Of a stretch of DNA of 64,000 bases, positions 1 to 64,000 are shown in pieces; the first letter of the stretch is position 1, and every line of letters begins with the position of its first letter. The notes below the pieces were generated by a model that was given only the letters and a program-made list of their open reading frames with translations, was not told where the DNA came from and searched no databases. The translations under genes and the position numbers were made by a program. Location of the stretch: contig CAWHDZ010000007.1 in assembly GCA_963828255.1 (NCBI GenBank), positions 160,001-224,000 of the forward strand. The letters are read 5' to 3'. Source of the DNA: an uncultured delta proteobacterium. GTDB taxonomy: Bacteria > Myxococcota > Myxococcia > Myxococcales > Anaeromyxobacteraceae.

Positions 1-388
1 CGCCCCGGGCAAGGAGATGGACGACTACCTGGCCCTGCTCGCACGCAAGCTCGTCCGCCCGAGCAAGCTCGAGATCATGACCATGGACGCCGACGGGTCG
101 AACGTCCGGCAGGTGACGAAGCTCGGGGCCGGGTCCTTCGCCCCCTTCTTTCTCCCGGACGGGAAGCGGATCATCTTCTCGTCCAACGCCGGGGACCCGA
201 AGGCGCGCAACTTCGACCTCTTCCTCGTGAACGACGACGGAACGGGCCTCGAAAGAGTCACCACCTACGAGGGCTTCGACGGCTTCCCGATGTTCTCACC
301 GGACGGAAGGAAACTCGTCTTCGCATCCAATCGAAACGGGGCGAAGCGCGGGGAAACCAACCTCTTCGTCGCCGACTGGGTGGAATAG
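1..388 (+). CDS. TolB-like / PD40-repeat beta-propeller protein, C-terminal part (5' end outside window)
   Basis: PD40-like repeats (FAPFFLPDGKRIIFSSN; FPMFSPDGRKLVFASNRNG); stop at 386-388. Confidence 0.8.
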   Translation, partial: APGKEMDDYLALLARKLVRPSKLEIMTMDADGSNVRQVTKLGAGSFAPFFLPDGKRIIFSSNAGDPKARNFDLFLVNDDGTGLERVTTYEGFDGFPMFSPDGRKLVFASNRNGAKRGETNLFVADWVE

Positions 389-487
389 GGGGGTCTATCA
401 AATAAGCCCTGTCGGGGGTACAACAGAGCACAACTTCGCGACGACTTCCGTTCGTTCCGAACGGTCGCCTACGGAGAAGAGGCGGCC

Positions 488-1528
488 ATGAAAGAGATGT
501 CGACGGGATCGCTGGTGAAGCACCGGTCACTGGGAATGGGCAAGGTGGTGGCCGTCGAGGCCAACGCCCTGCACGTCTTCTTCCCGGGGAGCGACACCCG
601 ATACGCCGCCAAGCTCCGCTGGCCCGCCGTCAGCCCGTTCCTGAGCAGGGAAGACCTCGAGCCAAACGCCTGGCTGGAGGGGCTGACCTCCTTCGCCCTC
701 GACTCGGTCTCCGGGCGCTACGCCCTGGCCGCCAATTTCATCAGTCAAGACGAGGCTATCGACCTCTTCCTGGAGGAGCACCCCAAGGGCTTCGCCGAGG
801 TGCCGGTTGCACGCGCCGGTGGGGTCCGCCGCGAGCGCGCGGCCCGCTGGCGTGCCGCGGCCGCAGAGTGGATCGAGGTCTTCGGAAACGGGCAGGGGGA
901 GCGGTACCTCGAGGACGGAAACTACGGGGAGCTCTCCCGCCGCGCCCTGCGGGTCGCCGCCCACGCCGCGGGAATCCCGGGCATGGTGGAGGTGGAGGAC
1001 CTGAAGGAGGCCTTCGAGCCGGGTGACGTCGTCCGCCACTACTTCGACGCCCTGTTCGGGTACCTGTCCGTGCCGTCCCCGGCGCGCGCCCGCTTCGAGA
1101 GGCTCTGCGCGGCCAGCAACGCACTGGGCGTCCCGGCCGACGCGGCCTGGCCCATGGCGACCTTCTTCCCCTTCGTCGCCGTGCCCTCCCGGCAGCTGGT
1201 CCTCGTGCCCCGCTCGGCCAGCGGCGGGGCGAGCCGGCTCGGCTGCGACCTCCAGTACCAGGCGGCGCCGAACTGGGTCACCTACTCGCGCCTCCGCGAT
1301 CTCTCCGCCCGGTTGCTCGAGAAGCTGCAGCCCAGCGGCGCCAAGGACCTCATCGACGTCGAGGTCTTCCTGCACGCCACGGGGGCGCGACGTCCGGCCG
1401 CCGCGGTGAAGCGCGCCCGCGCTGCGGCGGCGCCGAAGAACGGAAACGGCAAGAAGGCCGCCAAGGAAGTGAAGGCCAAGGAAGTGAAGGCCAAGGAAGT
1501 CCCGACCAAGTCCCGGAGGAAGCGATGA
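488..1528 (+). CDS. Hypothetical protein, DUF3553-like N-terminus, Lys/Ala-rich tail
   Basis: 346-aa ORF with GC3-biased codons and GAGG RBS; SH3-like start GSLVKHRSLGMGKVV; C-terminal PNWVTY...DLIDVEVFL. Confidence 0.6.
   Translation: MKEMSTGSLVKHRSLGMGKVVAVEANALHVFFPGSDTRYAAKLRWPAVSPFLSREDLEPNAWLEGLTSFALDSVSGRYALAANFISQDEAIDLFLEEHPKGFAEVPVARAGGVRRERAARWRAAAAEWIEVFGNGQGERYLEDGNYGELSRRALRVAAHAAGIPGMVEVEDLKEAFEPGDVVRHYFDALFGYLSVPSPARARFERLCAASNALGVPADAAWPMATFFPFVAVPSRQLVLVPRSASGGASRLGCDLQYQAAPNWVTYSRLRDLSARLLEKLQPSGAKDLIDVEVFLHATGARRPAAAVKRARAAAAPKNGNGKKAAKEVKAKEVKAKEVPTKSRRKR
1460..1500 (+). repeat. 15-bp in-frame tandem repeat GCCAAGGAAGTGAAG (~2.7 copies; AKEVK)
   Basis: Read directly from sequence. 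Confidence 0.9.
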
Positions 1529-1731
1529 ACGACGAGTTCAAGGAGTTCAAGGGACGCATCCGCCGGCTCGACGCCATCCTCCTCGAGCGCGGACTCTCCG
1601 ACGCCGAGTTCGCGCAGGCGCTCAGCAAGGTCCGCCGGGCCGAGAAGCGGGGCGACCGGTCCCGCGAGCCGACCACCGAGCTGCGCACGCTCCTCGAGCG
1701 GGCGGAGGGGCTGGTTCCGAAGGTCGCCTGA
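1525..1731 (+). CDS. Small hypothetical protein (68 aa)
   Basis: ATGA overlap with upstream stop, GGAGG RBS, typical codon bias. Confidence 0.65.
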   Translation: MNDEFKEFKGRIRRLDAILLERGLSDAEFAQALSKVRRAEKRGDRSREPTTELRTLLERAEGLVPKVA

Positions 1732-1755
1732 GGGTCCGTGCGGTAGGCTGAGGCC

Positions 1756-4509
1756 ATGTCCGGAGGGGCATCGCCGGTGAAAGCGTGGAAATGGGTGGGA
1801 CGGACGGCGATCGCCGCCGTCGTGCTGGGGCTGGTTCTCGCCGGCCTCCTGGCCTTCGTCGTCCCCGGCATCGCCATCGCCAAGGCCTCCAGGGGAATGG
1901 AGGCGGCCACGGGGCGGAAGCTCGCCGTCGGCGCCCTCTCCATCCACCCGTTCACCTGGCAGGTCGAGGTCAAGGACCTGTCGCTCTCCGAGCCGGGAGG
2001 GAAGGGGACCTTCGCCTCCTTCAGGAGTGGGACGGTGACGGTGAGCCCGTCGTCGATCTGGCGGGGGGCGCCGATCATCTCCCAGGTCAGGCTGGTCGAG
2101 CCCCACTTCAATGCGATCCGCACCGGACCCGGCGCCTTCAACTTCTCCGACCTGATCAAGTACCTGATCGTGCCGGTGCCGGCGCTCTCCCTGAACGACG
2201 TCGCCATCACGGGCGGCTCCATCGATTTCCTCGATCGGGCGCTTCCCCAGGAGGAGCGCCACACGGTGCGGGATGCAGAACTGATGATCCCGTTCCTCAC
2301 CACCATCCCCGCGCTGGCGAGCCAGTTCGGCAACCCGAGCTTCCGCGCTCTCGTCGACGGCGCACCTCTCGCCATCGAGACCCAGGTCCGGGGACTGCCG
2401 AGGAACCCGGAGGTCTCCGCGAAGGTGGACCTCCGGAACGTCTCGCTCCCGGTCTACCTGGCCTACCTTCCGGCCCGGATCCCGGTGCAGGTCGATTCCG
2501 GCGCGCTGTCCGTGCAGGGGACCGCGAGCTATCGCGTCACCGAAGCCGCCGGGCCGGAGATCGCATGGGACGGCACGGTCGAGGTCGAGGGGATCGAGTT
2601 CTCCGAGCCCCCGAGCCCGGGGCGCGTGGCGATCTCCGGGGTCGCATTCCGTTCCAGGGTCTCCCTGGGAAGGAAGAGGGGCATGATCCTCGACGGCGGG
2701 TCGGTGGAGATCCGCGACCTCTCGGTTCCGTTCGGGAAGACCGACGGAATGAAGCTCGGGCTCCTGTCCGCCACCGGGGCAAGGTTCGTGCAGGAGGAGA
2801 ACCGGCTCGACGTCGATGGCGTCCTGCTCTCCGACGGGCGCGTCCGCATGTCCAGGGATCGCAAGGGAGTCTTCTCGCCCGTGCCACTCCTCGAGCACCT
2901 GCAGCGCAAGCTTCCCAGGGCCCCCCCGTCGGCCGGCGAGCCGGTCCAGTACCGGGTGAAGAAGCTGGAGGGGAAGAATCTCGAACTTTCCTTCACCGAC
3001 GGGACCAGGAAGGAACTCCCCAGCTTCACCGTGTCCCGCGTGACCTTCCAGGCGGACGAGGTCACCGGACCGCTGGCCGGGCCCATCGCCTTCTCGTGCG
3101 GCGCCCGGGTCGGGAAGGCCGCCACCTTCAAGGCCAGGGGCAAGGTCGTCCCCACGCCCCTCGCGGCCGACGTCGATCTGGAACTGAAGGGGTTCGACCT
3201 ATCGGCAGGTAAGCCCTACGTGCCTGAAGGCATGGAACTCTCGATCGCCGACGGGCGGCTCGACCTGCGCCTGGCCGTGGCCCTGGCGACGCGCAAGGAC
3301 CAGCTCACCGGGACCTACGAGGGCTCGTACGCGGTCCGATCCCTGAAGCTCCTGGGTCGAAGGCGGGGAAAGCTCGTCGCCTGGGAAGAGCTCTCCGTCG
3401 AGGGGATGAAGGGGACCGTCGATCCGATGACGCTCCGGGTCGGCAAGGTGGTGCTTTCCGGCCTGCGGGCCGACCTGGTCAAGGGGAAGGACGGGAAGCT
3501 CAACGTTCCGGAGCTGCCGAAGGAGGCTCCAGAGGCGGCCGCGACGCCGTCCCCCGCCGCAGGCCCGGGCGACGCCGGACTGCGGTCGATCCGGGTCGAC
3601 GAGTTCGTGTTGAAGGACGGGGCCGTGAACTTCACCGACGAGGGCGTTCCCGGGGACTTCCACGCATCCATCCAGGACATCTCCGTCCGCGTGACGGGCA
3701 TCTCGTCGGAGCCGGGGAAGGTCGCGACGGTTCGCGCGCAGATGACCCTGCCGCGGGGCGCGCCCCTCCACGTCTCCGGCAAGGCGGCGCCGCTGAAGAG
3801 ACCCGCCTTCGCCGACCTCGACCTCGTCCTGGAGGGGCTCGACCTGTCGACCGCCACGCCGTACGCCGGCGTCCACCTCGGCCTGGAGATCGATCGGGGT
3901 TCTCTCACGGTGAAGTCTCGCGCCAGGGTGGAGCAGGGCAAGCTGGGGGCCGAGAACCGGATCCGCGTGGATCAGCTGACCTTCGGGAAGGCCGTGAAGA
4001 GCGACAAGGCCACCATCCTCCCCGTCCGCCTCCTGGTCGACATCATGCGCGACAAGGATGGCGACATCGTCCTCGACCTCCCGGTGTCGGCGAAGACCGA
4101 CGACGAGGACCTGGCGGGGACCATCACGGGGCAGATCGTGAAGGAGGTGATCTTCCCCCCGGGCTCCCCGCTGCGGGACATCTCCTTCGCCGCCTGCTCG
4201 GCCGAGCTCGACCCGGATGCGCAGGGCCGCCTCCGCAAGCTGGCCGGGGCGCTCCAGGAGCGTCCCGCGATGAAGATCACCGCCTTCGGCTACGTGGATT
4301 GGGAGGCCGACGGCAAGGCTTGCCCCGAGGGGGAGGCGCGCCTGAAGCAGCTCGCCGAGGGGCGCGCCGCCGCCGTGCGGGAGTTCCTCGTCCTGCAGGG
4401 GGGAGTCGAGGCGCCCCGGGTGTCGGCGGCGACCGGCGACGTCTTCGCAGCGCCGCGGGAGAAGGGCCAGAAGCAGGCACGCGTGGATTTCGCGCGGGCA
4501 ACGGATTGA
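1756..4509 (+). CDS. DUF748 (AsmA-like) repeat protein with C-terminal OmpA-like domain
   Basis: N-terminal TM helix, repeated beta-rich units, NFSDL motif, LxxLAxxRAxAVRxFL near C-terminus. Confidence 0.8.
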   Translation: MSGGASPVKAWKWVGRTAIAAVVLGLVLAGLLAFVVPGIAIAKASRGMEAATGRKLAVGALSIHPFTWQVEVKDLSLSEPGGKGTFASFRSGTVTVSPSSIWRGAPIISQVRLVEPHFNAIRTGPGAFNFSDLIKYLIVPVPALSLNDVAITGGSIDFLDRALPQEERHTVRDAELMIPFLTTIPALASQFGNPSFRALVDGAPLAIETQVRGLPRNPEVSAKVDLRNVSLPVYLAYLPARIPVQVDSGALSVQGTASYRVTEAAGPEIAWDGTVEVEGIEFSEPPSPGRVAISGVAFRSRVSLGRKRGMILDGGSVEIRDLSVPFGKTDGMKLGLLSATGARFVQEENRLDVDGVLLSDGRVRMSRDRKGVFSPVPLLEHLQRKLPRAPPSAGEPVQYRVKKLEGKNLELSFTDGTRKELPSFTVSRVTFQADEVTGPLAGPIAFSCGARVGKAATFKARGKVVPTPLAADVDLELKGFDLSAGKPYVPEGMELSIADGRLDLRLAVALATRKDQLTGTYEGSYAVRSLKLLGRRRGKLVAWEELSVEGMKGTVDPMTLRVGKVVLSGLRADLVKGKDGKLNVPELPKEAPEAAATPSPAAGPGDAGLRSIRVDEFVLKDGAVNFTDEGVPGDFHASIQDISVRVTGISSEPGKVATVRAQMTLPRGAPLHVSGKAAPLKRPAFADLDLVLEGLDLSTATPYAGVHLGLEIDRGSLTVKSRARVEQGKLGAENRIRVDQLTFGKAVKSDKATILPVRLLVDIMRDKDGDIVLDLPVSAKTDDEDLAGTITGQIVKEVIFPPGSPLRDISFAACSAELDPDAQGRLRKLAGALQERPAMKITAFGYVDWEADGKACPEGEARLKQLAEGRAAAVREFLVLQGGVEAPRVSAATGDVFAAPREKGQKQARVDFARATD

Positions 4510-4583
4510 TTCGGCGAAGCCCGGCGCCGACGGAACCGGAATGTCGGGCGCCCGGTGCCCCTCGGGAGTAAATAACCCTTTCC

Positions 4584-5633
4584 TTGTCCGCCCCCGATCC
4601 CCGCGAAGCTCCAAACCCCTGGTACGCCCGCTGGGCGGCGCCGATCCTCAACGACCCCCGCGACGTGGTCATGGTCGCGCTCATCATGCAGTGCCTGGCC
4701 CTGGCGGCCGCCGGCGTCGGGCTCTTCTTCGCGGGCTCCTGGTTCTGGTGGCTCGTCCCGGTCTACGGCGTGGCGCTCTTCGCCGGTCTCATCGACCGCT
4801 TCACGCTCATGCTCCACTGCACGTCCCACCGGCAGCTCTTCAAGCCCCGCTACGCGCTCGCCAACCAGATCATCCCCTGGGTGCTCTCGCCGTTCCTGGG
4901 GCAGACCCCCGAGACCTACTTCGCCCACCACATGGGCATGCACCACGTCGAGGAGAACCTCCCCGACGACCTGAGCTCGACCATGCGCTTCCGCCGGGAC
5001 CGGCTGGGCGACTGGCTCCAGTACTATGGACGCTTCATGACCGTGGGCGTGCTCGACCTGTCCCGCTACTTCTCCCGCCGCGGCAAGCGAAAGCTGCTCC
5101 GTCGCGTCGCGCTGGGGGAGGGGATCTACTGGACGTCGATGGCCGTGTTGCTCTACGTGAACCCGGCCGCGACCTTCGTGGTCTTCCTGCTCCCGCTCCT
5201 CGTCATGCGCACCATGATGATGGCCGGCAACTGGGCCCAGCACGCCTTCCTCTGCCCGGAGCAGCCGGAAAATCCATTGCGCGCCAGCATCACCTGCGTG
5301 GGCACCCGCTACAACCGGCGGTGCTTCAACGACGGCTACCACGCCGTGCACCACGTCGTGCCCCGTTGCCACTGGACCGAGCACCCGGCCCATTTCGAGA
5401 AGAACATCGCCGAGTACGCCCGGAACGACGCCGTGGTCCTCGAGGGGGTGGACTTCTTCCAGGTCTGGCTGCTCCTCATGACCGGGAACTGGGCGCGCCT
5501 GTCCCGGGCCTTCGTGCGCCTCCCCGGCGCACCGGCGCGGACCGACGCCGAGGTGGAGGCGTTCCTCCGGAGCCGCGTCCTTCCGTTCCAGGGCGCGGCC
5601 GCCCGGGCTCCGGTCACTGCGCCGGCGGCGTGA
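4584..5633 (+). CDS. Membrane fatty acid desaturase family protein
   Basis: His boxes HCTSH, HHMGMHH, HAVHH plus TM segments; TTG start. Confidence 0.85.
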   Translation: MSAPDPREAPNPWYARWAAPILNDPRDVVMVALIMQCLALAAAGVGLFFAGSWFWWLVPVYGVALFAGLIDRFTLMLHCTSHRQLFKPRYALANQIIPWVLSPFLGQTPETYFAHHMGMHHVEENLPDDLSSTMRFRRDRLGDWLQYYGRFMTVGVLDLSRYFSRRGKRKLLRRVALGEGIYWTSMAVLLYVNPAATFVVFLLPLLVMRTMMMAGNWAQHAFLCPEQPENPLRASITCVGTRYNRRCFNDGYHAVHHVVPRCHWTEHPAHFEKNIAEYARNDAVVLEGVDFFQVWLLLMTGNWARLSRAFVRLPGAPARTDAEVEAFLRSRVLPFQGAAARAPVTAPAA

Positions 5634-6321
5634 GGACGGCGTCCAGCTCGGAGTAGGCGTGCTTGAGCCAGGCGCGCACGCGCTGGCGTTCCATGAGCCC
5701 CAGGGCTCCCGGTTCCTTGCTGGTCCCGTTGGCCGCCGCCCAGAAGCTGGCGCTGCCGGCGTCGATCTTGCGCATGGCGGCGTCCTGCAGGCGACGCAGC
5801 CGCACGACGCGGGCGCCGAGCCCCAGCGCGCGCTCCCGCTCTCCCGACCGCTCCAGGGTGGAGAAGTCGTCGCCGCGCAGCTCGTTCAGCACGAGCACGT
5901 AGCCGAGACGGTCGCCGAAGCGGTCGAGGAGGGTCCGCAGCAGGTCCACCGAGTCGCGGCCGGAGTCCATGACGTGCCAGTAGCGGACGTCGATGCCGAG
6001 CTCGTCGGCCATGTCGAGGAAGGCCGACTCGTCGAGCCAGCGCACCAGCGGCTCCTGGGTCTGCGCGGCCAGGTCCACGAGGACGCGCCGGTCCGGTCCG
6101 TCGGCCGCCGCCTCGGCGATGCGGTCGAGGCTCTCGGTCCGGTCCACGACCACCGGCGACGCGAAGCCGGCGTAGAAGCGCAGGAGCGCGCCGTGGGACC
6201 GGTCGGAGTCGAACCCCACGAAGGGCAGCCCCTGGTTGATGAAGTGCTGGGCCACCAGGCGGGCCACCACCGACTTGCCGACCCCGCCCTTCTCGCCGCC
6301 GATGAGATCGATGCTGGACAT
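5614..6321 (-). CDS. ParA/MinD-like P-loop protein ('mobilization protein' family)
   Basis: Deviant Walker A GEKGGVGKS at N-terminus; start placed at ATG 6321. Confidence 0.7.
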   Translation of the reverse strand: MSSIDLIGGEKGGVGKSVVARLVAQHFINQGLPFVGFDSDRSHGALLRFYAGFASPVVVDRTESLDRIAEAAADGPDRRVLVDLAAQTQEPLVRWLDESAFLDMADELGIDVRYWHVMDSGRDSVDLLRTLLDRFGDRLGYVLVLNELRGDDFSTLERSGERERALGLGARVVRLRRLQDAAMRKIDAGSASFWAAANGTSKEPGALGLMERQRVRAWLKHAYSELDAVLTPPAQ

Positions 6322-6331
6322 GGACTTCACT

Positions 6332-6772
6332 CTACCTCGCAACAGGCTCGGGTCGATCCGGGATCAGCGCAAACCCCAGCGCCTTCGCGTTCACCCGGAC
6401 CCGCTCGTCGCAGCTCGCCACGTCCAGGCCTCCCAGTTCCGCGTCGATGAGGCAGATCGACGCGAGGTGGAGCGCGTCGAGGGAGCGCACCGGCTCGACG
6501 GGGAACCCCTCCCGCGCCCGCCGCAGGACCTCGTCCACGAGCGGGACGACGTCGCAGGACCGCTCGAACGCGGCCACCTGCCTCTCGGCCTCCCGCGCCT
6601 CCACCGGGTCGAGCCGCGCCTCGCGGTGCGCCCGCGCGATGGCTCTCGACGCCTCGAGGAAGGTGAGGGACGAGGTGACGAGCCCTTCCCGGGAGAGCGC
6701 CGGGCCGAGCGTCTCGTCCCCGTCGAGGAGCAGCCGGAGGAGCGCGCTGGTCTCCACGTAGAGCCGCCTCAC
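6332..6772 (-). CDS. vapC: PIN-domain toxin (VapC family)
   Basis: YVETSALL...EASRA...RSLDALHLASI...SCDER motifs; GTGA overlap with the antitoxin stop. Confidence 0.85.
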   Translation of the reverse strand: MRRLYVETSALLRLLLDGDETLGPALSREGLVTSSLTFLEASRAIARAHREARLDPVEAREAERQVAAFERSCDVVPLVDEVLRRAREGFPVEPVRSLDALHLASICLIDAELGGLDVASCDERVRVNAKALGFALIPDRPEPVAR

Positions 6773-7065
6773 TCGCCGCGCTCCGCGTCGAGCAGTTCCT
6801 GGGAGGTCCCGCTCCGCAGCTGGATTCGCGGGGTGGCGCTCCACTCGACCGGGGTGGGTTCGGCGGCGGGGTGGATGAGGCCGCGGTCCACCAGGTTCCA
6901 GTAGCGGGCCTCTGCGGGGGAGGTCTTCCGCTCCGACGCGCCTGGGGGGCGAAGCTCGGCGACGACCCGGCCGCGGTCGGTGACCAGGATGACGTCGCCG
7001 CGCGCCACGTCCTTGAGGTACGCGCTCAGCCTGGCCTTGAGGTCTCGAACGCCAGCGGTCTTCAT
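6769..7065 (-). CDS. Phd/YefM-family antitoxin
   Basis: MKTAGVRDLKARLSAYL...GDVILVTDRGRVVAEL, directly upstream of the PIN toxin. Confidence 0.85.
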   Translation of the reverse strand: MKTAGVRDLKARLSAYLKDVARGDVILVTDRGRVVAELRPPGASERKTSPAEARYWNLVDRGLIHPAAEPTPVEWSATPRIQLRSGTSQELLDAERGE

Positions 7066-7077
7066 CCCGGGAATGTA

Positions 7078-7089
7078 GTCACGCGTGAC
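7078..7089. promoter_or_regulatory. Putative TA autoregulatory operator (perfect palindrome GTCACGCGTGAC)
   Basis: 12-bp palindrome 12 nt upstream of the antitoxin ATG. Confidence 0.55.
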
Positions 7090-7303
7090 CATAACTTCAA
7101 TCCTGGCTCCGGGAACCGGAGCCGTTTGTCCCTGGACCAAGGGAGCCCCAATTGGGCCCCCAAAACGAGGGGCGCGAACCTCCTCGAAGGTAAAAAAATA
7201 TCGAAGTACTCCAGCAAATTCATGGCCTCTAGGTGTCTGGAGCGCCGGTCGCATCCGTGGGAAAGAGACGCCCCCCAAAAGCGATATCAGCAAGGAGCGC
7301 CCC

Positions 7304-7725
7304 CTGAACCCAGCAAGCACCCGGAACACCCTGGTCCTCGCCGTCGCAGCCCTCCTCGCCGTCGCCTGCGGAGGCGGCGCGTCCCCCGAGCAGCCGTCCG
7401 GCGCGGCCGGGAGCCCCCCCGTCCGGGCAGTCTGTGGTGGTGGTGGTGACGGCCCCGTCCCAGGTGGACCTGGCTCCAGGTGCCTCCGCCAGGTTCGTCG
7501 CCAGTGTGACCGGTACGGCCGACACGTCGGTGAAGTGGTCCGTCGCCGAGGTGGGGCGGCGGGACGGTTGCGAACGGCGTCTACTCCGCGCCGCAGGCCC
7601 CCGGCACCTACCACGTGGTGGCGACGAGCACCGCCGACCCGGCCTCGGCAACCGTGGCCCTCGGCGGCACGCTGACCTTCGGGGCGCTCGTGACCACGTC
7701 GTGCGGGACGTTCGCGTCCCGGTAG
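7304..7725 (+). pseudogene. Decayed Ig-like (Big) domain lipoprotein gene
   Basis: AAGGAG RBS then CTG; lipobox LAVAC in one frame; APSQVDLAPGASARFVASVTGTADTSVKWSV in a second; GGTVANGVYSAPQAPGTYHVVATS in a third. Confidence 0.7.
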
Positions 7726-7743
7726 GGCCGTGAGGAGCGGTAC

Positions 7744-7974
7744 CTAGCCCTCGGACCAGGGGACCTCGACCGGGGCGCTGACCGCCTTCGCGTCGGACGG
7801 ATGCGGCTCGATGCGCGGGTGCTTCTCCCCGGGCCAAGGACCGCTCGAGAGATTGAGCGGGGCGGGCCTCATGTACACCTGCCGCTTGCAGACGTCGCAG
7901 ACGACGCCGTCACCGGGTTCGAGGTGCGGAACCGGACGCCAGGAGCCAGCACACGCGGTCGCTTCGGGGGACAT
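7744..7974 (-). CDS. Small CxxC-containing hypothetical protein (76 aa)
   Basis: CDVC motif plus extra Cys/His; TAGGGT -10 box 6 nt before the ATG. Confidence 0.5.
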   Translation of the reverse strand: MSPEATACAGSWRPVPHLEPGDGVVCDVCKRQVYMRPAPLNLSSGPWPGEKHPRIEPHPSDAKAVSAPVEVPWSEG

Positions 7975-8137
7975 CGCCACACCCTAGCGCCCGGTCTGAC
8001 ACCGAAGCGAGGCGCGACGCGTCATGGGCGCACGGTACAGGGCGCGCCCCGCCGGCTCCCTGTCGGGGCTGACCATGGATCGTGTGTCAAAACTCCCTCG
8101 GTGAATTGCTATGCTGACCCCATCGAAGGGGTAGCCG

Positions 8138-8599
8138 ATGACCACCGAGGAATGCTTCGAGGCGGCAGTACAGGTCGAACACCTCATGCGCGACGTCTAC
8201 GTCGGGCTGGCGGTCCACTACACCTGTGACCCGGCCAGGCGGGAGATGCTGCGCCACCTCGCCGAGGAGGAGGAGCAGCACGCCCACCGCATCCGGCTGC
8301 TGGCCAGGACCCAGGACACCGCCGCCTGGGCCCAGGAGACCGCCGACCGGATCGCCCAGAACCTCGAGGCGATGTCCACGGAGCTCCTGGCGATCGTCCA
8401 GGAGATGGGCGACGACTTCGAGGGTGCCCCCCCCGATGGCCTCCTCCGCCGCGTGATGGCTGCCGAGGAACACTGCAGCTCCATCCACGCCGAGGTCCTT
8501 GCGGAGTCGGCCGAGATCGACGTGCAGTTGCTCTTCTCCGCGCTCGCGAGGCAGGACGTCCGTCACAAGGAGATCCTCCAGACGGCCCTCGCTTCGTAG
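8138..8599 (+). CDS. Ferritin/rubrerythrin-like protein
   Basis: AVQVE...Y, LAEEEEQH, AEE, LARQDVRH four-helix-bundle motifs. Confidence 0.7.
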   Translation: MTTEECFEAAVQVEHLMRDVYVGLAVHYTCDPARREMLRHLAEEEEQHAHRIRLLARTQDTAAWAQETADRIAQNLEAMSTELLAIVQEMGDDFEGAPPDGLLRRVMAAEEHCSSIHAEVLAESAEIDVQLLFSALARQDVRHKEILQTALAS

Positions 8600-8623
8600 C
8601 TCCCCGACCACCACGGAGGCCAG

Positions 8624-9025
8624 ATGCCCGTTCCCGTCCCGGTCACGCTGCTCTACGGCGGACTCAACGCCCTCCTCATCACGATCCTCGGCATGCTGGT
8701 CAGCAAGGCCCGCTCCGCCGCCGACGTCGGGGTGGAGACACCCGTCCCGAAGGAGATGATCCGGACGGTCCGGGCCCACGGCAACGCCATCGAGTGGGTT
8801 CCGCTGGGTCTCGTCCTGCTGCTCGCGATCGAGCTGTCCGGCGCGGGGACGCGCTTCACCCTGCACCTGGCCGGCGGCACCTTGCTGCTCGCGCGCGTCC
8901 TCCACGCGGTGGGCTTCCTCGGGAAGAACAAGCTCTCGATGGTCGGCGCGGCGCTCACCTACCTGGTGCTTGCGGCGATGTCGATCTGGGCGATCGCCAT
9001 CCGCTTCATCCAGTACGGCCCGTAG
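8624..9025 (+). CDS. MAPEG family membrane protein
   Basis: RAHGNAIEWVP and ARVLHA motifs. Confidence 0.85.
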   Translation: MPVPVPVTLLYGGLNALLITILGMLVSKARSAADVGVETPVPKEMIRTVRAHGNAIEWVPLGLVLLLAIELSGAGTRFTLHLAGGTLLLARVLHAVGFLGKNKLSMVGAALTYLVLAAMSIWAIAIRFIQYGP

Positions 9026-9053
9026 GATCACCGGGCGCTTCAGGGGGCGTGCC

Positions 9054-9812
9054 TCACGCGAGCAGGGGGTCGTCCTTCGCCACGTACAGGACGTCCTCCT
9101 CGCTGGACGGTTCGTCGAGCCCGGCGAGCGCGGCGAACTCCTCGCGCCGCTTCTCGTCGAGGCCGAAGATCTCGAGGCCGAGCCCGGCCCGCTCCGGAGG
9201 GTGCTCGACACGGCGCCGCACCACCGTGTCCACCGCGAACGTGCGGCCGGTCAGGGGGTGCGTGACGAGCAGCCGGAGCTCCGAGCCGACCGCGAGGTCG
9301 AGCCCCGTGCGCAGGAACATGCCGCCGCGCGAGACGTCCTCGGTCGTGAGCGGGACGAGGTCCCGGATGGAGTGCGCAGTCACCGAGAGCGCCCGCTGGA
9401 CGCGCGGGAACTGCCGCTTCACGGCGTCGGGAGCAGCTGCGACGGGAACCACCGGCGCCTCGAGGGAATCGGGATGGGCACGCGCCACCCACTGCACGAA
9501 CCGATCCCATTGCTGCCGTGCCTCGCCGCTCACGGCATAGAGCTGGAGGCCCACGCCCGGAGCGCGCCCGACGGCCCCGGCTGGCACCACGAAGACCGCC
9601 ATGGCGTGCACCGTGAGTTCGTCGTCCCCGGGAGGCAGCTTCAGCTTCACCTGGAGCAACTGCCGGAGCGGGGGAGGATCGTCCGTGCGAAGGAACAGGC
9701 CCCGGTAGCCGACGTCGCCGGTGAGGAGTGTCGCCTCCTTCGTGCCGCGTACGACGACCACCGGCATCCGGTAGAGGTAGCGCTTGTCCCGACGCTGCTC
9801 GACTCGACCCAC
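9054..9812 (-). CDS. Tandem PilZ-domain protein
   Basis: EQRRDKR...DVGYRGLF and KRQFPR...DVSRGGMF; start (GTG 9812) inferred. Confidence 0.8.
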   Translation of the reverse strand: MGRVEQRRDKRYLYRMPVVVVRGTKEATLLTGDVGYRGLFLRTDDPPPLRQLLQVKLKLPPGDDELTVHAMAVFVVPAGAVGRAPGVGLQLYAVSGEARQQWDRFVQWVARAHPDSLEAPVVPVAAAPDAVKRQFPRVQRALSVTAHSIRDLVPLTTEDVSRGGMFLRTGLDLAVGSELRLLVTHPLTGRTFAVDTVVRRRVEHPPERAGLGLEIFGLDEKRREEFAALAGLDEPSSEEDVLYVAKDDPLLA

Positions 9813-9886
9813 GGTGCGCCTCCCGCGGGTAGGATATCCCACGGCGGCGACGGGCGCGTGGCTCGTCGCCGCCGCGCGCGCGAGGA

Positions 9887-10132
9887 TCACTCCTTCTTCT
9901 TCAGCCGCGGCTCGTTCTCCTTGATGAAGGCACGGATGTCTTCGGCCAGGTCGAGGAGCTTCGTCCACTGCTCCTGGTAGAGCGTGACCGGGAAGCGGCC
10001 GAGGCCGTACACCGACACGCCCCCTTTCTCGCTGACCTTCATGGAGACGCCCTTGCTGCCCCGGGCCTTGAGGGCGGCGTTCTCGGCCTTCAGGCGCTCC
10101 AGTTCGGCTTGCATCTCGGATTCGGTGGGCAT
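9887..10132 (-). CDS. Conserved small hypothetical protein (81 aa)
   Basis: Coiled-coil N-terminus then KVSEKGGVSVYGLGRFPVTLYxEQW. Confidence 0.75.
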   Translation of the reverse strand: MPTESEMQAELERLKAENAALKARGSKGVSMKVSEKGGVSVYGLGRFPVTLYQEQWTKLLDLAEDIRAFIKENEPRLKKKE

Positions 10133-10240
10133 GGTTCCCAGCATATCCACGGAGGCTGACGCAATATCCGGATCGCAACCGATTGACATGCCCAGGATCA
10201 CGATGCATCGTACCGCTAGGTATTGGTCATGACGCGCGCG

Positions 10241-10621
10241 ATGGACATCGGAAAGGACCTGGTCGCGGCATCCTCGACGCCGCTCATCCTCTCGATCCTG
10301 GCCGACGGCGAGACCTACGGCTACGCCATCGTGAAGAGGGTGGGCGAGCTGTCCGACGGCACGATCCAGTGGACCGAGGGGATGCTCTATCCCCTCCTGC
10401 ACCGACTGGAGCGGCAAGGGCACATCGAAGGTCGGTGGGGCGCGGCGGAGAGCGGCCGGAAGCGGAAGTATTACCGGATCACGGGATCGGGCAAGGCGCA
10501 CCTGGCGGAGCAGCGGCGGCAGTGGCAGGCGGTCGACGACGCCCTCCGGAACGTCTGGCGAGCGGTGTCGCTCACTGCCGGACCGGCGGGACTGGCCCGG
10601 GCGCCATCCGGGAGAGGGTGA
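10241..10621 (+). CDS. PadR-family transcriptional regulator
   Basis: YGYAI...EGMLYPLLHRLE...RKRKYYRIT; TTGACA at 10183 upstream. Confidence 0.9.
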   Translation: MDIGKDLVAASSTPLILSILADGETYGYAIVKRVGELSDGTIQWTEGMLYPLLHRLERQGHIEGRWGAAESGRKRKYYRITGSGKAHLAEQRRQWQAVDDALRNVWRAVSLTAGPAGLARAPSGRG

Positions 10622-10622
10622 C

Positions 10623-11993
10623 GTGGCGACGACGGTCAGCGGCGGCGCGCTGGAGGCGCAGATCGCGGAGTGGCGGTCGTTTCTCCGGCGACGCCAGGCC
10701 ATCCGGGAGGTGGACGTCGCGGAGCTGGAAGACCACCTGCGCGGTCAGCTGGACGCCCTGAAGGGCGCCGGGCTGGCCGAGGACGAGGCCTTCCTGGTGG
10801 CGGTGAAGCGCATGGGCGCCGTGGACGCGCTGTCGCAGGAGTTCGCGCGGGAGCACTCGGACCGGCTGTGGCGGCAGCTCATGGCCACGCCGGGCGCGGC
10901 GGCGGAGGGATCGGGGAGGAGGCGGAGGGAGGCGGTCGTCGCGTTCGCGCTGGCGGTCGCCGCCGCCGTGCTGGTCAAGCTACCCGTGATGTTCGGGTAC
11001 CTCCTCGAGTCGCACCGCGGGTTCTACGCCCGCAACGCCAGCCTGGCGGTGTTCCCGCTGGTGGCGGCGTACTTCGCGTGGAAGCGGGACCTTCCGGGGC
11101 GGACGGCCGGGTCGCTCGCCGCGGCCTTCCTGCTGGCGGCGCTCGTGGTCAACCTCTACCCGTTCGAGCCCCGCAGCAACACGGAGCTGCTGGCGGTTCT
11201 GCACCTCCCGATCGCGCTCTGGATCGCGGTGGGCGTCGCCTACGCCGGTGGGCGCTGGTCGGACGGGGGGCGGAGGATGGACTTCGTCCGCTTCACCGGC
11301 GAGCTGTTCATCTACTTCGTGCTGATGGCGCTCGGCGGCGGGGTGCTGACGGGGTTCACGCTGGGGATCTTCGCGAGCATCGGGGCGGACGCGGAGTGGT
11401 TCGTCCAGGGGTGGCTGCTCCCGTGCGGCGCGGCCGGTGCGGTGCTCGTCGCGTCGTGGCTCGTCGAGGCGAAGCAGAGCGTCATCGAGAACATGGCGCC
11501 GGTGCTGGGGAGACTGTTCGCGCCGCTCTTCGCCGCGGTGCTCCTGACCTTCCTCGCGACCATGCTCTGGACGGGGAGGGGGATCGACGTCGAGCGCAAC
11601 GTGCTCATCGCCTTCGACCTCCTGCTGGTCCTGGTGCTCGGCCTGCTCCTTTATTCCATCTCTGCGCGAGACTCCGACGCGCCCCCCGGGGGATTCGACT
11701 GGCTGCTCGTGCTGCTGCTGGTGAGCGCCCTCCTGGTCGACGCGCTGGCGCTGGCCGCGATCGTGGGCCGGATCTCCGGCTTCGGCTTCACGCCGAATCG
11801 CGTGGCGGCGCTCGGGGAGAACCTGATCCTGCTCGTCAACCTGGCCTGGTCGGCCTGGCTCTACGGGCGGTTCCTGCGCGGGCCAGGGTCGTTCCGGGCG
11901 CTCCTGGCGTGGCAGACCGGCTACCTGCCGGTGTTCGCGGCGTGGGCGGCGATCGTGGTCGTGATCTTCCCGCTCCTGTTCCGCTTCGCGTGA
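10623..11993 (+). CDS. Permease-prefix-domain membrane protein
   Basis: ELEDHL...EDEAFLVAVKRMG N-terminal domain plus many TM helices; typical PadR partner. Confidence 0.8.
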   Translation: MATTVSGGALEAQIAEWRSFLRRRQAIREVDVAELEDHLRGQLDALKGAGLAEDEAFLVAVKRMGAVDALSQEFAREHSDRLWRQLMATPGAAAEGSGRRRREAVVAFALAVAAAVLVKLPVMFGYLLESHRGFYARNASLAVFPLVAAYFAWKRDLPGRTAGSLAAAFLLAALVVNLYPFEPRSNTELLAVLHLPIALWIAVGVAYAGGRWSDGGRRMDFVRFTGELFIYFVLMALGGGVLTGFTLGIFASIGADAEWFVQGWLLPCGAAGAVLVASWLVEAKQSVIENMAPVLGRLFAPLFAAVLLTFLATMLWTGRGIDVERNVLIAFDLLLVLVLGLLLYSISARDSDAPPGGFDWLLVLLLVSALLVDALALAAIVGRISGFGFTPNRVAALGENLILLVNLAWSAWLYGRFLRGPGSFRALLAWQTGYLPVFAAWAAIVVVIFPLLFRFA

Positions 11994-12063
11994 ACGGGGC
12001 GACCCAGGCGGGGAGGGCGGGTCCGCGTCGGGCGGCCCCCGCGGACTCCCCGCCGCTCATCGC

Positions 12064-12528
12064 TCAGTGCAGGGAACCACCCGGCTTCGACGGCAGGAAC
12101 CCGTAGGGGCGCGCGTCGAGCCACCGCCACTCCGCTCCTTGCCGGCGGGCGAGGATGACCGTGTGCAGCTTCATGGTGCCGATGGTCCCGTCGGGCAAGC
12201 GCGCGCCCTTGATGGCGTGGTCCATGTCGAGCAGGGCGAGGTCGCGTCCGAGCATGCGGCCGGTCTCGATCGTGAACGTGGACGCGGTCCCTCGGAGGAA
12301 CTGGTCCACATCCTCTGCGAAGACCTTCTCCACGCCGGAGCGGCCCGTCCCCCTGTTCCCGGTCGGGCCGATCAGCGTTCCGTCGGACTCCCAGAAGGAG
12401 GCGACCTCCTTCACGTCGGCCCGGTTGAACGCGGTGTTGAACCTCTGGCATGTTTCGGCAAGGGACTGCTCGATGGTTGGCGTCGGGACCTGCGGAGTTG
12501 AACCGGACTGCGTGGACACGGTTGCCAT
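12064..12528 (-). CDS. NTF2/SnoaL-like (SgcJ/EcaC, DUF4440) protein
   Basis: FNTAFNRAD...FWESDGTLIGPTG...GRSGVE; AAGGAG RBS before ATG 12528. Confidence 0.7.
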   Translation of the reverse strand: MATVSTQSGSTPQVPTPTIEQSLAETCQRFNTAFNRADVKEVASFWESDGTLIGPTGNRGTGRSGVEKVFAEDVDQFLRGTASTFTIETGRMLGRDLALLDMDHAIKGARLPDGTIGTMKLHTVILARRQGAEWRWLDARPYGFLPSKPGGSLH

Positions 12529-12661
12529 GTGCTTCTCCTTTCCGAACGGCACGCTCCCTCCCAGGTGCGGCCAGGGCAGCAACTACCGCCGGCCGGCTCG
12601 ATCTCAAGCCGATCACGGAGCAGGACTCCGCTCTTCCGGGGCGTAATCAGCTTCTTGTCCA

Positions 12662-13903
12662 CTACAGGGCGCGCTCCGCCGCCGCGAGCCTCGACCCGAG
12701 CGCCGCCTTGAGCGCCGGGGCCACCCGCCGCCCCAGGCGTACATCGGGCGTGCCGTGCCAGCGGGCGCTGGACGTGATCGCATCGGCCAGGTCGCCGAGC
12801 AACGCCGGCCCGGCCTCCATCCCGGGCTCCAGGTGCAGCGCCTTCACCTCGAAGACGCCGCGGGCCCGGTGGGCCTTGGCGTCGAGCCGACCCACCAGTG
12901 CCCCGCGTCGCAGGACGGGCAGGGCGAAGTAGCCGTGGCGCCGCTTGCGGGCCGGAACGTAGCACTCCAGCCGGTAGTCGAAGCCGAACATGGCGAGCGC
13001 CCGCTCCCGGTCCCAGACCACCGGGTCGAATGGCGAGAGGAGCGCGGTGTGCGTGGCCTCGAGCTTCCCGTCAGCAGCGCGGCGCAGGAGCGCGGCATGG
13101 TCGCGGTGGACGAAGCCGGGCGTCTTCCAGCCCCGGACGCGGACTTCCAGCAGCCGCCCCGCCTCGACCAGCGGGCGCAGGTCCCCTCGGGTGAGCCTCG
13201 GCCGGGTGCGGAAGTAGTCATGGACCCAGCGCGCCTGCGTCACGCCGAGCGCCCGCACAGACTTCTCGATCACCGTCAGCCGCGCCTCGGCCTCGTCCGG
13301 TGGCGTCCGGCTCGCCGCGGCCGGCAGCACCCTTTCCGTGAGGTCGTAGACCCGCTGGAACTTCTCGCGCCGCGCCACCATCAACTCGCCGAGCGCCAGC
13401 CACGCCTCCAGCCACTCCTTCTCCCTCTTCCAGCCCCACCACCCGGTGTGGCGCGGCCTCTCGCTCGTGAAGTCCGAGGTCTTGACCGGCCCTCGCCGAC
13501 GGACCTCCTCGAGCAGAGCCGTCATCCCCTCCCGCTCGTCGGCGAGGGATCCCCGGGCCCGGCGGACGGCCCAGTGCTGGCTCGTCGACAGCAGACGCCG
13601 GTGCAGCCCGTGGTCCTCGACCGGCGCCAGGCACGCCTCGTGGGCCCAGGTCTCGAAGATCGCCCCCCCGGCAAGCAGCTCGTCGAGCCACTCGGGCTGG
13701 TAGTCCCCCAGCCGGGCGTGCAGGACGAGATGGTGGCTTCGGGCGACGACGTGGATGGTGTCGAGTTGCAGCAGCGCCATCCGGCGGACGGTGGCCAGCA
13801 CGTCCTTGGGTCGGGCCACCCGGGCCGGCCGCGTGAGCAGCCCCTGGGCCGCGAGGTGGATCAACCGGACCTGGGCAGCGGTGAGGGTCGGTAGGGGCGC
13901 CAT
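12662..13903 (-). CDS. ycaQ: YcaQ/AlkZ-like (HTH_42) crosslink-repair DNA glycosylase
   Basis: LQLDTIHVVARSH, LLSPFDPVVWDRER, YRLECYVP..KR.HGYF motifs. Confidence 0.85.
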   Translation of the reverse strand: MAPLPTLTAAQVRLIHLAAQGLLTRPARVARPKDVLATVRRMALLQLDTIHVVARSHHLVLHARLGDYQPEWLDELLAGGAIFETWAHEACLAPVEDHGLHRRLLSTSQHWAVRRARGSLADEREGMTALLEEVRRRGPVKTSDFTSERPRHTGWWGWKREKEWLEAWLALGELMVARREKFQRVYDLTERVLPAAASRTPPDEAEARLTVIEKSVRALGVTQARWVHDYFRTRPRLTRGDLRPLVEAGRLLEVRVRGWKTPGFVHRDHAALLRRAADGKLEATHTALLSPFDPVVWDRERALAMFGFDYRLECYVPARKRRHGYFALPVLRRGALVGRLDAKAHRARGVFEVKALHLEPGMEAGPALLGDLADAITSSARWHGTPDVRLGRRVAPALKAALGSRLAAAERAL

Positions 13904-14100
13904 GGAGCTTCGAGAACCTACACCGGGAGTCCGACGGAGCCGATCGAGCTTCAGATCCGCTCGCGCCCCAGACGGACCCCCGAGATCAACCCGGCATCCT
14001 CCATCACCCCGGGTGCTTGGTCACCGCCTGGCGGGTCTCGTCGCCAAGGGCGGCGAACACCGGGGAGAACCCTTTCAGGCCGCTGGCAGCCGCGCTGGGG

Positions 14101-14595
14101 CTACGCGACACGGGCGAGGTACAGCTCGATCAGCTGGCTTCCCACGTCCCAGCACACGTCGTCGGCGGCAAGGGCAGCCACCCGGCGCTCGAGGGGGATC
14201 CGATCGAAGCCCGATTCGGTCACCGTCAGCAACACTCCGCCCGGGGCCTCGGCGAGGGTGAAGACGACCAGGGTGGTGGGCTCCTTCGCGTAGTCGACCC
14301 TGGGGTCGATCGCGAACGGATGCCAGCGGAAGGAGAAGAGCGTCTCCGGCTCGATCCGATCGATCGCGATCTCGATGGGCTGCCCCTCGAAGGGCTTCTG
14401 GTTCTTCGCCACCTCCAGGTGGACCTGGGTGGGCGCGAGGACGCCGCTGATCGGCTTGCCGGCCTCGAACGGCCGGTCGAACTCGAGCCCGAACCAGATC
14501 CCGAACTCCTTCGAGTCGGACAGCGCCTTCCACACCCGCGAACGCGGCGCGCGCAGCAGGATCTTCTTCTCGATGCAGTCCGTGCCCATGCGCAA
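14101..14595 (-). CDS. SRPBCC/Aha1 domain protein
   Basis: IEKKILLRAPRSRVWKAL...FSFRWHP...TVTESGFD. Confidence 0.85.
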   Translation of the reverse strand: MRMGTDCIEKKILLRAPRSRVWKALSDSKEFGIWFGLEFDRPFEAGKPISGVLAPTQVHLEVAKNQKPFEGQPIEIAIDRIEPETLFSFRWHPFAIDPRVDYAKEPTTLVVFTLAEAPGGVLLTVTESGFDRIPLERRVAALAADDVCWDVGSQLIELYLARVA

Positions 14596-14611
14596 CCTCC
14601 AGGGTGCATGT

Positions 14612-16093
14612 TTAGCCTGTGAGGGAACCCTCCGGACCTTCGTCCACGAACACCAGCACCGGTTCGATGAGGCTCACCAGGCGCTCCTGGGTCGATGCCG
14701 GTGGATCCCGGTGAGCCTTGCGAATGTCCTGGAATGTCCGGTTGAAGTCCCGTCGCCGTTCGCGAGCGAGAGCAAGGGCCGGGTGCTCACGCGGACTGCC
14801 ACCTTCCACTCGAACGCTTCCTCGCGTTGCGTGGGAACGGCGGACGACGGACTCGAAATGGAGCAGGGCCCGGTCGAGGAGGATCCAGGGGAAGTTCTCC
14901 CCGATGTGGGGGCCGATCACGAAGCGTGGCGCCTGGGGATCTCCAGAGAGCTTCTCCCACAGCCGCTTCCCGGTGCCCATGACGCCCCCGTCGTGTGCAC
15001 GAATGCGCGGGCGTGCAATTCGAATTGCCGCAGCGCCGCCCCCGAGAATTCCACCGATCGCCGCCGCACCTCCCAGGCTGTGACCGCCGACCGCGACGTC
15101 CACCACGGCTCCCGTGGCGGCCCCGCCCGCAGCGCCGAGCATGACGAGTTGCTGGGGAGACAACCCCAGCTCCTTCCAGACGTTCTCGGCGAATAGATCC
15201 TGCTCGTAGGTTGGCTTCTCGATCTCCTCGGAGTGGAACTCGCCGGGCTTGAACCCGTAAAGGCGTTCGATCGTCGCTTGAGATTGCCTCTCCCGATCCC
15301 GGAGGGCCTCATGAAACCGGGCCTCCAGCGCTTCGCGCATGGCGTCGAGTGACTTCTCATCCTTCGCCACGATCTCATCGGCATACGTGAGGTTCTCGAG
15401 CAGCATGCGAGCGACGGCCACGGCAGCGTCATGCCTGCGCAGCCGGCGCTCTTCGCCGATCGCCTCGCGAAATGACCGGGCGGCGCTGGCCAGGTCGGGA
15501 TGGAGGAGACCGATCGCTTCGATCAAGTCCAGGCGTTCTTCGGTCGAGGCCCTGTGCGATCCGAAGCGCCGCACGACGGGAAAGTACCTGCGCAACGCCG
15601 CTTCCCATTCGGATGAATGGTCCGGCCCTGTGCTCGTGGTCCGGTTGACGACGGCGAGGCCAGGGCGGCCGACCCACCGAAGCAGCGCCATCTCCGCTTC
15701 GGCGTTGGGGCGGAAGGGGCGCGAACCGTCCACGACCAGGACGAACCACCCCTCCGATGCCAGGACGGAAAGCGCCAGGACCTCTTCCCGGAACTCCTCT
15801 CCGCTCGCGAATTGCTTCAGGAAGGCGGAAAGGCCTTGCGCAGGGTCGGACGGGTCGGTGGAGAGGTGCTCGCTGGCGACTTGCAGTGCCCGGGAGGCTT
15901 CCTGCAACCCCGGAGTGTCCAGCAGACGGAGGTGCACCCTGCCCCCCGCCTCGATGCCGACCTCTCGCGGTTCAGTCGTGGTGAACGGGCGCGCATCCAC
16001 TTCAACGTCGGCAACGGCGGCAAGTGCGGCCACGACGCTCGACTTGCCAACGTTCGGTCGCCCGAGGACGACGACGAGAGGAGCACTGCTCAT
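14612..16093 (-). CDS. GTPase with DUF3482 domain
   Basis: G1 GRPNVGKSS, G3 DTPG, G4 VVNR; glycine-zipper C-terminal region. Confidence 0.8.
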   Translation of the reverse strand: MSSAPLVVVLGRPNVGKSSVVAALAAVADVEVDARPFTTTEPREVGIEAGGRVHLRLLDTPGLQEASRALQVASEHLSTDPSDPAQGLSAFLKQFASGEEFREEVLALSVLASEGWFVLVVDGSRPFRPNAEAEMALLRWVGRPGLAVVNRTTSTGPDHSSEWEAALRRYFPVVRRFGSHRASTEERLDLIEAIGLLHPDLASAARSFREAIGEERRLRRHDAAVAVARMLLENLTYADEIVAKDEKSLDAMREALEARFHEALRDRERQSQATIERLYGFKPGEFHSEEIEKPTYEQDLFAENVWKELGLSPQQLVMLGAAGGAATGAVVDVAVGGHSLGGAAAIGGILGGGAAAIRIARPRIRAHDGGVMGTGKRLWEKLSGDPQAPRFVIGPHIGENFPWILLDRALLHFESVVRRSHATRGSVRVEGGSPREHPALALARERRRDFNRTFQDIRKAHRDPPASTQERLVSLIEPVLVFVDEGPEGSLTG

Positions 16094-17526
16094 GGCAGGA
16101 CCTCCAGGGGCTCCGCCCTGATGTACGGGTCCCCCAGCCTTCGCACGAAGTCATTCCAGAGTGCGACGTCTTCGGAACGTGGCGATCCCGGGCCGGACTC
16201 CGTCACCGAGGCCAGAAGAACCCGAATGTCGGTCGTGGGACTGGTCGCTGCCCTTGCGGCGAGGAGAAACCGGGCCAGCGCCCTGTCGGGAGGCTCGAAG
16301 ACCTCGGCGAGCAGGATGAGGGGGCGGTGCTCGGGCCTGCCTCCAAGGACCAGGTCGGCGCCGCCCTCATATGGGAACGCGCCAGCCGACAGCGTTCGGT
16401 GAATCGAGAGCCCGAGTGCGCGGCGAAGCCAGAGCTCGACCTCCTGCGTGCTGACTGCATCCCGCCAGCGCACCAGGTCGCACGTGGCTTCCAAGGGAAC
16501 GCTCGCCGAGCCGTCGTCCACCAGACCCAGGAGCCTGCGCAGCGTGCTCTTGGAGTCCGGGTCGTCAAAGGGAAGGCGAGCGAGTCGCCACCGGAACTGA
16601 CCGACTGCAGTGCCTAGGGCAAGGAGTCTTGGAAGGAGGCCGTACGTCACGAGCGCCGCGAGCAGGAAGGACCACCAACCCCCCGGGAGTTCGGGATGCA
16701 CTCCCCGGAGGTCAGCTGGAGCGACGTATTCCCCCGCCAGCCGCGAATACTGAGTGGCCTGGACCAGGAACAGGGACGGCGCCGCCTCGGGAACGATGCT
16801 CGACCATGGAAGGGCCAGGGCAGAGGTGATCCTGTGAAATCGTTCTGGAGAGAGCCAGGGGAGGGTGGTGCTCCAGTAGAAGGCGATGTCGGTGAAGAGC
16901 AGGTAGCCCAGTGCCCCGGAGACGGCCCCAAGGTTGAATGCGACCCCGAAGCTCTGGGTCAACTCGAGAAGGAGCCACGGCTGCAGGTGCGAATAGAGGC
17001 TTCGCCTCACGTGCAGGCGGCCAGCGAGCGCTTCCCACTGCCGGAGGATGCGACCTCGCCGAGTCGTCCACCCTGCCACCCTGCGAACAAGGGCAGCGAC
17101 GACCGCGAGGAACGGTCCCAGGTCGGTCTTGCCCCTTCCGATGCCCAGGACGACGGACGCCAGGAGCACGCCGAGCAGGATTGCTTGAGCGACGACGAAG
17201 ACGAGCAGGAAGTGCCAGACGTTGACGGGGCGACTGCCGTCGATGCCAAGCACGGCTGCAATGCTTCCCCACCCCAGGACCAGACCGACCAGGATCGCTC
17301 CGAACCGCACCAGCCGCACGGCCACCTCGACCTGGTGCCCCGGGAACGGGTCGGACCCCTGGGCGCGAAGTTGATCGAGCCAAGCGACGACGAGGCGGGC
17401 GGGACTTCCAGGAACCGTCGTGATGGATTGAAGGAGTTGCTTGTCCCTGGAGGCGAGTTGCTGCGTCGGACGAATCGTGTCCCGCGAGAGCTGGGTCTCG
17501 AAGTCTATGACATCGCGAAGTCTCAT
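16090..17526 (-). CDS. DUF2868 membrane protein
   Basis: DGSRPVNV, TDIAFYWSTTL, WWSFL..ALVTYGLLPR motifs; ATGA overlap with the GTPase; start inferred. Confidence 0.75.
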   Translation of the reverse strand: MRLRDVIDFETQLSRDTIRPTQQLASRDKQLLQSITTVPGSPARLVVAWLDQLRAQGSDPFPGHQVEVAVRLVRFGAILVGLVLGWGSIAAVLGIDGSRPVNVWHFLLVFVVAQAILLGVLLASVVLGIGRGKTDLGPFLAVVAALVRRVAGWTTRRGRILRQWEALAGRLHVRRSLYSHLQPWLLLELTQSFGVAFNLGAVSGALGYLLFTDIAFYWSTTLPWLSPERFHRITSALALPWSSIVPEAAPSLFLVQATQYSRLAGEYVAPADLRGVHPELPGGWWSFLLAALVTYGLLPRLLALGTAVGQFRWRLARLPFDDPDSKSTLRRLLGLVDDGSASVPLEATCDLVRWRDAVSTQEVELWLRRALGLSIHRTLSAGAFPYEGGADLVLGGRPEHRPLILLAEVFEPPDRALARFLLAARAATSPTTDIRVLLASVTESGPGSPRSEDVALWNDFVRRLGDPYIRAEPLEVLP

Positions 17527-17607
17527 CGGGGCGTCAGCGCAGCGACGGCGATCTTCTCGACGGCTGTTGACGCCCCCGGAACTTGCCAACATTCCTGGGG
17601 GACTTGA

Positions 17608-17951
17608 TGGAGGCGCGGGGAATCGAACCCCGGTCCGAAAGACTTCGTGCGACTGGCCCTACGCGCGTGTCCCGGAGAATTTACGTGATCGGCAACCTCC
17701 GGGCCTGCAACCGATCACGTTCTCGCCCTTACGTCTCGACCTGATCTAGGCGGCTCGCTTCCCGCTCAGGTCCAACCGGAGCTGACACCTGACCCCGCTA
17801 CCCGGTGCTCACGGGGGGATGCGCGGCACTTAGGCCGCGAGAGCCATGGGCTCGTTCGCGTTTCTGCGTGGTCGCCTTTTTACGTGGCCTGGTGACCAAC
17901 CACGGCGCGCGCCATGCGCCTTCTGTCCTCCGTCGAAGCCAGTTCGCCCCC
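17608..17951 (-). ncRNA. ssrA: tmRNA; tag peptide ANEPMALAA* at 17859-17830
   Basis: 5' GGGGGCG...GGCTTCGAC and 3' CCGGGGTTCGATTCCCCGCGCCTCCA form the Ala acceptor stem and T-arm; internal ORF ending ...LAA-TAA. Confidence 0.95.
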
Positions 17952-17973
17952 GATTGAACGACCTGCTCCGTGG

Positions 17974-18001
17974 AATATAGGCCCGGGGCGGACACGGTCA
18001 A
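17974..18001 (-). promoter_or_regulatory. Sigma70-type ssrA promoter TTGACC-N16-TATATT
   Basis: Consensus match 22 nt upstream of the mature 5' end. Confidence 0.7.
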
Positions 18002-18058
18002 GCCGGGCGGGCGAATGACACCGCCGGGACGGGCCTGTTAGCGTCTCGAGGGCACGCC

Positions 18059-18847
18059 ATGACCCCGTTCCGCATCGCGCTCGCGAATCTCCCCTATCCC
18101 TCGTCGCCCGCCGATTCGGTGGTGCGCGCCGAGGAGGCCATCGCCCAGGCGGCCGTGGAGGGGGCAGGCATGGTCTGCTTCCCGGAATGCTTCATTCCGG
18201 GTTACCGCTGGCCGGGGAAGACCGTACCACCGCACGACCCCGCCTTCCTGGAACGGGCGTGGGCCGCCGTGTCCGCCGCGGCGAGGCGGGCACGGGTCGG
18301 AGTCATCCTGGGGACCGAGCGGCAGGTCGGCGACGCGCTCCGGATCACGGCCATGGTCGTCGATCCCGATGGCGCGCTCCTGGGGTGGCAGGACAAGGTG
18401 CAACTCGATCCTTCCGAGGAGGGCATGTTCTCTCCCGGGACGGAGAGGAGGGTCTTCCAGGTTGGACCGTTGACCTTTGGCGTGGCCATCTGCCACGAGG
18501 GCTGGCGCTACCCGGAGACGGTCCGCTGGGCTGCCCGTCGCGGGGCACACGTGGTGTTCCATCCCCACTTCGGCGAGGCCGAGCCCGGAACGTACCGGCC
18601 GACGACCTTCGCCGATCCCGCCAACACCTTTCACGAGAAGGCCATCGCCTGCCGCGCCGCCGAGAACACCTGCTACGTCGCGTCGGTGAACTGTTCGAGC
18701 GAGGGATCTCCGACGACGTCGGCGGTGGCACGCCCGGACGGTTCGGTGCTGGCGTGGCAGCCCTACGGGAAGGCCGGGTTGCTCGTCGTCGATCTCGATC
18801 TCGACGACGCGACCGGGTTCCTCGCACGGCGCTGCCGGGAGCAGTGA
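18059..18847 (+). CDS. Carbon-nitrogen hydrolase (nitrilase family)
   Basis: FPEC, DKVQL, ICHEG catalytic E-K-C motifs. Confidence 0.85.
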   Translation: MTPFRIALANLPYPSSPADSVVRAEEAIAQAAVEGAGMVCFPECFIPGYRWPGKTVPPHDPAFLERAWAAVSAAARRARVGVILGTERQVGDALRITAMVVDPDGALLGWQDKVQLDPSEEGMFSPGTERRVFQVGPLTFGVAICHEGWRYPETVRWAARRGAHVVFHPHFGEAEPGTYRPTTFADPANTFHEKAIACRAAENTCYVASVNCSSEGSPTTSAVARPDGSVLAWQPYGKAGLLVVDLDLDDATGFLARRCREQ

Positions 18848-18859
18848 CCCAGACGCGGG

Positions 18860-19095
18860 CGATGGTCCGCGCCGCGGACCATCGGCCAGATGGGGCGTAG
18901 GGTTGACACGCATTTCGCGATGTCACGCTCCGGCGAACGAGGTGCGCGAGGAAGGCATCCGTCGCTGCCGCATCGGGCCGTGGTGCGGCGATCGATATTC
19001 CCGGCGAGGTTCGAAGATCTCCGCGGGAGAAGTCGCGTCAGCGGCGGTCCTCGTGCGTTTGGCGAGGGCGGAATTTCCCGTGAGACAGTGGATCC
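18860..19095 (+). ncRNA. Candidate structured RNA / element end upstream of HNH gene, copy A
   Basis: Colinear homology with 45263-45529; conserved hairpins with compensatory changes. Confidence 0.45.
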
Positions 19096-20241
19096 ATGAA
19101 CGACACGATCCTGTCCTCGGCCCGCGAGTCCTCCCGCAACCTCTCCACCCTGCTCCGCCACGAGCAGGGCGCGATGGCCGACTTTCTCGTGGCCCTCGCA
19201 GACTTCGACCGTCGGGCGCTTTGGCGAGCGCTCGGCCACTCCTGCCTTTTCTACTACCTGCAGCGCGAGCTGCGCCTCTCCGACGGGGCGGCGCACTTCC
19301 GCAAGGTCGCGGCCAGGCTCATCCAGCGCTTCCCCGAGGTGGTCGAGCCGCTCCGCGAGGGCAAGCTCTGCCTCACGAGCATCGTCGAGCTAGCCCGGGT
19401 GATGACCCCGGAGAACCGGGTGGAGACCCTGCCCCAGTTCTTCCACGTGTCGAAGCGGCAGGCGAAGGCGGTGGCGGCGGCGATCTTGCCGGCGGCGGTG
19501 GTCCCGAGGCGGGAGGTGGTCACCCAGGTGGCGAAGGTGGTGCGTCCGGTGGTGCATCCTGATCTGCTTCGGGCCGACTTTCGTCCGGACGAAACTCTCC
19601 CGAGCCGCCCGGAGCCGGAGGCGCGCCCGGCGCTGCCGATGAGGGTCGAGCCGCTGACGGCCACCGAGAGCCGCATCCACCTGACCGTGTCGAACCAGTT
19701 CCTGGAGAAGCTCGAGGCCGCCCGGCGGGGGCAGGGGCACGTGCAGCCGGGCGCGACGAAGGAACAGGCGATCGAGGCGGCGCTGGATCTGCTGCTGGAG
19801 AAGCAGGCCAGCCGCCGGGCGGAGGTGAAGAGGCCGCAGAAGAACCCTCGCCCAGCGACGCCCGACCACGTGACCGCGGCGGTGAAGCGTGCGGTCTGGG
19901 CGCGGGACGAGGGGAAGTGCCAGTGGAAGCTGGATTCGGGTGGCGTCTGCGGGTCGGAGGTGAGGTTGGAGATCGACCACGTGGTTCCGCGCGGGAAGGG
20001 AGGTCCCTCCACGGTGGAGAACTGCAGGATCCTGTGCAGATTCCATAATCTGGAAGCGGCGCGGGGAGTGTACGGCGACGAGGTGATGGACCGGTACACG
20101 AGGAATCCGGTCGCGCGCGAGACCTGCGCCGTCTACTGCGTAGACGTCGCTGTGGCCCCCGCCCTCGCCGCCGCATCCGCCGGGTCGATCGCCAGCGCCG
20201 CCTGGAACGCCGCCCGCGCCTCGTCGCCACGCCCAGCTTGA
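19096..20241 (+). CDS. DUF222-like + HNH endonuclease, copy A
   Basis: RDEGKCQW...C...LEIDHVVPRGKGGPSTVENCRILCRFHN HNH/Zn motif; C-terminus runs into duplicated neighbour sequence. Confidence 0.85.
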   Translation: MNDTILSSARESSRNLSTLLRHEQGAMADFLVALADFDRRALWRALGHSCLFYYLQRELRLSDGAAHFRKVAARLIQRFPEVVEPLREGKLCLTSIVELARVMTPENRVETLPQFFHVSKRQAKAVAAAILPAAVVPRREVVTQVAKVVRPVVHPDLLRADFRPDETLPSRPEPEARPALPMRVEPLTATESRIHLTVSNQFLEKLEAARRGQGHVQPGATKEQAIEAALDLLLEKQASRRAEVKRPQKNPRPATPDHVTAAVKRAVWARDEGKCQWKLDSGGVCGSEVRLEIDHVVPRGKGGPSTVENCRILCRFHNLEAARGVYGDEVMDRYTRNPVARETCAVYCVDVAVAPALAAASAGSIASAAWNAARASSPRPA

Positions 20242-20381
20242 GCAGGCTCAGAGGGGGAGTACTACTGCGTAGACGTCGCTGTGGCCCCCGCCCTCGCCGC
20301 CGCATCCGCCGGGTCGATCGCCAGCGCCGCCTGGAACGCCGCCCGCGCCTCGTCGCCACGCCCCAGCTTGAGCAGGCTCAG
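20133..20381. repeat. Tandem direct duplication (20133-20251 / 20262-20381) of the last ~120 bp of the TPR gene, 10-bp spacer
   Basis: Copies identical except one C indel. Confidence 0.95.
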
Positions 20382-21998
20382 CCCCAGCGCCGTGGCGAGC
20401 CGCGCCTGCTCCGGCGCGATCCGGCGCGCGGCGTTCAGCGTGACGACCGCGCCCGCGTGATCGCCCTGGTCCGCCTGGAACCGCGCGTAGAAGTAGAGCG
20501 GGTCGGCCTCGCGGGGGGCGATGCGGATGGCATCCAGGTAGGCGGCGCGGGCGCGCTCCGGCCGCCCGAGCCCCTGCTCGGCGATTCCCAGGTTCACGTG
20601 GGCGCGCCAGTACCGGGGCGCCACGCGGACAGCCGTCTCGAGCGGCGGGACGGCCTTCCCGTACTCTCCGCGGGCCGAGTAGGCCACCGCCAGGTTGTTG
20701 TTCACCACCACGTCCCTCGGCGCCTTCTCGATCTCCGACTCCCAGAGCGCGAGGTCGCTCGACCAGTCGGCGGCGCGGACCGCGGACCGGACCCCCAGCA
20801 CGGCGACCAGCGCGACCACCGCCACCACCACGAGCGGCGTCCGCCGGAGCGATCCGACGAGCGCCCCGGCGGCGATGCAGAAGCCCGCCGACGGCAGGTA
20901 GGTGAGCCGCTCGGCCATGAGCACGCCGATGGGGAAGATGTGGAGCACGGGGAGCAGCGCGCCGAATGTCCAGAGGATGCCGGCCGACGGGAGGGGGAAG
21001 CGGCGGAGCAGCGCCAGCGCACCCACGACGAGCGGCAGCCAGGCCAGCATCGAGAGGAACAGGTCCGCCCCGGGCCGGGTGACGTGCTGCACCCGCGCCG
21101 CGTAGGCGAAGTCCGTTCCCAGGAACCCCGGGAAGGAGAGCAGCCTGACGTACTCGGCCAGGATGCGACTCGTGGTGTACGTCACCGTGGAGCGCGGGAC
21201 GCCGGCGAGCCACTGCGCCTCCAGCGGAACGCCTCGCGGAAGGCCCCGGGCCAGGAGGTAGGGAACGAGCGAGAGCAGGAGCACCCCGGAGATGGCCACC
21301 ACGCGCAAGAGCGCGCGTCGCGACTTCCCGTCGGCGAGCCCCGGCCCGTCCACGATGCCCGCCGCGCCCGGGACGGCCACCGCCACGATGCCGTAGAGGA
21401 GCGGGAAGACCGCCGCTCCCTCGTTGGCCAGGATGGCCACGGCGCCCAGCCCCACCGAGGCGGCCAGCCGTCCCAGGCTCCGGGCCGCCCCGCGCCCCGA
21501 GAAGGCCACCAGCATGGCGGCCAGGACGAGGGTGGTGGAGAGCAGTTCCTTGCGCCCGACGATGGGTGCGATGGCCTCGACGTGGGCGGGGTGCACCGCG
21601 AAGAGCAGGCCGGCCACCAGCGCCACCCAGGGCGCCCGGTCGGGCATGGTCGCCTCGGCGAGCCTCCGCGCCAGCGACAGCACGAGCAGTGAAGCCGCCA
21701 CGTGGAGCAGGAGATTCACCAGGTGGTAGCCGAAGGGGGAGCGGCCGTGCACCGCGTAGTTGACCGCGAAGCTGAGCGTCGTCACCGGGCGGAAGAGGCC
21801 TCCCGTGGTCCCCGGGCCGCCGTAGTTGTAGGGCGAGGTGAGGATGCGCCCCGCGTTCCCGATCCCGCCCTGCACGAGCGGGTTCTCCACCACCGCCCAG
21901 CCGTCGTCGAGCACCGGGGGGTTGGGAAGCGTCTGCGCGAAGGGCAGGACCGCCACGATCGCCACCAGGATCCAGGACCGGCGCAGGAGGCCGCTCAT
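20262..21998 (-). CDS. TMTC-like GT-C membrane glycosyltransferase with C-terminal TPRs
   Basis: VLDD..VVENP, FRPVTTLS, YHLVNLLLH, HPAHVEAI..IVGR, AERLTYLPS, TPR repeats; ATGA overlap. Confidence 0.8.
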   Translation of the reverse strand: MSGLLRRSWILVAIVAVLPFAQTLPNPPVLDDGWAVVENPLVQGGIGNAGRILTSPYNYGGPGTTGGLFRPVTTLSFAVNYAVHGRSPFGYHLVNLLLHVAASLLVLSLARRLAEATMPDRAPWVALVAGLLFAVHPAHVEAIAPIVGRKELLSTTLVLAAMLVAFSGRGAARSLGRLAASVGLGAVAILANEGAAVFPLLYGIVAVAVPGAAGIVDGPGLADGKSRRALLRVVAISGVLLLSLVPYLLARGLPRGVPLEAQWLAGVPRSTVTYTTSRILAEYVRLLSFPGFLGTDFAYAARVQHVTRPGADLFLSMLAWLPLVVGALALLRRFPLPSAGILWTFGALLPVLHIFPIGVLMAERLTYLPSAGFCIAAGALVGSLRRTPLVVVAVVALVAVLGVRSAVRAADWSSDLALWESEIEKAPRDVVVNNNLAVAYSARGEYGKAVPPLETAVRVAPRYWRAHVNLGIAEQGLGRPERARAAYLDAIRIAPREADPLYFYARFQADQGDHAGAVVTLNAARRIAPEQARLATALGLSLLKLGRGDEARAAFQAALAIDPADAAARAGATATSTQ

Positions 21999-23641
21999 CT
22001 CCAGGCCCCCGGACGGGCGTACACCTGCACGAGCGGCACCTCGTCGAGGTAGGCGCCGGTCACGGGGCGGGTGGTGTGGAACTCGGTCCAGGTGCGGAAC
22101 TCCCGGTCGCGGAACTCCCGGTGATACTGCCAGATCGAGATGTCGGCGTCCTCGGGTCCGGATGCCACCGTGAGGTCCGGCCGCAGCCGGCCGTCGCGCT
22201 GGTACTGCCGCGCCGCCAGCGCCGTCGTCTCCTGGAACCAGATCCGCGCCCCCGGCGCGGCGTGGGTATTCACCGCCGGTAGAACGGCCACGGCCGCGTC
22301 GCCCCAGAACTGGCGCTGCATGCCCAGGGTGGCCGCTCCCGGGGCTCCCCCGGCGAGCTCGTTCCAGGCCGCGGTGCCGAAGGGGTGGACGTGGGCCACC
22401 TGCCAGGCCGCCGGGGCCAGTGCGAGGAACGCCAGGCCCGTGGTGACCGCCGCGGCGCGGGCCGGCCAGAGGAGCCGCCCGGTGGTGACGAGGGCGCGGG
22501 CCCCCAGGAGCGCCAGGAAGGGCATGGCCGGCATCCAGTGCTTCACCCCGCCGAAGTGGGGCACGGTGGGCCAGGCGATGAGGGCGATGGGGAACAGGGA
22601 CGAGAGGAGCAGCAGCCACTCGGTGGGGATCGACACCTCCGGCCCCCGCCCCCGCCAGGCCGAGGCGATCCGGCCGCCGGACTGCGCCAGCCCGCCGACC
22701 ATGGCCACCAGGATGGCCGCCGGGACGGTGAGCGCGGTCACGACGAACGGGTAGGCCACCGGGAAGGGGGGCTCGCGCAGCAACGTCCCGAAGTACATCC
22801 ACGGGTAGTTCTCGTGGTGCAGGTGGTAGCCCAGCCAGCCCTGGATCCGCGGCATCGTGTGGTGCCAGAGCCACGGCCAGGAAGCCACCAGCACCAGCGG
22901 TCCGAGCACCGCCATGGCCACGAGCGCCCAGGGGAACCGGTGGCCGCCCACCACGCCGACCGCACCCTCCGAGGCGGGACCGTGGCTCGCCTGCCGCCCG
23001 CGGAACGAGCCGAGCAGCCAGGCGGCGAGCAGCACCGGAGGCAGGAACCAGGCGTTGTGCTTGGCGCCGAGCGAGGCGCCGAGGAGGAGCCCCGACGCCA
23101 CCGCCCACCCCGCCGTGGAGAGCCGCCCCCGCGACGCGCTGGTGCTGCGCCAGAAGGCGTAGGTGGTTGCGAGCAGGAGCGCGGTCACCGGCAGGTCGAG
23201 CGCCGCCGGGTGGACGTGCCAGAAGTTCCGCGGGACGGCGAAGAAGAGCGCCGGTGCGATCGCGCCCCCCATCGTCCCGGCCAGGTCGAAGCCCCAGAGC
23301 GCCAGGACGACGGCCAGGAACGCGGCCAGCAGCCAGACGCCCGCCCGCGACCCCTGCACCTCGCCGGTGATGCCCGCCAGGTCGTGGAGCGCGGTGCGGG
23401 TCAGTCCGAAGAGCCCCTTCGCGAACCCGGGGTGCTCGTGGTTGGGCGCGTAGCGGCGGTCGGCCAGCTCGAGCACGCGGGACGGCTCGCGCAGCGCCTC
23501 CCCCCAGAAGCGGGCGTACGAGCCCCCGGCCTCGACGTAGACGCTCTCGTCGCGGGAGATGCCCACCGACGACGACGTGGCCGCCGCGACCGCCAGCACG
23601 GCGCAGCCCCACCCGAGGGCGATCTTCCTCCTCGCGTTCAC
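21995..23641 (-). CDS. GT-C (GT39/ArnT-like) glycosyltransferase
   Basis: GISRDESVY and NHEHPGFAK motifs, many TM helices. Confidence 0.75.
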   Translation of the reverse strand: MNARRKIALGWGCAVLAVAAATSSSVGISRDESVYVEAGGSYARFWGEALREPSRVLELADRRYAPNHEHPGFAKGLFGLTRTALHDLAGITGEVQGSRAGVWLLAAFLAVVLALWGFDLAGTMGGAIAPALFFAVPRNFWHVHPAALDLPVTALLLATTYAFWRSTSASRGRLSTAGWAVASGLLLGASLGAKHNAWFLPPVLLAAWLLGSFRGRQASHGPASEGAVGVVGGHRFPWALVAMAVLGPLVLVASWPWLWHHTMPRIQGWLGYHLHHENYPWMYFGTLLREPPFPVAYPFVVTALTVPAAILVAMVGGLAQSGGRIASAWRGRGPEVSIPTEWLLLLSSLFPIALIAWPTVPHFGGVKHWMPAMPFLALLGARALVTTGRLLWPARAAAVTTGLAFLALAPAAWQVAHVHPFGTAAWNELAGGAPGAATLGMQRQFWGDAAVAVLPAVNTHAAPGARIWFQETTALAARQYQRDGRLRPDLTVASGPEDADISIWQYHREFRDREFRTWTEFHTTRPVTGAYLDEVPLVQVYARPGAWR

Positions 23642-24618
23642 GGCAGCGCCACCAGCTCCACGCAGACCCCGAGAGGGAGGGGGCCGGAGGGAACGATCTC
23701 CACCGTCACCTCGTGCGGGATCGGCGGCAGGCGGGAGGTGTCGACCGTGAAGGGTCTCCAGGCCGGCGGGGCCGCCGAGGCCTCGGACCTCCCCAGCTCC
23801 ACGCCGTCCACCTTCACCCGGAGCGAGACCGGCGGCGCGCCGCCGGGCGGGTCGCCCACGAGCCCCACGTGCCCCCGCAGCGCCACGCCGAGGCGGGCGG
23901 CCGGGAGCCGCAGGACCAGCGGCTCCACGCCGGGTCCGGCGAAGCGCACCACCAGGCAGCTCCGGGGGCGGAAGCCCACCTCGCGGACCTCGCGGGCCGC
24001 CGGTGCGGCGCCCTGGATCGACGCGGAGTGAAGCCGGTCAGCGAGGGACCAGAGCGGCAGGAGCGGCGCAAGCAGGTCGTTTCGCGTGAGCGTGAGCCGG
24101 CCGATGCGGACCGGCCCCTCCACGACGGAGGACCGCTCGGCCAGCTGGGCGGCGATGGAGCCGGCGCCGCCGGGAGCGTCCGGGAGGGAGAGGAGCCAGA
24201 CGCGGGAGATGCCCGGGAGATCCTCGACACCCTCGGCGTAGGAGGGATGGGCCAGGATCGGCAGGAGCACCTCGGGGCGCGCCGGGAGCCGCTCGGGCAG
24301 GACCTCGCGGGCCCGCTCGGCCCAGGGTGGGGCGAGCGCCACCGCGTCGCCCGGGCGGGCGTCGCGGGCCAGCACCGCCGCCACCGCCTTCCAGTCGGTG
24401 GAGGAGGGGAGCCGGCCGGGGAGGGTGGCCTGGAACCAGAGGCCGTACAGCCCGGCCGCCGAGACGGCGACCGCGAGGAGCGCGGCCCAGGCGATGTCGC
24501 GGGGAGGCCAGAGCGTCGCCCGGGCCTTGCGCCGCAGCTCGTACCAGCCGGTCGGATCCGGCGGCGGCGGCTCCGGGAGGCGGTAGGTCGGCCCGCGGGG
24601 ATCCGGCGGCTGGGTCAC
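23638..24618 (-). CDS. Hypothetical membrane-anchored protein
   Basis: Single TM helix, GTGA coupling to the GT gene. Confidence 0.6.
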   Translation of the reverse strand: MTQPPDPRGPTYRLPEPPPPDPTGWYELRRKARATLWPPRDIAWAALLAVAVSAAGLYGLWFQATLPGRLPSSTDWKAVAAVLARDARPGDAVALAPPWAERAREVLPERLPARPEVLLPILAHPSYAEGVEDLPGISRVWLLSLPDAPGGAGSIAAQLAERSSVVEGPVRIGRLTLTRNDLLAPLLPLWSLADRLHSASIQGAAPAAREVREVGFRPRSCLVVRFAGPGVEPLVLRLPAARLGVALRGHVGLVGDPPGGAPPVSLRVKVDGVELGRSEASAAPPAWRPFTVDTSRLPPIPHEVTVEIVPSGPLPLGVCVELVALP

Positions 24619-24628
24619 GAACGGTGAA

Positions 24629-25174
24629 TCAGGTCTTGGCCAGGCGGATGCGCCGTTCGCTCTTGTCGCGGCAGAAGGCGTCCAGCTCGAACTCGGGGTC
24701 GTCGGGCAGGGAGGGCGACCAGGAGGGGTGCATGGCGCACCGGGCGTCGTAGCAGTGGTGCAGGTCCCAGAGGTGGCCGAGGAAGTGGATCGACTCCCGG
24801 GTGAGCCGCCGCCGGTAGATCTCGATGGAGGCCTCGGTCACGCCGCGCGGCTTGAAGCGGAACGTGGAGACGATCGCGCGATCCCCGCCCTGCACGGCGT
24901 GGCCCCAGGCGGGTGGCTCGCCCAGCGGCCCCTTGGGGTTCGCGAGTTCCACGTCGATCAGGTAGAGCACCTTGTCGTCGGCGAAGGCGCGGACCGGGGA
25001 GGCGTCCTCGAGCATCTTGAGCGCGTTGAAGCGGCCGTCCGGTTGCTCGGCCTTGCGGGGCAGCGCCCGGTCGCCGGCGTGCTCGGTGCCTACCCCGAAG
25101 GAGCGGTAGAGGGTCTTCGCGAGGAAGGAGATGTCCCCTTCGTCGAAGGGGGAGAGCGTCACGATGCGGATCAC
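24629..25174 (-). CDS. carG: CarG-like non-proteolytic archaemetzincin Zn protein
   Basis: HFLGHLWDLHHCx4CxM..C motif lacking the catalytic Glu; coupled (GTGA) downstream of carD. Confidence 0.8.
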   Translation of the reverse strand: MIRIVTLSPFDEGDISFLAKTLYRSFGVGTEHAGDRALPRKAEQPDGRFNALKMLEDASPVRAFADDKVLYLIDVELANPKGPLGEPPAWGHAVQGGDRAIVSTFRFKPRGVTEASIEIYRRRLTRESIHFLGHLWDLHHCYDARCAMHPSWSPSLPDDPEFELDAFCRDKSERRIRLAKT

Positions 25175-26286
25175 TTCTTCTTCCCCTTGGCGGGACTGGC
25201 GGGCTTCTTGGCCGGGGCCGCCTTCTTCGGTGCGGGCTTCTTCGGTGCGGGCTTCTTCGCGGGTGGCGCCTTCTTGGCGGGCGGAGCCTTCCTCGGTGGC
25301 GGCGGCGCGGCCTTCTTCGAGGGGGCGGGCGCCTTCTTCGCGGGCGCCGGCGCCTTCGGGGCCGGGGCGGCCTTCTTCGCCGGCGGGGGCGGCTTCACCG
25401 AGGGTGCTGGCGGCTTGACGGCGGGTGCGGGCTTCGCACCCTTCGGCGGCGGCGGCGGCGCCTTGACCGGGACGCCCTCGTCCTCCTCGTCCTCCCCGGC
25501 GGGCTTCTTCTCCTCGCCCTCCTCGGACTCCTCCGATTCCTCGGCCTCTCCCGCGCCGGCCCCCTCGATGGCGCGCAGGTCGATGCCCAGCTCGGCGAGA
25601 CCCAGGTCGTCGTCGTCCTCGGAGGCGGTGGGCTTCTTCCGCTTCCACGGCGGGCCCTTCAGCTCGACCGGCGTGGGGGGCGGCTTGAGCGGGAGCTTCA
25701 CGCCGGCGGGCGGCATGAGCGCGTAGTCGATGTAGTCCTCGGCGATGACGTCGGGGACGTCGAGGGAGACCGAGATCTCGTTGACCAGCAGGTGCCGGGA
25801 GCTGTCGTAGAGCTCGCGCTCCTTGGCAGGCAGCGGGCGCAGCCGGGACAGGGAGTGAAGGCCCTTCACCACCTCGGCCACGCCCAGCACCCCGCCGGCG
25901 ATGAGCCGCTCGACGTTGTCCCGGTGGCGCACCTTCCAGTCCAGCTCCGGGTCGTCATAGGTGGCGCCCAGGTAGTGGAAGACCCCCTCGATGTCCTCGG
26001 CCGAGGCGACCCGGCGAAGCCCGATGGTGGCGACCTTGCCGAGGGGAACCAGGACCGAGGCGCCGTTCTCCTCCCGGGTCATCTTCACGAACTCGAGCCG
26101 CTGCCCGGCGATGTCCTTCTGCTCGAGCCCGGTGACCCGGTAGACGCCCTGCTTCGGGTAGACCACCCGATCGCCGGCCTTGAGGTCGGACGACGAGGCG
26201 ATGGTGCCGCCCGCGGAGGGGGTCTCTTCCTGCTTCTCGGCGCGCTCGCGCCTTCCGGGCGTTCTCACGGCGATCACCGTTACCAC
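25171..26286 (-). CDS. carD: CarD transcriptional regulator (TRCF-RID domain, acidic tract, histone H1-like K/A/P tail); start uncertain
   Basis: GDRVVYPKQGVYRV...WKVR RID domain; acidic block then KKAPP-type repeats. Confidence 0.85.
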   Translation of the reverse strand: MVTVIAVRTPGRRERAEKQEETPSAGGTIASSSDLKAGDRVVYPKQGVYRVTGLEQKDIAGQRLEFVKMTREENGASVLVPLGKVATIGLRRVASAEDIEGVFHYLGATYDDPELDWKVRHRDNVERLIAGGVLGVAEVVKGLHSLSRLRPLPAKERELYDSSRHLLVNEISVSLDVPDVIAEDYIDYALMPPAGVKLPLKPPPTPVELKGPPWKRKKPTASEDDDDLGLAELGIDLRAIEGAGAGEAEESEESEEGEEKKPAGEDEEDEGVPVKAPPPPPKGAKPAPAVKPPAPSVKPPPPAKKAAPAPKAPAPAKKAPAPSKKAAPPPPRKAPPAKKAPPAKKPAPKKPAPKKAAPAKKPASPAKGKKK

Positions 26287-26317
26287 GCGGCCCGGGGGGC
26301 GGCAACGGCCGGATCCC

Positions 26318-27097
26318 TCAGGGATCCCGCGCGGGTGGCAGGGGGAGGAAGGAGCTCGTCCTGCGGACGTAGGCCACGTATTCGGGGCGCCGCCCGGCGA
26401 TGTCCTTCTCGAGGAGCGACACCCCGGAGACCCTCACCAGCAGGAAGGTCATGAGGGCCGGCCCCAGCAGGCACCACCAGGCCCCGGAGGCCGCCCCGAC
26501 GAGCCCCAGCCCCCACCACACCAGGGCGTCGCCGAAGTAGTTGGGGTGGCGGGTGTAGCGCCAGAGGCCGCTCTCCATGACCTTTCCGCGGTTCAGTGGG
26601 TCGGCGAGGAACCTGGACAGCTGCGCGTCGCCCACCGTCTCGAAGGTCAGCCCCACGGCGAAGAGGGCGACGCCGGCGATGTCCAGGGGGCCGATCGGCC
26701 GTTCCGCACCGAGCGCCGCCCCGGCCTGCAGCGGCAGGGAGACGGTCCAGAGGAGCCCCCCCTGGAGGAGGAAGACCGTGAAGAGGCTCACCAGCGGGAA
26801 GCGGTCGCCCCAGGTGGCCCGCATGGCCTGGTAGCGCCGGTCCTCCTCCTTCTTCTTCCTCCAGCGCGTGCCGATGTGGAGGGCGAGCCGGAGCCCCCAG
26901 GCCGAGGTGAGCACCACGAGGAGCGTCGCGCGTGCCGAGGGAGGGGACAGGGAGGCCGAGACGATGGCCACGAAGGCGAAGCCGGGGCCCCAGAAGACGT
27001 CGGCGATGGAGGCGTCCCGCAGCGGCAGGGAGAGGGCCCAGACCACCACCATGTAGGCGGCGATGGCCGCCGCGGACGCGGAGAGGATGGTGGTCAC
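26318..27097 (-). CDS. DUF1295 (steroid 5-alpha-reductase-like) membrane protein
   Basis: ADVFWG, EDRRY, GLWRYTRHPNYFGD. Confidence 0.85.
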   Translation of the reverse strand: MTTILSASAAAIAAYMVVVWALSLPLRDASIADVFWGPGFAFVAIVSASLSPPSARATLLVVLTSAWGLRLALHIGTRWRKKKEEDRRYQAMRATWGDRFPLVSLFTVFLLQGGLLWTVSLPLQAGAALGAERPIGPLDIAGVALFAVGLTFETVGDAQLSRFLADPLNRGKVMESGLWRYTRHPNYFGDALVWWGLGLVGAASGAWWCLLGPALMTFLLVRVSGVSLLEKDIAGRRPEYVAYVRRTSSFLPLPPARDP

Positions 27098-27744
27098 GGC
27101 CGCACTGCGGCGCCGCGCCAGAGACGGACGCTCGACCAGAGGACGAAGACGAGCCAGAGCGGACCGGCCACGCCGAGCAGCTTCGCTGCCGCCTCGGAGA
27201 AGGGCTGGCCGGCCACCGGGACGGAGGCCAGGCCGGCCAGGAGGCCCAGCACGGCGAGGGCGCGCGCCCCGCTCCGCCACAGCGCGGAGCCGAGCGCGAG
27301 CAGTCCGATGCCGAGCAGCAGGTTGAAGAGGGCGTCGAGCGACAGGGTCACGCCCAGCAGCGCGCGCGCCGCGGGCGCGCAGGCCACGCCCTCGCAGCCC
27401 GGCAGCAGGTGCGACACCAGGACGAGCGGCGTCACGCACCCCGCCGCGTTGAAGAGCGCGCCCACTGCGATGGAGGACGCACCGAAGCGAGCCACCGGCG
27501 TCCCCACCTGCCGGCCGAGGCCGCTGGCCCAGCCCGCCAGGGCCACGAGCCCGAGGATGAACGACACGGCGCTCGCCACCGTCGCCTGGGGCTGGGCGAA
27601 GGAGAGCGCCGCCCAGCGGTCGATGTCGGTGGGCCGGTAGGCCACCGGGATCTCCCAGAGGAAGGCCACGCCGGCGACGTTTCCGGCGAAGCCGGCGATG
27701 CCGAGGAGCGCCGCGATGCGGTCAGGACGGGTCTGGCTCTGCGT
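27094..27744 (-). CDS. Multi-TM membrane protein; no canonical start codon (ACG 27744 or ATT 27750)
   Basis: Hydrophobic ORF within the operon; stop coupled to the DUF1295 GTG. Confidence 0.6.
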   Translation of the reverse strand, partial: TQSQTRPDRIAALLGIAGFAGNVAGVAFLWEIPVAYRPTDIDRWAALSFAQPQATVASAVSFILGLVALAGWASGLGRQVGTPVARFGASSIAVGALFNAAGCVTPLVLVSHLLPGCEGVACAPAARALLGVTLSLDALFNLLLGIGLLALGSALWRSGARALAVLGLLAGLASVPVAGQPFSEAAAKLLGVAGPLWLVFVLWSSVRLWRGAAVRP

Positions 27745-28405
27745 AGGAATAGGCGATCTCCACCTGCTGGGGGGAACCGTCCTCCGCGGCGACGTTGGAC
27801 ACGCCGACGTAGCGGACGAGGCGTCGCGTGGCCGGGTCGTACTCCCCCTCGAGCGACGGGGCGAGGAGCCGGAGGAAGAAGCTGGTGGGCTCGAACCGGA
27901 CGCGGACGCGCCCGCTCTCGAGCCGGTCGCCGCGGAGCCGGAAGCTGAAGGCGTCGAGCCGGCCGGGCAGGGCCAGGGACACCTCCAGGGTCTCCCCGCG
28001 CGCCAGGACGTCGAGGTTGGCACGGGCGTAGCGGTCGAGCCCCTGCCCGGCCACGAGCGGCACGCCGTCCGGGAGCGGCAGGATCCTGGTGCGGTCGCCG
28101 TCCTGGAGCCGGACTCCGTCGGGGGCGCTCTGGACCGCCTCGCGCGCGCCGGAGCGCAGGTCCTTGAACTCGTAGTCCGGGGCGAAGGAGCCCGGGGCGT
28201 AGGCCGAGGTGAGGCGCGCGATGGTGCGTCCGTCGGGGTGGTCGTAGCGGGTCTCGGCGGAGGTGACGGTTCCGCCGGAGATGAGGACCTCGTGGGTCTC
28301 GACGTAGGCCACGGCGCCGTCCCGGGAGCGTGCGATCCCCTGGAACCGCTCGACCACCGGGGAGGCCAGGACGAGGAGAGCGGCTGCGGCGGCGACGGTG
28401 GTCAT
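27722..28405 (-). CDS. Exported hypothetical protein
   Basis: Signal peptide; GQGLDRY and RYVGVSN motifs; operon position. Confidence 0.7.
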   Translation of the reverse strand: MTTVAAAAALLVLASPVVERFQGIARSRDGAVAYVETHEVLISGGTVTSAETRYDHPDGRTIARLTSAYAPGSFAPDYEFKDLRSGAREAVQSAPDGVRLQDGDRTRILPLPDGVPLVAGQGLDRYARANLDVLARGETLEVSLALPGRLDAFSFRLRGDRLESGRVRVRFEPTSFFLRLLAPSLEGEYDPATRRLVRYVGVSNVAAEDGSPQQVEIAYSYAEPDPS

Positions 28406-28406
28406 G

Positions 28407-29633
28407 TCAGGCCCTCCCGCGCGGCCGGGCCAGAAGCATCTGGGCGTCGCCCAGGTATCCCTCGGCGAAGCCGGCCTCGCAGTAGCAGAGGTAGAAGTGC
28501 CAGATCCGGCGGAAGCGCTCCACGGTGATCCGCGACACCTCATCGGCGTTGCGGGCCAGGTTCTCCCGCCAGGCGGCGAGCGTGGTGGCGTAGTGCGGGC
28601 CGATGTCGTCGAGCCGGCGCAGGGTCAGGTCGGAGGAACGGGTGGCGGCCTGGAGGAGCGCCGTGATGGAGGGGATGTTCGACCCCGGGAAGACGTAGCG
28701 CTTGATGAAGTCCACGCCCCGCACGTGCTGCTCGTAGCGGGCGTCGGCGATGGTGATGGTCTGGAGCGCCATGAGCCCGTCCTCCTCCAGGAGGGAGGCG
28801 CACTTCGAGAAGAAGGTCCCGTAGTAGTCGGCGCCCACCGCCTCGAGCATCTCCACCGAGACCAGCTTGTCGAAGCGGCCGGTGAGGTCGCGGTAGTCGG
28901 TGTGCAGGACGTTGACGCTGTCGGAGAGGCCGGCGTCGGCCACCCGCTTCCGCGCCCGGGCCAGCTGGTTCGCCGAGATGGTGGTGGTGGTGACCCGGCA
29001 GCCGTAGCGGCTGGCCGCGTGGATGGCGAAGGCGCCCCAGCCGGTGCCGATCTCGAGCAGGTGGTCCTCGGGGCCGAGCCGGAGCATGCGGCAGAGCCGG
29101 TCGATCTTGGCGATGCTCGCCTCCTCCAGGGAGGACTGGGGGCGCTCGAAGACCCCGCAGGAGTAGGTCATGGTCGGGTCGAGCATGAGCTGGAAGAAGT
29201 CGTCGCCCAGGTCATAGTGCTCGGCGATGTTGCGCCGGCTGCCGGTCCGGGTGTTGCGCCGCAGGGCGTGCAGGACCGCGTCCACCGGACGCCGCAGCGT
29301 GGCCATCCCGGCCTCCAGGCCGTCCATGGTGGCCACGTTGCGGGCGATGAGCCGCACCACCGCGGTGAGGTCGGGGGTGTCCCACTCGCCGGCGGCGTAG
29401 GACTCGGACGCCCCCAGGGTGCCGCCGGTGGCGACGCGGCGCCAGAAGCCCGGGTGGCGCACCACCACCTCGGCGCACAGGCCGTCGCGGGCCGGGCGTC
29501 CGAACGTGCTGCTGGCTCCCTCTTCACGCAGGGTGAGCTGTCCCTCGGCCAGGCCGGCGAGGCGGGGGAGCACGAGCCCCCGGAAGGAGAGGCCTGCGGG
29601 GGGCGCGGTTCCGGCCTGGGCCTGGGTCGTCAT
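28407..29633 (-). CDS. cfa: Cyclopropane-fatty-acyl-phospholipid synthase family methyltransferase
   Basis: NIAEHYDLG, MTYSC, LEIGTGWG, VSVEMLEAVG. Confidence 0.9.
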   Translation of the reverse strand: MTTQAQAGTAPPAGLSFRGLVLPRLAGLAEGQLTLREEGASSTFGRPARDGLCAEVVVRHPGFWRRVATGGTLGASESYAAGEWDTPDLTAVVRLIARNVATMDGLEAGMATLRRPVDAVLHALRRNTRTGSRRNIAEHYDLGDDFFQLMLDPTMTYSCGVFERPQSSLEEASIAKIDRLCRMLRLGPEDHLLEIGTGWGAFAIHAASRYGCRVTTTTISANQLARARKRVADAGLSDSVNVLHTDYRDLTGRFDKLVSVEMLEAVGADYYGTFFSKCASLLEEDGLMALQTITIADARYEQHVRGVDFIKRYVFPGSNIPSITALLQAATRSSDLTLRRLDDIGPHYATTLAAWRENLARNADEVSRITVERFRRIWHFYLCYCEAGFAEGYLGDAQMLLARPRGRA

Positions 29634-30370
29634 GGCGTGCTCCTGGGCGCGGCGGCGGACGGCCGCCTGGCGGGGTGGACGTGGAACGGGACACCCTTCA
29701 CCCAGAGGCGAAGGGCCTGCCAGTAGATGGCGGCGTGGACCTTCCAGGCCATGAACGGCTGGAGCAGCGCGGCCCGGCGCAGGGCGCCGGCGGAGAAGGG
29801 GTTCCGGCGCAGGGACAGGCGGGCCCGGAAGACCTCGGCGCCCTTCTCGAGGTTCACCATCTCCACCTCGAGCCGCTGTCCCGGGACCGGAAGACGCCAG
29901 TCGTAGGCCTGCTCCATCGGGTAGAAGGGCGAGACGTGGAAGGCCTTGTCGAACGTGGAGACCACGCCGTCCGGGCCGGCAGGCAGCACGTAGGCGTGGC
30001 GCTCGCCCCAGGGGGTGTTGGTGATCTCGGCCACCACGGCCCGCAGCCGCTCGCCGCCCTCGTCGAAGCAGTAGTAGAAGCTCACCGGGTTGAAGACGTA
30101 GCCCAGCGAGCGCACGTGGGTGAGGAGCCGCACCGGGCCGGCGGGCCGGAACCCCAGGGCGGCCTCGACCCGGTCGCGGACCTCGCCCGCCAGGTCGCGG
30201 GAGGGATCGCCCAGGTAGTCGGAGCGGCGGAAGGAGCGGAGCCCCAGCCCCGGAAGCTCGCCGAGGTCGAGGTAGAGCATGTACATGCGGTACGAGAAGG
30301 CGTGCGCGCGGGCGCCGCGCCGCGCGTGCGACACGACCCCGGAGTAGATGGCGCTCGCCCGGTCGCTCAC
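29630..30370 (-). CDS. DUF1365 protein
   Basis: GYVFNPVSFYYC, EITNTPWGERH, KAFHVSPF. Confidence 0.9.
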   Translation of the reverse strand: MSDRASAIYSGVVSHARRGARAHAFSYRMYMLYLDLGELPGLGLRSFRRSDYLGDPSRDLAGEVRDRVEAALGFRPAGPVRLLTHVRSLGYVFNPVSFYYCFDEGGERLRAVVAEITNTPWGERHAYVLPAGPDGVVSTFDKAFHVSPFYPMEQAYDWRLPVPGQRLEVEMVNLEKGAEVFRARLSLRRNPFSAGALRRAALLQPFMAWKVHAAIYWQALRLWVKGVPFHVHPARRPSAAAPRSTP

Positions 30371-31605
30371 AGGACCTCTCCGAGAGCCTTGCACACCGCG
30401 AGAGCGCTCACCACCCCATCCTCGTGGAACCCGTTGCGCCAGTATGCGCCGCAGTAGCTCGTGCTCCGGTGGCCGATGAGCTCGGGGTGCCGCCTCTGCG
30501 CGGCCACGCCGGGGGAGGAGAAGATGGGGTGCTCGTAGGTGACGTCGAGGAGCGTCCGGTCGTCGGCCACCGCCGCGTTCCGGTTCAGGGTCACGAAGTA
30601 GTCGCGCTTCGTGTCCGGGGACTGGAGCCGGTTCATCCAGTAGGTGACCGCCGCGCCGTCCCGTCCCTCGTCGTCGAGCTGGTAGTTCCAGGAGGCCCAG
30701 GCCTTCCTGCGACGCGGCATCACCCGCTCGTCGGTGTGGAGCCGCACGGCGTTGGCCCGGTAGGGGAAGTGGCCGAGCAGCCCGGTCTCGACCGGGGAGG
30801 GGTCGGAGAGCATGCGCAGCGCCTGGTCGGCGTGGACGGCGAGGACGACGTGGTCGAACCGCTCGGCCTCCTGGCCGGCGCCCTTCACCACGACCCCGTC
30901 GCCCCGGGTGATGCGCTCGACGGGCGAGCTCGTGCGGACCTCGCCGGAGAAGCCGTCCAGGATGGCGCGCACGTACTCCCGCGATCCGCCCCGGATGGTG
31001 AGCCAGGGGAACTCCCGCTTCACCTCCAGGAAGCCGTGGTTCTCGAAGAAGCGGGCCAGGAAGCGGGCCGGGAACTCCCGCACCCCCTGCGCGGACGACG
31101 ACCAGACCGAGCCCACCAGCGGGAGCAGGTGATCCTCGGTGAAGCCGCGGGAGTAACCGCGGGCCGTGAGCCATTCGAGGAGGGGGACCTCCGAGCCCTC
31201 GTCGAGCAGCCCCTTCGCCTCCCGGTAGAAGCGGGGGATGTCGTAGAGCATCCGGAGGAAGCGCGGGTCGAGCAGGTTCCGCTTCTGGGCGAGGAGGGCG
31301 CCGAGCGCCGGGGCCCCGTACTCGAAGTCCCGCCGGTCGCTGCGCACCGAGAAGCTCATGTCGCTCTCCTTCCAGGAGACGCCGAGCTCACGGAGCAGCG
31401 CGAGGAAGTTCGGGTAGGTGCGCTCGTTGAAGACGATGAACCCGGTGTCCACCGGGACGGTGCGCCCGTCCTCGGCCACGTCGAAGGTGTGGGTGTGGCC
31501 GCCAACGCGGGCATCGGCCTCGAACAGGACCACGTCGTGCCGGCGCCCGAGCAGGTGCGCCGAGACGAGTCCGGAGATGCCGGAGCCGACGACCGCGATC
31601 TTCAC
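30367..31605 (-). CDS. FAD-dependent oxidoreductase (amine oxidase-like)
   Basis: VVGSGISGL, VDTGFIVFN..TYPN, GFHEDG. Confidence 0.9.
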   Translation of the reverse strand: MKIAVVGSGISGLVSAHLLGRRHDVVLFEADARVGGHTHTFDVAEDGRTVPVDTGFIVFNERTYPNFLALLRELGVSWKESDMSFSVRSDRRDFEYGAPALGALLAQKRNLLDPRFLRMLYDIPRFYREAKGLLDEGSEVPLLEWLTARGYSRGFTEDHLLPLVGSVWSSSAQGVREFPARFLARFFENHGFLEVKREFPWLTIRGGSREYVRAILDGFSGEVRTSSPVERITRGDGVVVKGAGQEAERFDHVVLAVHADQALRMLSDPSPVETGLLGHFPYRANAVRLHTDERVMPRRRKAWASWNYQLDDEGRDGAAVTYWMNRLQSPDTKRDYFVTLNRNAAVADDRTLLDVTYEHPIFSSPGVAAQRRHPELIGHRSTSYCGAYWRNGFHEDGVVSALAVCKALGEVL

Positions 31606-32642
31606 CGGGCTCCTCCCGCCTTGACCAGCCGGTAGTGGGAGACCTGCCACTCGCGCCCCTCGTCGAAGCCGAAGAGCTCGGCGCAGGCCAGGAAGAACAT
31701 GGCCCAGCGGCGCACCTGCACGCGCGCCTCGGCCGGCGGCAGCGGGCCGGTGAGGGAGGCCACGGCCGCGTCCCCGTTGGCGACGAGGTTGGCGTGCCAG
31801 GCCTCGGAGGTGCGCGCGTAGTGCGTCCCGGGCACCACCCAGTCCTCCTCGAGGGTGAGCGGAGCGGCGACGCGGGGCAGCAGGTCGTGGGATGGCATCA
31901 TCCCCCCGGTGAAGAAGTGGCGACCCATCCAGTCGTCGTCGGCGTCGGTCTCGAAGAGGTAGGCGAAGCGGGCGCTCGAGAAGACGTGGATGAAGAGCTT
32001 GCCCCCGGGGACGAGCCAGCCGGAGATGCGCCGGAAGAGCTCCGGCCAGTTGCGCATGTGCTCGAACATCTCCACCGACACCACGCGGTCGAAGGTTCCG
32101 GGGGCCTCGAAGCGGTTCATGTCGCAGGTGACGATCTCGACGTTGGAGAGGCCGCGGCGCCGGGCCTCTCCGAGGATGAAGTCCCGCTGGCTCGCCGAGT
32201 TGGAGACGCCGACGACCTTCGAGGCCGGGAAGTGCTCGGCCGCCCAGAGGGAGAAGCTTCCCCACCCACAGCCCAGCTCCAGGATGCGGTGGCCGTTCTC
32301 GATGCCGGCCCTCTCTGCGGTGAGGCGCAGCATGGCCTCCTCGGAGGCGTCGAGGGTGGAGACGCCCTCGGGCCAGAGCCCGCCCGAGTACTTCATCCTG
32401 GAGCCGAGCGAGGTCCGGAAGAAGGCGGCAGGAACCTCGTAGTGCTGCCGGTTCGCCAGCGCCGGCACCGGGGCGACCTCGGAGCCCTCCATCGAGGCGA
32501 TGAAGCGGGCCAGGGCGGCCTCGCGGTCGGCGTGGCGCTTCTCCTCGTCCCGGATGCGGTTCCGGAGCAGCCGGCGGATGCCGAGGCGCACGACCGGGGT
32601 GGGGACGAAACCTCTCTCGGCCAGCTCGATTCCAAGGCTCAT
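31602..32642 (-). CDS. Cfa-like SAM-dependent methyltransferase
   Basis: ANRQHYEVP, ELGCGWGS, VSVEMFEHMRN. Confidence 0.85.
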   Translation of the reverse strand: MSLGIELAERGFVPTPVVRLGIRRLLRNRIRDEEKRHADREAALARFIASMEGSEVAPVPALANRQHYEVPAAFFRTSLGSRMKYSGGLWPEGVSTLDASEEAMLRLTAERAGIENGHRILELGCGWGSFSLWAAEHFPASKVVGVSNSASQRDFILGEARRRGLSNVEIVTCDMNRFEAPGTFDRVVSVEMFEHMRNWPELFRRISGWLVPGGKLFIHVFSSARFAYLFETDADDDWMGRHFFTGGMMPSHDLLPRVAAPLTLEEDWVVPGTHYARTSEAWHANLVANGDAAVASLTGPLPPAEARVQVRRWAMFFLACAELFGFDEGREWQVSHYRLVKAGGAR

Positions 32643-32648
32643 GGACGT

Positions 32649-32718
32649 ACTATAATCGTCTAAATCGCCCTCGCAACAGGAAATAACGTTGAGATTACGT
32701 GGAGCGATAAGTTAGAAT
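32649..32718. promoter_or_regulatory. Divergent promoters (minus TTGCGA-N16-TATAGT; plus TTGAGA-N18-TAGAAT) with 11-bp direct repeats at 32683-32704
   Basis: AT-rich intergenic region; both -10 boxes lie 6-8 nt from their start codons. Confidence 0.6.
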
Positions 32719-32726
32719 AAGCCGAA

Positions 32727-33524
32727 ATGGACGAATTGCTCTCCACCGTCGACGTCGGGCGCCTCGCCGGGGTAGGCCCGACCGCCGTGAAGCGCTGGGC
32801 CGACCTGGGCATGCTGCCCTGCGTGAAGACCGCTGGCGGCCACCGCCGGTTCGAGCGCCGTACGGTCCAGAGGTTCCTCGACTCGATCCGCGGCCCGACC
32901 TCCTCCAGCTTCCTCGACCTCCTCCTGCACAGCGACGGCCTGGGCGTCGAGGCCCGCCTCCTCACCGAGCGGTCGCGCATCGGCTCCTGGATGGAGGTCG
33001 CCGAGATGCTCGGAGGCGTGCTCGCGGAGATGGGGGAGCGCTGGCGGGCGGGGACGGTCACCATCCTCCAGGAGCACCTCGCCTCGGAGCGGCTGGCGCG
33101 GGCGCTGGCGCGGGTCTCCGACGCCCTTCCCGTGCAGCCCCGGGCGCCGCGCTGCGTGCTGGCCTGCGCCGAGGGGGACCGGCACGCGCTGGGCCTCTCG
33201 CTCGTGGAGGTCGCGCTGCGGGAGGCGGGCTGGACGACGCTCTGGGCCGGGCAGGACACGCCCGTGCTCTCCCTGGCCGAGCTGGCGCGGGCCCGGGGGG
33301 CCGAGATGATCGCGGTCTCGGCGTCGTCGTCCACGTCCGGCGCCGAGGGGCTGCGCAGCCAGGCCCGGATCCTGGGCGAGGCCTGCGCGGCGTCGGGGGT
33401 CGCGCTCTGCCTGGGAGGAAGCGGTCCCTGGCCCGACCCGCCGCCGCACGGGCAGCGTTTCCGGACCATCGCCCCGTTCGTCGCACGGGCGCGGGAGCTG
33501 GCCGGGGGGGCCGGAGGAACCTAG
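32727..33524 (+). CDS. MerR-type HTH / B12-binding regulator (CarH/LitR-like)
   Basis: KRWAD..KTAGGHRRF HTH; Wx9EH (WRAGTVTILQEH); DRHALG cobalamin motif. Confidence 0.8.
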   Translation: MDELLSTVDVGRLAGVGPTAVKRWADLGMLPCVKTAGGHRRFERRTVQRFLDSIRGPTSSSFLDLLLHSDGLGVEARLLTERSRIGSWMEVAEMLGGVLAEMGERWRAGTVTILQEHLASERLARALARVSDALPVQPRAPRCVLACAEGDRHALGLSLVEVALREAGWTTLWAGQDTPVLSLAELARARGAEMIAVSASSSTSGAEGLRSQARILGEACAASGVALCLGGSGPWPDPPPHGQRFRTIAPFVARARELAGGAGGT

Positions 33525-34396
33525 CCCGCCCGCGACTCGGCGGAAGGCACGACCCCGGCTGCGCGGATGCGCTGCGCCGCGAGGTCGAGGTACTCCTCGT
33601 TCATCTCCACGCCCAGGAAGCGCCGGCCGGCCATCACCGCGGCCACGCCGGTGGTCCCGGAGCCGGTGAACGGGTCGAGCACCAGGTCACCCTCGGTGGA
33701 GCTGGCGGCGATGACCCGCTCGAGCAGCGCCAGCGGCTTCTGGGTGGGGTGGCGTCCGTGGAGCTTCTCGCGCGGCCCCGGCGTGGGGAGCGGCCAGACC
33801 ACCTGCGAGCCGCCCGGCTCGGGGCGCTCGGCCACCTCCCAGAGGTCGCGCATCTGCTTGCCTCCGTTCCGCTGCTTCATGTCCCGGTAGTTGAAGCGGT
33901 GGGCGAGCGGCTTCGACTTCATGGGCGCCGCCCAGAGCAGGATCTCGGTGGAGTGGGTGAACATGCGGCAGGCCAGGTTGGGCGCCGCGTTGGGCTTGAA
34001 CCAGGTGACCGTGTTGAGCAGGTGGAATCCCAGCTCCTGCATGGCGTAGCCGACCGAGAAGATGACGTGCTGCGTGCCCGAGACCCAGATGGTTCCGGAG
34101 GGCTTGAGGACGCGGCGGCAGGCCTGCAGCCAGTTGCGCTGGAAGGCGTGGTCGGCCTCCACCCCGCGCGACTGGTCCCACTCCCCCTTGTCCACCCGGA
34201 CGCGCCGGCCGGCCTGGCAGGTGGTGCCGCCGTTCGACAGGTGGTAGGGAGGGTCCGCGAAGATCAGGTCAACCGACCGGGGCGGGAGCTTCTCCAGGAC
34301 CTCGATGCTGTTCCCGAGGACCATCGCCCAGCCCGGGCCACGTTCCTCGGTGCCCGGGAGGTCGTCCCAGTCGTGCAGTTCGAGTCGTCGCGCCAT
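33521..34396 (-). CDS. DNA N6-adenine/N4-cytosine methyltransferase (beta class)
   Basis: DPPY before HPTQKP and DPFTGSGTT. Confidence 0.9.
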   Translation of the reverse strand: MARRLELHDWDDLPGTEERGPGWAMVLGNSIEVLEKLPPRSVDLIFADPPYHLSNGGTTCQAGRRVRVDKGEWDQSRGVEADHAFQRNWLQACRRVLKPSGTIWVSGTQHVIFSVGYAMQELGFHLLNTVTWFKPNAAPNLACRMFTHSTEILLWAAPMKSKPLAHRFNYRDMKQRNGGKQMRDLWEVAERPEPGGSQVVWPLPTPGPREKLHGRHPTQKPLALLERVIAASSTEGDLVLDPFTGSGTTGVAAVMAGRRFLGVEMNEEYLDLAAQRIRAAGVVPSAESRAG

Positions 34397-34460
34397 TGCC
34401 ACGCATGGTATGGGCGATATCGATCCTGTCCATTTTTCGATCCACCGGGAGTCATCCGAG

Positions 34461-35378
34461 ATGTCCGAAGAGAGACGCAGCCCCCCGGGCCCCTTCGAGG
34501 GGCTCATCCGCCCCTGGTTCTTCCCGTCCTTCGGGCTGACCATCGTGGTCGGGGTGGGGGTCTTCTGGATGACCGGGATGCTCACCGAGTCGGCGGTGGG
34601 CGCCATCGTGGCCGTCCTCGTCCCGTTCGTCCTCGGGCTCATGGTGCTCCGGCCGGCCTTCTCGGCGAGGTTCGACCCGGTCACCCGGACGCTGCTCGGC
34701 GTCGCCGGGGTCCTCTCCTTCCTCGTCGCGGCCGTGCCCGCCTACGAGGCGGTCCACCCCGGCGAGCCCCACGCGGTGGCCGAGCTGACCCGCGCCGGCG
34801 ACGTGCAGTCCGTCCCCCCTGGCTCGGACGGGAGGGTCCTGCTCCTCGTCTCCACCCGCCTCGGGGGCGCCGCCGAGCCGGTGGTGGAGTTCCGGCTGGG
34901 TGGATTCGAGGAGCCGGTGACGGGAGAGCTTCGCCGCACCACCGGGTTCGCGCGGGTCGGCCGCGGCGGCAGCACCAAGGTCACCCACGACCACGACTCC
35001 GACTGGTTCGAGGCGACGCTCCCGGCCTCGACGAAGGAGATCCGGCTCGAGCGCGTGCAGGGGCTCTCCACCGCGCCCTTGCGGGTGGAGCTGTACCGGA
35101 ACTGGCTCCCGCACGGGCTGGCCTGGATCCTGTCGCTGGTCGCGCTGGCGCTCGCCGCCGCCGGCGAGGTCCGCTGCCGCCGCGACTCCGGGGCCACCAT
35201 CGCCGCCGGCGTCGCGCTCGGGTTCGGCATGGTGGTGAGCTACAACGTCACGCCCGGCCGGGCCGTCGTCCCGGCCCTCTGGGCCATCGTCCTCGGCGCC
35301 ATCGTGGGCGCCCCGGCGGCCGTGCTGTTCCGCATGGCCCTCCGGCGCATCCTCCCCCCGGGCCCCACCCGCGGGTAG
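34461..35378 (+). CDS. Hypothetical membrane protein
   Basis: TM clusters flanking a soluble domain; codon bias. Confidence 0.65.
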   Translation: MSEERRSPPGPFEGLIRPWFFPSFGLTIVVGVGVFWMTGMLTESAVGAIVAVLVPFVLGLMVLRPAFSARFDPVTRTLLGVAGVLSFLVAAVPAYEAVHPGEPHAVAELTRAGDVQSVPPGSDGRVLLLVSTRLGGAAEPVVEFRLGGFEEPVTGELRRTTGFARVGRGGSTKVTHDHDSDWFEATLPASTKEIRLERVQGLSTAPLRVELYRNWLPHGLAWILSLVALALAAAGEVRCRRDSGATIAAGVALGFGMVVSYNVTPGRAVVPALWAIVLGAIVGAPAAVLFRMALRRILPPGPTRG

Positions 35379-35415
35379 CGGAGCCGCCACGAAGGGCGCC
35401 CTCGACAGCGCGTTC

Positions 35416-36417
35416 GTGAAGCAGGCGGCCCTCGCCGCCGGCTTCCACCTGGCAGGGGTGGCACGGGCCGGTCCGCTCGATCCGGGTCCGCTCGACCGGG
35501 TGCTCTCCCTCGGCGCCGAGGCCGACATGGCCTGGCTGCGCACCCAGCGGGACGTCCGGCTCGACCCGCGCCTGCTCCTGCCCGGCTGCCGGAGCGTGGT
35601 GGCGCTCGCCGTGGCCCACGATGGTGAGGCCCCGGCGGCGGAGCCCGGAGGCGCGGCGGTGGCCCGGTACGCCCGCGGGCGCGACTACCACACCGTCATC
35701 AAGAAGAAGCTCAAGGTCCTGGTCGCGGCGATCCACGGCCGCGACCCTGAGGCCCGCGCGCTCCCCTCGGTGGACGTCGGGCCGGTCATGGAGAAGGTCT
35801 GGGCGGAGCGGGCCGGGCTGGGGTGGATCGGCAAGAACGGCTGCCTCATCACCACCGGGCTGGGCAGCTGGGTGCTGCTCGCGGTGGTCCTCCTCGACCG
35901 GGACCTCGAGCCGGACGAGCCGCACCCGGAGCGCTGCGGCGACTGCGACGCCTGCATCCCCGCCTGCCCGACCGGCGCCATTCCGGAGCCGGGGCTGGTG
36001 GACGCGCGGCTCTGCATCTCCTTCCAGACCATCGAGCGGCGCGGGGCGGTGCCGGAGGCGGTTGCCGGTCGGATGGGGCGGTGGGGCTTCGGCTGCGACG
36101 ACTGCCAGACCGCCTGCCCGTGGAACCGGGGGAAGGGGTCCACGAGCGACCCCGAGCTTCGCCCGGTGCGCCACCCCTCGCTCGACCTGGGGGAACTGGT
36201 CCGGCTCACCCCCGACGCGTTCCGCGCCCGCTTTCACGGGACGGCGCTGGCCCGCGCCGGGCACCCCGGGCTGGTCCGGAACGGCGCGCTCGTCGCCGGA
36301 GGCTCGGGGGAGGCGTCGCTCGCGCCCGAGCTGCGCCGGCTCGCCGGGAGCGGGCTGCCGGGCGTCGCCGAGGCGGCCCGGTGGGCGCTCGACCGGCTGG
36401 GGGGCCCCGTCCGTTGA
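35416..36417 (+). CDS. queG: Epoxyqueuosine reductase
   Basis: YARGRDYH, GWIGKNG, CGDCDACIPACPT, GCDDCQTACPWN. Confidence 0.9.
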   Translation: MKQAALAAGFHLAGVARAGPLDPGPLDRVLSLGAEADMAWLRTQRDVRLDPRLLLPGCRSVVALAVAHDGEAPAAEPGGAAVARYARGRDYHTVIKKKLKVLVAAIHGRDPEARALPSVDVGPVMEKVWAERAGLGWIGKNGCLITTGLGSWVLLAVVLLDRDLEPDEPHPERCGDCDACIPACPTGAIPEPGLVDARLCISFQTIERRGAVPEAVAGRMGRWGFGCDDCQTACPWNRGKGSTSDPELRPVRHPSLDLGELVRLTPDAFRARFHGTALARAGHPGLVRNGALVAGGSGEASLAPELRRLAGSGLPGVAEAARWALDRLGGPVR

Positions 36418-37307
36418 TCGACCTCGTCATGCTGCTCCACTCGGCCCTGTCGGCCGGGACCTACCTGGCGGCCAAGCGGGCGCTCGGCGAGCTCTCGCCC
36501 TTCGAGCTGGGGCTGGCCCGCTTCAGCATGGCCGCCCTGGTCTACGCCGGGCTCCTGCGGCTGCGGCCGCGGAAGGTGACGCGGCGTGACCTTCTCTCCC
36601 TGTGCGTGCTCGGCTTCGTCGCCATCCCGCTCAACCAGGGGCTCTTCCTCTTCGGGCTCTCCCTCACCACCCCCGGGCACGCGGCGCTCCTCTACGCCAT
36701 GACCCCCATCTTCGTCTTCGTGCTGGCGCTCCTGCGGCGCGAGGAGCGGTCGAGCCCCTCCAAGTCCGTGGGCATCGTGCTGGCCTTCTCCGGCGCTGCG
36801 GTGGTGCTGGTGGCGCGCGGCCAGCTCTCCGGCCAGGCCGGGGGGGACCGCGCGCTCATCGGGGACCTGCTCATCCTCCTCGCCGTGATCTCCTGGGCGG
36901 TCTACGCGGTCTGGGGGAAGCCCTACGCGGAGCGCTACGGCGTCATCACCACCACGGGGATCACCATCGTCGCGGGCAGCCTGCTCTACCTTCCGTTCGG
37001 GCTCGCCCTGTCCAGCACGGCGAGCTTCCTCGCGCTCTCGCCGGCGGGTTGGGGGAGCGTGGCCTACCTGGTGGTGCTCACCAGCGTGGTCTCCTACCTC
37101 CTCTACTACTGGGCGCTGGCCCGCGAGGACGCGAGCCGGGTCGCCATCTGGTCCAACACCCAGCCGGTGCTGACGGCGCTGCTCGCCTGGGCCGTGTACG
37201 GCGACCCGCTCACTCCCTCCTTCGTGGCCGGAGGGGTGCTGGTCATCGTCGGGGTGCTCTTGACCCAGCAGCGCCCGCGTCGGCGGGCGCATAGGATTCG
37301 AGGATGA
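36414..37307 (+). CDS. DMT/EamA transporter
   Basis: ~10 TM helices in two EamA repeats; TTG start overlapping the queG stop. Confidence 0.85.
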   Translation: MIDLVMLLHSALSAGTYLAAKRALGELSPFELGLARFSMAALVYAGLLRLRPRKVTRRDLLSLCVLGFVAIPLNQGLFLFGLSLTTPGHAALLYAMTPIFVFVLALLRREERSSPSKSVGIVLAFSGAAVVLVARGQLSGQAGGDRALIGDLLILLAVISWAVYAVWGKPYAERYGVITTTGITIVAGSLLYLPFGLALSSTASFLALSPAGWGSVAYLVVLTSVVSYLLYYWALAREDASRVAIWSNTQPVLTALLAWAVYGDPLTPSFVAGGVLVIVGVLLTQQRPRRRAHRIRG

Positions 37308-38233
37308 CGCTCTCCGAGAAGCTCGCCGCTGCGCGCGGTGCGGCCGCCGCCGGCCCGGTCGAGTCCCGCGGCATCCTCCGCCTCTCCGGAAAGGGCGGGC
37401 GCGACTTCCTGCACCGCATGTCCACCCAGCACCTATCCGCCCTGCCCGCGGACGGGAGCGCCTACGCGGCCTTCCTCGACGGCCGCGGCCACATCGTGGG
37501 GGAGGGGCTCGTGGTGGCCCGTCCCGACGACCTGCTCTTCGTCACCGAGGTCGAGGAGGTGGCCATCCTGCTGCCGCACCTCCGCAAGTACCTGCTCAAC
37601 GCCCCTGTGAAGATCGACGACGCGTCGCCCTCGCTGGGAGCGATGGCGGTCCTGGGGCCGAAGGGGATCGGGCTGGCCCGGGAAGCGGCGGCCGGAGCGC
37701 GTGGAGCAGCCGGCGACCTCACCGCCGCCGCGACGCCGCGACGGGGTGTTCCCGCCGTCGAGATGATCGGTCCAACCGATCGGCTGGCCGCGGTCCGGCT
37801 GACGCTGCTCGCCGCCGGCGCCGCCGACCTCGACTCCGCCGACCTGGAGGCGCTGCGCATCGAGGAGGGGGTGGCCCGCTTCGGGGCCGACATGGACGGG
37901 GAGCGGCTCCCCATGGAGGCCGCGCTCACCCGCGACGCCATCCACTTCCAGAAGGGCTGCTACCTGGGGCAGGAGGTGGTGCTGCGCGCCACCGTCCGCG
38001 GCCAGATCCAGAAGGGGCTGGTGCAGCTCGAGCTGCCCCCCGGCGCCGGGCCCGGGACCGTTCTCACCGCGGGTGACAAGGAGGCCGGCTGGGTGACCAG
38101 CGCCGCCGAGACCAGCCAGGGGCGCCTGGGACTGGGCTACCTGCGACGCGCCTTCTGGCGCGAGGGGGAGCGGCTCACCACCCCCGCGGGCGAGGCCATC
38201 GTCCGCAGGGTGGTGGTGCGCGAGCCGGAGTAG
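37304..38233 (+). CDS. ygfZ: YgfZ/GcvT folate-binding protein
   Basis: KGCYLGQE signature. Confidence 0.85.
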   Translation: MTLSEKLAAARGAAAAGPVESRGILRLSGKGGRDFLHRMSTQHLSALPADGSAYAAFLDGRGHIVGEGLVVARPDDLLFVTEVEEVAILLPHLRKYLLNAPVKIDDASPSLGAMAVLGPKGIGLAREAAAGARGAAGDLTAAATPRRGVPAVEMIGPTDRLAAVRLTLLAAGAADLDSADLEALRIEEGVARFGADMDGERLPMEAALTRDAIHFQKGCYLGQEVVLRATVRGQIQKGLVQLELPPGAGPGTVLTAGDKEAGWVTSAAETSQGRLGLGYLRRAFWREGERLTTPAGEAIVRRVVVREPE

Positions 38234-38266
38234 CGCTCCGGAGAGCACCCCCCCAGCCCGCGCCGG

Positions 38267-38761
38267 TCACTTCTTCTTCCCGATGGGGCAGGAGGCCACG
38301 GCCGTCGACGGGTCGATGGCGTCCCCTCCGGTGACGATCTCCTTCACCAGCCCGTCCTGGCCGATGACGTAGGTCGCCCGGTTGGCGTAGCCGAGCACCG
38401 GGATCTTCCCCGGGTACTGCGCGACGACCGTTCCCTTCTCGTCCGACAGGAGGATGAACGGCAGGCTGAACTCGGCCTTGAACTTCGCCAGCTTCTCCAC
38501 GGAGTCGGTGGAGATTCCCACCACCTCCGCGCCCTTCTTCTCGACCTCGGCATACCGGTCCCGGTACGCTTGATTTTCCTTGTTTCAACCAGGGGTGAAA
38601 GCCTTGGGGAAGAAGGCCAGGATCACCGGTCCCCGCTCGAGAAGCTTCGAGAGGATGACCGGCCTTCCATCGGTGCCGGGCAATGTGAAGTCCGGCGCCT
38701 TGTCCCCCACCTTGAGCGACGCCGACGCTCCGAGGAGCGCGGCCAGGATCGGGATTGTCAT
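38267..38761 (-). CDS. Selenocysteine-containing peroxiredoxin (BCP/PrxQ-like); in-frame TGA at 38587-38585
   Basis: [18 protein letters not shown] occupies the peroxidatic Cys position and the frame continues to GISTD and RATYVIG. Confidence 0.85.
38550..38569 (-). promoter_or_regulatory. SECIS-like hairpin GCGTACCG-GGAC-CGGTATGC
   Basis: 8-bp stem starting 15 nt after the UGA, G-led apical loop. Confidence 0.65.
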
Positions 38762-38850
38762 GAGAAGTCCGTTATCCGCGGATGGCGCGCTGCGCAACGA
38801 AAGCGGCCCGGAGTTGTGAGATGCCATCCACGTCTACGGGAGGAGTCCAT

Positions 38851-39885
38851 ATGAAGGCGATGGTGATGCGGGGCCACGGCGGGCCCGAGGTGCTGGAGAT
38901 GGCGGAGCTGCCCGACCCGGTGGCCGAGCCGGGACGGGTGGTGGTGCGCGTGCGGGCCGTGGCGCTCAACCACCTCGACATCTGGGTGCGCCAGGGCTGG
39001 CCGGGGCTCGAGCTCCCCATGCCCCACGTGCTCGGCTCGGACGTGGCGGGCATCGTGGAGTCGGTGGGGCCGGGCTGCGAGGCCAGCGGGATCGCCCCTG
39101 GCTTGGAGGTGGTGCTCAACCCCGGGCTCTCCTGCGGCCGCTGCGAGGAGTGCCTGGGTGGCCGGGACACCCTGTGCCGCAAGTACGCCATCCTGGGCGA
39201 GCACACCACGGGCGGCTACGCCGACCTGGTCTCGGTACCGACCGCCAACGTGCTCCCCAAGCCGCGCAACATGTCCTTCGAGCACGCGGCCTGCATCCCG
39301 CTGGTCTTCCTGACCGCCTGGCACGCGCTGGTGGGCCGGGCCCAGGTGAAGCCCGGGGAGACGGTGCTCATCCACGCGGCCGGCTCGGGCGTGGGGAGCG
39401 CCGCGGTGCAGATCGCCCGGCTCATCGGGGCCCGGGTGCTGGCCACCGCCGGGAGCAAGGACAAGTGCGAGAAGGCGCTGGCCCTCGGGGCCCACCACGC
39501 CATCGACTACGAGAAGACCGACTTCCTCCAGGAGGTGAGGACGCTGACCGGGCGGCGCGGGGTGGACGTGGTCTTCGAGCACACCGGAAAGGTCACCTGG
39601 GAGCGATCGCTCCTCTCGCTGGTGAACGGCGGCCGGCTCGTCACCGTGGGTGCAACGACCGGCTTCGACACCGCCACCGATCTCCGCCACGTCTTCTACC
39701 GGCAGCTCTCGGTCCTGGGCTCGACCATGGGCTCGAAGTCGGAGCTCTTCCAGGTGCTGCGATTCATCGAGGAGAAGCGGCTCAAGCCCGTGCTCGACCG
39801 GGTCATGAAGCTCTCCCAGGCGCGGGAGGCGCACGGGCTCCTGGCCCGGCGCGAGCAGTTCGGCAAGGTGGTGCTGGTGCCGTAG
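38851..39885 (+). CDS. Zinc-binding dehydrogenase (MDR family)
   Basis: CGRCEEC...C Zn site, AAGSGVG; AGGAG RBS. Confidence 0.85.
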   Translation: MKAMVMRGHGGPEVLEMAELPDPVAEPGRVVVRVRAVALNHLDIWVRQGWPGLELPMPHVLGSDVAGIVESVGPGCEASGIAPGLEVVLNPGLSCGRCEECLGGRDTLCRKYAILGEHTTGGYADLVSVPTANVLPKPRNMSFEHAACIPLVFLTAWHALVGRAQVKPGETVLIHAAGSGVGSAAVQIARLIGARVLATAGSKDKCEKALALGAHHAIDYEKTDFLQEVRTLTGRRGVDVVFEHTGKVTWERSLLSLVNGGRLVTVGATTGFDTATDLRHVFYRQLSVLGSTMGSKSELFQVLRFIEEKRLKPVLDRVMKLSQAREAHGLLARREQFGKVVLVP

Positions 39886-39893
39886 ACCGCCGC

Positions 39894-40820
39894 TCAGGCG
39901 TACCGCACGCCCGGCCGCATCTCGCGAAGCCGCTTCACGCGCTCCTCGACGGGCGGGTGGGTGGAGAGCAGGCTGGCGAACGCCCGCCCGTGGAGCGGAT
40001 TCACGATGTAGAGGTGGGCCGTGGCCGGGCCGGCGTGCTCCATGGGGCGGGCCGCGTTGGCGTTCTCGAGCGAGAGCAGCGCCTGGGCCAGCGGCTCGGG
40101 GTCGCCGACCATCTCGGCTCCGGAGGCGTCGGCGGCGTACTCGCGCGAGCGCGAGACGGCGAGCTGGATGAGCATGGCCATGAGGGGCGCCAGGATGGCC
40201 CAGGCCAGCGCGCCGAAGATGTTGGTGTCGCGCCCGTCGCCGTCGCGGGAGCCCAGGCTGCCGAACATGCCGGCCCACTGGATCATGTGGCCGAGGGAGC
40301 CCACCAGGCCCGCGATGCCGGCGGCCACCGTGGCGATGAGGATGTCGCGGTTCTTCACGTGGGCCAGCTCGTGCGCCAGCACCCCCTCGATCTGCCGGCG
40401 GTCGAGGATGCGCAGGATGCCCTCGGTGACGGCCACCGCGGCGTGCTCCGGGTTGCGTCCGGTGGCGAAGGCGTTCGGGGTCTCGGAGGGGATGAGGTAG
40501 ATGCGGGGCATGGGCATCCCCTGCTTCCGCGTGAGCCGCTCGACGATGTCGAAGACCTCGGGCAGTTCCTCGCGCGTCACCGGCTTCGCCCCGTTGGTCG
40601 CGAGCGCGATCCGGTCGGAGAACCAGTACATGACGAAGTTCATGACGAGCCCGATGGCGGCGAAGAGCACCATGCCCTGGGCGCCGCCGATCATGCTCCC
40701 GCCGATGCCCAGCAGGGCGATGAGCCCCGCCATGAGCACGAAGGTCTTGAGGTAGCCGCTCGAGCCGGAGACCTTGGGCACGGTGGTGCCGCGGGTCGGG
40801 GTGGGTTCGTTCCATGCCAT
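39894..40820 (-). CDS. htpX: Zinc metalloprotease HtpX (M48)
   Basis: PNAFATG, HELAH, SRSREYAAD, STHPP. Confidence 0.9.
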   Translation of the reverse strand: MAWNEPTPTRGTTVPKVSGSSGYLKTFVLMAGLIALLGIGGSMIGGAQGMVLFAAIGLVMNFVMYWFSDRIALATNGAKPVTREELPEVFDIVERLTRKQGMPMPRIYLIPSETPNAFATGRNPEHAAVAVTEGILRILDRRQIEGVLAHELAHVKNRDILIATVAAGIAGLVGSLGHMIQWAGMFGSLGSRDGDGRDTNIFGALAWAILAPLMAMLIQLAVSRSREYAADASGAEMVGDPEPLAQALLSLENANAARPMEHAGPATAHLYIVNPLHGRAFASLLSTHPPVEERVKRLREMRPGVRYA

Positions 40821-40960
40821 GGGGGGCAATTTAACCACGCCCCCCGACCCGTCAAACCCAATCGAGACCACCCGCCCGGGAATTCCCGAAGGGCGTCCGA
40901 GAGTTAGCGCCGAAGGCCGGTCCGTGGTACACGCGAATCCGGGCGATATCGGAGGCGGGT

Positions 40961-42985
40961 ATGGCGGCGAAGGCGTCCAGGGTGACGAAGGGGGCGAAGT
41001 CCGTGAGGCCCGCGAGGTCCGTGAACACGGACCGGGGCGGGAGGCAGCTCGAGCTGGTGCCGGTGGAGAGGCAGGCGGCGGAGGCGCCCGCGCGGCCGCC
41101 CGTCCCGTCTCCCGCTCCCGAGCCGGCCGAGGTAGAGGCGCCCGAGTCGCGCCGTCCCAAGCGCCGCGCCACGGCCGAGGAGATGGCCACCCGCCAGCGC
41201 GAGATCTCCATCTCCGAGTTCTTCACCAAGAACCGCCACCTGCTCGGATTCGACAACCCGTCCAAGGCGCTCCTCACCACCATCAAGGAGGCGGTCGACA
41301 ACTCGCTCGACGCCTGCGAGGAGGCGGGCATCCTCCCCGAGATCACCATCGGGGTCCGTGACCTGGGCTTCGAGGCCTCCGGCGAGCTCACCAAGGGTGA
41401 AGGGCGCTTCGTGGTGTCGGTGGAGGACAACGGGCCGGGCATCGTCAAGGCCCAGGCCCCCAAGATCTTCGGAAAGCTGCTCTACGGCTCCAAGTTCCAC
41501 CGGCTCAAGCAGTCGCGCGGGCAGCAGGGCATCGGCATCAGCGCCGCCGCCATGTACGGCCAGCTCACCACCGGCCAGCCCATCCGCGTGGTCTCCCGCA
41601 CCGGGAAGGGCAAGCCCACCCACAGCTTCGACATCCAGATCGACACCCGCAAGAACAGCCCGGTGGTGACCCGCGACGAGACCCTCGACGACTGGCACCA
41701 GGATCACGGCACCCGGGTGGATCTCGAGATCGTCGCCAACTGGCAGTCCGGCCAGAAGTTCGTGAACCGCTACGTCGAGCACACCTCGCTCGCCAACCCC
41801 CACTGCACGGTCCACTACCTGCGCCCCAAGCAGGCCCGGCTCTCCTTCCCGCGGGCCACTTCCGAGCTGCCCAAGGAGGCGCTGGAGATCCGTCCCCACC
41901 CGCACGGCGTCGAGCTGGGCGCCCTCATGACCATTGCGGGGGACTCGAAGAGCCACGACGTGAAGGGGTTCCTCCAGACCTCGTTCAGCCGGGTCTCGGC
42001 GCAGGTGGCAGGCGAGATCCTCCGGAACGCGGGCTTGCGCGAGCGCATGCGCCCGCGCGAGATCGCCGGGGACCGCGACCTGGCCGAGAAGCTCCACAAG
42101 GGCATCCAGGGGACGAAGATCATGGCCCCCCCGGTGAACTGCCTCTCCCCCATCGGCGACGCTCTGATGCGGCAGGGGCTGGTCTCCTTCCTCTCGGTGA
42201 TCGAGACCGAGGGTCCGGACGGCGAGGACGGGCAGCTCGACCTCGACCAGGCCGGGAAGACCAAGGGCAAGAAGGGCAAGGCCAGGCCCGCTCCCGCGCC
42301 CGCGCCCGATCCGGCCGAGGTCGAGGCCGAGGAGGGGGTCGAGAAGATCAAGGGGCACGACTACTTCATCGCCACCGTCACCCGCCCGCCCCGGGTCTAC
42401 CGCGGAAACCCCTTCCAGGTGGAGGTGGGGCTGGCCCACGGAGGGAGCTGGCCCGCCGACAGGCCGGTCGAGCTCTTCCGCTTCGCCAACCGCGTGCCGC
42501 TCCTCTTCCAGCGCGGCGCCTGCGGGATCACCGAGGCGGTGGTGAAGACCGACTGGCGGAACTACCTGCTCTCGCAGCCCAAGGGCTCCCTGCCGGTCGG
42601 CCCCATGGCGCTCCTCGTGCACATCGCCTCGGTGTGGGTGCCGTTCACCAGCGAGTCGAAGGAGGCGGTGGCCCCGTACCCGGAGATCATCCGGGAGATC
42701 CAGCTGGCCGCGCAGGAGTGCGGCCGCAAGCTGGCCGCCCACATCCGCAAGCGGCAGCACCTCGACTACCAGGCCCAGCGCCGCTCCATCTTCGAGCTCT
42801 ACATCCACGAGGTGGCGCAGGCCATCGGCAAGATCGTGGGCCGGAGCCCCGACCCCATCCGCCGCGAGTTCATGCGGGTGGCCGAGAAGGTGACCGAGGC
42901 CGACCTCGCGTCCCAGGACGCGAAGCTCGAGGAGGCGGCCGAGAAGACGGCGAGGCGCCCGCGGCGCTCAGAGGAGGACGAGTAG
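40961..42985 (+). CDS. top6B: DNA topoisomerase VI subunit B
   Basis: KEAVDNSLDACEE, DNGPG, SRGQQGIGIS, RFANRVPL. Confidence 0.95.
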   Translation: MAAKASRVTKGAKSVRPARSVNTDRGGRQLELVPVERQAAEAPARPPVPSPAPEPAEVEAPESRRPKRRATAEEMATRQREISISEFFTKNRHLLGFDNPSKALLTTIKEAVDNSLDACEEAGILPEITIGVRDLGFEASGELTKGEGRFVVSVEDNGPGIVKAQAPKIFGKLLYGSKFHRLKQSRGQQGIGISAAAMYGQLTTGQPIRVVSRTGKGKPTHSFDIQIDTRKNSPVVTRDETLDDWHQDHGTRVDLEIVANWQSGQKFVNRYVEHTSLANPHCTVHYLRPKQARLSFPRATSELPKEALEIRPHPHGVELGALMTIAGDSKSHDVKGFLQTSFSRVSAQVAGEILRNAGLRERMRPREIAGDRDLAEKLHKGIQGTKIMAPPVNCLSPIGDALMRQGLVSFLSVIETEGPDGEDGQLDLDQAGKTKGKKGKARPAPAPAPDPAEVEAEEGVEKIKGHDYFIATVTRPPRVYRGNPFQVEVGLAHGGSWPADRPVELFRFANRVPLLFQRGACGITEAVVKTDWRNYLLSQPKGSLPVGPMALLVHIASVWVPFTSESKEAVAPYPEIIREIQLAAQECGRKLAAHIRKRQHLDYQAQRRSIFELYIHEVAQAIGKIVGRSPDPIRREFMRVAEKVTEADLASQDAKLEEAAEKTARRPRRSEEDE

Positions 42986-42987
42986 CC

Positions 42988-44091
42988 ATGGCGCGCATGG
43001 ACGCGGTGTCGAAGAGGACGGTGGGAAAGATCGAGAAGCTGGCCGAGTCGGTGATCCGGGCCGTGAAGGGGGGCGGCAACCCCTTCGTCGAGATCCCGGT
43101 GCGCAGCCTGGCCAACGTGCGCTTCAACGAGAAGAAGCGGGTGGTGGAGCTGGGGAACCAGCGGCAGAAGCGCTACTTCTTCAACGTCTCGATGGCCAAG
43201 AAGTTCATGCAGACCTTCCTGGTCTCCGACGCCTGCAAGGAGCTCATCGAGTCCGGGAAGACCACCAGCATCCGCGACCTCTACTACATCACCAAGCACT
43301 CCATCGGCGACACCAGGCAGAACACCTTCGAGGAGCAGGACGAGTCCGACCCCATCATCGAGGACATCGAGGTGGCCCTCGACGCGCTGCGCGAGGAGCT
43401 TCACCTCTTCGCCTCCCGCAAGGGCACCATGGTGGGGCCCATCACCATCCGCGACTCGGGCGACACCATCGACCTGCGCCGCATGGGGTCGGGCGGCTGG
43501 GGCGTTCCCTCGATCGTCGAGGAGAACGTCATCCAGTTCGGCCGCCACGAGGCGAAGTACGTCCTGCTGGTGGAGAAGGACGCGGTCTGGAGCCGCTTCA
43601 ACGAGGACAAGTTCTGGAAGCGGCAGGACGCCGTCATCATCCACGGGGGAGGGCAGCCGCCCCGCGGGGTGCGCCGCCTGGTGCAGCGGCTCCACCGCGA
43701 GCTCGGACTCCCGGTGTACGTCCTGGTCGACAACGACCCCTGGGGCTTCTACATCTACTCGGTGGTGAAGCAGGGGTCGATCAACCTGGCCTTCGAGTCC
43801 ATGCGCATGGCGGTGCCCGACGCCCGCTTCATCGGGCTGTCGTCCTTCGACAAGGTCACCTACAAGCTCCCCTCCAACGTGGCCATCAAGATGGACGACG
43901 GCGACGTGGCCCGGGCCAGGCAGATGCTCGCCTACCCCTGGTTCCAGCAGAAGCAGTGGCAGCGCGAGATCCAGGAGATGGTGAAGTCGGGCGTGAAGTA
44001 CGAGCTCGAGGCCCTTTCGCGCCGCGGCATCTCCTTCATCACCGAGGAGTACCTGCCCACCAAGCTGAAGGAGAAGGACTGGATCACCTGA
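42988..44091 (+). CDS. top6A: DNA topoisomerase VI subunit A (Spo11-like)
   Basis: RDLYY catalytic Tyr, VEKDA, GQP, DNDPWG TOPRIM. Confidence 0.95.
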   Translation: MARMDAVSKRTVGKIEKLAESVIRAVKGGGNPFVEIPVRSLANVRFNEKKRVVELGNQRQKRYFFNVSMAKKFMQTFLVSDACKELIESGKTTSIRDLYYITKHSIGDTRQNTFEEQDESDPIIEDIEVALDALREELHLFASRKGTMVGPITIRDSGDTIDLRRMGSGGWGVPSIVEENVIQFGRHEAKYVLLVEKDAVWSRFNEDKFWKRQDAVIIHGGGQPPRGVRRLVQRLHRELGLPVYVLVDNDPWGFYIYSVVKQGSINLAFESMRMAVPDARFIGLSSFDKVTYKLPSNVAIKMDDGDVARARQMLAYPWFQQKQWQREIQEMVKSGVKYELEALSRRGISFITEEYLPTKLKEKDWIT

Positions 44092-44107
44092 GGACGAGCC
44101 GCCCGGG

Positions 44108-44135
44108 TTGACGTCCCGGCCGCGCCGAATAGACT
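44108..44135 (+). promoter_or_regulatory. Sigma70 promoter TTGACG-N16-TAGACT
   Basis: Near-consensus boxes before an AAGGAG RBS. Confidence 0.65.
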
Positions 44136-44157
44136 GCCGCCCCACAAAGGAGCAACG

Positions 44158-44289
44158 ATGGCGAATCTCCGCTCGAATCGATCGAAGAAGAAGGTGAAGA
44201 ACCGCAGCAAGGTGAAGCGCACGGCCGCCAAGCGCGCAGGCGTGCTTTCCAAGAAGCGCAAGCGCAGGGCCAAGAAGTCTCCCCGCTAG
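44158..44289 (+). CDS. 43-aa highly basic small protein (below ORF-track cutoff)
   Basis: MANLRSNRSKKKVKNRSKVKRTAAKRAGVLSKKRKRRAKKSPR; own promoter and RBS. Confidence 0.75.
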   Translation: MANLRSNRSKKKVKNRSKVKRTAAKRAGVLSKKRKRRAKKSPR

Positions 44290-44319
44290 GGGCTGGCCGT
44301 TCCCGGCCGCCGGGCGCGG

Positions 44320-45141
44320 TCAGCGCGCCTGGCGCGCCGGCGCCGGGTCGCCGAAGTAGGGCGCGCTCCGGTCCATCCAGCGATCGAGGTGGGATGCCTC
44401 GGCGGGCGACAGGCTGCGCCGCGCGATGGCCAGGAGGTCCTGCCGAACCGACGCGACGCTGGCGTCGTGGCCGTCGCGGGTGAGGGTGCCTTCCACAAGC
44501 CGGTAGCGCAGGAAGAGCAGCCAGGTCTGCACCACGTCGGTCATGCAGTAGGCGGCGATCCGGTCGAGGGCGCCCGCCGCATAGAGGGCGTGTACGTCGG
44601 GGCCCGCCACCTCGCCCTTTCCGGGCAACCCCACCAGCTTGGCGTAGAGGTCGAGCGGGGCCGCCGGCGAGGCCCGGCCGTTGGAGAGAAGCTCGATGAG
44701 GTCGAGGTGGTCCTCGGCCCCCTCGGCACGGGCTCCCTGGAACCAGCGCGGCGCCGCGACCCCCAGCTTGAGCGAGCGCATCTCCAGCACCGGCATGTCG
44801 AAGCCCCGGCCGTGGAAGGACACCAGGGTGCGGCCGGCGATGCGTTGCCAGGTGCGGCGCAGGAAGGCGGCCTCGTCTCCGGCGCGGTCGGTCCAGGTGC
44901 TGGCGTCCACCACGCGGATCACGCCGTCGCGCTCCTCGGCCTCGACGGTGCAGGCCACCACCGGGCGGTGGTAGGGAATGGGCAGGAAGTCGGTTCGGCC
45001 GCCGCTCCGGGAGCGCCGCTCGTCGAGCAGGCGGCGGAGCTTCTCGGGGTAGGGGCGCGCCGGCTCGCCATCGACGGCCGAGACGAGCTCCTCGTCGGGC
45101 ACGGTCTCGAGGTCGAGGGCGACGTATCTCCTTGGCGTCAC
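44320..45141 (-). CDS. PolB-like 3'-5' exonuclease (DEDD)
   Basis: ALDLETVPD, SFHGRGFDMPVL, YCMTDV. Confidence 0.85.
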   Translation of the reverse strand: MTPRRYVALDLETVPDEELVSAVDGEPARPYPEKLRRLLDERRSRSGGRTDFLPIPYHRPVVACTVEAEERDGVIRVVDASTWTDRAGDEAAFLRRTWQRIAGRTLVSFHGRGFDMPVLEMRSLKLGVAAPRWFQGARAEGAEDHLDLIELLSNGRASPAAPLDLYAKLVGLPGKGEVAGPDVHALYAAGALDRIAAYCMTDVVQTWLLFLRYRLVEGTLTRDGHDASVASVRQDLLAIARRSLSPAEASHLDRWMDRSAPYFGDPAPARQAR

Positions 45142-45262
45142 GGGCGGGAGACTACGGGGCGGGTCTGACACCCCACGGCGAGCCGCAGCGCGGCGAGCAA
45201 GCACCTCCGACGAGCACTCCCCCGTCACCGGACGTGCCCCACCGCCCGCACGTCGAGCCCAC

Positions 45263-45529
45263 CCGATGGTCAGCGCCGCGGACCATCGGTCATGTGGTTC
45301 GCTGCGCAGAAACGGGCTCGAAAGTTCTCGAAAGTGCTTGACACATTTCGCGACGATTTCACGTTCCGCGAACAGGTTGCGCGCGGAAGGGGCCTGCCGC
45401 CGCCGCATCTCGCCGTGCGGCGACGCGCGGCGTTCCGGGCGAGGTTCGAGATCTCCGCACGGAAAGGCGCGTGCCCGGGCTTCCTCGCGCGCTTGGCGAG
45501 GCCGAAATTTCCCGTGAGACAGTGGAGCC
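45263..45529 (+). ncRNA. Candidate structured RNA / element end upstream of HNH gene, copy B
   Basis: Homologous to 18860-19095. Confidence 0.45.
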
Positions 45530-46594
45530 ATGAACGACACGAACCTGGTCCAGGCCCGCGAATCCTCCCGCCACCTCGCCGACCTTCTCCGCCGCGAGCA
45601 CGTGGCCCTTGCAGAGTTCCTCGTCGCCCTCTCGGAGTTCGACCGGACGGGGGCGTACCGGAGGCTCGGCTTCGCGAATCTCTTCGACTACTTGCTCCAA
45701 GAGTTGAAGGTGTCCCGGGGAGCGGCCCACTACCGGAAGGTGGCGGCCCGCCTCGTCGCCCGGTTCCCCGAGGTCGTGGAACCGCTGCGGGACGGGCGGT
45801 TGTGTCTGACCAGCATCGTCCAACTGGCGAAGGTCATGACCGAGGCAAACCGGGCCGAGGTGCTGCCGAAGTTCTTCCACTGCTCGAAGCAGGAGGCGAA
45901 GCAGGTGGCGGTGGAAGTCATGCCGGCGGCGGTGGTGCCGAGGAGGACGGTCGTCACCGAGATCCCGCCCCCAGTGAAATCAATGAGTTGGCCAGTTCAT
46001 CCGGGTGAACTTTCGGCGACTGCGCCGGAGTGTGCGCCCGTACCAGCGCGGGAACCGGCGAGGACCGTCGTCGAGCCGCTCACCTCCACGATGAGCCGGC
46101 TCCACCTCACCGTGTCCAGGGTGTTCGTGGGGAAGCTCAGGAAGGCCAGGGCCGGCCAGTCGCACGTCCAGCCCGGCGCGGAGGACGAGCAGGTGCTGGA
46201 GGCGGCGCTCGACCTCTTGCTCGCCCAGCAGGAGAAGCGGCGGGCCTGCGTTCCGCCCAGGGTGAAGCGGGAGGTCCGCAAGCGGGATGAGGGCAAGTGC
46301 CAGTGGAAGCTCGATTCGGGTGGGGTCTGCGGGTCGGAGGTGAGGCTGGAGATCGACCACGTGGTGCCACGCGGGAAGGGAGGTCCCTCCACGGTGGAGA
46401 ACTGCAGGATCCTCTGCGACGTCGCACAACCTGGAAGCCGCGCGCCAGGTCTACGGCGACGCGCACATGGACCTGTTCACCCGGGGAGGGCCCCCGGGCG
46501 GCGCACCGCTGGCGAGGGAGGAGGTCGCGCCATACGGGGCGCGGCCACGACCGCCACGGCTCCCCGGGCTCCGGCCGCCGCCTCGTGCCCATGA
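45530..46594 (+). pseudogene. DUF222-like + HNH endonuclease, copy B, with +1 frameshift at ~46418-46424
   Basis: Paralog of copy A; 7 nt instead of 6 between TGC and CAC of the CxxHN motif, with homology resuming in the shifted frame. Confidence 0.75.
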
Positions 46595-46636
46595 GGGGTC
46601 TATCCGCGGACGGCGTCGCGGTGTCTTGAATGCCGG

Positions 46637-46996
46637 ATGGAACTCGTCCTCCGGCTTCTCGTCAACGCCGCCGCCCTCTGGGTGGCGGTGCGCATCGTCT
46701 CCGGCATCACCTACCAGGGAGGCTGGGCTGGCTTCCTGGGCGTGGCCCTCGTCTTCGCCCTGGTGAACGCCGTCGTGAAGCCTGTGCTCACCTTCTTCTC
46801 GATCCCGTTCATCCTGCTCACGCTGGGATTGTTCTTCTTCGTGGTGAACGCCCTCGCCCTCTGGATCACCTCGGGGCTCTCCGGGGCGCTCGGCCTCGGG
46901 TTCAAGGTGAACGGATTCGGGGCGGCCTTCCTCGGTGCGCTGGTGGTGAGCCTCGTGAACCTGGTCCTCTCCTGGTTCGCGGGGCGCCCGGGCTGA
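46637..46996 (+). CDS. YvlD/DUF360 'phage holin family' membrane protein
   Basis: VNAVVKP...PFILLTLGLFFFVVNA. Confidence 0.85.
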   Translation: MELVLRLLVNAAALWVAVRIVSGITYQGGWAGFLGVALVFALVNAVVKPVLTFFSIPFILLTLGLFFFVVNALALWITSGLSGALGLGFKVNGFGAAFLGALVVSLVNLVLSWFAGRPG

Positions 46997-47032
46997 AGGG
47001 TCCGCGGCCCGCCCGCCCGGCCGTTCGCCGCC

Positions 47033-48139
47033 TCAGCGCGGGAAGCTGCGCGGTGCCACGTCCAGGAAGCCCTCGCCGTCGAGCGCCTCCAGGAAGGCGA
47101 CCAGGGCATCCACCTGCCCGTCCGTGAGGTGGAGCGGCTTCATCTCCGGAGACAGCCAGGGGTTGCCGACGCCTCCCCGATCGTAGAGCAGCACCACCTC
47201 GCGCAGCGTGGCGACCGACCCGTCGTGCATGTAGGGAGCCCGGCGCGAGACGTCGCGGAGCGTGGGGGTCTTGAAGGCTCCGGTGTCGGCCGCCTTTCCG
47301 GTCACCTTGGACCGTCCCGGATCGGCGAAGCCCGAGGCGGGATCGGCGCCGGTCGGGGGCTGCCGCCACCCCACGCCCAGGTTGTGGAACCGGGAGTCGG
47401 TCAGGTTCGCACCCAGGTGGCACTGGTTGCAGGCGGCCTTCCCGAAGAAGAGCCGGAAGCCCGCCTTCTGCCTCTCGTCGAGCGCCTTCGGGTCGCCCGC
47501 GTCCCAGCGGTCGTAGGCCGAGTTCCCCGACATGCGGGTGGCCTCGTAGGAGGCGATGGCCTCGGCGACGCGGTCCACGTCGATCCGGTCGTCGCCGAAG
47601 GCCTCGGCGAAGTAGCTCCGGTACCCCCGGATGGCGCGGACGGCCGACTCCACGCTGGCGTGGGTCATCCCCATCTCGATCGGGTTCGCCATGGGACCCT
47701 TGGCCTGCTCGACGAGCGAACCCGCCCGGCCGTCCCAGAACCAGACCGGGTAGATGGGGAAGGCGGCGTTGAGCACCGGCGGCGCCTTGCGGTTCCCCTT
47801 CTGCCCTCCCACCCCGGTGGACACCGGGTCCCGCTCGCTGAAGCCGGTCTCCGGCTCGTGGCAGGAGGCGCAGGAGACCGTGCCGTCCTTCGAGAGGCGC
47901 GGGTCGTAGAAGAGCCAGCGCCCCAGCCGCACCTTCTCCGGGGTGACCCGCGGGGTGGTGAGGTCGGAGAGCTCGGCGGCCACGCCCAGCGGCGCGGCGG
48001 GGAGCGGCCGCACCGGGTTCTCGACCTCCCAGTCGGGGGTGGCCGGCGGAGCCAGCGCGGTGCGCGCCGTCTCCTGGGTCGAGCAAGATGCGGCGAGGAG
48101 GAGGGCGGGAAGGGCGAGGGTGGCTTGGACGGGGCGCAC
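47033..48139 (-). CDS. Di-heme cytochrome c peroxidase / MauG family lipoprotein
   Basis: CASCH, FWDGRA, CNQCH, FKTPTLR, PYMHDGS. Confidence 0.9.
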   Translation of the reverse strand: MRPVQATLALPALLLAASCSTQETARTALAPPATPDWEVENPVRPLPAAPLGVAAELSDLTTPRVTPEKVRLGRWLFYDPRLSKDGTVSCASCHEPETGFSERDPVSTGVGGQKGNRKAPPVLNAAFPIYPVWFWDGRAGSLVEQAKGPMANPIEMGMTHASVESAVRAIRGYRSYFAEAFGDDRIDVDRVAEAIASYEATRMSGNSAYDRWDAGDPKALDERQKAGFRLFFGKAACNQCHLGANLTDSRFHNLGVGWRQPPTGADPASGFADPGRSKVTGKAADTGAFKTPTLRDVSRRAPYMHDGSVATLREVVLLYDRGGVGNPWLSPEMKPLHLTDGQVDALVAFLEALDGEGFLDVAPRSFPR

Positions 48140-48225
48140 GGGACGGCTCCGGATTCTGGGCGCCTCGGAACCCTTCCCGGGCGCCCGGGCTCCAACCTCC
48201 GTATCATCTGGAAGGGAGCGTGGGA

Positions 48226-48459
48226 ATGGACGTCACCGGCATCTGGAAGCGGCTCTGGAAGTCCCCCTGGCGGGCGGCGCTCTTCGCGGGCGTGGGCGCG
48301 CTCGTGGGGATCGCCTACTACGAGCTCATCGGCTGCCGCTCCGGCGGAACCTGCGCCATCACCTCGTCGGCCTGGCGCAGCGCCGCCTACTTCGGCCTGG
48401 TGGCCGCGGTGGTGGGGTTCCCCGGCCGGGCGCCCGAGAAGCGCCCCGACCAGGGATGA
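48226..48459 (+). CDS. Small membrane protein (DUF6132-like)
   Basis: Two TM helices around IGCRSGGTCAITS. Confidence 0.7.
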   Translation: MDVTGIWKRLWKSPWRAALFAGVGALVGIAYYELIGCRSGGTCAITSSAWRSAAYFGLVAAVVGFPGRAPEKRPDQG

Positions 48460-48484
48460 CGCCGCACCCTCCGGGGTGAGCCGG

Positions 48485-51400
48485 CTACCACCTCTCCGAT
48501 CCGTGGCAGCTGTTGGCGCACGTCCGGGTCTGACCGGTCGTGCAGCCCACGAGCGACGCGACGTTGTTGCACCTGTAGCCGGCCTGCGTTCCCAGGTCCG
48601 TCCTGGTGTTGTTGTGGAAGGGCGCGACCGTGGCCGCGCTGGTGAAGCCCGTCGGGTGGCACTTGTCGCAGCGCAGGTTCCTGTGGTCGCTGATGGTGTG
48701 CTTGCCCGTGGTGGGTGGGTCGCCGTGGCAGCCGGTGCAGCCTCCGCCGTCGGCCTTCCCGTTCACGTGGCCGCCGCCCTGCTTGATGGTGCCGTTGGCG
48801 TTCACCGACTGCGGGTGACACTGGAAGCAGCTCACCGCGGTGGGCGTCCCGGTGTAGGTGGGGTGGCCGGTGGGCGGCATGGCGTGGCAGGCCGTGCAGG
48901 CGAGGGGCGCCGTGCTCGACCAGACCGCTGTGGCGTTCGATCCCGACACCACGCCGAGCTTGAAGTTGCCGTGGCAGTAGGTGGCCGAGCAGCCGGCCGT
49001 CACCGGGTCGAACGTGGGAGCCGCACCCCCGGTCCTCGCCTGCGTCCCGAAGACCACCGGGGACGGTGGCGGAGCGGTGGCGTGGGCCGAGTCGGTCGGC
49101 ACCGGGTGGCATCCCGAGCAGGCGATGGGCGGCATGAGGTAGCTCGCCGTCGTGGGGTTCGCGTGGCCCGTGTGGGCTCCCACCGCGTAGGACGGGGCGC
49201 CGGCCGGAGCGACCGGAGGGGCGGCGGCGAGATTCAAGTCGGTGCCGGCGAGGTTGCCCTTGCGGGCCGCGTCGCCGTGGCAGGTGGTGCACCCCACCGC
49301 CGAGGTGTCGTTCAGCCCGTTCAGGTGGCCGCGGGCGGTCAGGTTCATGGTGCCGTTCGCGTTCACGGCCCTGGGGTGGCAGATGGCGCAGGAGGCTGCG
49401 GTGACGGGCGCCACGACCGCCACGTGGCCGGTCGGGGGCATGCCGTGGCAGGAGGTGCAGGTCATCGCGGCGGTGCTGGTCCAGGTGGGCGTGGCGTTCC
49501 CGCCGGTGACGGCGCCGAAGGCGAAGTTGCCGTGGCAGTAGGTTGCCGCGCACCCCAGGGTTCCCGCGGTGAAGGTGGGGGCCGCGCCGCCGGTCCGGGC
49601 CAGCGCCCCGAAGACCACCTTCTGCGCCGGGGGGCTGGTGGCGTGGGTCGAGTTCCCGGGTACCACGTGGCATTCCGAGCAGGAGATCGGTCCCATGAGC
49701 GCGGTGGCCGCGGTGGGGTTCAAGTGTCCCAGGTGTGCGCCGACGACGGTGGAGGACGCGTTGGGCGGCGCAACGGGGGGGGCCGAGGTCAAGTGGATGT
49801 CCACGCCGGCCAGGTTGCCCGTGCGGGTGGCGTCGCCGTGGCAACTCGTGCAGCCCATCGGAGAGGTGTCGGCAAGCCCGTTCAGGTGCCCCCTGTCCAC
49901 GAGGTTCAGCGAACCGTTGGCGTTGAAGGCCTTCGGGTGACAGCCCGCGCAGGAAGCGGAGGTGGCCGGCGCCGAGACCGGGACGTGATCCGGCGGCGGC
50001 ATCCCGTGGCAGGAGGTGCAGGTGAGCGCGGCCGTGCTGGTCCAGAGCGGCGTGGCGTTGTCCCCGGCGATGCCGTTGTAGGAGAAGTTGCCGTGGCAGT
50101 ACGACGCGGAGCAACCGGTCGAGCCCGAGCTCCAGAAGGGAACCGCGCCGCCGGTCCTCGAGAGCGCGCCGAAGGTCACCCTCTGTGCGGGTGGCCGGGT
50201 GGCGTGCCCCGCGTCGGCCGGGACCACGTGGCACTCGGCGCAGGCGATGGGGGACCTGACGGCGGTGGCGGTGGCCGGGTTCACGTGGCCGAGGTGCGCA
50301 CCCTCCGCGTAGGCGGGGGCTCCAGGCGGTGCGCTGGGCGGGGCAGACGCAAGGTGAAGGTCGGCCCCGGCCAGGTTGCCCTTCCGCGTGGAGTCGCCGT
50401 GGCAGTCGGTGCACCCCAGCGACACGGTGTCGGACCTGCCGTTCAGGTGTCCCCAGTCCACCCTGTTGATGGTCCCGTCGGCGTTCACCGCCGAGGGATG
50501 GCACCTCGCGCAGGAGGCGGCGTTGACCGGCGCGGCGACCGCCAGGTGGCCGGCGGGGGGCATGGCGTGGCAGGAGGTGCAGGAGAGCGCGGTGGTGCTG
50601 GTCCAGATCGCGATCGCCGCGGATCCGGTCACCCCGTTGAAGTTGAAGCTGCCGTGGCAGTAGGAGGTCGAGCACCCGGCCGAGGCCTCGTTCCAGGCCG
50701 GCCGCGCCCCTCCCGACCTGGCGAGCGGGCCGAAGGTGACGCCCTGCGCCGGCGGGTAGGTGGCGTGGACCGTGTCCACGGGCACCGGGTGACATTCGGC
50801 GCAACCGATGGGGCGCATCAACGCCGTCGCGGCCACCGGGTTCACGTGCCCGGCGTGGGCGCCGACGGCGAAGGCGGGCGCGCCGGGGGGCGCCGCCGGG
50901 GGAGCCGAGCCGAGGTTCACGTCGGTGCCCGGGAGGTTGCCCGTCCGCGTGTCGTCACCGTGGCACGAGGTGCAGCCCAGGGCGGTCACGTCGGCCTTGC
51001 CGTTCAGGTGGCCCCGGTCGGCCAGGTTGATCGACCCGTCGGCGTTGACCGCCGCGGGGTGGCAACTGGCGCAGGAGGCGGCGACGACCGGCGCGGCGAC
51101 GGCCAGGTGGCCCACGGGCGGCATCTCGTGGCAGGAGGTGCAGGTCATCGGGGTGGTGTCGGTCCAGACCGGCGTCGTGCTCGTCCCGGAGACCGCGTTG
51201 AAGCTGAAGTTCCCGTGGCAGTACGAGGCCGCGCAGCCCGCGCTGCCGGCCACGAAGGTGGGCGTGGCGCCGCCTGCGGTGGCGATGGGTCCGAAGACGA
51301 CCCGGGCGAGCGGCGGGGTCGAGGCGTGCGCGGAGTCGGCGGGCACGACGTGGCACTCGGCGCAGGCGATGGGCCCCATGATGGCCCTGAAGTCGACCGG

Positions 51401-53734
51401 GTTCACGTGCCGCTCGTGGGCGCCCACCGCGAAGGCGGGCGCATTGGGAGGAGCGACCGGAGGCGCCGAGATGAGGTTGGGGTCGGTGCCCGGGAGCAGC
51501 GGCTTCCGCATCTCGTCGCCGTGGCAGGCGGTGCACCCGAGAGCGGCCACGTCGGCCAGGCCGTTCAGGTGGGCGCCGCCGAGCAGGATGTCGCCGGCCG
51601 CGTCCACCGTCTGGGGATGGCATGCGCCGCAGGAGGCGGCCGTGATCGATCCGGCCAGCGGCGGGTGGCCGGTTGGCGGCATCCCGTGGCAACCGGTGCA
51701 GGCGAGCGGTGCGGTGCTGGTCCAGAGCGGCGTGGCGTTCGATCCGGAGACGCCGTTGTAGGTGAAGTTGCCGTGGCAGTACGAGGCCGCGCACCCGGCG
51801 GTCCCGGCGACGAAGGTCGGCGTGGCCCCGCCCGTCCTCGAGAGAAGGCCGAAGGTCACGCGCTGCGCAGGCGGGTTCCGCGCATGGGTCGCGTCGGTGG
51901 GAATGACGTGGCACTCGGCGCAGGCGATGGGGTTCATGACGGCCGACGCGCCCGCGGGGTTCACGTGCCCTTCGTGGGCGCCCGCGGAGTAGGCCGGAGC
52001 GCCGGGGGAGGAGACGGGAGGTGACGAGGTGAGGTCGATGTCCGTGCCCGGCAGGTTCGGGATGCGCCCCGCGTCGCCGTGGCAGCCGGTGCATCCCAGG
52101 CTGGCGACGTCGGCCTTGCCATTCATGTGGCCGCGCTCGACCAGGTTGACCGACCCGTCGGTGTTGAGTGCGGAGGGATGGCAGGTCGCGCACCCGGCGG
52201 AGCTGGCGGGCGCCGCGACGGCCACGTGGCCGGTCGGGGGCATCCCGTGGCAGGAGGTGCAGGTGAGGGGGTTCGGGTCGGTCCAGATGGGCGTGGCCAG
52301 CGCGCCCTTGACCCCGTTGAAGTCGAAGTTGCCGTGGCAGTACGAGGCGGCGCAGCCCGCGGTCCCGGCGGCGAACGTGGGGGCGGCGCCCCCGGTTCGC
52401 GAGAGGGCTCCGAAGACCACCTTCTGGGCAGGGGGCGCGGTGGCGTGCGCGAAGTCGCTGGGGACGACGTGGCACTCGGCGCAGTCCATGGGCCCCATGA
52501 ACGCCCCCGCCTGGTACGGATTCAGGTGGGCCAGGTGGGCCCCGGTGGAGTAGGCCGGTGCGCCGGCGCTGGCGGCCGGAGGGGAGGAGGCCAGGTTCAC
52601 GTCGGCGCCCGCCATGTTGCCGGTTCGCCCCTCGTCTCCGTGGCAGCTCGTGCAGCCGAGCGCCGCCACGTCGGCCTTGCCGTCCAGGTGGGCGCCGCCG
52701 GACACGATGGCGCCCGAGGCGTCCACCGACGTCGGGTGGCAGCCGCTGCAGGAGACCGCGGAAGTCCCCTGGACCAGGGGATGTCCGGTGGGAGGCATGC
52801 CGTGGCAGGAGGCGCAGCCGATGGGGGCGGTGTCGGTCCAGATCGGCGTGACCGTCGAGCCGGACACCCCGTTGAAGGAGAAGTTTCCGTGGCAGTAGGT
52901 GGCGGCACAGCCGGCGGTCCCGGCCACCCAGGTCGGCGACGCGGCGCCGGTGGAGGCGAGGGTCCCGAAGACCACCGTCCGGGCCGGAGGCGCCATGGCG
53001 TGGACGTCGTCGGTCGGCACCTGGTGGCACTCGGCGCAGGCGAGAGGCGGCATCACCGCGCTTGCCGGCATGGGATTGACGTGGCCGAGGTGGGCGCCCA
53101 CCGAGGAGGGCGGGGCGCCAGGCGACGAGGCCGGTGGGGACGAGGCCAGGTAGATGTCGGTTCCGGGGACGTTGGGGATGCGGGACGCGTCGCCGTGGCA
53201 CTCCATGCAGCTGTTGGCCGCGATCTCCGCCATCCCGTTCAGGTGCGCGCCGCCGGACACGTTGATGCTGCCATCAGGCTTCACGGTCCCGGAGTGGCAG
53301 GCGTTGCAGCTCGCCGGAGTCGCGCCCGTCGCCATCGCTGGATGGCCTGTGGGCGGCATGGCGTGGCAGGAGTCGCAGGTCATGAGGGCCGAACCGGTCC
53401 ACCCGACCTTTGCGCCGGACCCCTGCACGCCCCGGAAGGTGAAGCTCCCGTGGCACATGACGTTGCTGCAGGTCTTGGCCACCGGGTCGAAGGTTGCGCC
53501 AGCCGCCATGACCATCGGGTTCTGGGAGAAGTCCACCGCGAAGCCCGTGGGGGCGTGGCAACCGGCGCAGGTGACTCCAGAGGAGAAGGCGCCGCCGCGG
53601 AGGTGGTTGGCGTGGAGGGCTCCTGCCGGCGCGACCACCGCGGGGGCGGAACTCGAGGTGGTTGCTCCACATCCGGCGATGAACGAAGCGATGCTCGAGA
53701 CGACCAGGAGGAGGTTCAGACGGGGGGCTCGCAT
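48485..53734 (-). CDS. Giant CxxxxCH/CxxCH multiheme cytochrome c lipoprotein (47 motifs)
   Basis: 37 CxxCH + 9 CX4CH + 1 CX3CH counted by eye; lipobox IAGC; eight ~186-aa repeats. Confidence 0.95.
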   Translation of the reverse strand: MRAPRLNLLLVVSSIASFIAGCGATTSSSAPAVVAPAGALHANHLRGGAFSSGVTCAGCHAPTGFAVDFSQNPMVMAAGATFDPVAKTCSNVMCHGSFTFRGVQGSGAKVGWTGSALMTCDSCHAMPPTGHPAMATGATPASCNACHSGTVKPDGSINVSGGAHLNGMAEIAANSCMECHGDASRIPNVPGTDIYLASSPPASSPGAPPSSVGAHLGHVNPMPASAVMPPLACAECHQVPTDDVHAMAPPARTVVFGTLASTGAASPTWVAGTAGCAATYCHGNFSFNGVSGSTVTPIWTDTAPIGCASCHGMPPTGHPLVQGTSAVSCSGCHPTSVDASGAIVSGGAHLDGKADVAALGCTSCHGDEGRTGNMAGADVNLASSPPAASAGAPAYSTGAHLAHLNPYQAGAFMGPMDCAECHVVPSDFAHATAPPAQKVVFGALSRTGGAAPTFAAGTAGCAASYCHGNFDFNGVKGALATPIWTDPNPLTCTSCHGMPPTGHVAVAAPASSAGCATCHPSALNTDGSVNLVERGHMNGKADVASLGCTGCHGDAGRIPNLPGTDIDLTSSPPVSSPGAPAYSAGAHEGHVNPAGASAVMNPIACAECHVIPTDATHARNPPAQRVTFGLLSRTGGATPTFVAGTAGCAASYCHGNFTYNGVSGSNATPLWTSTAPLACTGCHGMPPTGHPPLAGSITAASCGACHPQTVDAAGDILLGGAHLNGLADVAALGCTACHGDEMRKPLLPGTDPNLISAPPVAPPNAPAFAVGAHERHVNPVDFRAIMGPIACAECHVVPADSAHASTPPLARVVFGPIATAGGATPTFVAGSAGCAASYCHGNFSFNAVSGTSTTPVWTDTTPMTCTSCHEMPPVGHLAVAAPVVAASCASCHPAAVNADGSINLADRGHLNGKADVTALGCTSCHGDDTRTGNLPGTDVNLGSAPPAAPPGAPAFAVGAHAGHVNPVAATALMRPIGCAECHPVPVDTVHATYPPAQGVTFGPLARSGGARPAWNEASAGCSTSYCHGSFNFNGVTGSAAIAIWTSTTALSCTSCHAMPPAGHLAVAAPVNAASCARCHPSAVNADGTINRVDWGHLNGRSDTVSLGCTDCHGDSTRKGNLAGADLHLASAPPSAPPGAPAYAEGAHLGHVNPATATAVRSPIACAECHVVPADAGHATRPPAQRVTFGALSRTGGAVPFWSSGSTGCSASYCHGNFSYNGIAGDNATPLWTSTAALTCTSCHGMPPPDHVPVSAPATSASCAGCHPKAFNANGSLNLVDRGHLNGLADTSPMGCTSCHGDATRTGNLAGVDIHLTSAPPVAPPNASSTVVGAHLGHLNPTAATALMGPISCSECHVVPGNSTHATSPPAQKVVFGALARTGGAAPTFTAGTLGCAATYCHGNFAFGAVTGGNATPTWTSTAAMTCTSCHGMPPTGHVAVVAPVTAASCAICHPRAVNANGTMNLTARGHLNGLNDTSAVGCTTCHGDAARKGNLAGTDLNLAAAPPVAPAGAPSYAVGAHTGHANPTTASYLMPPIACSGCHPVPTDSAHATAPPPSPVVFGTQARTGGAAPTFDPVTAGCSATYCHGNFKLGVVSGSNATAVWSSTAPLACTACHAMPPTGHPTYTGTPTAVSCFQCHPQSVNANGTIKQGGGHVNGKADGGGCTGCHGDPPTTGKHTISDHRNLRCDKCHPTGFTSAATVAPFHNNTRTDLGTQAGYRCNNVASLVGCTTGQTRTCANSCHGSERW

Positions 53735-53787
53735 GTTCCCCCCAGCCTAGTCGTTGATTCATGGTATGAATACTATAAGTACTCTAA

Positions 53788-53803
53788 TTTATTATGTAAT
53801 AAA
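53788..53803. promoter_or_regulatory. Palindrome TTTATTA-TG-TAATAAA in AT-rich promoter region
   Basis: Perfect 7-bp inverted repeat ~55 nt upstream of the cytochrome start. Confidence 0.55.
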
Positions 53804-53862
53804 ATGTAGGTGCTGGTGCGATATCGCCACGACGGCGACCGGGCACAGTGGGTCCCAGGAGG

Positions 53863-56800
53863 CTACCACTTCTCCGCCTTGTGGTCCTTGCCGTGGCAGT
53901 TGACCGTGCAGTTGCCGAAGGTCGTGCCCGTCGGCGAGCACCCCTTGAGCCCGCAGCTGTAGCCAGCCTGGGTGCCCAGGTCCACGACGTCGTTCTGGTG
54001 GAAGGCCCCCACGGCGGTCGTGCTTGTGTAGCCGGTGGGGTGGCAGCCGTCGCAGCGTTCCTTCCGGTGCTCGCCGTGCTCACGCGTCGTGGGGGGGGAG
54101 CCGTGGCAGGCGGTGCAGCCGCCGCCGTCGGCCTTCCCGTTCACGTGGCCGCCGCCCTGCTTGATGCTCCCGTCCGAGTTCACCGACTGCGGGTGGCACT
54201 GGAAGCAGCTCGCCGCGGTGATGGCGCCGGCGTAGGTCGGGTGGCCCGTGGGCAGCATGCCGTGGCAGGAGCTGCAGGTGAGCGGCGTGGTGGTGGTCCA
54301 GATCGGGGTCGCGTTCGAGCCCTTCACCGCACCGAACGTGAAATTGCCGTGGCAGTAGGTGGCCGAGCAGCCCGCGGTGGTGGCGTTGAAGGTGGGCAGG
54401 GCGCCGCCGGTCCTCGAGAGGGCGCCGAAGACCACCACGGTGGCCGGGGGACTCGTGGCGTGGGCCACGTCGGCCGGGACGACGTGGCACTCGGCGCAGG
54501 CGATGGGGGCCATCATGTAGCTCGCCGCGGTGGGGTTCATGTGCCCCATGTGCGTGCCCACCGCGTAGGCCGGTGCGCCGGGCTGCGCCACGGGAGGCGC
54601 GGAGGTCAGGTTGGCGTCGGTGCCGGGGAGGTTGGGCTTCCGGTTCGCGTCGCCGTGGCAGCTGTTGCAGGCCATGTTGTTCACGTCGGGCTTGCCGTTG
54701 ATGTGCCCCTTGGCGGTGGCGTTGATGGAGCCGTTCGCATTCACCGCGTCGGGGTGGCAGACGGCGCAGGAGGCCGCGGTCGCCGAGGAGACGGCGAAGT
54801 GGCCGGTGGGCGGCATCCCGTGGCACGAGGTGCAGGTGAGGGGGGCGGTGTCGGTCCAGAGCGGCGTGGCCCTGGCCCCGACGACCCCGTTGAAGGTGAA
54901 GTTGCCGTGGCAGTAGGTGGCGGCGCATCCGGTGGTCGTGCTGGTCCAGGTGGGGATGGCGCCTCCGCTGCGCGCGATCGCGCCGAAGACCACCTTCTGG
55001 GCGGGCGGGGTCCTGGCGTGGGCCGAGTCCACCGGGACGACGTGGCACTCGGTGCAGGCGATGGGGGCCATCATGTAGGTGGCCGCCGTGGGGTTCATGT
55101 GCCCCTGGTGCGCCCCGACGGCGTATGGCTTGGCGTTCGGCGTCGCGGCGGGCGGCGCCGAGATGAGGTTCGTGTCGGTGCCGGCGAGGTTGCCCGTGCG
55201 GTTCGCGTCGCCGTGGCAGGCCGAGCAGCCGAGCGCGGAGGTGTCGGAGACGCCGTTCAGGTGCCCCCTGGCCACGAGGTTGATCGACCCGTTTGCGTTG
55301 ACCGCATTCGGGTGGCAGGGCGCGCAGGAGGCCGCCGTGACCGGGGAGGTGACCGGCATGTGCCCGGTGGGAGGCATGCCGTGGCAGGAGGTGCAGGTCA
55401 TGGGGGCGGCGTCGGTCCAGACCGGGGTGGCGCTGGAGCCGGTGATGCCGGCGAAGTTGAAGTTGCCGTGGCAGTAGGTGGCCGCGCAGCCGAGCGACCC
55501 GGCCACGTAGGTGGGGGCCGCGCCCCCCTTCCTTGCCAACGTTCCAAACACCACCGTCTGGGGCGACGGGTTCGAGGCGTGGCCGAAGTCGGAGGGGACC
55601 ACGTGGCACTCGGAGCAGGCCATCGGCGCCATGAGGGCCGAGGCCGCCGACGGGTTCAGATGGCCGAGGTGGGCGCCGACGGCGGTGGCGGGCGCGCCGG
55701 TGGTCGTCCTGGGCGGGGCCGACTTGAGGTTCATGTCGGTTCCGGCGAGCGCTCCGACGCGGGCGGCGTCGCCGTGGCAGTCCACGCAGCCGACGTCGGC
55801 GATGTCGGCGCGCCCGTTCATGTGGAAGCCGGCCAGGACGACGAGACCGGCGGCATCGACGGTCTGGGGGTGGCAGGCGCTGCAGGAGGCGGCGGACGTC
55901 CCGGTGACGGGGGGATGGCCGGCTGGGGGGCATGGCGTGGCACGAGGCGCAGGCGATGCGGGTGGTGTCGCTCCAGATCGGGGTCGCCGTCGAGCCGGTG
56001 ATGTTCGTCGCCGCCTGGCCGGCGACGAGCGGGGTCGTCCTGAACGAGAAGTTCCCGTGGCAGTAGGTGGCCGAGCAGCCGGCGGTGACGGGGTTGAACG
56101 TGGGACTGGCGCCGTTGGCGGTCGCCATGGCCCCGAAGACGACCTTCTGCGCAGGGGGGACCGTGGCGTGGAGCGCGTCGGTCGGCACCAGATGGCACTC
56201 GTTGCAGGCGGTCGGGTGGGCCGCGGCGATGGCCGGGTTCGGGTTCAGGTGGATGAGGTGCGCGCCGTCCGCGTAGGCGGGCGCGCCGGCCGGAGAGATG
56301 GGCGGGGCCGAGGTGAGGAAGGGGTCGACGTTCGCCATGCCGGGGAGGCGGGCCGGGTCGCCGTGGCAGGCCGAGCAGTCGCCGCCGGTCACCTCGGCAA
56401 GGCCGTTCATGTGGGCTCCGAAGGCGATGTTGATGGTGCCGTCGGCGTTCACGGTGTCGGCGTGGCATCCGGAGCAAGACGCGGCGTCCTGGCCGCCCAC
56501 CCTGGGGTGTCCGGTCGGCGGCATGGCGTGGCAGGACCCGCAGGTGAGCGGGGTGGTGTCGGGCCAGGCCGGGGCCGCGCGCGTGCCCGTCACTGTACCC
56601 ATGGTGAAATTGCCGTGGCAGGAGACGTTGCTGCAGGTCTTCGACGACGGGTCGAAGGTCGCGCCCGCCTGGTGGACCGACGGGTTCTGGGAGAAGTCGA
56701 CGACGAATCCGGTCGGTGCGTGGCAGCCCGCACAGGTGACGGAGGGGCCCATCGAGCCTGCCACCAGGTGGGTCTGGTGGTTCGTGCCCTGCGGCACGAC

Positions 56801-56899
56801 CCCCGACGCGGTCCCGTCCGTGCTGGCGCCCTGGCACCCGAGGACCACGGAGGAGAGGAGGACGACCGCCGAACCGGTACGGAAATGGAGCGCGCGCAT
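53863..56899 (-). CDS. Paralogous multiheme cytochrome c lipoprotein (27 motifs), frameshifted at G6 tract 55925-55930
   Basis: 21 CxxCH + 5 CX4CH + 1 CX3CH; removing one G restores HAMPPAGHP and a ~1011-aa ORF. Confidence 0.85.
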
Positions 56900-57085
56900 T
56901 GCCCCCTCTGTAGTCCGGGATTCACGGTACTTCTAGTGTAAACAGGACGCGCCGAGTCGATCCCTGTAATTGCCCGTAAAGACTCGTCCTTACTATGATA
57001 ATTTACCAATGAAGGGGCCCGGCATTCACGACTGCTCCCTTCATCCGAAACGGTCTCGAAATCGAAAACTTCTCACGCCTCCGGG

Positions 57086-58942
57086 TCACTGACAGCTCGG
57101 GCTCGTGCCGGGGGTCCAGTACCGGGTTCCTCCGTGGCAGCCGGTTGCGGTTCCAGTGTAACCGTTGGGACCGGGGGCGGACGGATTCCAGTTGGAGAAA
57201 TCCGGGGCCCCGGGAGCCGGGGCCGTGTTCATGTCCGGAACGCCGTTCACGTGGAACGGGAGGGCGTCCGGGCCGACGGCTCCGAGGCTGTACCCGGCCG
57301 GGTGGCAGGTCCCGCAGGAGACCGCGTACCAGTTGGGAAGGGCGTGCATCTGGTGCGAACCGGTGGTGGGCGGATCGCCGTGGCAGGCGCCGCAGCGAGC
57401 CTGTGTCCCGTCCACCTTGGTCCATTCGGGCGCGGTCGTCGTTCCACCGGTGAGCGTCGCCCCGTGGCAGTAGTTCGCGCAGGTGGCGGCGGTCCGGTCG
57501 AAGGAGGCCTGGGCGCCGTTCGCCGTGGCCAGCGGGCCCCAGTCGAGCGTGGCGGGCGTCGTGAAGGCCGGCCCCACGTGGAGGAGGCTCGCGGGCGAGG
57601 GGACGACGTGACACTCCGTGCAGTCGATGGGCTCGGAGATGGCGCTCGCACCGGGGAGGAGGTGGGCCTGGTGGGCGCCCACGCCGACCTGCCGCGTGTC
57701 GGAGGAGCCGAACCGGTCCACCGGCGGAGCGGCCTTCACCAGGGCGTCCATGCCCGTTGGCACCACGCGGTTCGGGTCGCCGTGGCAGGCGGTGCAGTCG
57801 GCGCTGAGGAACGGGGCACGGACGTCCGGGAGACCGTTCACGTGGAGTGTCGGGTTCACCGTGGCCCGCGAGTAGCCCTGGTGGCAGAAGCCGCAGTCGG
57901 CGCCCGTCGCGATCGCGGGGTGCCAGGCGCTCGTGTCGATGGAGCCGCCGGGGAGGGCGTGGCAGGAGCCGCAGGTGATCTCCGAGGGGGGATTCCACGA
58001 CGGGGTCGTGAGTGTTCCGCCGCCGAGCGGCAGGCCCGGGCCGCCGCCGTGACAGTAGACGTTGCTGCAGGTGATGGAGGAGCCCCCGGGCGGAGGGAGC
58101 ACGAGAACGGGGACGGCGCCGTTCGCCGACGCGAGCCCCGAGAAGGTCACCGTGGCGCTGCTGGTTGCGGTCGGGCCGACGTGCGCCAGATCGGTGGGGA
58201 CGACGTGGCACGCCGAGCAGGCGATGGGCAGGGAGAGGGGGCCGGCCGCGGGGAGGGAAAGCGGATCCCCGGCGGGGAGCAGGTGGCGCTGATGCGCGCC
58301 GACTCCCCGCAGCGACGGGCTGGACGCGCCGTTCCGGTCCACCGGGGGCGCCGCCTTCACGATGTCCGGGGTGCCCGGGGGCAGCGCCCGGCTCGCGTCA
58401 CCGTGGCAGGCGGCGCAGTTGGTGAGCATGGTGGGATCGGTGAGATCCTGCAGGCCGTTCACGTGGACCTGCCGGTCCACCGTGGAGTTGGTGAAGCCGG
58501 GGTGGCAGAGGGCGCACTGCACGCCCGCGGCCACCACCGGGTGCCACGGGGTGGCCGTGCCGGCACCCGGGGAGGCGTGGCATCCCCCGCATCCCAGGAC
58601 CGAGGGCGGGTTCCAGATCGGGGCCGGGACCGTCCCTCCGCCGATCTGCAGGCCGGGGCCGCCCGAGTGGCAGTAGACGTTGGAGCAGGACAGCGAAGTG
58701 GAGTTGAACGCCCCGACTGCCCCGTTGGCCCGGGCCAGGTTCCCCTCCAGGGTGACGGCGAACTGCCCGTTGTGGCACTCGCCGCAGGAGATCACCTTGG
58801 CGATCGGCCCGGAGAGGTGGACCGTGTGGGCGCCGGTGGTGGGCTCGCCGCCGCTCCCGCTCTCGGACGCCTCGCGTGCGGAGCAGGATGTGAGGCCGAG
58901 ACCGGTGACGGCAAGAAGGACGGCGGTTCTGCCGTGGCGCAT
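57086..58942 (-). CDS. Multiheme cytochrome c lipoprotein (14 motifs)
   Basis: Lipobox LTSC; 11 CxxCH + 2 CX4CH + 1 CX3CH. Confidence 0.9.
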   Translation of the reverse strand: MRHGRTAVLLAVTGLGLTSCSAREASESGSGGEPTTGAHTVHLSGPIAKVISCGECHNGQFAVTLEGNLARANGAVGAFNSTSLSCSNVYCHSGGPGLQIGGGTVPAPIWNPPSVLGCGGCHASPGAGTATPWHPVVAAGVQCALCHPGFTNSTVDRQVHVNGLQDLTDPTMLTNCAACHGDASRALPPGTPDIVKAAPPVDRNGASSPSLRGVGAHQRHLLPAGDPLSLPAAGPLSLPIACSACHVVPTDLAHVGPTATSSATVTFSGLASANGAVPVLVLPPPGGSSITCSNVYCHGGGPGLPLGGGTLTTPSWNPPSEITCGSCHALPGGSIDTSAWHPAIATGADCGFCHQGYSRATVNPTLHVNGLPDVRAPFLSADCTACHGDPNRVVPTGMDALVKAAPPVDRFGSSDTRQVGVGAHQAHLLPGASAISEPIDCTECHVVPSPASLLHVGPAFTTPATLDWGPLATANGAQASFDRTAATCANYCHGATLTGGTTTAPEWTKVDGTQARCGACHGDPPTTGSHQMHALPNWYAVSCGTCHPAGYSLGAVGPDALPFHVNGVPDMNTAPAPGAPDFSNWNPSAPGPNGYTGTATGCHGGTRYWTPGTSPSCQ

Positions 58943-59034
58943 GATACCCCCAGGGTGAATACCCCGGGAAGGTACCACGCCCGCCGCGCCATCCAAGAAG
59001 GACGACGGGGCGGGCCCGTCGGGTGTTCCGGGGG

Positions 59035-61044
59035 CTACCAGGTCTCGCTGCCGTGGCAGGCCGGGGCGCACTGGAGCGTGGAAGCGTTCCACGAGTTGAT
59101 GCTGGTTCCCGCTCCTGCCACGTTCTTCACGCCGTTCACGTGCAGGGGCACGTTCACGACGGTCGTCGAGTATCCGGAGTGGCACGAGCCGCAGCCGATG
59201 CCCGCGCCGTTGTGGAGCGAGTGTTCCCCCGTGTTTGGCGGCCGGCCGTGGCAGGACGTGCAAGTCATCGGTCCGCCAGTCCAGAGCGGGGCGGCGGTCG
59301 TGGCTCCACCGGTGAAGCTGCCGTGGCAGTAGGTCGCCGAGCAGGTGAGCGTGGTCGGGTTGAAGACAGGCCGGGCGCTGCCGGTGATGGCGATCCCGCC
59401 GAAGGGCAGGGAAGCCCTCTGGCCGTCCACGTGGGCCACACCGGACGGGAGGGGGCTGGCATGGCAGTTCGTGCAGGCGAACGGCGGTGCCCTCTGCCCG
59501 GATGCCAGCGGGTTCACGTGCTTCTGGTGGGCGCCCACCATGGCGTCGGTGGTGAGGGTCTGCCCCTGCGGGCCCACCGGGGGGGAGTAGGCCAGGAAGG
59601 GGTCCGTCCCGGGGACGTTGCCGGTCCTTCCCGTGGTGCCATGGCAGAAGGTGCACTCGTTCTGCCAGTCCGGGTGAGAGGCATTGGAGTGGCAGGTGTT
59701 GCAGGAACTTGTGGCGATGCCGGAAGCCGCGCCGAAGCCGGTGTGGCAGCCGGTGCAGGTCTGGAGCCCCTGCTGGTTGGCCGAGTAGCCGTGCGCTGTG
59801 GGGATGGCCCAGCCAGCCGGGTGAATGCCCGAGTACTCGGCGAGGCCGTTCATGTGCCTGCCGCCCCCGACGTTGATCACCCCGCCGGCGCTCACCGTGT
59901 CGGGGTGGCACCCGTTGCAGGACGCAGGCGTGACGGCCCCCGTGGCAGGATGGCCGGTGGGAGGCATGCCGTGGCAGCCGGTGCAGGAGAGGGTCGGGGT
60001 GGCGTTCCACGCCGGCGTGGCGCCCGCATTCCCGGTCACTCCACCGAAGTTGAAATTCCCGTGGCAGTAGGTCGCCGAGCAGGAGAGGGTCGTGGCGTTG
60101 TAGGTCGGGGCCGCGCCCTGCGTGGTGGCGAGCGTGCCGGGGCTGAAGACGATGCGCTCGGGGAGCGTGAGGGCGTGGTTCGCGTCGTCCGGGACCACGT
60201 GGCACTCGTTGCAGGCCACGGCCGCGCGGATGGTGGTGTCGGTCAGGTGGAGCAGGTGGGTGCCAACGACCCTGGCAGGATCGGTACCTCCGGGCGCCAG
60301 CGGCGGCGCCGCGTCGAGCAGCGGGTTGGTGGCTGTCACGGGGCGACCCGGGGTGCCGTGGCAGGAGGTGCAGTTGGCCGCCACGTTCGCGACACCGTTC
60401 ACGTGGCCTCCGCCGGCGACGTTGATGGTCCCGTTGGCGTTCACGGTGGACGGGTGGCATTGGCTGCAGGTCGCCGCGGTGACCGGCGGGGCCAGCGCCG
60501 GGTGGCCGGTGGGCGGCAGGCCGTGGCAGTTCACGCACTGGATGTCGGTGTCGGTCCAGAGCGGCGTCCCCGAGGCGCCGCGCACGCCGGCGAAGTCGAA
60601 CCCACCGTGACAGTAGGTGGCGGAGCAGCCCAGCGTGGTCCCGTTCCAGGCCGGGTTGTTCCCCTGCGTCCTCGCGAGCGCCCCGAAGAGGACGGGGCTC
60701 GCTGGTGGATTGGTGGCGTGGGCGATGTCCGTCGGAACGAGGTGGCACTCGTTGCAGCTGAGGGGAGCGCGGAGTGCGTTGGCACTGGAGGGGTTCACGT
60801 GGCGCAGGTGAGCGCCCTCCGCCGAGACCGGAGATCCGGTCGTGACCACCGGAGGGGCCGCGGCAAGCTGCGGGTCGGTTCCGGCCAGGTTCCCGATGCG
60901 TCCGGCCGTGCCGTGGCAGTAGACGCAGGCATCGGGGTTGCTCACCGAGCCGCCCGGTGCAGCGGGGCGCGAGGTGCAGGCGGAGGTGGACAGAACGCAG
61001 ACGAAGGCCGCGGCGGCGAGGACGGGAATCCGGGTCGAAGTCAC
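59035..61044 (-). CDS. Multiheme cytochrome c lipoprotein (18 motifs)
   Basis: AGGAGG RBS and GTG start; signal ending TSAC; 14 CxxCH + 3 CX4CH + 1 CX3CH. Confidence 0.9.
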   Translation of the reverse strand: MTSTRIPVLAAAAFVCVLSTSACTSRPAAPGGSVSNPDACVYCHGTAGRIGNLAGTDPQLAAAPPVVTTGSPVSAEGAHLRHVNPSSANALRAPLSCNECHLVPTDIAHATNPPASPVLFGALARTQGNNPAWNGTTLGCSATYCHGGFDFAGVRGASGTPLWTDTDIQCVNCHGLPPTGHPALAPPVTAATCSQCHPSTVNANGTINVAGGGHVNGVANVAANCTSCHGTPGRPVTATNPLLDAAPPLAPGGTDPARVVGTHLLHLTDTTIRAAVACNECHVVPDDANHALTLPERIVFSPGTLATTQGAAPTYNATTLSCSATYCHGNFNFGGVTGNAGATPAWNATPTLSCTGCHGMPPTGHPATGAVTPASCNGCHPDTVSAGGVINVGGGRHMNGLAEYSGIHPAGWAIPTAHGYSANQQGLQTCTGCHTGFGAASGIATSSCNTCHSNASHPDWQNECTFCHGTTGRTGNVPGTDPFLAYSPPVGPQGQTLTTDAMVGAHQKHVNPLASGQRAPPFACTNCHASPLPSGVAHVDGQRASLPFGGIAITGSARPVFNPTTLTCSATYCHGSFTGGATTAAPLWTGGPMTCTSCHGRPPNTGEHSLHNGAGIGCGSCHSGYSTTVVNVPLHVNGVKNVAGAGTSINSWNASTLQCAPACHGSETW

Positions 61045-61169
61045 GGGCAGCCTCCTGGGAAAAACACGTGAAACTTGTGCGGGATCGGTCCTCGAACCGA
61101 CAATCGCGTTTACCCCCAAAGGGCATTTTAGTCCAACCAGGAAGCGCTCATTGTCCGTCGCGCAACGGT

Positions 61170-61199
61170 GAGGCCCACCCGGGATTCCGGGTGGGTCTC
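61170..61199. terminator. GC-rich hairpin downstream of the lipoprotein gene
   Basis: GAGGCCCACCCGG-GATT-CCGGGTGGGTCTC; no clear U-tract. Confidence 0.45.
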
Positions 61200-61210
61200 G
61201 CGCCGAAGCG

Positions 61211-61729
61211 TCACCTCGGAATGTCGGCCTTCATCTCCGCACCGTGCGCCGGTGCCTGCCCGTGGGCCCCGCCCGGCTTCCCGCCCTTCGGTTCCAGGTA
61301 CTCGTTCGACAGGGTGGAGACGGACGCCACCTTCCATCGGCCGCCCTCGCGAACCAGCTCGTAGCTCATCTTCATGTCGGCGACGAAGGTCGGCCCGTCG
61401 GGCTCTCCGGGCTTCGTGTGGCGGTCGTGGTAGCGCCACCTCTCGCGGGTCTCGACGGTGCCTGCGTCCCCGGTCGTCGAGGCGCTCGTCACCTCGAAGG
61501 CATCGATCCGGCTCTCGAGAACCAGCTTCGCCGAGGTCTTGAGGTCCACGAGCACCTGCACGCGCCCCATCTCCTTCGCGGTGGCCAGGTTGGCAAGCGG
61601 CGAGGCGTCGCCGCCGGCGTAAGCGCGTACCAGCGCGTCGTCATAGGCGCGAACCGCCTTCGCAGCTTCCTGCGAGGCGCCCTGGCAGGACCCGAGGACG
61701 AGGAGCGCAGTGGCAGCGAGCCGTCGCAT
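61211..61729 (-). CDS. Lipoprotein in cytochrome c biogenesis operon
   Basis: Lipobox LGSC; start overlaps the ccsA stop. Confidence 0.75.
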   Translation of the reverse strand: MRRLAATALLVLGSCQGASQEAAKAVRAYDDALVRAYAGGDASPLANLATAKEMGRVQVLVDLKTSAKLVLESRIDAFEVTSASTTGDAGTVETRERWRYHDRHTKPGEPDGPTFVADMKMSYELVREGGRWKVASVSTLSNEYLEPKGGKPGGAHGQAPAHGAEMKADIPR

Positions 61730-62541
61730 CAGCTCCCCACCATGTAGGAGTTGTGGATGGTCGGCACGAGGATGGCGACCACGAAGAGGGTGACCACCGC
61801 GAATCCCAGCGCCACGAAGGTGAGCCAGGCCATGCGCCGGCCGCTCCAGCGGTGCAGGACCCGGAAGTGGAGCACGATGCCGAAGACGATCCAGGTGACG
61901 AGCGCGCTCGTCTCAATGGGATCCCACCCCCAGTAGCGCCCCCAGGACTGGTGGGCCCAGAGCGCGCCGGCGGCGATCATCACTCCCAGGAAGAGGAAGG
62001 AGATGATCATGAACTGGTGGGCGTAGAGGTCGAGCTTCTCCGGGCTGGGCAGCCTGGGGAGCGCCGACGGCTTGCGATCCTTCAGGAGCCAGGCAGCCGC
62101 GCAGGCAGCCGCGAGCAGGATGGCCGCGAAGAAGAGCTTGGCGAATCCGATGTGCATGAAGAGCCACCAGGACTTGAAGATGATGGGCACCTCGCGCTTC
62201 AGCTCGAAGGTGGAGACCGCCCAGCCCATGAGCAGGAAGGCCGATGGGGCCACGAAGACGCCCAGGCCACGAAGGCCGCGGGCCATCGCCGTGGCCACCA
62301 GCCAGACCGCCACCACGATGAAGGTGTCCGCCGAGATCACCTCGTAGCGGGTGTTGTAGGGGCCGTGCCCCACCTCGACCCAGCGCAGCGCGAGCGAGCC
62401 GGCGTGCGGCAGGAGAGCGGCGGCGAGGAGCGCCATCCCCGCCCGGGCGCCCCACTCCTTCCCGAAGGCTGCCCAGGCGAACCAGGCGACCGTCGCCAGC
62501 GCATAGAGGGTGACTGCACTCCAGAAGAGGATGCTCTGCAC
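61729..62541 (-). CDS. ccsA: System II cytochrome c heme lyase CcsA/ResC
   Basis: WWD motif WAHQSWGRYWGWDPIET and conserved His residues. Confidence 0.9.
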   Translation of the reverse strand: MQSILFWSAVTLYALATVAWFAWAAFGKEWGARAGMALLAAALLPHAGSLALRWVEVGHGPYNTRYEVISADTFIVVAVWLVATAMARGLRGLGVFVAPSAFLLMGWAVSTFELKREVPIIFKSWWLFMHIGFAKLFFAAILLAAACAAAWLLKDRKPSALPRLPSPEKLDLYAHQFMIISFLFLGVMIAAGALWAHQSWGRYWGWDPIETSALVTWIVFGIVLHFRVLHRWSGRRMAWLTFVALGFAVVTLFVVAILVPTIHNSYMVGS

Positions 62542-62550
62542 GGGTTCTCC

Positions 62551-63762
62551 TCAGGCCGGCGGACCGGCGCGCTCCCAGTCGGTGGCGATGGCCGCACCCC
62601 CACGGACGGTGAAGACCAGCGCGGCGGCCCCCTCCCCAGCCCGGCCGATCCGGGCCACGCCGGCTGGGAAGGCGAGCAGCGTGCAGCCGGCCAGGATGAC
62701 GATGAATCCGGCGAATACGCCGGAGAGCCCGGGAGTGCGGGTGTACGTGAAGCGCCCCCAGCGCCCGATGCCGAGCACGCGCGCCTGTCCCGCGCCGAAA
62801 GGGAAGCCGACCCCCGGGGCCAGTTCCCTTCGCTCCCCGCGGCTCTCCATCCAGAGGAGGAGCTTGCCCGTCCCGGCCGAGCCGTCGATGTCCCGCTCCG
62901 TCTCGAGGACGAAGCGTGCCGGTTCTCCGGAGGGGCTGGTGACCTCGGCGGCGGCCCTCCGCGGTGCCTCGGTCTGGAGCCGGAGCGAGCGCATCCCCAT
63001 CCCGGGGATGTCGATCGTGATGGCCATGCCCGATGGGATGGCCTGGAAGATCTCGATGTCGCCAGCGCGGATGCCGGCCGCCCGGTCCACGGTCTCCACC
63101 CGGAGCGGCTCGCCGGGGACAATCACCTCGAGCTCGGAGAGCCGGTCGCTGGAGTACCCGGCCTGCTTCTGGAACGGGTCGAAGCGGACGAGCGCCACGT
63201 CGACCTCGGGGAGGGACTGCCGTGCGAGCGGCCCCTTCTCCCGGCCGAAGACGGTTCCGTGGGCCGCGAGGCTCGCCTTCTCCCCCTCGGACAGGTCGAA
63301 GACCCCCGAGTCGAAGAGCGCGTGCTGAACCAGGACCGCGGCGATGAGCACGAGGAGGCCGACGTGGAGCACCCAGCCTCCCCAGAGCGCCGGGCCGAAG
63401 CGGGTGAGGGTCTCGCCCTGGCCGCGGAAGCCCTGCTCCGCGAGGAACGCCCGGGCGTCGGCGGAGCGCACGGGGAGCCTGGTCGCCGACGGAGGCAACT
63501 CGCCGCGTCCGATGGCCAGGGTGCGGGCGCGCCGACCCCAGGTGCAGGCGAGCGTGCTCGCGAAGAGCAGGGCCACGACGACGAGGAACGGCCAGGAGGT
63601 GAACGGATGGTCCAGGCCGATGGCGACGGCCCAGGCTGGCGCGGCGGGCCCCTGCGGTTGCATCCACGGGGCCCAGGCGCCCACGCCGGTCCAGACGGCC
63701 AGGAAGCCGATGACCGAGAGGGCGAGGCGAGGCGATCGGAGGAACCGGAGGAGGTTCGACAA
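62551..63762 (-). CDS. ResB/CcsB-like cytochrome c biogenesis protein
   Basis: FLRSPRLA, GLDHPFTSWPF, TLAC, VLHVG; upstream of ccsA. Confidence 0.75.
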   Translation of the reverse strand: MSNLLRFLRSPRLALSVIGFLAVWTGVGAWAPWMQPQGPAAPAWAVAIGLDHPFTSWPFLVVVALLFASTLACTWGRRARTLAIGRGELPPSATRLPVRSADARAFLAEQGFRGQGETLTRFGPALWGGWVLHVGLLVLIAAVLVQHALFDSGVFDLSEGEKASLAAHGTVFGREKGPLARQSLPEVDVALVRFDPFQKQAGYSSDRLSELEVIVPGEPLRVETVDRAAGIRAGDIEIFQAIPSGMAITIDIPGMGMRSLRLQTEAPRRAAAEVTSPSGEPARFVLETERDIDGSAGTGKLLLWMESRGERRELAPGVGFPFGAGQARVLGIGRWGRFTYTRTPGLSGVFAGFIVILAGCTLLAFPAGVARIGRAGEGAAALVFTVRGGAAIATDWERAGPPA

Positions 63763-63802
63763 GGTCTGTTCGCTGTAATCGGTCGCGGGCCGGGGTTCAA
63801 GA

Positions 63803-63840
63803 GGGGCGGCGGCGTGCCCTGTGGCCAGCCGCCGCCCCCG
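63803..63840 (-). terminator. Hairpin (12-bp GC stem) after the upstream gene
   Basis: GGGGGCGGCGGC...GCCGCCGCCCCC inverted repeat. Confidence 0.55.
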
Positions 63841-63844
63841 GGGA

Positions 63845-64000
63845 TCAGTGACCAGTGCCGTTGCAGCCGCAGTTGTCCTTGACCCAGCCCGTGGTGTTGT
63901 TGGCGGGGTAGGAGACGATGTAGAGCCTGCTGCCCGTGCCGCCCTGCGCGTAGGGTGCGGCGTTGTCCCAGCCGGCGATGGTGCCGCCGACGTTGGCGCT
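63845..64000 (-). CDS. 3' end of a gene (probably another cytochrome c), ending WVKDNCGCNGTGH*
   Basis: Open frame to the window edge with strong codon bias; product inferred from context. Confidence 0.55.
   Translation of the reverse strand, partial: SANVGGTIAGWDNAAPYAQGGTGSRLYIVSYPANNTTGWVKDNCGCNGTGH

Follow-up and report, generated by a model that had tools for sequence, protein, structure and literature searches.

A phased DNA cassette at the left end of a multi-copy DUF222-like/HNH repeat in Anaeromyxobacteraceae, likely a leaderless promoter

Introduction

The closest described system to the repeat studied here is the REP13E12/DUF222-HNH family of mycobacteria (PF02720 + PF01844), for which a short target duplication and a prophage attachment site are known. 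Recombination sites such as res and cer carry accessory sequences, and the parS and Noc sites have palindromic consensus sequences, which the palindromes of the present repeat, with their TTC...GAA arms, resemble.

According to the available text of PMC13061034, 87 gene conversion events fall in REP13E12 regions, whose function is undefined, and this mycobacterial form ranks with the most heavily recombined M. tuberculosis loci; the repeats are also named in the accessible part of PMC10589994. Five putative HNH genes of M. tuberculosis, not necessarily of the DUF222 type, are induced by DNA damage, and the PafBC motif is given as TGTCGG/TGTCAG-10N-TA-3N-T (both in the accessible text of PMC8151990). 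HEARO proteins possess RuvC, HNH and PLMP together with a structurally conserved 5' RNA (accessible text of PMC9755519). In the accessible text of the papers searched, DUF222-HNH repeats have neither an assigned function nor a mobility mechanism, and a search of mainly open literature returned no description of this myxobacterial family, of its cassette or of its palindrome.

Here we analysed two DUF222-like/HNH copies, A and B, in the window, i.e., the whole 64-kb stretch of DNA under study. The cassette 5' of these genes likely forms, as DNA of fixed geometry, the left end of a DUF222-like/HNH repeat of ~1.3 kb and is, at the same time, likely a leaderless promoter; with good probability it acts as DNA, not as RNA.

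Layout of the repeat

The features of the two copies, in window coordinates, are as follows.

18861..18897, plus strand: left module and left edge, made of a palindrome (18861-18883) and a conserved GC-rich block, with 18 genome matches and loose contig ends
18903..18908, plus strand: TTGAC(A) site, 190-194 nt 5' of the ATG in 86/86 long-type copies, without a -10 partner
18909..19002, plus strand: fixed-length spacer, in the alignment with substitutions at synonymous-site level and net length kept
19003..19067, plus strand: conserved blocks at about -92 to -74, -44 to -39 and -32 to -29, likely protein-binding sites, including stems 2 and 3
19076..19095, plus strand: TCNC/GTGA palindromic core overlapping TG-n-GAnnnT, 6 nt 5' of the ATG, likely a leaderless extended -10 and operator
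19096..20241, plus strand: ORF A, with DUF222-like domain, linker, middle segment and HNH, and host DNA past aa ~347
19579..19594, no strand: linker palindrome, in-frame, 16 bp, co-varying, of rare codons, kept in relics
20131..20145, no strand: right end, a short inverted repeat giving the convergent TPR gene its last codons and stop
45265..46510, plus strand: copy B, with left module at 45265, TTGACA at 45338, ATG at 45530, linker palindrome at 45995-46010 and a +1 frameshift within the HNH near 46424

The motifs that the original prediction had placed in both copies are all where it put them: TTGACA at 18903 (copy A) and 45338 (copy B), a 21-mer starting at 19072 and 45506 and ending 3 nt 5' of the ATGs at 19096 and 45530, and stems at 18967, 18998-19029 and 19049 of copy A with their counterparts in copy B. 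The upstream conservation is likewise real and goes beyond two copies, as 19 of the 22 N-terminal starts in this genome (G000) carry the long cassette, far above chance; the chance rate of TTGAC inside the 190-194 window is 0.0013. The cassette starts further left than had been described, with an overlooked left module that consists of the palindrome and the conserved block up to 18897. This module forms a sharp left edge, and metagenome contigs show loose ends at 18860-18865. Its full matches number 18 in the genome, every one at a repeat copy (a degenerate solo match was found besides), which rules out a free host REP element. The left palindrome was absent from the other genera examined, and the left module is genus-specific. 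The fallback offered by the original prediction, a structured element end, is supported.

The tmRNA gene (17605-17951, minus strand) and the TPR gene enclose copy A and a nitrilase gene, neither of which is present in G004, G009, G011 or G012. About 118 bp of the TPR gene 3' end stand in tandem (20133-20251 and 20262-20381; period 129, one-base indel), a duplication absent from the G001, G006 and G013 orthologues, which could be end-associated re-replication (shorter end duplications occur at L037, L081 and L003) or an assembly error. A stretch of ~90 bp 5' of the copy B left module (45165-45253) recurs before a relic (C13:16963-17051, 94% identity) and at L175, as if flanking sequence had moved with the element.

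Protein encoded by copy A

ORF A encodes a DUF222-like helical domain (aa 1-133) followed by a variable linker, and a zinc-finger type HNH (aa ~258-326; Pfam 28.5 bits). The DUF222 match of copy A reaches 23.2 bits against a cut-off of 24.4 with partial coverage; DUF222 matches 36/39 N-termini, partially and near the cut-off, over the first ~85-105 of the 306 DUF222 positions. The Atlas neighbour cluster of the protein is 42% DUF222, and the domain family comprises 12,803 clusters at E 0.001. The conserved part of the ORF ends near aa 347, has no conserved stop and reads through into host DNA, and HNH and zinc ligands are intact in 75/83 ends.

The predicted model shows a confident helical N-terminal domain (pLDDT 96 in the single-domain model), a disordered linker, a helical middle and the zinc-finger HNH. 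In our reading of the sequence, aa ~190-245 may form a ribbon-helix-helix-like segment, whose strand is not formed in the model. Foldseek searches with the full model matched Spo0J (probability 0.96, rmsd 3.4 over 97 columns, with a weak E of 0.29), KorB (probability 0.69) and a DUF3102 protein; the ParB-like structure matches have E-values of 0.29 and 1.1, none below 0.001. PDB sequence and profile searches returned HNH matches or noise and no ParB, and no recombinase motif was found in the ORF. The protein is not an IscB, as had been predicted: it has no RuvC and no PLMP start, its N-terminal domain is all-helical, and the NCBIfam IscB model scores 24.7 bits against a cut-off of 175, on the HNH segment alone. 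The accompanying claim of a distinct mobile multi-copy HNH family also held, with ~20 copies per genome and both filled and empty sites.

A palindrome inside the reading frame

Within the linker, where the ORF varies most, lies an in-frame palindrome of 15-16 bp (19579-19594 in copy A, 45995-46010 in copy B), which is present in 48/69 linkers by a strict pattern and in 60/68 by a looser one, short-type copies included. Its arms co-vary, with one pair being A-T in 31 and G-C in 12 cases and the next pair showing all four Watson-Crick types, and its codons account for 2-6% of the genome-wide use of their amino acids; together, the co-varying arms and the rare codons indicate a constraint on the nucleic acid. 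The peptide trace of the palindrome appears in 75/116 and 19/39 database proteins and in 0 control stretches. A single helix sequence goes with several palindrome variants. In combination with the weakly ParB/KorB-like N-terminal domain beside it, this in-frame, co-varying, rare-codon palindrome in a variable linker is what is new here.

The palindrome survives in degraded copies. By our own count, 11/13 short relics in G000 keep it, in a search from which four flank-only matches were set aside after inspection and in which seven single-match 3'-flank matches were not individually inspected; in G012 and G003, palindrome relics also occupy loci that are empty apart from them and where relatives hold a full copy. 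The G000 relics with the palindrome include C13:17056, C17:78780, C18:50436, C18:81552, C18:103815 and C19:39046, with further relics at C25:97485, C30:163310, C31:128212 and C40:112801 and at L113 and L141, and intergenic relics with the palindrome are often fused to the right end. Outside copies and relics, 34 paired sites were found versus ~25 expected, which is no clear enrichment and speaks against a general host site.

Copy number, empty sites and mosaic copies

Other genomes of the family mostly carry the repeat as well (22/24 with 4-44 matches, one with a single weak match, one with none), and the named relatives are Anaeromyxobacteraceae. Locus A is filled in G000, G001, G003, G005, G006 and G013; G007 and G010 retain only a 3' remnant there, and the ORF is missing from it in G004, G009, G011 and G012. 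Locus B is without HNH in 11/12 genomes, and its flanking genes are directly adjacent (an empty site) in G001 and G006. When 33 loci of the relatives were checked in G000, seven were empty, 15 were long (gap >900 bp) and 11 were unpaired, and more empty sites were seen besides; the 15 loci that are long in G000 too suggest that many insertions are old. No target duplication is visible at the seven empty sites, whose flanks are 71-90% identical. Insertions lie mostly between gene ends and often provide a host stop codon, as at locus A; the right end is fuzzy and protein-coding. No Y1 transposase is encoded in the element, the one weak match in the genome being on a contig without a copy. Inserts of ~1.5 kb or of other kinds, probably insertion sequences, split some copies (C9:11474-12990, C30:75930-77500, L110).

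The copies are mosaics. Copy A and the C40 copy share 84-96% over the body and 62-63% in the cassette, copies A and B share 92% in the HNH and 64-71% in the body, and cassette, body, HNH and right end each have different nearest relatives. Four copies at locus A fail to group as one clade (p-AU 1.4e-44); at three further loci, G000 and its closest relative G010 hold different types, with flanks 87-95% identical. Orthologous loci thus keep their position while their content is replaced. This conversion between dispersed paralogues is of the kind found in REP13E12.

Cassette geometry and promoter reading

Our geometry survey covered 104 distinct starts. Set aside were 11 truncated or atypical ones that have no -10 motif, and 7 more in which TTGAC could not be placed (six lack it, one is too short). 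TG-n-GAnnnT lies 5-7 nt 5' of the ATG in 93/104 starts, with G at -12 in 93/93 and a 6-nt spacer in 83/93, and in all 86 carriers TTGAC falls at 190-194 nt when searched over 170-215 nt upstream. Between these points the sequence drifts: across 63 copies, identity is 0.46 in the far half of the cassette, 0.47 at fourfold-degenerate sites and 0.59 in the near half. The original prediction had named upstream identity no higher than at synonymous sites as evidence against itself, and this is the case for the far half and for that half only. Insertions and deletions hardly occur, even where an RNA would form loops. A small hidden ORF was rejected on account of single-base length changes and the lack of a period-3 signal.

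The spacer between left module and TTGAC varies in steps of about 10 bp: among 60 copies it measures 13-14 nt in 5, 22-24 in 46, 33-35 in 8 and 19 in 1, and because the copies are related, the 59/60 phased spacers count as few independent events. DNA-protein complexes such as res, cer and looped promoters typically keep their length while substitutions accumulate freely and spacing changes by whole turns, and the steps of the left module may be a sign of such a complex. Intrinsic curvature was considered and dropped, since column A content peaked at period 11.0, yet a test for 10-11-bp dinucleotide periodicity was null in 15/16 cases.

TTGACA had been taken for a promoter. It has no -10 partner at 16-18 nt and therefore does not qualify as an ordinary -35 box; read as a sigma-54 box, or on the minus strand as a PafBC box, it showed no partner motif by eye. 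In the host genome, TAnnnT-N6-ATG occurs 160 times versus 33-44 at spacings 2-5, an enrichment of about fourfold, so leaderless transcription looks common, and on this ground a weak extended -10 box of a leaderless mRNA is the best reading of the 21-mer. If so, the cassette would lie outside the transcript.

Five short-type copies replace the whole cassette by TGTCRG-N10-GAnnnT-N6-ATG, a PafBC-type box that points to DNA-damage induction. The box is absent at -28 in copy A and the other long-type copies, and across the genome its motif shows hardly any enrichment (20 at spacer 10 versus 7-18 at others). The host genome has two tandem WYL gene pairs (C17:67006, C27:41017); M. xanthus also has such a pair according to the accessible text of PMC12288472. 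These genes and motifs suggest a PafBC-like damage response in Anaeromyxobacteraceae. A PafBC-type box also stands 5' of a PolB-like exonuclease gene (window 45170-45141, minus strand; kept in G001 and G006), and a near match lies upstream of recA (C16). The copies at L006 and L022 have neither cassette type, so other promoter arrangements exist.

Test of the structured-RNA reading

The original prediction proposed a ~170-nt structured RNA and named covariation over many copies and an Rfam scan among its checks. Our alignments comprised the core from TTGAC to the ATG in 65 copies (15 genomes; mean identity 55%) and, separately, 47 same-genus copies, three frameshifted rows being dropped from alignment A3. 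RNAalifold gave a consensus with zero pairs on both strands for the 65 copies, whose best co-varying columns form no stems, and a consensus energy of -0.64 kcal/mol for the 47. Single cores fold at background level, with a mean z of -0.30 (plus strand) and -0.25 (minus strand) against -0.02 for random genome windows, and with z < -2 in 2/65, 4/65 and 2/50, respectively. The Rfam scan of the window found the tmRNA only, with no match at the cassette and no RF02033. A TnpB-like RNA at the 3' end was likewise rejected, as 77 ends of the 3' coding block have no consensus fold.

The stems present in copies A and B, said to be kept while loops vary, are not kept across the 47 copies: the named helices pair in 62, 62, 92 and 79% of cells, and the 92% helix is plain conserved sequence. 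Mapped on a tree that leaves out the frameshifted L120, changes in the named pairs comprise 11 compensatory, 74 one-sided and 111 breaking events, and slid controls yield 0-3 compensations per helix. Two results favour structure. The named structure exceeds all 500 column shuffles (72.5 versus 68.6 percent paired, and in covariation score too), a control that ignores relatedness, and copy A reaches z = -1.92 as a core, which falls to -3.05 once the left palindrome is included (copy B, -0.80); we attribute both to the relatedness of the copies and to the DNA palindrome. In five RNA-run contig sets the tmRNA is deeply covered and the cassette has little or no cover, with even cover throughout in X15; these are contigs of other strains and are not counted as evidence.

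Proposed mechanism and rival explanations

On balance, we favour the reading that the cassette is the phased DNA end and likely promoter of a ~20-locus repeat whose copies exchange segments, likely because their own protein binds the in-gene palindrome and nicks nearby. TG-n-GAnnnT would be a weak -10 box in need of an activator, controlled by a looped or wrapped DNA-protein complex that forms on the phased upstream sites, so that a damage-activated phased promoter drives a ParB-like reader fused to HNH. The N-terminal domain may be a ParB/KorB-type helix-turn-helix, dimerised via the middle segment, and the dimer would bind the linker palindrome and perhaps also the palindromic core on the -10. 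The HNH would then nick DNA close to where the protein is bound, and repair through RecA, with a second copy as template, would lead to gene conversion, to deletions sparing the palindrome and, rarely, to a new and imprecise insertion where two genes end. The repeat, its geometry, the mosaicism and the palindrome are observed, whereas the use of the promoter and the binding and nicking steps are inferred, and the self-nicking mechanism in full is somewhat doubtful: a self-cut site is expected to be lost, yet it is kept; repeats convert through RecA without any nuclease; the ParB-like matches are weak and profiles find no ParB in PDB; the ribbon-helix-helix strand is not formed in the model; and one helix sequence goes with several palindrome variants. 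The null periodicity tests give no support to intrinsic bending, few independent spacer events lie behind the 10-bp steps, and against the damage promoter stand the low genome-wide enrichment of the PafBC-type motif and its absence at -28 in long-type copies.

The same observations could come from a passive paralogue family, in which the cassette is a co-copied promoter of preserved length, ordinary RecA conversion shuffles the copies, the protein is close to neutral or a host nuclease induced by damage, and the palindrome is a host-kept operator or an mRNA-stabilising hairpin. Any 20-copy repeat converts, and for the high conversion rates of REP13E12 loci no part played by a nuclease is demonstrated, as far as the accessible text of PMC13061034 goes; 15/33 of the relatives' loci are also long in G000, and palindrome survival in relics is what host selection predicts. 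Such a family leaves unexplained the 10-bp steps of the left module, the invariant lone TTGAC, the many lineage-specific empty sites and the 75/83 intact HNH sites in stop-less copies, and we regard it as unlikely.

A res/cer-like recombination site, with the left palindrome as crossover, the phased ~190 bp binding architectural proteins and a host or element protein moving the element, would account for the sharp left edge, the whole-helical-turn spacing and the fixed length with low sequence conservation. It is improbable given that the ORF has no recombinase motif, the right end is fuzzy and protein-coded, the seven empty sites show no target duplication, the left palindrome is absent in the other genera examined and short-type copies are without the whole cassette. 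The structured RNA, a guide scaffold or cis-regulator running from TTGACA and working with the HNH protein as in HEARO/omega systems, draws on the z of copy A with its left palindrome, on the shuffling result (the two findings that weigh against a DNA-only reading) and on an HNH of IscB/maturase type. Computation has already largely refuted it, and it is very improbable: there is no consensus fold on either strand or at the 3' end, z-scores lie at genome background, breaks (111) far outnumber compensations (11), indels are few even in would-be loops, TTGACA lacks a -10, Rfam has no match, and the short-type copies possess an intact ORF without the cassette.

With the phased-DNA reading, a false lead for the mining of RNA-guided nucleases is removed, and the phased promoter/end, the candidate in-gene operator and the loci overwritten in content at a fixed position become testable handles. 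A bolder and rather unlikely proposal would make DUF222-HNH repeats a selfish-DNA class of their own, without need of transposase or guide RNA, in which a ParB-like reader-nickase would act on its own in-frame palindrome, with copies overwriting each other and seeding new sites under a damage-activated promoter and a 15-turn DNA loop. If true, it would offer a mechanism for the REP13E12 conversion hotspot and for the ~12,800-cluster domain family.

Comparison with known systems

The REP13E12/DUF222-HNH repeats share with the present repeat the multi-copy state, a DUF222-like domain with HNH, and conversion between paralogues. Unlike them, the repeat described here matches ~85-105/306 DUF222 positions with copy A under the cut-off and lives in a Myxococcota host. 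We found no description of its phased cassette of 240 bp, of its ORF without a stop or of its in-frame palindrome. IscB/HEARO systems (IS200/IS605) also place a non-coding stretch 5' of an HNH ORF, and the IscB model matches weakly (24.7 bits); they differ in RuvC, the PLMP start, RF02033 and a conserved RNA fold, all lacking here. From IS200/IS605 elements the repeat further differs in having no Y1 in the element and a fuzzy right end, and in that its insertions remodel host gene ends.

In the predicted model, the N-terminal domain aligns with the DNA-binding domains of Spo0J and KorB at weak E-values; in contrast to ParB/Spo0J/KorB proteins, there is no CTPase domain, the domain is fused to a nuclease, and the putatively bound site lies in the gene and has a longer centre. 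The PafBC promoter is echoed in the five short-type copies with TGTCRG-N10 before the -10 and in the tandem WYL pairs of the host, although the -10 begins with G, not T, long-type copies including A have no such box, and regulation of this kind in Myxococcota is a prediction. Like HNH homing endonucleases, the repeat is nuclease-coding DNA likely spreading by break repair; unlike them, it would act between ectopic copies in one genome, is inserted at numerous sites unrelated to one another and contains its own putative target.
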